DNA of 40,007 bases from contig CAKKQO010000028.1 of NCBI GenBank assembly GCA_919902105.1, positions 49,220 to 89,226 on the forward strand, given 5' to 3'. A program made the translations under genes and the position numbers. Below the pieces are notes generated by a model, which ran no database searches, was not told the origin of the DNA, and worked only from the letters and a program-made list of their open reading frames with translations. The stretch is from Omnitrophica bacterium GWA2_41_15. Its GTDB lineage: Bacteria; Omnitrophota; Gorgyraeia; Ghiorseimicrobiales; Ghiorseimicrobiaceae. This document shows, piece after piece, positions 1 to 40,007 of this stretch (the first letter of the stretch is position 1; each line of letters opens with the position of its first letter).

Positions 1-19
1 TCCATTCCCTTGATTAACA

Positions 20-172
20 TAATTAGAATAAATAGGGACACATCCCATTTTAATTAGAATAAATAGGGACACATCCCATTTTAATTTTCTAAAAATATAT
101 CATTTTTTCGATTATTCACCCCACATAATAACTCTCTCTAGAGAAAAGATAAAATGGGATGTGTCCCTATTT
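20..172. repeat. 31-bp tandem direct repeat (20-50, 51-81) plus inverted 22-bp copy (151-172); MITE/REP-like
   Basis: TAATTAGAATAAATAGGGACACATCCCATTT occurs twice in tandem. AAAATGGGATGTGTCCCTATTT at 151-172 is the exact reverse complement of its core and contains the stop codon of the nucleotidyltransferase. Confidence 0.85.
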
Positions 173-1624
173 TTTATTCGATATCTGTCTTGCTAGCTCC
201 AACGCCTCTTTCTTAGTGTTTATTTCACCTGCGGCCTGCTCTTCTTCAATCTGTGTCAATATCTCTCCAAATAAAGGCCCCGGAGTAAGCTTAAGCTTTC
301 TGACTAAATCATCGCCGGTAATCAGCTTAGGCATTTTTTTCGCTTCTTTTCTTCTAAAATACTCCTTAATCAGCCAAAGGCAAGTTTTTTCATGATGCTT
401 TCTCTCTTCTTCGTTAGTTAACGGCCCGCGGGTCGCGCGTTGATCCGCCATAGATAAAAGCAGGATACTTACACCCTCGTTTTGCGTATCACGGTAATAC
501 CTGAATATTGCCCGTTCGGTTATTGTTTCGTTATCGGCTAGATAGCCCGGCCTTAAATGCCATAAAACAACTGTTTTTATAGTTTCTTTCTCTTTTACAG
601 ACAGCTTAAGCCTCTCAGAAATTGAAGAAACAAGTTTCCTCCCTATATGTTCATGGCCGTGAAATTTTGTTTTGCCTTCCTCTAAAGTTAAGGCATCGGG
701 TTTGCCTATATCATGCAAAAAGGCAGCGAGCTTCAGTAACTGCCTGCGGGTATGCGAACATGAGATAACTTCATCCAAATAAAAAGTTATCCTTCTATTA
801 CGCTTTAATTGTATAAATAAATTTTCTATCTGGGCTATCGTCTCAAATGAATGCTCTAATACATCAAGATGATGATACGGCCCCTGCGCGATATTACGCA
901 TTATATTTATCTCAGGCAACACCTTGCTTAATATAGAAACTTCATCCATTGCTTTAAGAAAGTTAGCGGCGGATGAGCTTGAAAGTATTTTAAATAACTC
1001 TTCCCTTATCCGCTCTGAAGAAACCGAAGAAAGCTTTTCTTTGTCTTGCTCGGCAAGTTTTAGGGTATCGGGATCTAGCCTAAACTTAAGCATGCTCGAT
1101 AAGCTAAATAACCGCAGTATCCTTAAGGGGTCATCGCTAAAAGTATCCTTATTAACTACTTTGATAATTTTTTTAAGGATGTCTTCCCTGCCTGAATAAG
1201 GATCAATCAAAACATTATCTATGCCTTCTCTCTTTTTTATCTTACTAATATCTACGGCCATAGCATTAATCGTAAAATCGCGGCGCAATAAATCATCCTC
1301 TATAGACTTTCCGCGGAAATCCGTAAAATCTAAAGTATAATATTTAGCGCCTCTTTTTAAGATTAACCGCGCTGAGCCATGCTCTTTATCCAAAACTACA
1401 AAATCGCTCTTTAATTTCCTGCAAATAACATTAGCAAAATTTATCGCGGCCTTATCGACGGCAAAATCAAAATCAAGGCTCTCTCTATTTAGAAACAAGT
1501 CGCGCAGATACCCGCCCACTAAATAAACTCTGCGCCTGCGTAATTTCGTCAGATTTATAACCTCATCCAAAATAGGGCTTTTCTTAAAATTAAGAAGTGG
1601 GTTCATCCCATTTATCCGTCTCAT
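167..1624 (-). CDS. cca: tRNA nucleotidyltransferase (class II, probably CC-adding) with HD phosphohydrolase domain
   Basis: Motifs VGGYLRD..DFDF, RRDFTINAMA, DDPLRILR and SERIREE; HD domain (HDIGK, GHE, AD). The flexible loop before RRD is very short. Confidence 0.88.
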   Translation of the reverse strand: MRRINGMNPLLNFKKSPILDEVINLTKLRRRRVYLVGGYLRDLFLNRESLDFDFAVDKAAINFANVICRKLKSDFVVLDKEHGSARLILKRGAKYYTLDFTDFRGKSIEDDLLRRDFTINAMAVDISKIKKREGIDNVLIDPYSGREDILKKIIKVVNKDTFSDDPLRILRLFSLSSMLKFRLDPDTLKLAEQDKEKLSSVSSERIREELFKILSSSSAANFLKAMDEVSILSKVLPEINIMRNIAQGPYHHLDVLEHSFETIAQIENLFIQLKRNRRITFYLDEVISCSHTRRQLLKLAAFLHDIGKPDALTLEEGKTKFHGHEHIGRKLVSSISERLKLSVKEKETIKTVVLWHLRPGYLADNETITERAIFRYYRDTQNEGVSILLLSMADQRATRGPLTNEEERKHHEKTCLWLIKEYFRRKEAKKMPKLITGDDLVRKLKLTPGPLFGEILTQIEEEQAAGEINTKKEALELARQISNKK

Positions 1625-2018
1625 TAAAAGGGCTGGTTTTACTTAATACTTCTTCTTCTACAAATATCGGTGATTTTGTCCTTACCGCAAGAGCAATGCT
1701 GTCAGAAGGGCGGGAATCGATAATCTTTACTTTACCGTCTAAGCTGATGATGATTTTTGCATGGAAGGTATTCTCTTCTAATTTATCAATGATTATCCTA
1801 TCAACACGCGCATTCAAATCATCCAGTATTGACTTAAGCAAATCGTGGGTCATCGGCCGAAGCGGATATACTCCAGCAAGCTGCATTTTTATAGCTGAAG
1901 CCTCGTTCATCCCAATAACGATAGGAAGAAGGCGTTCGCCAGACTTTTCCTTAAGGACAATTACCTGATCATGTCTTTTTTCATCAATGATAATCTTGCT
2001 TAATTCCATCTCAACCAT
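1590..2018 (-). CDS. Bifunctional nuclease family protein (DUF151/BFN)
   Basis: Motifs [16 protein letters not shown] and [13 protein letters not shown]. Confidence 0.9.
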
Positions 2019-2526
2019 GTTTAATGCCTCGTTTTGTCTTAGATCTATTCTTCATTATTTTTGCAAAAGAATCTTCTTTATCTAAAATACTCTTTAATTC
2101 TTTCATGAATTGATTCACATCTTTGAACTGCCGGTAAACCGAGGCAAATCTCACATAAGCAACCTCATCTAATTCAGCTAACCTCTGCATAATCAGCTCA
2201 CCAATAAATACCGAGGGCACCTCTCGATCAAACTTCTTTAATACCGTTCTTTCTATATTAATAACTAAATCTTCTATTTTTTCTATGCTTATCGGCCGTT
2301 TCTCACAGGCTTTTATAATCCCAGCCTGAATTTTTTTCCGGTCAAAAGGCTCACGCCGGCCGTCTTTTTTAACTACCATTAACGGTATCTCTTCTATATA
2401 CTCATAGGTAGTAAAACGCCGTCCGCATTTAATACACTCGCGGCGTCTACGCACAGAAGCTCCTTCTGAGCTTGAGCGTGAATCAACCACCTTATCTTCC
2501 TGATAGCCGCAAAATGGGCATTTCAC
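2011..2526 (-). CDS. nrdR: Transcriptional repressor NrdR
   Basis: MKCPFC..DSR..RRRREC..C..RFTTYE zinc ribbon, ATP cone and AYVRFASVY; GTG start. Confidence 0.97.
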
Positions 2527-2571
2527 CCCGCTCTTCCTTTCTCATCATCCCCAACCCAGGAGGGGCGGGGT

Positions 2572-3030
2572 TCATTTTTTCGCTTTTCTTACTTTAATCT
2601 TCGCTTCTTTAAGCATTCTTTTCGCTAATTCGTCGGGATAGCCATCGGTAATTATGACTTCCTTTATCCCGACTCCAATTAACATTTTACTGCAAGTAAC
2701 GCAGGGTTGATTAGTAATATAAATAACCGCGCCTTTTAAATCAATTTGATGAATTATTGCTTGAATTATTACGTTCTGCTCTGCATGTAAGCCACGGCAT
2801 AACTCTTGGCGCTGGCCTGAAGGAATGCCTAATTTTTCACGGATACAGCCAATATCTAAGCAATGTGCTAAACCACTGGGAGCGCCGTTATAGCCTGTAG
2901 CCAAAATCCTTTTATCGCGCACAGCCACGGCCCCCACAGAACGACGCAGGCAGGTTGAACGTTTAGAAACTAAAGTTGCCACTTCCAAAAAATACTCATC
3001 CCAAGACGGACGAGTGTGCCTTTTTTTCAT
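2572..3030 (-). CDS. dCMP deaminase family protein (ComEB-like)
   Basis: [17 protein letters not shown] and PCVTC zinc motifs. Confidence 0.92.
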
Positions 3031-4277
3031 TGTACCACCATCTTATTATATAAAGGAAATTTCTTTGTTAATCCTAAAACTCCCCTTTTAACATCTAGGC
3101 AAACTTTTTCATCGCCCTTTGATATTAATATGCGGTCAATAAACTCAGCGATTTTTTGCATCTGGCTTTCCTTCATTCCGCGCGTAGTAACTGCCGGCGT
3201 TCCCAGCCGTATACCGCTGGTTATGGTTGCCGAGGTCGGGTCATACGGAATAAGATTTTTATTTACCGTAATATTTGCACGGTCTAAAAAATCCGCCGCA
3301 TCTTTTCCAGAAATGCTCTTTGTCCTTAAATCTACCAAAAGCAAATGGGTATCCGTCCCTCCGGAAACGATGCGCAGGTTTTTTTTCTCTAATGCCATCG
3401 CCAGTGCTTTGGCGTTCTTTACCACTTGCTGTTGATATTTCTTAAAACTCGGTCTAAGCGCTTCCTTGAAAGCCACGGCCTTTGCCGCAATTACATGCAT
3501 TAACGGCCCGCCTTGAATTCCCGGGAAAACCTGCATATCAATCTTTTTAGCAAATTCTTTTCTACAAATAATAAAACCGGCTCTGGGGCCCCGCAATGTC
3601 TTATGCGTAGTAGAGCTGACGAATTCTGCATAAGGTACAGGTGAAGGATGCAGGCCTGCCGCAACCAAACCGGCAATATGCGCCATATCTACAAATAAAT
3701 AGGCGCCCACTTTATCACAAATTTCTCGGAATTTCTTAAAATCAATGGTGCGCGCATAGGCGGAGGCGCCGGCCAAAATCATTTTTGGCTTATTCCCTTG
3801 AGCTAATTTTAAAATTTCATCATAATCTAAGGTTTCAGTCTTAGGGTTTACTCCATAACAGGCTGCTTTATAGAGGCGGCCGGAAAAATTATGCCTATGC
3901 CCATGCGTCAAATGCCCCCCACTTGCTAAATCCATCGCCAAAATCGTATCGCCGACTTCAAGCGCGGCAAAATAAACCGCCATATTCGCTTGCGTTCCTG
4001 AGTGCGGTTGGACATTAATATGGTCTCCGCCGAATATTTTCTTTGCCCGCTCAATTGCCAAAGCCTCAACCTCATCTACAAAGCTACAGCCGCCGTACCA
4101 ACGCCGGGCTGGGTATCCCTCGGCGTATTTATTGGTTAAGCATGAGCCTTGCGCCTCGAGCACTGCGCTTGAGGTAAAATTCTCCGAAGCAATTAGCTCT
4201 AAATTCTCTTCCTCTCTCTTACATTCTTTTTTGATAATCTGGTAAACTTCCGGATCCGCTTTCTTTAAATAACTCAT
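3027..4277 (-). CDS. glyA: Serine hydroxymethyltransferase
   Basis: [21 protein letters not shown] and [11 protein letters not shown] (PLP lysine). Confidence 0.98.
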
Positions 4278-4279
4278 GC

Positions 4280-4795
4280 TTAATTACTCCCTTTAGAAAA
4301 TTTCTCTATTTGTTTTAACCTTCTTAAATGCCTTCCGCCCTCAAACTCAGTATTCAACCAGACATCTAAAATTTTCTCTGCATCTTTTTCTTTAATGTAA
4401 TCTGCGCCCAGAATCAAAATATTAGAATTATTATGCCGGCGGCAGGTCCGCGCGGCTTGCACGTTATAACAAAGGGCCGCCCGAATGTCTTTAAACCTAT
4501 TCGCCAAAATAGAAAAGCCTATGCCTGAACGGCAGAGAAGTATGCCGCGGTTTACTTTTTTGCTTAATATCGCCTTAACTAATTTTATGCCGAATTTTGG
4601 ATAATCGCAAGATTTATTGCTATAGGCGCCAAAATCTAAAACGTGATAATTATTGGCCTGCAAAATATTCCTCAACTTTTCCTTTAATTCAAAGCCGCCG
4701 TGGTCAGAGGCTAAGCCGATTGCTACTTGCCTGACGGCAGTCAGGAAATCTTTTGTGCCACTTTTTTTACTAATCCCTTTATTTGTTGAAAGCAT
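4280..4795 (-). CDS. rpiB: Ribose-5-phosphate isomerase B (start uncertain)
   Basis: SDHGG, DYP, CRSGIG, HNNSN and FEGGRH..R. The homologous region begins at ~4727; the only in-frame ATG lies 55 nt inside the upstream gene. Confidence 0.88.
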
Positions 4796-5796
4796 TCTTT
4801 GTACTCCTCTTCTGATTTTCCGATTGGGTCCTGCATATCCGTCATTAAGTTATCGGCAAACTCCCTTAAAACGTAAACTCTTTCTTTTGCCTCGTGATAA
4901 AGCCGTAACACTTCCTCCTTATGTAATTTTTCCATAGTCAAAATTAAATCCGCCCTCCTTACCAACTGCCTGCTTAACCTCACTGCCTGATGTTTCTTTA
5001 TCTCAATGCCCTCTGCGCGTATTAAATTCAGGGTAAAAGGCGTAGCCGACATCCCCTCTATGGCGCTTACGCCGCAAGAGGAAACGAAAATATTATTTTT
5101 ATTTAACAAGCCCAATTCCTTCTCAAGCAGGTATTTTGCCATTACTGAGCGGCAGGAGTTTCCCGTACAGACAAAAAGAACTTCTTTGGATTTTGAAATT
5201 GCCTCCAAAACCTCCCTGTTTATCGCTCCTTGACGCAGAATATCAATAGGTATACTCGATACATCCGCAACTGTTGACGCGATGCCAAGCTCAACCGGCC
5301 CGCCATCAACCACGAGCTCAATCTTGCCATCAAGCTCTTTTAATACATCCTCCGCATTTTTAGGCGGGGGGTTTCCCGAAATATTTGCTGAAGGCGCCAC
5401 CACCGCAACTTTTGCCTCTAATATAAGGCTTAAGGCTAAGCGATTATTCGGCATCCTAAGGCCGACCTTCTGGCCGTCTTTTCCTTTTAAGACTAAAGTC
5501 AATGGGCCGGGTAAAAACCTGTCAACTATCCGCCAAACAAAAGGCGCGATATCTGCGGCAAAATTTTCTATCTCTTCTTTCCTGGCTATATGTATAGAAA
5601 ACGGCCTATCTTTTGGCCTTTTTTTTACTTCATAAAGGCGCGCCACTGCCTTTTCATCCTGCATATTTGCCCCTAATCCATAGACTGTCTCCGTGGGAAA
5701 TGCCACCAGGCCTCCGCTTGCCAAAACCAACGCCGCATCCTTAATCTTATCCGAATCAGGATTTATTGGGTCGATTTTTATAATTTGTGTTTTCAT
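4741..5796 (-). CDS. Threonylcarbamoyl-AMP synthase (Sua5/TsaC) fused to low-molecular-weight protein phosphatase (YwlE-like)
   Basis: N-terminal AFPTETVYGL, KKRP and APSANISG; C-terminal FVCTGNSCRS P-loop and DPIG. Confidence 0.9.
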   Translation of the reverse strand: MKTQIIKIDPINPDSDKIKDAALVLASGGLVAFPTETVYGLGANMQDEKAVARLYEVKKRPKDRPFSIHIARKEEIENFAADIAPFVWRIVDRFLPGPLTLVLKGKDGQKVGLRMPNNRLALSLILEAKVAVVAPSANISGNPPPKNAEDVLKELDGKIELVVDGGPVELGIASTVADVSSIPIDILRQGAINREVLEAISKSKEVLFVCTGNSCRSVMAKYLLEKELGLLNKNNIFVSSCGVSAIEGMSATPFTLNLIRAEGIEIKKHQAVRLSRQLVRRADLILTMEKLHKEEVLRLYHEAKERVYVLREFADNLMTDMQDPIGKSEEEYKECFQQIKGLVKKVAQKIS

Positions 5797-5811
5797 AATC
5801 TAATAAAAGTT

Positions 5812-6318
5812 TTATAAAAATAGTCTTATGTTTTTAGTCTCAAGGCGAATATTCTTCGCTTGTTTCGCTAATTTCTTCTTAAAAACCACCAACTTATCGG
5901 CGATTTTTTTATCTGCTAGCGCTAAAATCTGCACGGCTAAAATACCGGCATTTCTTGCGCCGGATTTACCTATTGCTAAAGTGGCTACCGGAACATTCTT
6001 GGGCATTTGCACCGTAGATAAAAGTGAATCTAGGCCTTTTAAGCTTTTTGTCTCAATAGGAACACCGATTACCGGCAAACTGGTATGTGCGGCAATTACT
6101 CCGGCTAAATGCGCCGCCCCTCCTGCTCCGGCAATAATTATTTTTATCCCTTTTGCCTTTGCGCTTAAGGCAAATTCCACTGTCGCTTTCGGGCTTCTGT
6201 GCGCTGACATCACCTTTACTTCGCTTTTAATGCCGAACTCATCCAAGGCGATCTTTGCCTCTTTCATCGTCTCCAAATCCGACTCACTACCCATAACAAT
6301 TGCCACATCTATTCCCAT
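5812..6318 (-). CDS. purE: N5-CAIR mutase / AIR carboxylase PurE
   Basis: [21 protein letters not shown] and VQMP. Confidence 0.97.
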
Positions 6319-6332
6319 GAAACTCCCTCCCC

Positions 6333-7634
6333 TTAAAGCGCTTTACGACCGATATCTTTCCTATAATGCATCCCTTTAAAATCAATCTTATCTACGGCTT
6401 GATATGTCTTCTCTATCGCCTCTTTAATAGTATTGCCTAAACCTGTAACCCCTAAAACTCTTCCTCCATTAGTTACAAAACGAGGGACGAGGGACGAGGG
6501 ACGAGGGACGCTTTTGGTGCCGGAATGAAAAACCATAACATCTTTCATTTTTTCCGCCTCATCTAAACCAAAAATCTCTTTTCCTTTTTCATATTCTCCG
6601 GGATAGCCGCCTGAGGCGCAGACCACACAAACGCAGGCGCGATTGTCCCACTTTAATCCGCCAAATTTTTTAAACTTAGTTAATTTACCATCAGCCGTGG
6701 CCAACATCACTTCTACCAAGTCGGAATTTAGGCGCGGCAGTATTGCCTGTGTTTCCGGATCGCCAAAACGCACATTAAACTCTAAAACTTTCGGGCCGGA
6801 TTTTGTCAGCATAATTCCGGCATATAATACGCCCCTATAATCTATTCCCTCTTTGGCTAAGCCGTCAATAATACGATAAATAACCTTATCTAAAATCTCG
6901 CTAAATAAACCTTCTGTTACCGCCGGAGCCGGCGAATAAGCCCCCATCCCCCCGGTGTTCGGACCTTGGTCATGATCAAAAACTCTTTTGTGGTCCTGGG
7001 CTGAGACAAGAGGGATAGTTTCTTTTGAATCAGTAAGTACTAATATCGATGCCTCTTGCCCTTCTAAACATTCTTCGACTATTACTCTGGTTCCGGCATC
7101 ACCGAAAATTTTTTCCTGCATCATCAAAGTTACCGTCTGCTTCGCTTCATCTACTGATTTTGTAACTACTACGCCTTTTCCAGCGGCTAAACCATCCGCC
7201 TTGACTACACAAGGAGCGCCTATCTTTTCAATGTATTTTTTCGCGGCATCTCCGCCTCCGGCGGAAAATATTTTAAAATCTGCGGTCGGCACTTTGTATT
7301 TTGCCATTAACTCTTTAGCAAATACCTTGCTTGACTCTAATTGTGCCGCCTTTTTATTCGGGCCGAATATTTTTAACTTATACTTGTTAAACTCGTCAAC
7401 TATGCCTAAAGACAACGCTACTTCAGGCCCCACTACAGTTAAATCTATTTTTTCCCGGCGCGTAAAATCTATCAGTGCCGGGATATCTTCGGCTTTTATA
7501 TCAATGCACTCTGCCAAATCCGCAATCCCGCCGTTTCCTGGGGCGCAAAAAATCTTATCTGCCAATTTTGACTGGGCAATCTTCCAGACCAGCGCATGTT
7601 CCCTGCCGCCTGAGCCGATAACTAATACTCTCAT
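6333..7634 (-). CDS. purD: Phosphoribosylamine-glycine ligase
   Basis: [35 protein letters not shown] and [10 protein letters not shown]; ATG at 7634. Confidence 0.97.
6480..6510. repeat. Heptamer tandem repeat (ACGAGGG)x4.4 inside purD
   Basis: Read directly; translated as [11 protein letters not shown]. Confidence 0.92.
7251..7265. repeat. Short GC palindrome TCCGCC-TCC-GGCGGA inside purD
   Basis: Perfect 6-bp stem; translated as SAGGG. Confidence 0.7.
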
Positions 7635-7638
7635 AGCC

Positions 7639-7745
7639 AAAATTTTTTAATAGAAAAATTTGCCCGCAGGGTCGACCAAGAAAATCTATGCAAGATTTTC
7701 TTGTGCCTATCGAGGCAATCCCAAATTTATGTAAAATTTGGGATG
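7639..7745. repeat. Cluster of three AT-rich inverted repeats between SPFH and purD
   Basis: AAATTTTT/AAAAATTT, CAAGAAAATCT-atgca-AGATTTTCTTG and ATCCCAAATTT-atgta-AAATTTGGGAT. Confidence 0.75.
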
Positions 7746-7763
7746 ACTTTGTTATTTCTTCTC

Positions 7764-8618
7764 TTATCTCTTAAGCGGCAATATGCCGGCCATTTCGCCG
7801 ATAACATTGACCAATTCGGCATTTGCGGGAACCACGATTTTCGCATTATTTGCCAAGGATTTTTCCACTGCTTCAAGCTTCCTTAAAACCTGGGCATTAC
7901 CCACAAAATAATGCTCCGCTGCTTCATTTACCAGCTTAATCGCCGCTGCCTCGCCTTCTGCCTCTAAAATCCGCGCCTGCTTTATACCTTCGGCTTTTTT
8001 AATCTCAGCCCTTTTCTGTCCGTCAGCAACAGTCTCAGTAGCGGTAGCAAAATCAACCGCCGCGATTTTTTCATTCTCTGCCTTAACTACTTTATTCATT
8101 GTCTCCTGCACGTCTTTGGGCGGATCAATCTCTTTAAGTTCCGTCCTTACAATCTCTAAACCCCAGCTGCCTGTTTCATTACAAAGAGTCTTATGCAGTT
8201 CGGCATTAATCTTGCCTCTTTCGCTGTTGGCGGATTTTAAGGTAAGTGTGCCGATTATATTTCTTAAAGTCGTGCGCGCTAAATTTACAATCTGCCACTG
8301 GTAATTATTCACATTATACTGCGTGCTCTTTACACTGGCTTCATCGGCTTTTACTTTAAAATAAACCTGGGCATCAACTTTGGCATTTAAGTTATCATTA
8401 GTAATAATCTCCTGCGGCTCCGCATCCACCATTTGCTCGGTTATATTAATCTGGTAGATATTTTCAATTACAGGAAATACCCAGTTAAATCCCGGATTAG
8501 CAAAACGATTATACTTACCAAATCTTTCAATCAGGCCCCTGTGAGTAGGTCTGACAATTCTAATGCCCGCAAGAAATAGAAAAACAGCGGCAATAATAAT
8601 CAACCTTAATATACCCAT
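7764..8618 (-). CDS. SPFH/band-7 (stomatin/QmcA-like) membrane protein
   Basis: N-terminal TM, ERFGKY..PG, QEIITNDN and an AE-rich coiled coil. Confidence 0.92.
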   Translation of the reverse strand: MGILRLIIIAAVFLFLAGIRIVRPTHRGLIERFGKYNRFANPGFNWVFPVIENIYQINITEQMVDAEPQEIITNDNLNAKVDAQVYFKVKADEASVKSTQYNVNNYQWQIVNLARTTLRNIIGTLTLKSANSERGKINAELHKTLCNETGSWGLEIVRTELKEIDPPKDVQETMNKVVKAENEKIAAVDFATATETVADGQKRAEIKKAEGIKQARILEAEGEAAAIKLVNEAAEHYFVGNAQVLRKLEAVEKSLANNAKIVVPANAELVNVIGEMAGILPLKR

Positions 8619-8655
8619 TTTAACTCCTCTCGATGAGCCCCGCCGCTGGCGGGGC

Positions 8656-8718
8656 GAATTGACTCCGAAAGCTGCAAAAAAATTTAGTATAAATTTTTGA
8701 AGCGATTTGCTTTTGGAG
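8656..8718. repeat. ~63-bp long-hairpin repeat, copy 1
   Basis: GAATTGA-CTCCGAAAGC-TGC..AAAAATTT-loop-AAATTTTT-GAAGCG..GCTTTTGGAG; a second copy lies at 22516-22580. Confidence 0.8.
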
Positions 8719-8729
8719 CAAATAATTAT

Positions 8730-9746
8730 CTAAAGCACCCCTACCTCTTTTTTCCCTTTCACAACTTCTCCAATAACCCAAGATTTAAGATTGAAACTAG
8801 CCAATTTTGAAATTACAGATTCTTTGGATTGTTGTCCAACGATTAAAACTAAACCTACGCCCATATTTAAGGTATGAAACATCTCCTTATCAGAAATCCC
8901 GCCTTTATTTTGGATAAGTTTAAAAATTTTAGGCACAACCCAAGAATCTTTACGAATCCTTAGATTGATATTCTCCGGCAGGATACGCGCGATTTTATCG
9001 TAGAATGCGCCGCCGGTGATGTGAGCGATTCCTTTTATCGTGGTTCGTGGTTCGTAGTTCGTAGTTCGTAATAAAGATAAAACTGGTTTGACATAGATAC
9101 GGGTAGGCTTAAGCAGTTCTTTGCTCATCCGCTTTAACTCGGCTTGCGAAAAAAGCTTTCTGACTAAAGAATAACCGTTAGAGTGCAGCCCGCTGGACTC
9201 TATTCCAATCACAACATCCCCGGTTTCTATCTTTGAGCCGTCAATCACTTTCTCCCGCTCAACCACACCTACACAAAAACCCGCTAAATCATATTCGCCT
9301 CCCTTGTACGTCCCAGGCATCTGGGCGGTCTCACCGCCGACTAAAGAACACCCTGCCTCAAGACATCCTTGATTTAATCCTTTCACTACATCGATTAAAA
9401 CCTTTGAATCCACTTTGCTATAGGCGATATAGTCTAAAAAGAATAACGGCTCTGCGCCCGTGCAAAGGATATCATTTACATTCATTGCCACGGCATCAAT
9501 GCCAATGGTATCGTGCTTATTGGCTAAAGAAGCAATTTTTAGTTTTGTACCTACCCCATCCGAGGATGAAACTAAAATCGGTTCTTTGTATTTATCTTTA
9601 TCAAACTTGAAGAAACTCCCGAATCCGCCGATATCTTTTAGGACTTCCGGCCGAAAAGACCTTCTCACCAGCGATTTTATCTTATTCTTAAAAATACCCG
9701 CCTTTTTGATATCCACACCCGATTTTTTATAAGTTATATTTTTCAT
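8730..9746 (-). CDS. purM: Phosphoribosylformylglycinamidine cyclo-ligase
   Basis: TYKKSGVDI, DGVGTKL, GGETAQMPG, SGLHSNGYSL and AHITGG; the ATG at 9746 overlaps the purF TGA. Confidence 0.97.
   Translation of the reverse strand: MKNITYKKSGVDIKKAGIFKNKIKSLVRRSFRPEVLKDIGGFGSFFKFDKDKYKEPILVSSSDGVGTKLKIASLANKHDTIGIDAVAMNVNDILCTGAEPLFFLDYIAYSKVDSKVLIDVVKGLNQGCLEAGCSLVGGETAQMPGTYKGGEYDLAGFCVGVVEREKVIDGSKIETGDVVIGIESSGLHSNGYSLVRKLFSQAELKRMSKELLKPTRIYVKPVLSLLRTTNYEPRTTIKGIAHITGGAFYDKIARILPENINLRIRKDSWVVPKIFKLIQNKGGISDKEMFHTLNMGVGLVLIVGQQSKESVISKLASFNLKSWVIGEVVKGKKEVGVL
9038..9072. repeat. Heptamer tandem repeat (TCGTRGT)x5 inside purM
   Basis: Read directly; translated as LRTTNYEPRTT. Confidence 0.9.
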
Positions 9747-11188
9747 GCTCCGCAGCACTTTTTCTCTAATGCGTTCTTTCTAACCTTTCCTTCGTATTTT
9801 AACGGATAAATACCCGTCCAACAGGCAGTGCAATAATTTTCCCGAAGAGCACTTACGCTTTTAAGCATGCCTTCTAAGCTTAGATAACCCAAGGTATCTA
9901 CCTGAAGATATTTTCTAATATTTTCCAGCGGCATGCGAACAGCGATTAGCTCCTTCTGGGTATGAAAATCTATGCCGTAATGGCAGGGAAATTTATGCGG
10001 CGGGCAGCTTATCCGAAAATGCACTTCTTTTGCCCCTAAGGCGCGAAATGCCTTAACGCGCTTGCGAGATGTGGTGCCGCGCACAATAGAATCATCTACA
10101 ATAACAATACGTTTGCCCTTAATCACATCGCGCAAGATATTAAACTTAACCCGCACACCCAAGTCGCGCACTTTTTGCGATGGCTGAATAAAAGTCCTGC
10201 CGACATAGTGATTGCGGATAATGCCCATTTCTATGGGTATACATGAGGCTTGTGAAAAACCGATTGCCGCCGAAGTGCCGGAATCAGGCACGGGAATTAC
10301 AAAATCCGCCTCTACCGGATGCTCCCGGGCAAGTTCTATGCCTAATTTCTTTCTTACCTGATAAACCGTATCGCCAAAGACAAAAGAATCCGGCCGCGCA
10401 AAATAAACATGTTCAAAAATGCAATAAGCATGCCGCTTTGCCTTGGGAAACGGCTTAAATGACTTTAATCCGCTTTTATTTATCACGACGATTTCACCGG
10501 GCTCTACCTCTCGCAGCAACTTTGCCCCGATTAAATCCAAAGCGCAGGTTTCTGAGGCAAGGCATAAACTTCTGCCTATTTTACCGAGAACAAGCGGCCT
10601 AAACCCTAAGGGGTCGCGCACCCCGATAAGCTTATCCTTAGTCATCATCACCAAGGCATAAGCGCCTTTAACTTTCTTAAGCGCATAGATTAATCTCTTA
10701 ATCACATCCGGATTATGAGAACGCGCCATAAGCTGGACAATAATTTCTGAATCCGCGGTAGTTTGAAACGTAGAGCCGCTATTTTCTAATCTGCGCCTTA
10801 ATTTTATTGTATTGATTAAATTACCGTTATGTCCGATGGCTAATGAACCTTTAAGATAATCTACCAATAACGGCTGGGCATTTTTTAGGACACTAGAGCC
10901 GGTAGTAGAATAGCGAAGATGGCCGATACTTATATACCCCGATAACTTCTTAATATTTTCTTCATTAAAAACATCCGACACCAAACCCACGCCTTTATGA
11001 ATAGAAAGGGTCTTTCCGTCGCTCGCCACTATGCCGCAGGCCTCTTCTCCTCTATGCTGGAGCGAATACAACCCTAAATAAGTAAGCCACGGCGCTTCAT
11101 AATTATCATAAATTCCAAATAAACCGCAATGCTCTCGTGGTTCGTGGTCCGTGGTTCGTAGTCCGTAGTTACAAATACCTTTTTGCAT
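9743..11188 (-). CDS. purF: Amidophosphoribosyltransferase (Fe-S type)
   Basis: EHCG Ntn cysteine, QHRGEE, GHLRYST, VDDSIVRGTT and C-terminal CTAC. Confidence 0.97.
   Translation of the reverse strand: MQKGICNYGLRTTDHEPREHCGLFGIYDNYEAPWLTYLGLYSLQHRGEEACGIVASDGKTLSIHKGVGLVSDVFNEENIKKLSGYISIGHLRYSTTGSSVLKNAQPLLVDYLKGSLAIGHNGNLINTIKLRRRLENSGSTFQTTADSEIIVQLMARSHNPDVIKRLIYALKKVKGAYALVMMTKDKLIGVRDPLGFRPLVLGKIGRSLCLASETCALDLIGAKLLREVEPGEIVVINKSGLKSFKPFPKAKRHAYCIFEHVYFARPDSFVFGDTVYQVRKKLGIELAREHPVEADFVIPVPDSGTSAAIGFSQASCIPIEMGIIRNHYVGRTFIQPSQKVRDLGVRVKFNILRDVIKGKRIVIVDDSIVRGTTSRKRVKAFRALGAKEVHFRISCPPHKFPCHYGIDFHTQKELIAVRMPLENIRKYLQVDTLGYLSLEGMLKSVSALRENYCTACWTGIYPLKYEGKVRKNALEKKCCGA
11135..11169. 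repeat. Heptamer tandem repeat (YCGTRGT)x5 encoding the PurF propeptide
   Basis: Read directly; same unit family as the purM repeat. Confidence 0.9.
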
Positions 11189-11987
11189 AATTTACTCCGT
11201 TACGAAAAATTACTAAACCATCGCCTTCTTTTTTCAAACCATCGCGCGTCCATCTGGGATGCTGGCTGCCTTGGATATGCCTTTCCGGATGCGGCATCAG
11301 CCCAAAAATCCTGCCCGTTTCATCGCAAATTCCGGCGATGTTATCTAGCGAACCATTAGGATTATCCGGATAACCGCCTAATTTTCCTTCTTTCTGGCAA
11401 TACTGAAAAACAATCTGGCCGTTTCTTCTTAATTTATCTAAAAGTGCTTTATCTTTCGTGACAAATTTTCCTTCCCCGTGCGCCACCGGTAAATAAATAA
11501 TCTCCGGCAGCCCTTTTGTCCATATACATTTCGTGCTTCGGGGTACCCGCGCGATAGCGTGGGTCGCGTGCTTCGTGCTTCGTAAATAAGTCCAGCGGTC
11601 TTCGAACTTGCCTGAATCATTGATAATAAGGCTGACTTCCTGCGGAAAATCTTCTTTCCCCGGTAAAATTCCCGCTTTTACTAAAATCTGGAATCCATTA
11701 CAAATACCGATGATCAGCTTTCCCGCCTCGATAAACTTTCTTAAATCATCACCTAACTTAAACCTTAGCTCGTTGGCCAGGATTTTTCCTGCCCCCACAT
11801 CATCGCCGTAAGAGAACCCCCCGGGCAGGGCTAAAATCTGATAGTCATCTAACCTTTCTTGCCCTCTTACAATTTCGTTTATGTGCACAAGAGAAGCTTC
11901 GGCTAAAGCTTTCTCAAAGGCAAACTTCGTCTCCTTATCGCAGTTTGTGCCGGCGCTGCGCAGGATGAGCACTTTCGGACTTGGCAT
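11169..11987 (-). CDS. purQ: FGAM synthase glutaminase subunit PurQ
   Basis: GTNCD, PGGFSYGD, GICNGFQ, AHGEG, NPNGS and MPHPER. Confidence 0.97.
   Translation of the reverse strand: MPSPKVLILRSAGTNCDKETKFAFEKALAEASLVHINEIVRGQERLDDYQILALPGGFSYGDDVGAGKILANELRFKLGDDLRKFIEAGKLIIGICNGFQILVKAGILPGKEDFPQEVSLIINDSGKFEDRWTYLRSTKHATHAIARVPRSTKCIWTKGLPEIIYLPVAHGEGKFVTKDKALLDKLRRNGQIVFQYCQKEGKLGGYPDNPNGSLDNIAGICDETGRIFGLMPHPERHIQGSQHPRWTRDGLKKEGDGLVIFRNGVNYAKRYL
11530..11585. repeat. TTCGTGC heptamer array interrupted by a 29-bp hairpin element (11538-11566), inside purQ
   Basis: TCGGGGTACCCGCGCGATAGCGTGGGTCG is flanked by TTCGTGC units; a second copy lies at 17148-17176. Confidence 0.85.
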
Positions 11988-12025
11988 TTTTTATCCTCTT
12001 GTTTACGGCGCGGATTATTATCTTC

Positions 12026-12054
12026 TTGACAAGTAATCATTATTGAGGTATACT
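12026..12054 (+). promoter_or_regulatory. sigma70-type promoter
   Basis: TTGACA (12026-31), 17-bp spacer, TATACT (12049-54); no ORF follows on the + strand. Confidence 0.85.
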
Positions 12055-12060
12055 TAAAAT

Positions 12061-12120
12061 GAATCACGATGAGAGGTTATCCAAAGGGTTCCGTCCCGCG
12101 GTAATACCTCTCTTTTTATT
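12061..12120 (+). ncRNA. Putative ~55-nt structured small RNA convergent with the NYN gene
   Basis: Starts directly after the promoter. Outer stem GAGAGG/CCTCTC, middle stem TTATC/GGTAA, apical GGG-TTCCGT-CCC, then a T-tract overlapping the NYN stop codon. Confidence 0.65.
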
Positions 12121-12613
12121 TATACTCCAACTTATCCTTCAAATCATTCATAAAAACCATATCGGAAGTGAATCCCCTCAAAAGCGATGAAAATTTATAT
12201 CGGTTTGGAATAATAAGCTTTTCTAATTTGTTCTGTTTTTCAAGATGATCGATTAGACAGTAGAAATCGCCGTCCCCGGTAACAATAATAGCTTTATCAT
12301 AATTCGCATACTCTATCATTGCATGAAGGACTAACTCAGCATCTATGTTGCCTTTTACTTTTCCGTCAGGTAAATGTAGCGTTGGTTTAAAGATAAGGAT
12401 ATATCCGTATTCTTGCAGCGAAGTATACAAACTCTCATTTGTAGGAAGGTAACCTATAAAAATAAACGCCTTACTAGCACAATATTTATCCTGCAAATAT
12501 CTTCTAAATCTCTTAAAATCAAGCACCCAACCTTGATCGCGAATAGCAAGGTTTAAATTCTGACTGTCAATAAAAGCATAGTTGTTTATTATCTGCTTGT
12601 TTTTAATTTGCAT
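12116..12613 (-). CDS. NYN-domain (LabA/DUF88, PIN-like) ribonuclease
   Basis: AFIDSQNL, KGNIDAEL and VTGDGDF acidic motifs are intact; likely start is the ATG at 12613. Confidence 0.92.
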   Translation of the reverse strand: MQIKNKQIINNYAFIDSQNLNLAIRDQGWVLDFKRFRRYLQDKYCASKAFIFIGYLPTNESLYTSLQEYGYILIFKPTLHLPDGKVKGNIDAELVLHAMIEYANYDKAIIVTGDGDFYCLIDHLEKQNKLEKLIIPNRYKFSSLLRGFTSDMVFMNDLKDKLEYK

Positions 12614-12700
12614 ATACTCGATATTTATTCTACTTTGTGGTACCTCTTTATGCGAATCAAATTTTCTACTATTAATTTTGGTCAAGATACTCGATATTTA
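12614..12700. repeat. 14-bp direct repeat ATACTCGATATTTA (12614-27, 12687-700)
   Basis: Exact match, 73 bp apart, immediately upstream of the NYN start. Confidence 0.7.
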
Positions 12701-12812
12701 AATATCTATTTAAAATATCTTTTACTGCCGCCGTTACAGCATACATATCGGATACACCATATAATTTTTAAAATCTTCTATGCTGATTTTAATTTGTAAT
12801 TTTTAAGACTTT

Positions 12813-13541
12813 TCATAACGATAACTCATGGCTTATATTGTGATAATTTAAAGATGCATCGTAATATTTCTCGATATCTGCATAATCAATAAATCGGCAC
12901 CTATCCGCAATATTCTTAAAAGCTGCTTTCGAAATCTCGCGCTCATATTTTGTCTTCCGTTGTAATGAAGCAACAAGGTTAAAATTTGTTCTAAAATCTT
13001 GTAATTCTGTAAATTTGACTAGCGAACCACGAAAATCCGTAGAGTCTTCAACTTCAAATAGTTTTTCAGGAAACCCTCGTAAATTAAACCATGCTACATC
13101 GCAAAATTTGATTGATTGAACTATCTTTTCGTATGTAAAATTCGGACATTCTTTGAAACTGGCAATATTGCCTAGTCCCTTATTCCTAAAAATTTTGCTT
13201 CTATCGGGCGTATATGTCTCAAATCCTTTCATGTTCCCAATTTCAATAATCATTCCCTGAATTTCGGTATGTTTATAACTGATCTTTTCCAATTGTGTTC
13301 TTGGTTCAACAATATGTGGCAGTTTTTCTAAGTATTCCGTCAACGCGTACACACCGAGACCGATACGTGTAAATCGCTTATCCCGTTGCACTCGCTCTTG
13401 TATAGTTTTAAGTGGGGTCAATCCAGTAAAAGGACGGTGCCTTTCAAATTCTTTATAAATCAATTGTAGTGGTGCATAGTAGTCGTTTTCTAGCATCACT
13501 TTCTCTATTGCCTCAGAAAATGTAATTTCGTTTCTTGTCAT
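12813..13541 (-). CDS. Winged-HTH (HARE-HTH-like) plus PD-(D/E)xK restriction-endonuclease-like protein
   Basis: N-terminal TFSEAIEKVM..GLTP..TI..GVYAL wHTH pattern; C-terminal H..IQG..DVAW..FEVE.ST nuclease-like core. Confidence 0.6.
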   Translation of the reverse strand: MTRNEITFSEAIEKVMLENDYYAPLQLIYKEFERHRPFTGLTPLKTIQERVQRDKRFTRIGLGVYALTEYLEKLPHIVEPRTQLEKISYKHTEIQGMIIEIGNMKGFETYTPDRSKIFRNKGLGNIASFKECPNFTYEKIVQSIKFCDVAWFNLRGFPEKLFEVEDSTDFRGSLVKFTELQDFRTNFNLVASLQRKTKYEREISKAAFKNIADRCRFIDYADIEKYYDASLNYHNISHELSL

Positions 13542-13726
13542 AATGAGACCCGGTAAAAATCCCACTTAATTCCTAAAATTACATCATTTTTATTTTCGGT
13601 ATCATAATGTTTAAGAAAACGCTTATTATCAAATACATCGTAACCATAAGTACCGCCACGACCATTAACAATATCAAATGTTTTTTGTAACAAGTACGTA
13701 TCGCCTAAGATCTTTATCGCTTTCAA
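13538..13726 (-). pseudogene. 3' fragment of a truncated gene, translationally coupled to the nuclease-like gene
   Basis: 62-codon open stretch with no convincing start or RBS. Its TGA overlaps the next ATG (ATGA). Confidence 0.4.
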
Positions 13727-13755
13727 TTTGTTTATAAGTCAAATGTTTAATGTCC

Positions 13756-14418
13756 TCACTTATTATTCTTAGAATAGAACTTTTTTATTGCCGCAACTAT
13801 TTCCTGCGGTGTATCCGCTAAAATAAATATATTTAAGTCTTTTCTCTCAATGCAATTTTTTCTTAAGGCCACTGTTTTAATCCAGTGCATTAGCCCCTGC
13901 CAATAATCACGGCCTGCTAAAATAATGGGAAATCTATCTATCCTCTTTGTCTGGACTAAAGTTAAAGATTCAAATAATTCATCAAATGTTCCGTATCCGC
14001 CGGGGAAGATTACAAAGGCCTTGGCGTATTTTACAAACATCACTTTACGCACGAAGAAATAGCGAAAATCAAGTAAGGTATCGATATACTTATTCGGCTT
14101 CTGCTCTGTTGGAATCTGTATATTTAAACCGATAGACTGCCCGCCTGCTTTTTTCGCGCCCTTATTCCCTGCCTCCATTATCCCCGGACCGCCCCCGGTA
14201 ATTACAGCATATCCTTCTTTAGCCAATAAATAAGCAGTCTCTTCAGCGAAGTGGTAATATTTATCGCGCCTATTAAGCCGCGAGGAACCGAATAGAGAAA
14301 CTGCCTTACCTACTTTAGACAAAACCTCAAATCCATCTACGAATTCTCCCATAATACGGAAAATCCGCCACGGGTCTTCAGAAGTAAAGTCAACCGGATT
14401 ATTTTTTTCTTCTCTCAT
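13756..14418 (-). CDS. LOG family nucleotide phosphoribohydrolase (TIGR00730)
   Basis: TGGGPGIMEA, RYFFVRK and PGGYGTFDE. Confidence 0.93.
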   Translation of the reverse strand: MREEKNNPVDFTSEDPWRIFRIMGEFVDGFEVLSKVGKAVSLFGSSRLNRRDKYYHFAEETAYLLAKEGYAVITGGGPGIMEAGNKGAKKAGGQSIGLNIQIPTEQKPNKYIDTLLDFRYFFVRKVMFVKYAKAFVIFPGGYGTFDELFESLTLVQTKRIDRFPIILAGRDYWQGLMHWIKTVALRKNCIERKDLNIFILADTPQEIVAAIKKFYSKNNK

Positions 14419-17406
14419 CTACCACCTCAGGGGCTTCTGCCATGCTTCTTTTAATTTGCTGATATCGCTTTTAATAATTGCCTTGCCATCTAATCCATAA
14501 ACCCGAAAATCTTTTTTCTCTGATACGCATCCAATTAGACCTATAGGAATACCCTTCATTGCCTTCTCAAATGCCCCCTGAGCCTTCTTCTCTGTCTCTA
14601 CCACAAATCTAGTGTTTGATTCTGAAAACAAAATTACATCATCTCTAATCTTTTTATTTTTTTTACTTTGACTCTTTGACTCTTTGACTCTTTGACTCTC
14701 TTTATACGGCACTTCGCTCAAAAATACCTCCGCGCCAAGACCACCGGCAAAGCACATCTCGGAAATTGCAACTGCCAAACCGCCTTCAGAACAATCATGG
14801 GCTGAACGTACCAAACCTTTAGCCGTCGCGGAACTTAATTTTTCCATTACGGTTTTTGCCATCTTTCTATCCACCTGCGGCACATTCGCCCCTATCTGAT
14901 TATGCAGTTTATAATAAACAGAACCACCTAATTCGTCTTTGGTAACGCCAGCGATATAAATTAAATTTCCCGCACGCTTAAAATCCATGGAGATAGTTTT
15001 AGTTATATCCTCCATTACCGAGATAGCGGAGATTAAAAGCGTTCCGGGAATAGGGATACTTTTACCTTTTACATTGTATTCATTATATAAACTGTCTTTA
15101 CCGGAGATAAAAGGAACAGCGAAATATTTAGCAAAGTCATAGCAGGCATAAGCCGCCTCGACCAGCGTTCCCAGCCTATCCGGCTTATCCGGGTTTCCCC
15201 AGCAGAAATTATCTAAGATTGCGGTTTGTTTTAGATTTCCTCCAACGCAAACTATCTGCCTTAACGCTTCATCGATAACTGATGCCGCCATCCAATAGGC
15301 AGATATTTCTCCATAACGGGGATTTATACCGCAGGAAACAATCAGCCCCTTTTTCGAAGATAAAATCGGCCGCACAACTGAGGCATCCGATGGCCCGTCA
15401 TTATTTACCCCCACAAGCGGCTTTAATACCGAAGCACCCTGCACCTCATGGTCATATTGGCGGATTACCCATTCTTTGCTGGCGACATTATAATCGGATA
15501 AAATCCTACATAAATCCGGCGTGTAATCTTTTTTCTCCTCTATGCGCGGCTCTCTTAAATTACGCTTTAAGCCTACAGCCTTTTTCTCCGACAGAGGCAC
15601 GCCGTCGTGTAAAAAATCCATCTCTAATTCGCCCACTAAATTATCCTGATAGAAAAGCCGCAGCATCTTATCTTGCCCGAATTCCCCTATTACTGTTGCT
15701 TCAACATCTTCGGAATCAAAAACATTAAGCAGTCTATCGATATTATCACCAGATGCAGCTAAAACCATCCTTTCTTGCGCCTCAGAAATCCAGATTTCGT
15801 CATAGCGTAAGCCTTTATACTTTAATGGTACTTTATCTAAATAAACCACAGCACCCAGTTCCCTACCCATCTCGCCCACAGCGCTGGATAATCCCCCTGC
15901 TCCGCAGTCAGTGATGGCATTATATAAATTTTCATCGCGCGCTTTTAGCAAGACATCGAGCAATTTCTTTTCAGTAATGGGATTGCCTATCTGCACGGCT
16001 GAGCCAGAAACCTCCTCGGATTTATGCGTTAACTCCCCAGACGAAAAAGTCGCACCGTGGACACCGTCCCTTCCGGTCCGGCCGCCCAACAGAACAATTA
16101 AGTCTCCGCTATTAACTAATTTAGACGCTTTGCCTTTAGGAATTAGTCCGGCCGTCCCGCAATAAACTAAAGGATTGCCGACGTATCCTTCATCAAAGAG
16201 AACTGCGCCGTTTATGGTAGGTATGCCCATTTTATTGCCATAGTCGCGCACACCGCTGACTACACCTTTGGCAATTCTTTTAGGATGAAGTGTCCCGGCA
16301 GGCAGCCTCCCCGCAGAATAATCCGGCGGGCCAAAACAGAATATATCGGTATTAAAAATCGGTCTTGCCCCCAACCCTGTGCCTAAAGGGTCCCTGATTA
16401 CGCCGCCGATCCCGGTATTTGCACCGCCAAAAGGCTCAAGCGCCGAGGGATGATTATGCGTCTCGACTTTAAAACAAACATCGTAATCTTTATCAAACTT
16501 AATTACTCCGGCGTTATCAGAAAATACCGAAACACACCAAGGTTTATTTAATTCCTTTGTCGCCTTCATTATCGTTGATTTAAGTAAGTTATTTATTATT
16601 TTTGGTTTTGGGTTTTTAATTCTGGATTTGTTTCGGATTTCGGATTTCGGATTTCGGATTTCTCCTTTATATTCTATCTTTCCCCTAAAGGTCTTATGCA
16701 CACAATGTTCTGACCATGTCTGGGCAAATGTCTCTAATTCTACATCCGTAGGGTTTCTTTTTAGGCGGGTAAAATATTTTTTTATCGCGCGCATCTCGCT
16801 AACGTTTAAAAATAACTGCCCGTCCCGGCTGATTTTTTGTAATTTTTTATCTGATGCGCCCAATAAATCTATAGAGACTAAGTTAAATTTATAGTCAATA
16901 TCGCGTAAGCCTAACTCTTCTTGCGCGCTGGTGACTGCATGCTGGATTACTTTATTTACTAACAACTTATTGCAGACGGTCCTAATTTGAAGATTAGTGA
17001 GTTTTCCGCGGATGATATATTTTTTTGCGGTGTGGATAGTTCGTACGCCGGAAATCCCCAGATCCGAAATCGCCTTTTTTACTGAATCCTCAACCGGGTC
17101 CATTACTCCCGGATTATAAGCGACTTCAATAAAAAAGGCGTTGTGCGTCGGGGTACCCATGCACAAGCATGGGTCGTCGGCGTTCTGCGCATTAATACTG
17201 TATTCCTGGGAAATTTTATCAGCCAATAATTCTTCGCAGATACGCTTAATTTCTGCTTCGCCTAAATCACCCTCAATAGAGTATGCTTGGATAAAATTAA
17301 CTTTCGAGACAGTATTTATCCCTAAATCGAAGATATCTTTTTTGATACCTTCGCCAACAGCATCAAAGATGCCGTACTTTTCTTTTACCTCAATGTGCCA
17401 AAACAT
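14419..17406 (-). CDS. purL: FGAM synthase PurL with N-terminal PurS-like domains
   Basis: QTWSEHC.HK, KVETHNHPS, GRDGVHGA, DCGAGG, SEAQERM, SGKDSLYN and HDCSEGG; ~170-aa double PurS-like N-terminus. Confidence 0.96.
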   Translation of the reverse strand: MFWHIEVKEKYGIFDAVGEGIKKDIFDLGINTVSKVNFIQAYSIEGDLGEAEIKRICEELLADKISQEYSINAQNADDPCLCMGTPTHNAFFIEVAYNPGVMDPVEDSVKKAISDLGISGVRTIHTAKKYIIRGKLTNLQIRTVCNKLLVNKVIQHAVTSAQEELGLRDIDYKFNLVSIDLLGASDKKLQKISRDGQLFLNVSEMRAIKKYFTRLKRNPTDVELETFAQTWSEHCVHKTFRGKIEYKGEIRNPKSEIRNKSRIKNPKPKIINNLLKSTIMKATKELNKPWCVSVFSDNAGVIKFDKDYDVCFKVETHNHPSALEPFGGANTGIGGVIRDPLGTGLGARPIFNTDIFCFGPPDYSAGRLPAGTLHPKRIAKGVVSGVRDYGNKMGIPTINGAVLFDEGYVGNPLVYCGTAGLIPKGKASKLVNSGDLIVLLGGRTGRDGVHGATFSSGELTHKSEEVSGSAVQIGNPITEKKLLDVLLKARDENLYNAITDCGAGGLSSAVGEMGRELGAVVYLDKVPLKYKGLRYDEIWISEAQERMVLAASGDNIDRLLNVFDSEDVEATVIGEFGQDKMLRLFYQDNLVGELEMDFLHDGVPLSEKKAVGLKRNLREPRIEEKKDYTPDLCRILSDYNVASKEWVIRQYDHEVQGASVLKPLVGVNNDGPSDASVVRPILSSKKGLIVSCGINPRYGEISAYWMAASVIDEALRQIVCVGGNLKQTAILDNFCWGNPDKPDRLGTLVEAAYACYDFAKYFAVPFISGKDSLYNEYNVKGKSIPIPGTLLISAISVMEDITKTISMDFKRAGNLIYIAGVTKDELGGSVYYKLHNQIGANVPQVDRKMAKTVMEKLSSATAKGLVRSAHDCSEGGLAVAISEMCFAGGLGAEVFLSEVPYKESQRVKESKSQSKKNKKIRDDVILFSESNTRFVVETEKKAQGAFEKAMKGIPIGLIGCVSEKKDFRVYGLDGKAIIKSDISKLKEAWQKPLRW
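14666..14697. repeat. Octamer tandem repeat (CTTTGACT)x4 inside purL
   Basis: Read directly; translated as ESQRVKESKSQS. Confidence 0.92.
16600..16662. repeat. Heptamer tandem repeat (TTTCGGA)x4 plus degenerate units inside purL
   Basis: Read directly; translated as EIRNPKSEIRNKSRIKNPKPK. Confidence 0.9.
17148..17176. repeat. 29-bp hairpin element, copy 2, inside purL
   Basis: TCGGGGTACCCATGCACAAGCATGGGTCG matches 11538-11566 at 23 of 29 positions. Confidence 0.85.
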
Positions 17407-17436
17407 ATTTTAGGCAGGACTAACTTTAAGAGTGGT

Positions 17437-18729
17437 TTAAATTCCTATACGTTTAAAAATATTGTTGATATTGCGCAGGTAATAATCAAGGCTGAAGCAG
17501 TCCTTAATTTCATTTTCGCTTAAGACTTTTCTTAAGGCGGCGTCTTTTAAAAGATTAGCCTGAAAATTCGTGCCTTTATTCCATGTCGCAAGAGCGTTTC
17601 TCTGCACGAGTTCGTAGGCAGACATCCGTTTTAATCCTTTTTGCATTAATTTAGTTAAAACGGCTTGCGAGAAAATCAGGCCGCCGGTTTTGACTAAATT
17701 CTTTAGCATATTTTCCGGATAAACCACCAAACCCTCAACTACCTCGGTCATCTTTTGCAGCATATAATCCAAGAGGATTGAGGAATCCGGAAGAATAATC
17801 CGCTCAACCGACGAATGGCTGATGTCGCGTTCATGCCAGAGGGCAATATTTTCTAAGCCGGCCATGGCATTGGCACGCAATATACGGGAAAGGCCGCAAA
17901 TGCGCTCGCAGATTACCGGGTTTCGCTTATGCGGCATCGCTGAGGAACCCTTCTGACCCTTAGCAAACGGCTCTTCTGCTTCAAGAACTTCCGTGCGTTG
18001 TAAATTTCGAACTTCTAAGGCAAATCTTTCTAAGCTAGATCCCACAATAGCTAAGCGCGCCATATACACGGCATGGCGGTCGCGGGGAATAATTTGCGTG
18101 GAAACCGGCTCAACTTCAAGGCCCAATTTTACAGCAATATATTTTTCTATAAATGGGTCAATATTGGAATATGTCCCCACGGCGCCGGAGATTTTTGCAA
18201 AAGATATATACTCTTTTGCTTGCTTAAGCAACTGCTGTGCGCGCAAAACTTCCGAATACCAAGAGGCGAGCTTCAACCCAAAGGTAGTCGGTTCAGCATG
18301 CACGCCATGGGTCCTGCCGATACAGACCGTATTTTTGTATTTTTTGGCTTTATTGCGGATTGCTTGGGTAAGCTTATTTAGATCAGAAAGTAAAATATCT
18401 GCCGCTTCTTTACATTGAAGAGCTAAAGTAGTATCCAAGATATCCGAAGATGTAAGGCCGAGATGAAAATATCGGGCATCCTTACCTATATACTTTGATA
18501 CTTCAGCGATAAAGGCAACTATATCATGCTGGGTTTTTTTCTCTACTTTCTTGATATTAGAAAGGTTAAATTTTGCCTTCTTTCGAATGCGCTTTACCGC
18601 GCTTTGTGGGATATTGCCTAATTTTGCCTGCGCTTGGACCGCAAGTATTTCAATCTCAAGGAGCTTAGTAAACTTATTCTCCTCTGACCAGACGTGTGAA
18701 ATTTCAGGCAGGCTATAGCGCTCAATCAT
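17437..18729 (-). CDS. purB: Adenylosuccinate lyase
   Basis: MIERYS, H.GLTSSD, GRTHGVHAEP and GSSAMPHKRNP. Confidence 0.98.
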   Translation of the reverse strand: MIERYSLPEISHVWSEENKFTKLLEIEILAVQAQAKLGNIPQSAVKRIRKKAKFNLSNIKKVEKKTQHDIVAFIAEVSKYIGKDARYFHLGLTSSDILDTTLALQCKEAADILLSDLNKLTQAIRNKAKKYKNTVCIGRTHGVHAEPTTFGLKLASWYSEVLRAQQLLKQAKEYISFAKISGAVGTYSNIDPFIEKYIAVKLGLEVEPVSTQIIPRDRHAVYMARLAIVGSSLERFALEVRNLQRTEVLEAEEPFAKGQKGSSAMPHKRNPVICERICGLSRILRANAMAGLENIALWHERDISHSSVERIILPDSSILLDYMLQKMTEVVEGLVVYPENMLKNLVKTGGLIFSQAVLTKLMQKGLKRMSAYELVQRNALATWNKGTNFQANLLKDAALRKVLSENEIKDCFSLDYYLRNINNIFKRIGI

Positions 18730-18782
18730 TGTAACTCCTCTAGTAGTAAAAAAGGTGAAATAACACTATATACAGCCTTATA

Positions 18783-18811
18783 AATATAGCACAACCACAA
18801 CCCCTCGTCAA
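18783..18811 (-). promoter_or_regulatory. sigma70-type promoter for the pur operon
   Basis: Minus strand TTGACG, 17-bp spacer, TATATT, with a TGn extension. Confidence 0.7.
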
Positions 18812-18844
18812 TCAAAAATCTGACGACTGTCGTTTAGATTTTGA

Positions 18845-18876
18845 TTGATGCCTGCCTGCCATCAGGCAGGCATCAA
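18845..18876. repeat. Perfect 14-bp-stem palindrome TTGATGCCTGCCTG-ccat-CAGGCAGGCATCAA
   Basis: Read directly; overlaps a longer imperfect inverted repeat at ~18806-18850. Confidence 0.8.
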
Positions 18877-18903
18877 AAGCCTTTGCGGTGCAAGATAAGA
18901 AAG

Positions 18904-20082
18904 TTAAACGCTATTCTCGCTATTATGTATTTTATTGATTAAAGGCAGGCATAAAAAGCTGGTTACAGCCGATATGATTATTAGCCATTTCAAGCCTATG
19001 GTAGGCAACAGGTATGCTCCCGATAAATTACTAGCGGTCAGCGCCAAATTATTGGCGCTGCAAAGCAGGGCAAAAGAAGTCGCCTCAAGCCCTTTTGTGG
19101 TGTTTTGCGCCATAAAGTCCATTACCATTAAGAAGATAAACATCCCGATGAAGCTATAGACGATATCGTAAACAATCGCGCTTTGCGGCGTATAATAAAG
19201 GTAACTCAATGTGATTATTGCGCCCAGAAAAACTGAAAAAAAGAGCCATTTTTTGATATTTATTTTAGCGCTAAATTTATAATACAGCAGCGAACCGATT
19301 ATCCCGCAGGCCGTGCTGATTGTGCCTAAAACCCCTATCCAGACTTTACTCCATTTAAAGGCATCACGCTGGATAAAAAAAAGCGGCGTGCCGAAAGAAG
19401 GGGAATACTTATAAAGAAAAATGAATAATGCGACAATGATTAACCTTTTATCGCTGAATAATTTCTTTAAATCGGCCAATAAGTAACTTTTAGGGCCGCT
19501 GGCTCTTGGCGTAACGTGCAATTCGCGGTAAAAATGCGCGATAAGGCCCACTAAAACATAAACCGGAATCAGCGCTAAAAATCCCATCCTGTACCCCCAT
19601 CTTTGCGCTATATATCCCCCTCCTATTCCGGTAATCAAACCCGCAACCGAAATAGATATCCATTGCACGCTCTGGATTTTGCCGGTCACTTTATGCTCCT
19701 TACCCTCCACGCACATAATCCCGTCTACGGCCACATCGCGGAATGCGGAATTGGTAGAATTTAACAATATAAGGCTAACCAGCATAACAATAGGCAGGGT
19801 ATTTAAACCTAGGAATAAAACCGTAGTTATATCTAAGACAAGAGAAATAAAAATCCAAGCCTTTCTATTAAAGAAATTATCGATAACGTAGCCAATAACC
19901 GGCTTTACCATCCAGGCAAGGGTAGTAATACTGCCGATAAACATTATCTTTTCCGGGGAAAAATTTAAAGTTTCCTTGAGATAGTAAAATAAGCCCTGGG
20001 AAGGAAGGCCTTCTATGCCTTGGGTAAAATATACCGCGCTGCTTAGCGCAAATAACCAAAATAAATTCTTCTTTTTTTCCAT
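18904..20082 (-). CDS. MFS transporter, folate-biopterin (BT1) family-like
   Basis: About 12 TM segments; VYFTQG, W.VKP..G..D, DVAVDG and G.EAT.FA. Confidence 0.8.
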   Translation of the reverse strand: MEKKKNLFWLFALSSAVYFTQGIEGLPSQGLFYYLKETLNFSPEKIMFIGSITTLAWMVKPVIGYVIDNFFNRKAWIFISLVLDITTVLFLGLNTLPIVMLVSLILLNSTNSAFRDVAVDGIMCVEGKEHKVTGKIQSVQWISISVAGLITGIGGGYIAQRWGYRMGFLALIPVYVLVGLIAHFYRELHVTPRASGPKSYLLADLKKLFSDKRLIIVALFIFLYKYSPSFGTPLFFIQRDAFKWSKVWIGVLGTISTACGIIGSLLYYKFSAKINIKKWLFFSVFLGAIITLSYLYYTPQSAIVYDIVYSFIGMFIFLMVMDFMAQNTTKGLEATSFALLCSANNLALTASNLSGAYLLPTIGLKWLIIISAVTSFLCLPLINKIHNSENSV

Positions 20083-20094
20083 GTCATTACTTTT

Positions 20095-21258
20095 CTATGT
20101 AAAAATAATATTTGCTAAGTATCCGATGACTATAATCTGCGGGACAGTGACTATGGGCATCCAGATAGCAACCCGCCTGCCTACATTTAGCCATAAAAGG
20201 CCGATTTCGGTATAGTCCGTAGCCACACCTGCCATCAAAAATACAAAACTATTTCCCAATGCTCCGGTTCTCTTGTATATCTCAAAGGCAAGCGGGCTTG
20301 AACCTTCGGAACAGACCTCAATTACTGTAGCCAAAGCCAATGTAACAAGCAAACCAAAAAATGTAGGCCCCATAAAACGATGAAAAAAATGCACAGGAAT
20401 ATAGGCGCCGGCAAAACTTGCAATAAGTATCCCTAATATAACCCACCATAAAATCATCTCGGATAACCCCCAAGCCCCGGCCATAATCCCTTTTAAATCA
20501 GCATTAATCGTATCAAGGTTAAAACTGTAATTTTTAGCGCGTTTTTTAAAATCGGCGAAAACAGAAAATCCCTCTTCTATTTCAATTGTATGCGTATTTT
20601 TTTCGATTAGACCGATTTTTTCTAAAAACATAAATATAAAACCGGTATTAATCGCGACGGCAAGCGCAGAGAGAATAATAAATAATCCTTTAAGGCCGAA
20701 TAAACTGATAAGCATTACTGTAATTGTAAAATTTGCCCAGGGGCTGGCTAAGAGAAAGCTGACTAAGGCCGGGTTTGACGCCCCTTTTTTATGTAACTGC
20801 ATCGACAACGCAAGAATACCATGGCTGCAGGCGCTCATTAAAAAACCTAAAAACACTGCATTAAATATTGTCCGCGGCCTCCTCTGAGAGAGAACTTTTG
20901 AGATATATTCCTGCGGCACATAATAATCGATAATCCCGCCAAGGAGTAATCCCAGGAATATCGCCCACCAGATAACCTTAAGATAACCAAGAAATGCTTG
21001 ACGCCAAGGCATAAAAAAAGGCAGGAAAAAAGAAACGATAACTAATAGGCTGGATAGAGCGATTACTATAAATAATTTATCTTTAAAAAATACGGTTGAT
21101 TTTTGCGGCTGACAAACCTTTGCGTCAATTATACCTTTTTGTTTAATAAATTTATCTTTACAGTGATTGCTACAGAAAAAATATTCTTTTCCGCCGCTTA
21201 TTACTTTAACGGCAGACTTTGAATTTATAGACATTCCGCAAATTGGATCTTTAGGCAT
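20095..21258 (-). CDS. YHS-domain plus DUF318/ArsP-type permease
   Basis: KDPICGM..YFFCS..C YHS motif; duplicated CSHG/CSEG membrane motifs. Confidence 0.8.
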   Translation of the reverse strand: MPKDPICGMSINSKSAVKVISGGKEYFFCSNHCKDKFIKQKGIIDAKVCQPQKSTVFFKDKLFIVIALSSLLVIVSFFLPFFMPWRQAFLGYLKVIWWAIFLGLLLGGIIDYYVPQEYISKVLSQRRPRTIFNAVFLGFLMSACSHGILALSMQLHKKGASNPALVSFLLASPWANFTITVMLISLFGLKGLFIILSALAVAINTGFIFMFLEKIGLIEKNTHTIEIEEGFSVFADFKKRAKNYSFNLDTINADLKGIMAGAWGLSEMILWWVILGILIASFAGAYIPVHFFHRFMGPTFFGLLVTLALATVIEVCSEGSSPLAFEIYKRTGALGNSFVFLMAGVATDYTEIGLLWLNVGRRVAIWMPIVTVPQIIVIGYLANIIFT

Positions 21259-21266
21259 ACGTCAGT

Positions 21267-21304
21267 AAAAACCCTCGCACCTAATCTATAGATGCGAGGG
21301 TTTA
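21267..21304 (-). terminator. Intrinsic terminator-like hairpin
   Basis: AAACCCTCGCA..TGCGAGGGTTT stem with T-tracts on both strands. Confidence 0.7.
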
Positions 21305-21321
21305 TTTATTAGTTCTATCAA

Positions 21322-21861
21322 TTAATTTAACCTGCCCTTACGCATAAATTCAGCCAATATTTTCTGAATATCTCCTTCAGCAGATTTAGCAACCTGCGTA
21401 CAGATAAAAATAAGCACAGAAAATTGCCAGCAATCCTCAGAACCTGTTATCAAGCCTGTATTTACATTCTCTTCTCTTTGCAGTTTGTTTAAATAAAAAT
21501 CGACTGCCTTATCGAGGCAGCCTTCGTAAACATCCAAGAAGTTAGTTTTGTTGTTATACTTAAAAGACGGAAAACTCACCCCTCTAACCAAGAGAAAATT
21601 CATAAAGGTGTCTTCGCTAAAAGGAAAACTCTCCTTAAAATCAAAACCCTCAAATTGGGGAAGATTAAAAGGCAGGACTATCGATGGCTTATCTACGACT
21701 ATCTCGCCATATCTTACCACTGTATCGCCGGGATTTAGCGAAGACTCTGTGAGAAAAACATAAGGCAACTTAGTCGCAGAAAATGTATGCAATTCCTGCA
21801 CCCGCGGCCTGATTATTTTAGTACTGTTTACTGCTTTCTGCCAGCTTTCTTGTATATCCAT
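21322..21861 (-). CDS. Hypothetical protein, probably leaderless
   Basis: 179-aa ORF from the ATG at 21861, 7 nt downstream of a -10 box; no family recognised. Confidence 0.7.
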   Translation of the reverse strand: MDIQESWQKAVNSTKIIRPRVQELHTFSATKLPYVFLTESSLNPGDTVVRYGEIVVDKPSIVLPFNLPQFEGFDFKESFPFSEDTFMNFLLVRGVSFPSFKYNNKTNFLDVYEGCLDKAVDFYLNKLQREENVNTGLITGSEDCWQFSVLIFICTQVAKSAEGDIQKILAEFMRKGRLN

Positions 21862-21868
21862 AATGGTG

Positions 21869-21896
21869 ATTCTATCACAGCCGGATATTTTGTCAA
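21869..21896 (-). promoter_or_regulatory. sigma70-type promoter
   Basis: TTGACA, 16-bp spacer, TAGAAT, with TGn. Confidence 0.7.
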
Positions 21897-21930
21897 TACC
21901 CATTGCGGCTTAAACTTCCTTAAGATAGAC

Positions 21931-21971
21931 AATCTGCGAGAATCTGCGTTGGATCTGCGTTAATCTGCGTT
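21931..21971. repeat. Decamer tandem repeat (AATCTGCGTT-like)x4
   Basis: Read directly; intergenic. Confidence 0.85.
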
Positions 21972-21975
21972 TTAT

Positions 21976-22452
21976 TTAATCTAACAAATCCTCAAACATC
22001 TCCTCATGCTTTATTTCTTCGGAAAGGATATGGCAGACTAATTGATAAGTAGCATGGTCTTTGCCCTGAGTCTTTGCCGCAAGTTTATTATAGACGTCAA
22101 TCGCCCCGGCTTCTGCCTCAGTCACGGTCTTGATAATACCTTTATAGTCGTTAGTCTCTTTCGGTGGCTTCGGATACGGTGCATTGGCATTTTTTTCTAT
22201 TTCCATCGGGTTGGCGATCGGAAGCCCTCCTAACTCTATTATCCTATTAGCTAACTCATCCGCATGTTCTTCTTCTTCCTTGGCAATTTTTTCCAAAAAT
22301 TCGCTCATATCCTCATAGCCGGGCCCGGTAACAATCCTTGCCATATACCACCAAGAATAATATGCCAGCCATTCATCACAATATGCCTTGTTCAAATCCT
22401 TGATCAAATCTTTTACATCAAGTGCTGCTACTTTAATTGACTGCTTTCCCAT
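21976..22452 (-). CDS. Dps-like (DPSL)/bacterioferritin-family di-iron protein
   Basis: LNKAYCDEW.AYY, EEEHA..LANRIIELGG, EAGAI and EEIKHE; RBS GAGGAGG before the ATG at 22452. Confidence 0.88.
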   Translation of the reverse strand: MGKQSIKVAALDVKDLIKDLNKAYCDEWLAYYSWWYMARIVTGPGYEDMSEFLEKIAKEEEEHADELANRIIELGGLPIANPMEIEKNANAPYPKPPKETNDYKGIIKTVTEAEAGAIDVYNKLAAKTQGKDHATYQLVCHILSEEIKHEEMFEDLLD

Positions 22453-22515
22453 CTTGCACCTCCTCAATGACGAGACAAGTTATGGAAGCCTTAGCCTGAC
22501 ATAACTTGTATGTCG

Positions 22516-22580
22516 GAATTGATACCGAAAGCTGCGATAAAAATTTTCCCAAAATTTTTGAAGCGTTTCGCTTTCGGTAT
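22516..22580. repeat. ~65-bp long-hairpin repeat, copy 2
   Basis: GAATTGA-TACCGAAAGC-TGC..AAAAATTT-loop-AAATTTTT-GAAGCG..GCTTTCGGTA. Confidence 0.8.
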
Positions 22581-22696
22581 ATCCTTAATTAACCAACTTT
22601 GCAAACTGCTCGTTCTCTACTCCCCGCATCTATTTCCTCGAGCCCTTTTTCTTCCCGCATCCCTTTTTACCGCAAGCCATAATATTCACCTCTCTT

Positions 22697-23611
22697 TCAT
22701 TCCTTCTCTGCCAAATACCTAAAAGCGCTTAATGCCGCCTTTGAACCTTCTCCTGCCGCAATAATTATTTGTTTCTCCGGCACATCGGTCACATCGCCTG
22801 CGGCAAAAACACCGCCAATATTAGTGCGGTTATAGCTATCTACCTTAATTTCTCCTAATTCGTTCTTTTCTACCAAGCCAGCAAACTCTGAATTAGGAAT
22901 AAGGCCAATTTCTACAAAAACTCCTTCTACCGCCACATCTTTTTCTTTATTATCTTTTTTTATCCTAATAGCGTTAACCAGATTATCCCCTAATATAGCA
23001 CTAACCTGCGCATTATTCAAGATAGTTACATTTTTAGCGGATATAACCTTCTGGCGCATTACCACATCGCCGCCTAAATTAGGAGTATTATTAATGATAT
23101 AAACATGCAGAGCAAGGTTTATTAACTGTAACGCCGCATCTAAGGCAGAGTTACCACCGCCGATGATAGAAACAGTCTTACCTCTAAATAGCGGTCCGTC
23201 GCAGGTCGCGCAATAAGTAAGCCCCTTGTTTTTAAATTCTTTCTCTCCGGGGACTTTTAACTCTCGCGACCTTTTGCCGGAAGCAATAATTATTGTCTTT
23301 GACGAATACCTGCCTCTAGTTGTCACAACCTCAAACAATCCTTCGTTAGTTTTATTAATACCGACCGCTCCTTCGTTCTCTTTTAAATTTATATTAAATT
23401 TACGCAAGTGTTCTTCAAATTTAGCCGCCAATTCCGGGCCGCTGATAAACTGATAGCCGGTATAATTTTCTATATCTCCGCTCCATGCCGCCTGGCCGCC
23501 TATATCTTTCGTAACCACCAATACGCTTAAACCCTTACGCACTGCGTAAATGCTGGCGGTTATCCCTGCCGGGCCGGCACCGATAATGATCACATCGTAT
23601 AAATTTGTCAT
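22697..23611 (-). CDS. trxB: Thioredoxin reductase (AhpF C-terminal-like)
   Basis: GAGPAG, CATCD, GGGNSA and FAAGD. Confidence 0.9.
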   Translation of the reverse strand: MTNLYDVIIIGAGPAGITASIYAVRKGLSVLVVTKDIGGQAAWSGDIENYTGYQFISGPELAAKFEEHLRKFNINLKENEGAVGINKTNEGLFEVVTTRGRYSSKTIIIASGKRSRELKVPGEKEFKNKGLTYCATCDGPLFRGKTVSIIGGGNSALDAALQLINLALHVYIINNTPNLGGDVVMRQKVISAKNVTILNNAQVSAILGDNLVNAIRIKKDNKEKDVAVEGVFVEIGLIPNSEFAGLVEKNELGEIKVDSYNRTNIGGVFAAGDVTDVPEKQIIIAAGEGSKAALSAFRYLAEKE

Positions 23612-23631
23612 ACTCTACATTAAGGCATAAG

Positions 23632-23868
23632 TTATATCCCTAACGCCTGCTTTATCCTTTCCTTATCAAATCCAATAATAATCTCACCTTCAATGTCTAA
23701 TACCGGAACCCCCATTTGCCCGGACTTTTTAATCATCTCTTGAGCCTTAGCATGGTCAGCTGATACATCAATATTCTCAAACTGAATATTATTTTCCGTT
23801 AAGAACTGTTTTGCCCGAATGCAATATGGGCAGGTAGACGTACTATAGACCTTAACGGTTTTAGCCAT
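23632..23868 (-). CDS. Glutaredoxin (YruB/NrdH-like)
   Basis: CPYC, GQMGVP and IGFD. Confidence 0.93.
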   Translation of the reverse strand: MAKTVKVYSTSTCPYCIRAKQFLTENNIQFENIDVSADHAKAQEMIKKSGQMGVPVLDIEGEIIIGFDKERIKQALGI

Positions 23869-23888
23869 AGTTTCACCTTTATATTGTC

Positions 23889-24332
23889 TTAGAGGTCAGT
23901 CTCGTTAATCCATGCGCCGTGAATATTACAAAGTTCAATTACCGTAAGCTTGCCTTCCTTTGCCTTAAGATGCAGGCCTGCCGCTGGATTTAAGGTGAGC
24001 GGCGTCAAAATTACTCGCGAGATAAATTCAAGGTTTAGATAAAAATCAATATGCATAATAAAGTGTTTTTCTTCCATCGGGTGCTGGATTTGCCCAATTC
24101 TTGCATGCACATCTTGGCAGCCCTCTGGGATCAAACCGCATTTTTTAACTACCGCGATTGCCGGAATATGCTTTTTATCGGTCTCACCGAGGTTAACGTT
24201 ATCTGTAGGTGTTTTTATCGCGTCCTGTTTTTCTTCAAAGGCTTTCTTTTCTGCTCCGCATACCGGGCATTTTTCCGGAGCGCTTCCGTTTATTGAAATG
24301 TAGCCGCAAACCTTACAGACAAAACCTTTCAT
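23889..24332 (-). CDS. Rubredoxin-like domain plus superoxide reductase domain
   Basis: CKVC..CPVC; KHIP, HPM...H and CNIHG; RBS GAGGAGG before the ATG at 24332. Confidence 0.88.
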   Translation of the reverse strand: MKGFVCKVCGYISINGSAPEKCPVCGAEKKAFEEKQDAIKTPTDNVNLGETDKKHIPAIAVVKKCGLIPEGCQDVHARIGQIQHPMEEKHFIMHIDFYLNLEFISRVILTPLTLNPAAGLHLKAKEGKLTVIELCNIHGAWINETDL

Positions 24333-24383
24333 ACCCACCTCCTCACAAGAGGACACTCGCGCAATACAATTTAGCGCGAGGTG

Positions 24384-24956
24384 TCACTTTCTGACTGCAA
24401 CTTTTTTACCTAACTCAAATGCCTTCGTTAAATAATCAGGGTGTTTTAATATGGCCGCCTTTTCATCCACTCCTATACAAAATAATTCTTCTTTATAATC
24501 CGCATTTATCACGGAAAAGAAATTTCTAACAATAGATTTAGCATTGGCAAAAAAATCGCATCTGTCGGATGCCTCAACAGCAATAAATGCGCCGATTCTT
24601 TTTTTATCGGCAAATTTATTATTTTTAAATAAATGCTTTCCCCGCCAGGCGCACTGAAAACGATCAATCATCTTTTTTACCTGTGCGCTAAGCGAGCCAA
24701 AAAATATTGGCGAGGCAATAATTAAAACATCTGCTGCCATAACCTTTTTATGGATCTGGCGAAAATCATCGGCAATATTGCATTCGCCGCTATTTGGCAT
24801 ATCCTCACATTCCTGACAGCAGGAAAAACTAAGCTTATTTAATATAATTTTTTCTGTCTTTGCGCCGCAAGTATGCGCCCCTGCAAGCGCCTTATCCAAT
24901 AAAATATCGCTATTTCCGCCAATTCTCGGGCTGGCATTTATCCCTAAAACATTCAT
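24384..24956 (-). CDS. Flavodoxin-family / iron-sulfur flavoprotein (Isf-like)
   Basis: ASPR.GGNS, Cys cluster CCQEC..C, SPIFFG and IDR. Confidence 0.85.
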   Translation of the reverse strand: MNVLGINASPRIGGNSDILLDKALAGAHTCGAKTEKIILNKLSFSCCQECEDMPNSGECNIADDFRQIHKKVMAADVLIIASPIFFGSLSAQVKKMIDRFQCAWRGKHLFKNNKFADKKRIGAFIAVEASDRCDFFANAKSIVRNFFSVINADYKEELFCIGVDEKAAILKHPDYLTKAFELGKKVAVRK

Positions 24957-25417
24957 TTTTTTTCTTTAATATGCGCAGGTGTAAGATCAACTACTTCTTC
25001 CACCGCCATTTCAATTAAATATTTTGGGCTGGGTAAAAGCGCCTCGGGTTGATGCTTATGGCCTCGGTAACCTTGAATACTCCTAATTACCCGCTGGGTT
25101 ATCCGGCTGTTAAGATTATTTTCCCAATCGCTAATAACCCCGGCCTCAAGCTCTTCCTTATCAACTATCCTTGCCTTGCCTTTAAGGCAATATCCTTTAA
25201 ACTTATGTTCATCGACCGCGGTAATGCTTATATTGGGATTATTCTGCAGATTGTTAAATGTTCGGCCATGATAAAGATCGAGCAGATAAATCTTACCCTC
25301 CCTGCCTATCTTTACGATGCCTTTACAGGCGTTATGGCTTCTTCCTTGTTTATCAATAGTAGAAATAATCGTAAAGCTCTGATGCTCAAAAAAATCAACT
25401 ATTTCTTCACTCAGCAT
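24953..25417 (-). CDS. Pyridoxamine 5'-phosphate oxidase-like FMN-binding protein
   Basis: ISTID..G, T..NLQNNP.I and GYCLKGKA. Confidence 0.8.
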   Translation of the reverse strand: MLSEEIVDFFEHQSFTIISTIDKQGRSHNACKGIVKIGREGKIYLLDLYHGRTFNNLQNNPNISITAVDEHKFKGYCLKGKARIVDKEELEAGVISDWENNLNSRITQRVIRSIQGYRGHKHQPEALLPSPKYLIEMAVEEVVDLTPAHIKEKK

Positions 25418-25476
25418 ATCCGCATACTCCAAGCTGATTCTTTATCTCTTCGCCTTCTTCTTAGCTTTAGCAACTC

Positions 25477-26325
25477 TTAAACCAACCCCTCCAACATTTC
25501 CCTGACTTTTTTCTTCCTTTGCGAAACTGAGATTTCCTTTACTGTAAACTTCTCATTAAAAACAGGCGAATCTTTTTTATAAAAAACCCCTAAAGCAACC
25601 GGTGCATCCGTATTATAATCCCACTCCCTTATTTTCTTCAATGCTTCATTGTAATCAGAAAAGTTATGCTGCTTGAGCGCATAAACCTTCTGGTTATAAT
25701 AGTCATACAAATTAAAAAAGGTAACGCACACCTGCAGCACATCCACCAAAGAAAAACCCTTATGCATTATCGCCTCTTTTATAACATCTTTAAGTAAATC
25801 CATCCGGTTAGAATACCCCCGAGCGATAAAAGTTGCCCCGCTTGCAAGCATCAGCTCTAATGGATTAATCGGCAGTTCATTTGTTCCAGAAGGCGTAGAA
25901 CGGCCGCGAAAACCCAAAGGAGAAGTAGGGGTATATTGTCCTGTAGTGAGACCATAGACACGGTTATTATGGATAAGCATAGTGATATCAATATTACGTT
26001 TGGCGGCGAAAATTAGATGCTCTAAACCCTCGCCATAAGCATCGCCGTCTCCGGCAAATCCGATTACCTTTAAGTGCCCTTTGGCTATTTTAATTGCCTC
26101 GGCGACTGGAGTAACCCGGCCGTGTATAGAATAAAAACTATTGATATTTAGATAATCTACAATCTTGGCATGACAGCCGATGCCGGAAACCAAAACAATA
26201 TTTTCCGAAGGACATTCACCTCCCTCGAATATCTCGCGTAGAACCGTCTTTACCGCATTTAGGATGGCAAAATTTCCGCAACCCGGACACCAGCTATTTT
26301 TGGCGTAGGTTCCCAGCTCTCTCAT
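25477..26325 (-). CDS. 2-oxoacid:ferredoxin oxidoreductase beta subunit
   Basis: WCPGCG, SGIGC, HGR and GDGD..NN TPP motif. Confidence 0.95.
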   Translation of the reverse strand: MRELGTYAKNSWCPGCGNFAILNAVKTVLREIFEGGECPSENIVLVSGIGCHAKIVDYLNINSFYSIHGRVTPVAEAIKIAKGHLKVIGFAGDGDAYGEGLEHLIFAAKRNIDITMLIHNNRVYGLTTGQYTPTSPLGFRGRSTPSGTNELPINPLELMLASGATFIARGYSNRMDLLKDVIKEAIMHKGFSLVDVLQVCVTFFNLYDYYNQKVYALKQHNFSDYNEALKKIREWDYNTDAPVALGVFYKKDSPVFNEKFTVKEISVSQRKKKVREMLEGLV

Positions 26326-27974
26326 TAAAGCGCCTTTCTTACTTTTTCTTCTAATTCCTCAACCGAAAACGGCCTGCCGTCATATTTTAAGATTTTCTTA
26401 TCTACCCTAAAGCCAAACCCGGAAATCAGGCGCACGAATTGACCAGTAGCATTATTTTCTATGCAGATTATCTTTTCGCTACCCATAAGCGCTTTGCTTA
26501 ATTTCTCTTCGCAAAAAGGGCTAAGCACAGCTACGCATACCGCCTTTAATCCAAGATTTTCAGCAACCTCTACGCATACGCCCTTATTCGACCCCCAGCA
26601 TAATAAGATTGTTTCAGAGTTTAAATTGCCATACGCCTTTATTGTTGGATAATTCTCTAATTCCCCTATCAGATACTTTTCCTTACGCAGGCGCTTATCC
26701 TGCATCAAAACCACTGTGTTAGATTCTTCTGTGGTTATCCCAAATTCATCATGTTCATAGCTGTTTACTTTAATAACCGCATCCTTATCCGGCACAAAGG
26801 TTAAAGGTGAAATGCCGCTTTCACTCTCTGCATATCGCTTAAATTCTCCATTTCTATCCCATAAGAGAGGACTACATCCCTTGGGTTCCTCTATCGCGCC
26901 TATATCAAAGTTAAAACTGCCTTCGCTTAAATTTTTATCACTTAAGATAATTGCCGGTATCTGAAATTTCCAAGCAAAGTTTAAGGCAACCTGCGCCCAG
27001 AAATACGCCTCTTCGGCATCGCCGGGAGCTGCTACGAAACGGACAAATTCGCCTTGAGCGGCGTTTAAGGCAAAAAGCAATTCAGTCTGCCCGCTATATG
27101 TCGGCAGGCCCGTGCTTGGTCCGGGACGCTGTCCGAGTATAATTACTACCGGCAATTCTGCCATCCCAGAAAGACTCAGCCCTTCAGTCATCAAGCAAAA
27201 TCCTCCTCCGGAAGTCCCTACTGCCGCTTTTTTACCGACGTAGGCAAAACCCAGCGCCAAAAGCATTACTCCGATTTCGCTTTCCGGATGTATTACAGTA
27301 ATACCGAAATATTCTGCCTTCTCAGCTAAAAAGTGTAATAAACTCGAACTTGGCGTCATTGGATAGGCAATATAGGTATCAAGCCCTGCGCTATATAACC
27401 CAATACCTATTGCTTCGTTGCCTGTAACTAACGGTAATGCTTTTCTTGTAGTACTTTCAATTTTAACAACTCCGCTGACTGCTTCATAACCTCTTCTGGC
27501 AAGCCTCAAGTTTAAATCTATTTCCTTAGAAATATTCTTCCGAAAAACTTTTTCCAAAACCTCCCAGCTTAAATTCACCGCTTTACAAAGAGAACCGATA
27601 GCACAGGAATTACGCATTATTGCCAAAGCATTTTCTTCTTTGACTATTTTCTCCAGCGCCACCCCTATGCCTTCTGCTTTGGATAAATCGGAATTATAGA
27701 TGACAAGTGCCTCTTGCGCTAACTTATTTTTATGCAAGTCAACTGTGTCCTGATTTAAAGCGAGTAAAAAATTTATTTTATTTGTATGCGCTGAAATTCT
27801 TTTTTTGGAAAGTCTGATAATAGAAAAGTTATGACCGCCGCGGATTAAGGAAGGATAATCGTAATAAATATAAGCATGCCAGCCCAGTTGGCCGAATATC
27901 CGGGCGATTAATAAACCGGCCTGATTTATGCCGTCGCCGGCTTTCCCGCCGATTAAAATGGAAAATTCATCCAC
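26325..27974 (-). CDS. 2-oxoacid:ferredoxin oxidoreductase alpha (gamma-alpha fused) subunit
   Basis: GG.AG.G, IRGGHN, YPMTP, SGGGF and QRPGPSTGLPT. Confidence 0.95.
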   Translation of the reverse strand: MDEFSILIGGKAGDGINQAGLLIARIFGQLGWHAYIYYDYPSLIRGGHNFSIIRLSKKRISAHTNKINFLLALNQDTVDLHKNKLAQEALVIYNSDLSKAEGIGVALEKIVKEENALAIMRNSCAIGSLCKAVNLSWEVLEKVFRKNISKEIDLNLRLARRGYEAVSGVVKIESTTRKALPLVTGNEAIGIGLYSAGLDTYIAYPMTPSSSLLHFLAEKAEYFGITVIHPESEIGVMLLALGFAYVGKKAAVGTSGGGFCLMTEGLSLSGMAELPVVIILGQRPGPSTGLPTYSGQTELLFALNAAQGEFVRFVAAPGDAEEAYFWAQVALNFAWKFQIPAIILSDKNLSEGSFNFDIGAIEEPKGCSPLLWDRNGEFKRYAESESGISPLTFVPDKDAVIKVNSYEHDEFGITTEESNTVVLMQDKRLRKEKYLIGELENYPTIKAYGNLNSETILLCWGSNKGVCVEVAENLGLKAVCVAVLSPFCEEKLSKALMGSEKIICIENNATGQFVRLISGFGFRVDKKILKYDGRPFSVEELEEKVRKAL

Positions 27975-27986
27975 CCTATTCCCTTT

Positions 27987-29180
27987 CTATGATGATATTT
28001 TTTTAGCAAACTCTTTACCGAAATCAAAACAGCGCGTTAATTCATTTTTATCCGGCCTGTATTTGACTGAAATACTCGGAACAGATACCTCGATGCCGGA
28101 TTCTTTAAGCAATTCTTCTATATTTTTTACTGCCCCGCCTGCCCACCCGTATGAGCCAAATACTGCGGCACGCCTATTTTTAGGCTTAAGTCCCTTTAAA
28201 AATTTTAAAAAACCGGCCATCACCGGAAGCATATCGTTATCATGAGTAGATGAGCCGAAAATAAACCCTTTAGCATTAAACATCTGTTTTATGACCTCCG
28301 TGCGGTCAGATAACGCGATATCAAAAACTGCCGTCTCAACACCCGATGAAATAAGGCCGGCGGCAATCTCATAAGCCATCTTTGCAGTCGACTGCCACAT
28401 TGTTTCATAAATAATGACTGCCTTGGGCTTGGTGGTTTCATTTTTTGCCCAACTAACATAAGCGTTAATAATTTTTGCGGGATCCTTACGCCAGAGGATG
28501 CCGTGGCTGGGCGCGATTATGTCTATGGCAATATTCATTTTTTGTATTTCTTCAATTTTACGCAAAATTATCATGCTAAACGGCCAGAGGATATTAGTAT
28601 AATATTTTTCCGCCTCATCCATCAACACGCATTCGTCAACTTCATCATCAAAAAGCTTTGAACTCGCTAAGTGCTGGCCAAAGGCATCGTTGGAAAGAAG
28701 CAGTTTCTCCTCAGCGCAATAGGTAAACATACTGTCCGGCCAGTGAATCATCGCCGCCTCAAGAAAACCAAGCGTGCGTTTACCCAGCTTTAATTTATCG
28801 CCGGTTTTAACCACGCAAAAATCCCAGTTTTCATAATAGTTCCTATATAAACCTTCCTTACATTTTTCCGTCCCGAATAATTTTGCGCCAGGACAAAGCT
28901 TAGTTATGGCAGGGAGCGCTCCGGAATGGTCGGTTTCCACGTGATTTACTATAATATAGTCTATTTTTCCCGGCTCAACTATCTCACGGATTCTTTCAAT
29001 CATTTCTCCCGCAAACGGACCGTAAACCGTATCTACCAAAGCAATCTTTTCATCCACTATCAAATAGGCATTATAAGTCGTCCCTCTTGGCGTAGAGTAG
29101 GTATGTCCGTGAAAGGTGCGCACGTTCCAGTCAATTACACCCACCCAATAAATCCCTTTTTTTATCTCGAGTGGTTTCAT
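27987..29180 (-). CDS. fprA: Flavodiiron protein (O2/NO reductase)
   Basis: GTTYNAY, NHVETDHSG, HWPD, NDAFGQH, PSHG and flavodoxin FGSYGW. Confidence 0.95.
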   Translation of the reverse strand: MKPLEIKKGIYWVGVIDWNVRTFHGHTYSTPRGTTYNAYLIVDEKIALVDTVYGPFAGEMIERIREIVEPGKIDYIIVNHVETDHSGALPAITKLCPGAKLFGTEKCKEGLYRNYYENWDFCVVKTGDKLKLGKRTLGFLEAAMIHWPDSMFTYCAEEKLLLSNDAFGQHLASSKLFDDEVDECVLMDEAEKYYTNILWPFSMIILRKIEEIQKMNIAIDIIAPSHGILWRKDPAKIINAYVSWAKNETTKPKAVIIYETMWQSTAKMAYEIAAGLISSGVETAVFDIALSDRTEVIKQMFNAKGFIFGSSTHDNDMLPVMAGFLKFLKGLKPKNRRAAVFGSYGWAGGAVKNIEELLKESGIEVSVPSISVKYRPDKNELTRCFDFGKEFAKKISS

Positions 29181-29247
29181 CTGCTTTTACCCCTCTTTGC
29201 GCCGCAAAAGTTTTTGCGGCATCAAAGAAAAATGAAACATCAGCTGA

Positions 29248-29409
29248 TCATTTTTCTTCGACAAACTCGCTCTTCTCCGCACCGCATACCGGACATACCC
29301 AGCTTTCGGGTAAATTCTCAAAAGCTATTCCCGGGGCAACGCCGCTGTCCGGATCGCCTAAAGCCGGGTCATAAATATAACCACAAACTGTGCAACGGTA
29401 TTTCTGCAT
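29248..29409 (-). CDS. Rubredoxin, 53 aa (absent from the ORF track)
   Basis: Translated by hand: [53 protein letters not shown]; RBS AGGAAGG. Confidence 0.95.
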
Positions 29410-29518
29410 ATTTCCTTCCTCTTTATCTGGGCATTTATTGAGGCGTCCTTAAATGAAGAAACCAGATACATCCCATAACTTATGTTATGCAGGACATTTT
29501 TATCCATGTATTTAGTTA

Positions 29519-31459
29519 TTATACCACAGCGGCCATCTCTTTATTATCTACAGTAATCGGCGGATGCAGCATCGGCCTTAATTTTAGTTTCTCGCGCTTT
29601 TTATTGACGTGGTCAATAATAATATGGGCACCTTTAACTGGATCACTCTCAAAGCTCCATCCGGCGCCAACAATATCAAAAATATCTTTTGTGATATAGC
29701 GGGTTAGATTATCGCTGCCTAAAACCGGCAAGGATGAGCCGAATAAAACAAATATCCCGGAGGCTACCGCATACCAGCCAATAGCAATGGCCTTTTCCGC
29801 CATCCATTCAGGAGCCGCCCCGGCAACAGGCAGGTCGCTAAAATCTTCGCCTAATCCGCCCTCGTTTAAAATATTACAACACTCAATTAAAATACGGCTG
29901 TTATCCACGCAGGCTCCGGAATGAAGCACCGGAGGAATCCCGACGGCTTCACAGACTTCCCGTAGGCCAAGCCCCGCGTATTTTAAAGCCGCCTCAGGCT
30001 GCAATAACCCTGCCTTTCCGCAGGCAACCGCGGCACATCCTGTCTGCACTACCAAAACATCATGCGCCAGCAACTCTTTGACCATGGCGATGTGTGAGCC
30101 ACCGCTCTCATTCTTAGGGTTATCGCATCCGACTACCGCAACCACACCGCGGATTCTACCTTCAATAATTGCATTATTTAAAGGGAGGTAAGTTGATCTA
30201 TATCTGCCTCCTAAATGATGAAACACGCCTTCAGCAGTAAAACCAACCACAATATCGGTTTTTTCCTTCGGGATATGCACGCGCGCCTTATCGCGCTTGG
30301 GGAAATTTTCAATCGCCTCCTCAATCAAACGCCTCGCTGTCGTAACTGCTTCTTCTTCTTTAAACTCTACATGTTCCACCCCAGGAAAACGCGCCTTCTC
30401 ATGCGTAGAGACAATCTTAGTATGATAGCAACTTGCTACCTTTGCCAAAGACGGCATCACACATTGTAAATCAACCAGCATCAAATCGACGGCTCCGGTA
30501 ACCAAAGCCAATTCCTGCTGCAAGAAATTTCCAGCCACGGGAATTCCTTTTCTTACCAAAATCTCATTTGCCGTGCAACATATACCGGTAATATTTATTC
30601 CCTTAGCGCCTTTTGCCTTAGCCTTAGCAATTAATGCTTCTTCCATTGCTGTCTCTGCCACCACGTCCGATAAAAGCGGCACATGGCCGTGGACAATAAT
30701 ATTTACTTCGTCCTCTTTTAATACACCCAAGTTTGCCTGCGAACGTACGGGTTCAGGCAGGCCGAAAAGCACATCGGAAACCTCGGTTGCTACCATTGAA
30801 CCGCCCCAGCCGTCAGAAAGAGCAACTTTCATCGTAGCATTCACTAAACTTTTATAATCATTATCCACGCCAATATTGGTGCGCGAAAGCGCCTCGGTAA
30901 TCTCGCGGTCTATCCCGCGCGGCATAATCCCTAATTTACGCCAAAGTTCCCGCCGTTTTTTCGGCGCGCGCCTGACAAAAACCAATTCCCCGCTCTGCTG
31001 GCCGTATTCAGCAAGGATTTTTTCTGCCAAGTCTTTAGTGATGGCATTTAACGGCCTATTTTCTACGCTAACGCCGTATTCTTTAGCCACCTCTTTTAGT
31101 TTATCTTCAGCTTTAATACGGTAGCCCTCGGTCTTTCCCTCAGCTAAGGCTAAAAGCGCCAAAGTCAGATCCCGGCCGTGGTCATTATGGCAGGCAGAGC
31201 CGGCTACAGTATGACGCAAGAGGTTCCTTGCGGCAATAATATCCTTGTCTGCGCCGCAGACGCCGTATTGCGCACCTTCGCCAAAAGGATCAATTCTGCA
31301 GGGACCTAAATTACAGTTTTTACAGCACAACCCCAGTATGCCAAAACCGCAATGCGGCTCCTGCAATTCGCTTCTTTCCCATATTGTCTGAATACTTGCT
31401 TCTTGCGCGAGCTTTAACATCTCCTTAGTTGCAGAATCTGCAGAATTTATTTTTTTCAT
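29519..31459 (-). CDS. cooS: Anaerobic Ni-Fe carbon monoxide dehydrogenase catalytic subunit
   Basis: B/D-cluster C..CCKNC..GPC..C; C-cluster ligands HGH, ICCT, QC, GC.N, TGC and GACVDNSR; EWMAEK. Confidence 0.96.
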   Translation of the reverse strand: MKKINSADSATKEMLKLAQEASIQTIWERSELQEPHCGFGILGLCCKNCNLGPCRIDPFGEGAQYGVCGADKDIIAARNLLRHTVAGSACHNDHGRDLTLALLALAEGKTEGYRIKAEDKLKEVAKEYGVSVENRPLNAITKDLAEKILAEYGQQSGELVFVRRAPKKRRELWRKLGIMPRGIDREITEALSRTNIGVDNDYKSLVNATMKVALSDGWGGSMVATEVSDVLFGLPEPVRSQANLGVLKEDEVNIIVHGHVPLLSDVVAETAMEEALIAKAKAKGAKGINITGICCTANEILVRKGIPVAGNFLQQELALVTGAVDLMLVDLQCVMPSLAKVASCYHTKIVSTHEKARFPGVEHVEFKEEEAVTTARRLIEEAIENFPKRDKARVHIPKEKTDIVVGFTAEGVFHHLGGRYRSTYLPLNNAIIEGRIRGVVAVVGCDNPKNESGGSHIAMVKELLAHDVLVVQTGCAAVACGKAGLLQPEAALKYAGLGLREVCEAVGIPPVLHSGACVDNSRILIECCNILNEGGLGEDFSDLPVAGAAPEWMAEKAIAIGWYAVASGIFVLFGSSLPVLGSDNLTRYITKDIFDIVGAGWSFESDPVKGAHIIIDHVNKKREKLKLRPMLHPPITVDNKEMAAVV

Positions 31460-31507
31460 TTTTTCTAATACCTCCGTATCTTAAAAATATTACATTATCT
31501 AATTCTA

Positions 31508-32266
31508 TCATTCCAACAACGCTTTTGCTATATTTTTTACTTCCCGGTAAATTTTATCTTTTTTAAGTGCGGGATAATTTCCGTCTTGCGAAGCTTTCTG
31601 GCAAGCCGCGCTATAGGAAAGCCGGCCCAATAACTTCATCTTATCCAAGTTTGATTTAATAAAATTAAGGTCATCTTCGTCTTTTATCCGGTTTGCCACC
31701 AGAGAAATTTCTTTAATCCCGATATCTTTAGCTAAAGGATAAATACGTTTTAAACTATCCAAACTTAAATTAGCGGGCTCAATTATTATCAATAAGTGGT
31801 CAAATTTTGCGGCTGTGCCTCTTCCTAGATGCTCGACACCTGCCTCAAAATCAACCACAATATGTTCGTTTTCCCGTAAAACTATTTTATGCAAGAGCCG
31901 TTTTAAGAAGGTATTTTCCGGACAGGCACAGCCGGCGTCACCGGCATTCACGGTCCCCATTACAATTAGCTTTACGCCGTCTTGCTCTCTTATAAACCTA
32001 TCTGGGATATCATCTATCTGGGGATTAAGCTTAAAAAAACTGCGGTTTCCGCCTTTTACCCCCATCCGCTGCTCAATTAAATCCTTCATCTGGATAATCG
32101 GCTTAATCTTCTCGTAATCTGAAAAACCTAAAACCCTTGCTAAATTTGCGTCGGGATCGGCATCAACCGCCAAAACCTCTGCCCCCGTCTCTTTCAACGC
32201 CCAGCAAAGCAGAGCCGAAAACGTCGTCTTACCCACCCCGCCTTTTCCGGCAACAGCAATTTTCAT
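31508..32266 (-). CDS. cooC: CODH nickel-insertion ATPase
   Basis: GKGGVGKTT, DADP, GCACP and EAGVEHLGRG. Confidence 0.95.
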   Translation of the reverse strand: MKIAVAGKGGVGKTTFSALLCWALKETGAEVLAVDADPDANLARVLGFSDYEKIKPIIQMKDLIEQRMGVKGGNRSFFKLNPQIDDIPDRFIREQDGVKLIVMGTVNAGDAGCACPENTFLKRLLHKIVLRENEHIVVDFEAGVEHLGRGTAAKFDHLLIIIEPANLSLDSLKRIYPLAKDIGIKEISLVANRIKDEDDLNFIKSNLDKMKLLGRLSYSAACQKASQDGNYPALKKDKIYREVKNIAKALLE

Positions 32267-32325
32267 AGCATGAATTCTCACAAATAAAACACGAATCTAG
32301 ACAAATTTTATATATAGAAAATAAG

Positions 32326-32361
32326 AGTTTATATTATAAACTATTTTATTATCGCACGCAA
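32326..32361 (-). promoter_or_regulatory. sigma70 promoter for cooC-cooS with overlapping palindromic operator candidate
   Basis: TTGCGT, 17-bp spacer, TATAAT; AGTTTATA-T-TATAAACT (32326-32342) covers the -10. Confidence 0.65.
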
Positions 32362-32402
32362 CTTTTTATTCTAAAAAGCGCTGCTATTATTGTCTTTCAA
32401 AA

Positions 32403-32441
32403 TAAAAAGCGCGCCTTTCCCTTTTAAGAAGGCTGCGCCTT
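32403..32441 (-). terminator. Probable intrinsic terminator after the YgbA-like gene
   Basis: GCGCAGCCTT..AAGGCGCGC stem followed by TTTTTATTTT on the minus strand. Confidence 0.55.
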
Positions 32442-32462
32442 TAACTTTTGCCATTACTGTTT

Positions 32463-32747
32463 TTAGAGAATAATGTGCCTTAGCGCCAAAATTGGATGGC
32501 AGTAAAACATCCTGCGCGAGGAATAACGCATCACCACAATAATTTTCTGGCGCATATCCGCCTTATAACAATGTATCGGGCATTTAGCGCACACCGGCTT
32601 ATTTTCGCCGAACGGGCATTTATCCAGCCGTAAATGCGCATACTCTAATAAAGAACCGCACTCAACGCAAAGCCCTTTTTTTGTTTTATGCATGCCACGG
32701 CAGTAAATCCTTATGGACGCCGCAACTATATTTTTCTCTTTTGTCAT
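32463..32747 (-). CDS. YgbA-family (nitrous oxide-stimulated promoter) protein
   Basis: IYCR..H..LC..C..L..YA..RL..CP...KP.C..CP.HCY....R..I..VMRYS..RM...HP. Confidence 0.88.
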   Translation of the reverse strand: MTKEKNIVAASIRIYCRGMHKTKKGLCVECGSLLEYAHLRLDKCPFGENKPVCAKCPIHCYKADMRQKIIVVMRYSSRRMFYCHPILALRHIIL

Positions 32748-32768
32748 TTCTCTATCTTATACAATTTC

Positions 32769-33764
32769 CTATTCAAAATGAATCTCGTTTTTAGAAGGGG
32801 GTTTAGGATTTTCTATAATTTTATCCCCTAATCTTTTCCGCAATGTCTTTAGGAAAGCGTCCCATCTTTCCGGGATTTGCAAGATGGCCCCTATCCTCGT
32901 TCTGCCATATTCTTTCCCATTCTCGGCATACCATTCTGTTACCGTTTCTATGAAAGCCGGCACATCTTCATCTAAAATAAACTCGGCAATTTTATGTCCG
33001 CTAAGAGGATGTCTTCCGTGTCTGCCGCCCACGCGCACAATCCAACCCTTAACTTTCCCTTGCCAGCTGTCTGTAGGGCAGGCGCGGATACAGTCAGCAC
33101 AATAAAGACACTTCTCTGGATAATATACGGGCTTCCCGCTCTCGGAATCACTTACAATCGCTCCTTCTCTGCAGGCCTTTGAGCAGATACGACAGCCTGT
33201 GCAAGTCTCTTCATTCCACTCTGGCTTTACTGCGCCCTGAAAACCTAAGTCATTCTCGTTTGTCCTGGCGCAGTCTATAGGGCAGCCTGAGAATGATATC
33301 TTAAACTTATGCGGCATTTCTTGGGCAAAAAATCGCTCGTCTACAAGTTTTGCCATCTTCTGAGTATCCATAAGCCCATTAGGATTGTATTCACACCCTG
33401 AACAGGCAGTAGGTACCCTAATACGCGGGCCACAGGAAGCTACCTTTTGGCTGCCTTCCGCAAGCTCATCATAAACAGCTTTAAAATTACGATAGTCCAC
33501 ATAGGGCAATTCGAGGGACTGCCTGAAAGACAAATGCACATAATCTCCTGCATATTTTTTGGCGACTTCTACAATCTTCTCTAATTTAGATAGCGGCACT
33601 CTGCCGCCGGGACAACGCAGACGCACAGTGAACATATCCTTTTGTCTCTGTTTAATCAAACCACCTGATTTTAGAGTAGTAAAATCTATTTCCCCTACCT
33701 TACCTTCAATTTCTGTATCTATTTTTACTTTATTGGTTTTATCGGCTATAAAACTATCTTGCAA
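32769..33764 (-). CDS. Siroheme-type sulfite/nitrite reductase-like protein with 2x[4Fe-4S] insert (AsrC-like)
   Basis: VRLRCPGG, ACSGC, HKFKISFSGCPIDC and two CxxCxxCxxxC motifs; TTG start after AGGAGG. Confidence 0.8.
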   Translation of the reverse strand: MQDSFIADKTNKVKIDTEIEGKVGEIDFTTLKSGGLIKQRQKDMFTVRLRCPGGRVPLSKLEKIVEVAKKYAGDYVHLSFRQSLELPYVDYRNFKAVYDELAEGSQKVASCGPRIRVPTACSGCEYNPNGLMDTQKMAKLVDERFFAQEMPHKFKISFSGCPIDCARTNENDLGFQGAVKPEWNEETCTGCRICSKACREGAIVSDSESGKPVYYPEKCLYCADCIRACPTDSWQGKVKGWIVRVGGRHGRHPLSGHKIAEFILDEDVPAFIETVTEWYAENGKEYGRTRIGAILQIPERWDAFLKTLRKRLGDKIIENPKPPSKNEIHFE

Positions 33765-34011
33765 GGTTACCACCTCCTTTTTTTATAAGAAGCCTAAAAC
33801 TATTGCCAGAGAGCTTCTCAACCTTAATAATCTTATGTCCCTCTTCTTTTATTGAACGCGGCACATTTTGCATTGGTTCTCCATCGTCTATAATTACTTC
33901 TAAGACCTGTCCATCCTGCATCTCTTCTAACTTTAATTTTGTCTTCACAAAATTAATCGGACAAACTACGCCTTTTAGATCCAATCTGTCATCAACTTTT
34001 ATCTCTGTCAT
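33754..34011 (-). CDS. TusA/SirA-family sulfur carrier
   Basis: LDLKGVVCPINFVKTKL..L and DDGEP..NVP. Confidence 0.9.
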   Translation of the reverse strand: MTEIKVDDRLDLKGVVCPINFVKTKLKLEEMQDGQVLEVIIDDGEPMQNVPRSIKEEGHKIIKVEKLSGNSFRLLIKKGGGNLAR

Positions 34012-34058
34012 CTCAGTAATTCAAATGTTTTAATTCTTGACGCTCAGGCATGATTATT

Positions 34059-34796
34059 TCAATTTTCATCCAATAAATATATTTTCTTTGCAAGCTCTTT
34101 TCCCGTGGAAGTAAGAAATATCTTGTCAATTATCTGGTTTAATTTGGATTTATCCTTTATATCCGCTTCATCCCTTAAGTTCACTAACCAATCTGCATCG
34201 TATAAAACCTTAAAATTTTGTGTATTGATTTTCCCCGGAGAATGATGATGGGCAATTATTGCGCAGATTTCTTCTATGTCGGCTTTAGGCAGGCCTGCTT
34301 TCAACAAGATTTTACGGGCAACTTGCGGGCCTTCTTTCTCTTGTAAATTTCCCGCGGATGAGCCGTATTTTTCTAAAGCGGCCTTTATCCCAACATCATG
34401 CAATATTGCCGCAGGGACTACGATATGCCAGTCGGATTTTCCCTCTCTTAACAAATCCTCAGCAAAACCTAAAACTTTTTTAGCGTGGTTTATACGTTTT
34501 TGGTCCTCGCCGAAATAATCCTCTAATTCTTTTAATAATTTATCTTTCGTGGTAATTGCCTTGTTTTGCTTATAGGTTTGATATACCTCTTTACCGACGC
34601 AACGCTCTGCCGCTTTGCACCAGTCAAGGCAATTTCCCCCTTCCTTAAGGCGCAGGATTTTATTTTTGCACTTCGGGCAGGTTATCTGAATTTCATCCGT
34701 CCAGATTTCAACCTTATGTCCGCAACTGGAACATTTAATTTCTTCTGGCTCAGGCGAACGGAATTTCATTGAACCAGGACAAAAATCAATCGCCAT
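34059..34796 (-). CDS. Cys-rich zinc-ribbon/Fe-S domain fused to HD phosphohydrolase
   Basis: CPG..CxxC..E.W.DE..CxxC..C..WC....C followed by H..HD..HH..DAD. Confidence 0.8.
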   Translation of the reverse strand: MAIDFCPGSMKFRSPEPEEIKCSSCGHKVEIWTDEIQITCPKCKNKILRLKEGGNCLDWCKAAERCVGKEVYQTYKQNKAITTKDKLLKELEDYFGEDQKRINHAKKVLGFAEDLLREGKSDWHIVVPAAILHDVGIKAALEKYGSSAGNLQEKEGPQVARKILLKAGLPKADIEEICAIIAHHHSPGKINTQNFKVLYDADWLVNLRDEADIKDKSKLNQIIDKIFLTSTGKELAKKIYLLDEN

Positions 34797-34802
34797 TTTA
34801 GT

Positions 34803-35258
34803 TTATCCTTGTGGTTTAATTTCTCTAAAATCAATTATCTGCTCACCCGGACAGCCAGCAGGACCTTTTTGTTCTGAATGAGAATCTGTGGATATCCCAG
34901 ATAAGGGGTTCTCTATACCCTTTTCTTTAAGATAATCGAGTGCTTGTTCTAGGTATTCCTGCTGGTTGTGTTCTTTAAGATGTTTTAAATGGGCCTTGAT
35001 TACATTTTTTCCTTGTTTGACAATATTTACCATTACTTTTTTCTCATTATAGACTTGAGCTTCTCTTTCTTCAATAGTAATTGCACTTTCAGGGCAATAA
35101 CCGATGCAGGCGCCCAGGCCATCGCAATATAAATCACTTACCAGTCTTACCTTGCCATCAATGACCTGCAGCGCCCCTTCCGGACAATTGGGGATACACA
35201 GACCGCAGCCATTGCATTTATCGCGGTCAATTTTTATAATTTTCCTTTTCATAGCCAT
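34803..35258 (-). CDS. 4Fe-4S dicluster ferredoxin-domain protein
   Basis: CNGCGLC...CPEGA, CDGLGAC...CP and a terminal GCPG. Confidence 0.85.
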
Positions 35259-35268
35259 TCTTTGAATT

Positions 35269-35922
35269 CTAAGCTAAAGTTAAGCTCCTTGGCTTAGCCG
35301 CCTTAGAATAATCCTTGGGTTTTTGGATTTTCTCCATATCACTTAACTTACCCTGCTCCTTTAACTCATTATAAATAAGCACCCAAACACAATCTTTGTT
35401 TCTATCCACTTCGCATTTTCCGCCAAAACTGCCGCCGCAAGGGCCGTTTAAGAGCCCTTTAGCGCACTGGGTTACGGGGCAAATCCCGCCTACTAAATCC
35501 AAAATACATTCGCCGCAGGCAGAACACTTCTCAAATAGGAATTTGCCGCTTTTATCCAAGGTGGACATAAAGACCGTGTCGCATCCGGCATGCACCGGCT
35601 TTTTCTTTCTCTGGTTTTCCTTAACCGACTGCACACCCAAGCCGCAGGCCATCACCAAAATGCTATCTGCCGCCTCTACTGCCTTACGCTGCTTGGCAAA
35701 CTCCATCAACACCTGCGAGCCGACACAGGGCGCCTTAGGGATGACATAACCGGTAACATTTTTTCCGGCGGAAAGAAGTTTTTCCTTCATCTGGATAAGT
35801 TCTTTTTCTCCGCCAGTGCGGCAGGTAGTAGAACATTCCCCGCAGCCAACCAGAAAAATACTTTTTTCTGCACCTAAATTCCTTAAAATTTCTTCAAACT
35901 GCTTTTGATTGGTAACAATCAT
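35269..35922 (-). CDS. metV: MetV-like methylene-THF reductase small subunit (MTHFR_C)
   Basis: GCGEC...C.TGG, ACGLGVQ, C..CG.C.L...GGICP...C.K...NGPCGG and C.W. Confidence 0.85.
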
Positions 35923-35962
35923 TTTCTCCCCCTGTCTTGTATGTCATCAATACAGCAGGAGC

Positions 35963-35991
35963 ATTATATGCTATTTTATTCTCTTAGGCAA
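35963..35991 (-). promoter_or_regulatory. sigma70-type promoter upstream of metV
   Basis: TTGCCT, 17-bp spacer, TATAAT on the minus strand. Confidence 0.7.
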
Positions 35992-36006
35992 CTCTTTTGG
36001 CGGCTA

Positions 36007-37581
36007 CTATACTTCCTTCTCCAATGCAGGAATTCTGACAAACAAGGAAATCAGGGTCTTTACGCCGATTGAGCGGATTATATTTATCATCATGGCGGCA
36101 TAGCCTACAACGATAACCAATCCGAAGAGCATCGCCACATACATATAGGGCAGATATTTCGTTTCGCCAAAGTACAAATTGCGGCGCAGCATCCCAGCTA
36201 AACCGGCATAACCCATCGCCATAGACATTCCGATTCCCCCGATAAAATTACACCAGAAATGCAGACTAACTAAACGGTTGCTTTTGAGTTCTAGCTTTGT
36301 CACCATAGGGAAAACTGCATAAAGCGCGGCAAAAAGGGTCATCGATAAACCCACAAGGATCATAGTATGGGCATGGAATCCGACAACCCATTGGGTGTTA
36401 TGCAGGATGCGATTAGTATCGACGTTGGCCTGCATAATGCCAGCGACTGCGCCAATCGCAAATCCAGTTATTCCGCCAAGCATAAACTTAAGCGGCACTG
36501 TCATCTTTAACGGCCTTGCCAACCAAAGAGTTGCCAGTGAACAAAATATAGCGATCCCTGTGGTAATGATTTCGAGGGAAGTAATCAATTCACCTGAAAA
36601 AAACCTTAAGAACAGCGGCTGCGGCTGGTCTGATAAAAGATGATGGCTCCAGACGCTCCAAGATACTACGAGCTCAATAAACATTGCCGCGCGCACAACA
36701 TTTTCTCCAAAGATAGACCTCTTGGTTATAAGCATAGTCAAAAGATACCAGGTGCCTACTACATAGATAAGCACTAAACCATCGGCAATCAGATCAAGGC
36801 CCCACCAATAAACATTTTTATAAATAAGCGGGTCTATAATTTTATGCGAAAACATTTTGCCGGCAAAACCTGAAACGGCATAAATGATAAGAACCAAAGA
36901 AACAAGACCTAAGACTAGAGCATCAAGTACCGTATCCACCGAACCTTTAAATATAGCTGTAAGCGGAAGCGGAACATCAGGCAGATCCTTCCTTTTACCT
37001 TTGCCAACGAGGCGTCGGAAAAGATTTATCAAGCCATCCAACCCTAAACCAGAAATTATATAGGCAGTAGTTGGCTTGGTTTGTCCAGGGGCCTTTTTCA
37101 ATATCGTGGCATATAAATTAAAGCAAAAAATCAAAACAGAACTCATTATAGTAAACATACCTATGCCATAGCTCAAAAGCGAAACTGGCGTAGAGCGCAA
37201 TATAGGAAGCGGCCAATAATTGGTATAAAGTGCCGCGTAACGGAAAAGGAAACTGCTTAACCAGACAATCATAACTCCGCCAACCATCAGCCATAGATTA
37301 AGATGCGCTAACTTCTCGCTGAATAGCTTCTTATTCATTAAAGTCGGTACTAAAAAATAAAACGCCCCCATCACTAACATAAAGCTATAGCCAAATACGC
37401 CAACGATCGGATGGGCGTTTAATACCGCAAAATAATGCTCTGGCTCAATAAGTTTAATGTTGCAGAGCTCTGTGCGCATCATCATACCTTCAAGGCTGCT
37501 CAACCCAAAAAATAGCAGCGAAAAAACCACGAATCTTAAAGTAATTTTCTCCAGACTACCTAATTTTTTTATTAGATTCAT
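36007..37581 (-). CDS. Heme-copper oxidase superfamily subunit I, gNOR-like putative nitric oxide reductase
   Basis: About 12 TM segments; helix II His (NAHP), WSHH and HAH. Helix VI reads YWWGLDLIAD, with Asp where the CuB His normally sits. Confidence 0.8.
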   Translation of the reverse strand: MNLIKKLGSLEKITLRFVVFSLLFFGLSSLEGMMMRTELCNIKLIEPEHYFAVLNAHPIVGVFGYSFMLVMGAFYFLVPTLMNKKLFSEKLAHLNLWLMVGGVMIVWLSSFLFRYAALYTNYWPLPILRSTPVSLLSYGIGMFTIMSSVLIFCFNLYATILKKAPGQTKPTTAYIISGLGLDGLINLFRRLVGKGKRKDLPDVPLPLTAIFKGSVDTVLDALVLGLVSLVLIIYAVSGFAGKMFSHKIIDPLIYKNVYWWGLDLIADGLVLIYVVGTWYLLTMLITKRSIFGENVVRAAMFIELVVSWSVWSHHLLSDQPQPLFLRFFSGELITSLEIITTGIAIFCSLATLWLARPLKMTVPLKFMLGGITGFAIGAVAGIMQANVDTNRILHNTQWVVGFHAHTMILVGLSMTLFAALYAVFPMVTKLELKSNRLVSLHFWCNFIGGIGMSMAMGYAGLAGMLRRNLYFGETKYLPYMYVAMLFGLVIVVGYAAMMINIIRSIGVKTLISLFVRIPALEKEV

Positions 37582-37596
37582 CTTTCTCCTCCATTA

Positions 37597-38133
37597 CTAT
37601 TCGGAAACTACGACGGCGTCCTTTAAAAACATCCGCCAGTTTTCCGGTCCGGAATACTCAGTGGAGCGGATACTGTAGTTTCCCTGCTTATCAAATATCC
37701 AGATAATCTCATTGGCATGGCCGGGCAATACCTGCATCTGAAAAACCATTGTTCCATCATCTCTGAATATCCCGAAGCCATAGGTAACATCCTGCGAAAA
37801 GAGGGTAAATTTAACTGGTTCATTTACTTTAAGTTTTATCGGATCCTCAGGAAGATAAAACTTATAGTCGGCAACATTAATTGCGACCTCTTTTTTAGAA
37901 AGTATCTGCTTCTTCAAAACCTGCCATCTTGTCCAGGGAAATTTAATGTGCGTGAAAACATGGAATCCCAGAGCCAAAACGATAACAAAAATAATCCAAG
38001 AGGTAAGCGAGATTTTAAATTTTAAATTAATCTTTTTCTCGGAAGTAACTGCTCGGCTAAATAAACTCATCAAGGTCAATACTGTCAAGGCATAAACCGT
38101 ATAGACGATTCCCACTATCGTTGTCGCATACAT
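37597..38133 (-). CDS. Oxidase subunit II-like cupredoxin lacking CuA ligands
   Basis: Two TM segments plus cupredoxin fold. DVTYGF and STEYSGPENWRM replace DVxHxF and CxExCGxxHxxM. Confidence 0.8.
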   Translation of the reverse strand: MYATTIVGIVYTVYALTVLTLMSLFSRAVTSEKKINLKFKISLTSWIIFVIVLALGFHVFTHIKFPWTRWQVLKKQILSKKEVAINVADYKFYLPEDPIKLKVNEPVKFTLFSQDVTYGFGIFRDDGTMVFQMQVLPGHANEIIWIFDKQGNYSIRSTEYSGPENWRMFLKDAVVVSE

Positions 38134-38226
38134 TTTACACACCATCCTTTCTTATCCCATTTTTTCTTTTGGTTTGTTTAATCTTGCGCGGATTAAGCGG
38201 CGTAAGGCAAGCACAGCAGGCATTTT

Positions 38227-38859
38227 TTATTTTAAGTGCTTCACGCTGAATAAACCGCTTACCTCTTCAAAAAGCACCGCTCTTACTCTTTCCTGCCATA
38301 ATTTCTGAAATTTTTCTTTTTGTTCTTTGCTTGCCGTTTGCACAATGCATTTTGTAAAAAGACCGGGCATCTCATCCTTCTGCGGCAGGCGTTCCGGATG
38401 ATAGGTAATTTTTACTGATTTTTTTGTATCCTCGCGGGTAAAAATAAAAGTGTTTGCTTCTTCATTCTTCTCATCAAAAAATAACTTATTTTTACGTACA
38501 AACTTCCCGCCTAATCCGGCAAAGCCAGTTTCAGGCGCGGCCCCGGTAATAAAAGTAATCACCTGTGAGATCGGGCCGTTGGCGCCGTGCTCTACGCTGC
38601 CTAAAACTTTTACATTTATTTCGCCCCTTATCGGGATATCTCTGCCATATAATGCCTCTAACGCCTTTTGTGTAATTTTGTAGGCGCCGGAAACTGCCGG
38701 ACAGGAATGGCCGGCAAATTTTACTGCATCAACATAAGTAAATACCAACTCTTCGCCTTCAGGCAAAGCGCCGAGAAATTCTCCCAGCGGCTCGCGCAGT
38801 TTTATCGGCGCGGCATCTTCATAAAACGGCTGTTTCCATCTTATATCGCTTATACACAT
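38227..38859 (-). CDS. FmdE-like family protein
   Basis: DAVKFAGHSCP.V.GAY..AL..LY..P.RG.I; ITGA...GF.GL. Confidence 0.7.
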   Translation of the reverse strand: MCISDIRWKQPFYEDAAPIKLREPLGEFLGALPEGEELVFTYVDAVKFAGHSCPAVSGAYKITQKALEALYGRDIPIRGEINVKVLGSVEHGANGPISQVITFITGAAPETGFAGLGGKFVRKNKLFFDEKNEEANTFIFTREDTKKSVKITYHPERLPQKDEMPGLFTKCIVQTASKEQKEKFQKLWQERVRAVLFEEVSGLFSVKHLK

Positions 38860-38874
38860 TTTCCCCTCTATGGT

Positions 38875-39093
38875 TTAGGCAGCAATCACTTTCTTTATTC
38901 CTGGGACTGCTTTCTTTATTGCCTGCTCGACTCCCTGAGTCATAGTTATCTGCGACATCGGACATCCGCCACAGGCGCCGGTGAGCCGAACTTTAACTAT
39001 ACCATCCTCAACACTCACCAACTCAATGTCTCCACCATCCATCTGTAAAGATGGCCGGATAGTTTCTAATGCCTTCTCAATCTTGTCTCTCAT
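38875..39093 (-). CDS. NifU/NfuA C-terminal Fe-S scaffold domain protein
   Basis: IRPSLQMDGGDIEL and GACGGCPMS. Confidence 0.95.
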   Translation of the reverse strand: MRDKIEKALETIRPSLQMDGGDIELVSVEDGIVKVRLTGACGGCPMSQITMTQGVEQAIKKAVPGIKKVIAA

Positions 39094-39120
39094 CTTAATA
39101 TCTCCAATCGCTTTATTAAA

Positions 39121-39576
39121 TTAGCTATGCCTTGGCCTGATCTTGACTTCTTTAAATCTTCGCTTTAAATCTTCTTTATCTTCTTCGCTGAATTTTTCAG
39201 CTAAGGATGCCAAATCATCGCATTCTTCAAAAAATTTAGATAATCGTGGAGACGTCTTTAAAAGATCGGATAATTCAAATTTATGCAGGCTATTCTTTTC
39301 CAGCGCTCTCCTTGACTTATCAATAAACTCTCTCACTGTCTCTTGTTCTCTACGTAAGTTTTCCGTTATCTCAAGCACTAACCGGCGCAGTCTGGGATAA
39401 AGATAATTTTCTTCAAAATCAAAGTGCCTATTTGCCAAATCGTCTATTTTTGTTAAGATATTTTTAGCTTCATAGCAATCAGACGATTCTATTGCCCCTT
39501 GAAAAGAATTTACTAAATTTAACAGCTCTAAGTGGTCTTTTTGAAAATCATCAATAAAACTATCTACTCTTGCCAT
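39121..39576 (-). CDS. Hemerythrin-like (HHE) domain protein, degenerate C-terminal half
   Basis: DH and HFDFEE..LYP are present; later His ligands are not evident. Confidence 0.7.
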   Translation of the reverse strand: MARVDSFIDDFQKDHLELLNLVNSFQGAIESSDCYEAKNILTKIDDLANRHFDFEENYLYPRLRRLVLEITENLRREQETVREFIDKSRRALEKNSLHKFELSDLLKTSPRLSKFFEECDDLASLAEKFSEEDKEDLKRRFKEVKIRPRHS

Positions 39577-39592
39577 AATTCCACCTCCCAAT

Positions 39593-39826
39593 TTAAACCT
39601 TCTTTATTTCTACAATCCAATCCTTTGGTCCTTTCTGTTCATAATTCCATGCGTATTTTCCTTTGTATTCCACTTCAAACTGATACCATAACGGCTTTGG
39701 ATCATGGTCGTTTATGATTCTTAAGGTTTCTCCGGCTTTTAATTCATCCCAGATTTGAAATATCTTCTCATGCCTTTGAAACGGCGGCATTGGCCTTAAA
39801 TCTAATGTTTGTATATTTACGCTCAT
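39593..39826 (-). CDS. DUF2249 domain protein
   Basis: LDLR..P...RH..IF..L..GE....NDHDPKPL.YQ..GP..W; RBS AAGGAG. Confidence 0.9.
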   Translation of the reverse strand: MSVNIQTLDLRPMPPFQRHEKIFQIWDELKAGETLRIINDHDPKPLWYQFEVEYKGKYAWNYEQKGPKDWIVEIKKV

Positions 39827-40007
39827 ATCCATATCTCCTTTCTCAAGAAACGTTACTTTCCCACTCAATACATATCCTTTAATCCCGGGTTTACATTTTC
39901 TCTTTAGCCTATCACAAAAATTATCTATCCGATGAGGGGCATACCCAGCTCATTATTTCTTAGGATAGACTGCTCCTTTTAAATTTAAAGTGGCATCAAC
40001 TTTTATT

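Follow-up and report, generated by a model that had tools for sequence, protein, structure and literature searches.

It was found that the window, a 40,007-nucleotide stretch of an Omnitrophica bacterium contig, contains a cassette of about 600 bp made up of a 165-aa NYN gene that lacks a promoter of its own and a convergent gene for a small RNA of ~58 nt. The cassette is a widespread family rather than a one-off, and comparison of homologous loci shows that the RNA is structured, conserved and particular to one NYN subfamily. We consider it somewhat more likely than not (roughly 55%) that the pair is an RNase toxin with an RNA antitoxin, that is, an addiction or abortive-infection module.

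The minus-strand gene order in the window is purL, a LOG-family gene, a 250-aa ORF, the 165-aa NYN gene, purQ, purF and purM, and the features discussed below are collected in Table 1. All of the sequence elements described in a first-pass annotation of this DNA were recovered at the same positions. The ends of the small RNA given in the table were inferred, with the start placed 7-9 nt past the -10 box and the end within the T-tract: AAUCACGAU begins 7-9 bases past the -10 box and is followed by the 42-nt hairpin and then by TTTTTATTT. A repeat search found the RNA unit and the NYN gene to be single-copy, each, in their own genome (G000).

Table 1. Coordinates of the cassette and of its surroundings (positions are those of the window)
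Feature	Position	Strand	Basis
purQ	11169-11987	-	
Inserted block between LOG-family gene and purQ, limits approximate	11997-13755	-	Missing from same-genus genome G001
Small-RNA promoter: -35 TTGACA (12026-12031), 17-nt spacer, -10 TATACT (12049-12054)	12026-12054	+	
Predicted small RNA, ~55-60 nt	12061-12121	+	Covariance model R1, promoter, terminator
Conserved unpaired 5' leader AUCACGAU	12063-12070	+	A-UCAC at least 90% conserved in 92 distinct sequences
Hairpin, 42 nt	12071-12112	+	Fold and covariation
Intrinsic-terminator T-tract TTTTTATTT	12113-12121	+	Sequence; T-tract also 3' of the hairpin in aligned homologues
NYN gene (LabA-like, PIN-like fold), 165 aa; predicted metal-dependent ribonuclease, putative toxin	12116-12613	-	Pfam PF01936, AlphaFold2, Foldseek
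Co-inserted 250-aa gene, HARE-HTH plus NmeDI_C-like restriction-endonuclease domain	12813-13565	-	Atlas feature score 0.98; structure TM 0.89 to NmeDI_C clusters
LOG-family gene	13756-14418	-	
purL	14419-17406	-	

The NYN protein matched Pfam family PF01936 with E = 6.5e-12 (46.6 bits, relative to a cut-off of 24.2); its other Pfam match, to HSNSD_N, was weak and sub-threshold (E = 0.0057), and its best match in PADLOC was PADLOC's NYN model. The catalytic Asp motifs had been described as intact, and residues D16, D91, D114 and D116 proved to be invariant in 17 homologues; four acidic active-site residues are expected in the NYN family according to the passages on LabA, NYN and PF01936 in the PIN-like classification (PMC5499597). 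The AlphaFold2 model had a pLDDT of 91.9, and Foldseek matched it to the LabA-like structure 2qip (E = 3.8e-8, TM 0.72), which was the sole sequence relative with a solved structure, to the NYN domain of MARF1 (E = 5e-4), and also to the T5 flap endonuclease and the Regnase PIN domain. The model shows the alpha/beta fold of the PIN-like group, and the protein is predicted to be a metal-dependent ribonuclease. The bacterial group NYN.COG1432, with more than 8,000 members, is listed in those passages as of unknown function (Matelska et al. 2017, PMC5499597), and they give no RNA partner or toxin role for LabA-like NYN proteins.

It had been noticed earlier that a strong plus-strand promoter leads into no ORF at this site, and our analysis agrees. 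The TTGACA-17-TATACT site is a near-consensus sigma-70 promoter that matches 11 of 12 positions, and it was the best among 23 promoter-like sites found between positions 8000 and 18000 of the window. Over the whole 40-kb window two sites reach at least 11/12, and the second of these, on the minus strand at 21896, directly precedes an ordinary ORF. The promoter is also conserved across the NYN homologues: 26 of 33 homologous loci have an unaltered TTGACA as the -35 box, and in 28 the two boxes together total at least 11/12, with a spacer that is 16-18 nt long and free in sequence.

It is extremely improbable that the transcript codes for a micro-peptide, either in an 11-codon frame from a conserved AUG or in a 43-codon frame at 12059-12190. 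An AUG is present at the leader-stem junction in most copies and the 43-aa frame contains a hydrophobic stretch, but the conserved AUG reads AUA in 7 of 33 relatives, the leader of ~10 nt is without a ribosome-binding site, and the terminator sits within the longer frame. The loop is either 5 or 6 nt long among the relatives, which shifts the frame; neither the 43-codon frame nor any other is kept, and peptide coding was rejected.

The predicted RNA folds into three helices with 12 pairs in all. An outer stem of 7 bp (GAGAGGU/ACCUCUC, 12071-12077 with 12106-12112) is followed by the internal loop UAU/UAAU, a middle helix of two C-G pairs (12081-12082 with 12100-12101), the internal loop AAA/GC, and an apical stem of 3 bp (GGG/CCC, 12086-12088 with 12095-12097) that carries the loop UUCCGU (12089-12094). 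The T-tract runs from 12113 to 12117, continues as A and then TTT, and overlaps the NYN stop codon at 12116-12118; the compact multi-stem hairpin with a T-tract on the stop codon that had been reported is thus present. The folding energy was -19.5 kcal/mol relative to a shuffle mean of -11.9 (z = -2.9), and 3 of 200 shuffles folded as well. By itself this z-score is modest evidence, and the strong evidence beyond chance is the recurrence of the whole unit beside the NYN family in more than 110 independent loci.

The pairing was evaluated in an alignment of 92 distinct sequences fitted to the covariance model. For the three-helix hairpin, 95.4% of cells were paired, relative to 88.5% in shuffles, compensatory changes were found at all 12 pairs, and none of 500 shuffles reached the observed values; when the alignment was slid as a control, pairing dropped to 49-76%. 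RNAalifold on a MAFFT alignment, which is independent of the model, recovered 10 of the same pairs, and covariation was also seen in the 33-sequence set. At the paired columns, read on the small-RNA strand, there were 75 G-U compared to 16 A-C combinations (46 and 12, respectively, without the terminal pair), and the NYN strand has an A-tract ahead of the hairpin and no U-tract behind it. The excess of G-U, the promoter boxes and the T-tract indicate that the functional RNA is that of the plus strand, convergent to NYN. The unpaired positions conserved at 90% or more are A-UCAC in the leader and, on the 3' side of the loop, G-U followed by C-C. The expectation that the promoter, the leader ATCACGAT, the stem (with covariation) and the loop would be conserved in homologous NYN loci is borne out. 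The view that this is more than a plain terminator is likewise upheld, since the promoter, the leader, the internal loops and the sequence of the loop are all conserved and are specific to one gene family.

Several other readings of the unit were considered, and none was adopted. A leader-loop pseudoknot (ACGA/UCGU) can form at least three of its four pairs in 84 of the 92 sequences, which equals the shuffled expectation (3.34 and 3.35, respectively) and speaks neither for nor against it. A DnaA box TTATCCACA, allowing at most one mismatch, was present in only 10 of 95 units, 6 of these inside the stem, and is no general feature. Pairing of the small RNA with the 5' coding region of NYN (GGCUAUC/GAUAGCC) looked possible by eye in some loci, but not between the RNA and the NYN gene of the window. 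In integrons, a cassette without a promoter ends on its 3' side in an imperfect palindrome, the attC site, whose core sites read GTTRRRY/RYYYAAC; no such core was visible in the aligned sequences, and the conserved promoter within the unit and the G-U pairs, which favour a fold of one RNA strand, also disfavour this reading. No tandem repeat is present at the site. No Rfam 15 family matched at gathering score in the window or, tRNAs apart, in 20 loci; the matches up to E 10 were at chance level only, and the S774 match rests on the tRNA-like 3' tail of the model.

The association of the RNA with NYN was evaluated with a covariance model (R1) built on homologous loci, which scored 84.3 bits on the window at 12059-12127 (+). 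In three related genomes with NYN homologues of 73-81% identity, the downstream genes differ and the hairpin, the leader, and the -10 and -35 boxes are kept. Scanning a single genome for each species added 30 loci with 44-85% identity to NYN, and the loci span Omnitrophota, Elusimicrobiota, Planctomycetota, Chloroflexota, Acidobacteriota and several Patescibacteria lineages. R1 found the RNA at the 3' end of NYN in all 33 distinct genome loci (36-87 bits) and at none of three distant NYN loci (27-33% identity). Out of at least 587 metagenome relatives, 80 loci were kept, and R1 found the RNA at the NYN 3' end in 78 of them, 68 at E of 2e-6 or below and 10 more weakly (E 0.0018-0.36), all in the expected place. 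As to the two misses, one contig (L065) ends ahead of the site, and a diverged copy was seen by eye in L111; the RNA is therefore present in 79 of the 79 metagenome loci with downstream sequence, counting the 10 weak matches and the one seen by eye. It was also found at the NYN 3' end in all three viral-contig loci from IMG/VR.

Each locus has a single copy of the RNA. The RNA and the NYN gene converge in all 32 loci sampled by RNA that have an NYN gene and in all protein-sampled loci but one, L057, where the NYN gene is intact and the complete RNA unit has been turned round to lie on the NYN strand. More distant NYN clades have convergent promoter-hairpin-terminator units of their own. A second clade (L007, L137 and L141) has a different convergent unit with a common terminator, a third (L139 and L140) has yet another, and L138 does not fit.

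No linked protein was found: the 150 nearest flanking ORFs fell into 146 Pfam families, none of them represented in more than two ORFs. The earlier statement that no protein antitoxin is adjacent therefore holds, in that no partner family recurs among these ORFs. Most of the nearest flanking ORFs are housekeeping genes, and the DNA upstream of NYN is unconserved; with its flanks unconserved, the conserved unit thus extends over ~600 bp, from the NYN start codon to the -35 box of the RNA. In a genome of the same genus (G001), purL, the LOG gene and purQ are contiguous, and the stop codon of the LOG gene overlaps the start codon of purQ. Because the LOG/purQ junction is empty there, ~1.77 kb in the pur operon of the window is an insertion. 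The suggestion that the cassette was inserted in the pur operon is correct insofar as this empty site exists, but the inserted block is ~1.77 kb long and also carries the restriction-endonuclease-like gene. This 250-aa gene gave a weak PADLOC REase_II match; it has no neighbouring counterpart in the other loci and lies outside the conserved cassette.

On one phage contig (L134) the cassette is located between the portal and large-terminase genes, and several loci adjoin tRNA genes. The occurrence is patchy: the RNA was found in 10 of 151 Omnitrophota genomes and 23 of 151 Patescibacteria genomes. Sequences from different phyla are interleaved in the NYN tree, but its resolution is poor (3 of 25 inner branches starred), and we did not take it as proof of transfer. 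A plasmid database contained NYN genes of less than 35% identity only, and no close homologue; a cultured-phage database contained no NYN homologue; and the cassette has no recognisable means of moving. The findings are best explained if the cassette is an autonomous, horizontally mobile, two-part unit.

Sampling was also done from the RNA side. With R1, the 151 Omnitrophota genomes gave 12 matches in 10 genomes, of which 8 are beside an intact NYN gene, 1 beside a 5'-truncated one (L126), and 1 at a contig end; the other two (L129 and L132), both in one genome, are orphans with promoters. With R2, the 151 Patescibacteria genomes gave 27 matches in 23 genomes, and 23 of the matches are beside a convergent NYN gene. 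These 23 include L168, where NYN contains one stop, and L157, where the NYN match covers only residues 63-149. Of the other four, L156 keeps the RNA with only ~15 N-terminal NYN codons, fused to the RNA terminator; L148 and L159 are orphan RNAs, and L170 is at a contig end. The promoters of all four orphan RNAs are intact. Among the protein-sampled loci, damaged NYN genes are accompanied by an intact RNA in L025 (a TAA nonsense codon), L101 (two stops) and L039 (5'-truncated). In total, the RNA was kept in 11 loci, 7 with an NYN gene that is broken or matches only in part and 4 without NYN, and no locus with downstream sequence had NYN without the RNA. This asymmetry of decay is suggestive and no proof, because stops in metagenome contigs may be sequencing errors and the loci number only 11; it is also compatible with an RNA that has a use of its own.

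Our preference for an RNase toxin with an RNA antitoxin is based on a nuclease-fold gene without its own promoter next to a tiny RNA with a very strong one, on strict co-occurrence, the absence of a protein partner and a patchy distribution, and on insertion in housekeeping operons and phage, with loss of the protein ahead of the RNA. In the proposed mechanism, NYN would be a harmful ribonuclease that the abundant RNA holds in check, and the NYN protein would recognise the RNA directly, by analogy with type III systems and AbiF/RCd22. We infer that direct recognition is the most likely mode, because unpaired nucleotides are conserved across phyla and because the inverted unit of L057, a single case, accompanies an intact NYN gene. 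A weak argument in the same direction is that an RNase III domain was not found in four cassette hosts (G000, G002, G003 and G078, with genomes 90-97% complete), in a search whose control was positive in only 8 of 14 genomes; an RNase III domain is present in another cassette carrier, G021.

The invariant single-stranded 5' leader beside the helix may serve as a pseudo-substrate for NYN, which is plausible because a 5' single strand abutting a helix resembles the flap or leader-plus-stem type of substrate that PIN/FEN-fold nucleases accept. A role of the RNA as a guide, which the first-pass annotation had also envisaged, is unlikely because the leader is invariant rather than variable; at ~9 nt it is also too short for a programmable guide. 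Protein recognition may be supplemented by antisense action of the RNA on the NYN 3' UTR, given that the NYN strand is without its own terminator. More tentatively, and with less likelihood than the toxin-antitoxin reading as such, the system could be a new class of toxin-antitoxin module, a type I/III hybrid in which a single-hairpin pseudo-substrate RNA places its leader AUCACGAU in the NYN active site and also acts as antisense on the 3' end of the toxin. Several NYN clades would then each have their own RNA, the system would be common in small-genome lineages, and, being phage-borne, it could serve addiction or abortive infection.

An explanation by type I-like antisense control alone, in which the RNA pairs with the 3' UTR of the NYN mRNA to cause decay or a block and leaves the protein untouched, is in our judgement unlikely. 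The small RNA is complementary to the DNA just past the NYN stop codon, where the NYN strand has no terminator, and, in the absence of a U-tract on that strand, NYN mRNA would have to read through the hairpin. The near-universal convergence of the two genes fits antisense control, as does the strong antitoxin promoter, and the geometry is that of B. subtilis txpA/RatA, bsrG/SR4 and yonT/SR6, which interact at their 3' ends according to passages of PMC6562991. Conservation of primary sequence is not required of a cis-antisense RNA, but the leader and loop hardly vary from phylum to phylum; the inverted unit of L057 is not antisense; the overlap lies past the stop codon, far from the translation start; and orphan RNAs with promoters persist where there is no NYN mRNA to pair with. 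The failure to find an RNase III domain in the four hosts also weighs, weakly, against antisense control alone.

Less likely again is a ribonucleoprotein partnership, in which the RNA is the working product, a cofactor or an NYN-matured substrate, the pair has some other task (such as sensing for defence or regulating a conserved host RNA), and NYN alone is not toxic. Strict co-occurrence and a conserved leader would equally be expected if the target, of the cell or of a phage, were a fixed one, the orphan RNAs with intact promoters (L129, L132, L148 and L159) could mean that the RNA acts alone, and the listing of bacterial NYN as of unknown function in the classification passages (PMC5499597) leaves room for such a task. 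Such a partnership leads one to expect vertical inheritance and fixed contexts, whereas the cassette has the patchy occurrence given above for Omnitrophota and Patescibacteria and sits between unrelated housekeeping genes and inside a phage packaging module; the short and invariant leader, moreover, does not suit a programmable guide. It is very improbable that the unit is a transcriptional insulator, with a functionless RNA and with the convergent promoter and one-way terminator shielding the neighbours of an inserted gene. The terminator does act on the plus strand only, and therefore minus-strand transcription of the operon can reach purQ. But an insulator has no need of an invariant leader and loop or of internal loops, nor of compensatory changes in the stem that go further than keeping the hairpin stable; only one NYN subfamily has the unit, which is absent at the three distant NYN loci and outlives the NYN gene.

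Our search of the literature, which covered the text of freely accessible papers, found no NYN protein paired with an RNA antitoxin, an antisense RNA or an RNA motif, nor is an RNA partner mentioned in the LabA, NYN and PF01936 passages of PMC5499597. A dedicated RNA partner offers a concrete handle on one branch of the very large LabA-like NYN family. If the interpretation as a toxin with an RNA antitoxin is true, the small number of known RNA-antitoxin systems gains both a toxin fold and a gene arrangement that are new, and an RNA antitoxin is placed in Patescibacteria and Omnitrophota lineages. To our knowledge, there are hardly any reports of type I and III systems from these two groups. 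Because the RNA is short (~58 nt), defined by covariation and marked by sharp conserved motifs, work on rescue, binding and structure should be straightforward, and the cassette, at ~600 bp, is small enough to be synthesised and tried in E. coli.

Among known systems, the type III toxin-antitoxin pairs (ToxIN, CptIN and TenpIN), as portrayed in parts of the literature on them, resemble the cassette in combining an endoribonuclease-type protein with a non-coding RNA of its own, without a protein antitoxin; they are likewise small, mobile and phage-related, with an RNA motif conservation that suggests recognition by the protein. They differ in that the toxin has the ToxN/CptN/TenpN fold rather than the NYN/PIN-like fold that Pfam gives for the cassette protein, that the RNA consists of tandem repeats whereas that of the cassette is a single hairpin in one copy per locus, and that the type III RNA is upstream in the same transcript whereas the cassette RNA is downstream and convergent with its own promoter. 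The AbiF/RCd22 pair of a Clostridioides difficile prophage, according to a preprint (bioRxiv 10.1101/2025.04.15.648962), is, like the proposed cassette, a phage-borne toxic protein with a structured non-coding RNA, and RCd22 neutralises AbiF in cis and in trans through direct RNA-protein contact. That protein is of the Abi_2/AbiD/F type (Cas13-related) and its RNA has abiF motifs, whereas the cassette encodes an NYN protein and gave no Abi_2 or Rfam match; the gene arrangement differs as well.

The par locus of E. faecalis is a type I pair in which the toxin and antitoxin RNAs overlap at their 3' ends. As set out in passages of PMC6562991, txpA/RatA, bsrG/SR4 and yonT/SR6 are, like the cassette, convergent, with the antitoxin RNA (in the cassette the putative one) transcribed from its own strong promoter; their RNAs overlap at the 3' ends, as those of the cassette probably do. 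In contrast to the 165-aa soluble enzyme fold of the cassette, a type I toxin is a small, usually hydrophobic membrane peptide; type I RNAs are not sequence-conserved across phyla whereas the cassette RNA is, and L057 has lost the antisense geometry. The VapBC and other PIN-domain type II modules share with the cassette a small, mobile format that can occur in several copies, and their toxin is a metal-dependent RNase of the PIN fold with four acidic active-site residues, as is predicted for the putative toxin of the cassette. VapB is a protein antitoxin encoded upstream in the same operon, whereas the cassette has no protein partner and its enzyme belongs to the NYN branch. The LabA-like NYN proteins (COG1432; PDB 2qip) are of the same Pfam family and fold as the cassette NYN; whereas the passages on them in PMC5499597 report no RNA partner or toxin role, the subfamily in the cassette is defined by its RNA.

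The pairing of an NYN gene with a convergent RNA unit was also found outside the immediate relatives of the window gene. Distant NYN clades, with 27-43% identity to the window NYN, have convergent promoter-hairpin-terminator units of their own (loci L007, L137 and L141, in which the unit lies about 100 nt downstream of the NYN gene, and loci L139 and L140), and the terminator GCCCGUUGAAAAAGACGGGC is common to three distant-clade loci. Locus L138 is an exception to this pattern.

Two loci carry rearranged or altered copies of the small RNA. On a 608-kb metagenome contig (L057:1501-2082), the entire unit is flipped, including the promoter, leader, hairpin and T-tract. The NYN gene upstream of it is intact and on the same strand, at a distance of about 50 nt. 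In the copy at L133:104-188, the apical loop is extended by an inserted GC-rich palindrome of about 16 nt, which separates UUC from CGU; this contig ends before the position expected for the NYN gene. In an IMG/VR phage contig (L134:1988-7035), the NYN-RNA cassette sits between the portal and large-terminase genes, in the opposite orientation.

Among the RNA copies with no NYN gene beside them, two (L129 and L132) are present in one genome, G032. Because their 60-nt upstream flanks are identical, promoter included, these copies are part of a larger duplicated segment. A 332-aa RhuM/Fic-like ORF runs convergently toward one of them, and the second copy is near an ORF6N-type ORF (domain names assigned from the translations by eye). 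The orphan RNA of L148 adjoins a RelB/DinJ-type antitoxin-like ORF, after which comes a toxin-like reading frame that is disrupted, as read by eye from the translation, which suggests that this site is a spot rich in toxin-antitoxin genes.

RNase III domain PF14622 was not found in the whole Omnitrophota genomes G000, G001, G002, G003 and G078 (90-97% complete), nor was PF00636 in the whole genome of G000; one RNase III domain is present in the cassette host G021.

Features accompanying the NYN gene in the window
Feature	Position	Strand	Description
Direct repeat AAATATCGAGTAT, two copies	within 12610-12700	-	upstream of NYN start codon
Tandem repeat, 12-nt AT-rich, 2.5 copies	12695-12724		upstream of NYN
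Co-inserted 250-aa gene	12813-13565	-	HARE-HTH + NmeDI_C-type restriction endonuclease, predicted

The AAATATCGAGTAT and tandem repeats may represent a local promoter or operator, and neither is kept at other loci. The inserted block that holds the cassette and the co-inserted gene contains no methyltransferase gene. The product of the latter gave an Atlas feature score of 0.98, a structure TM of 0.89 and a weak PADLOC REase_II match, and it looks like a solitary restriction endonuclease of the HARE-HTH plus NmeDI_C type.
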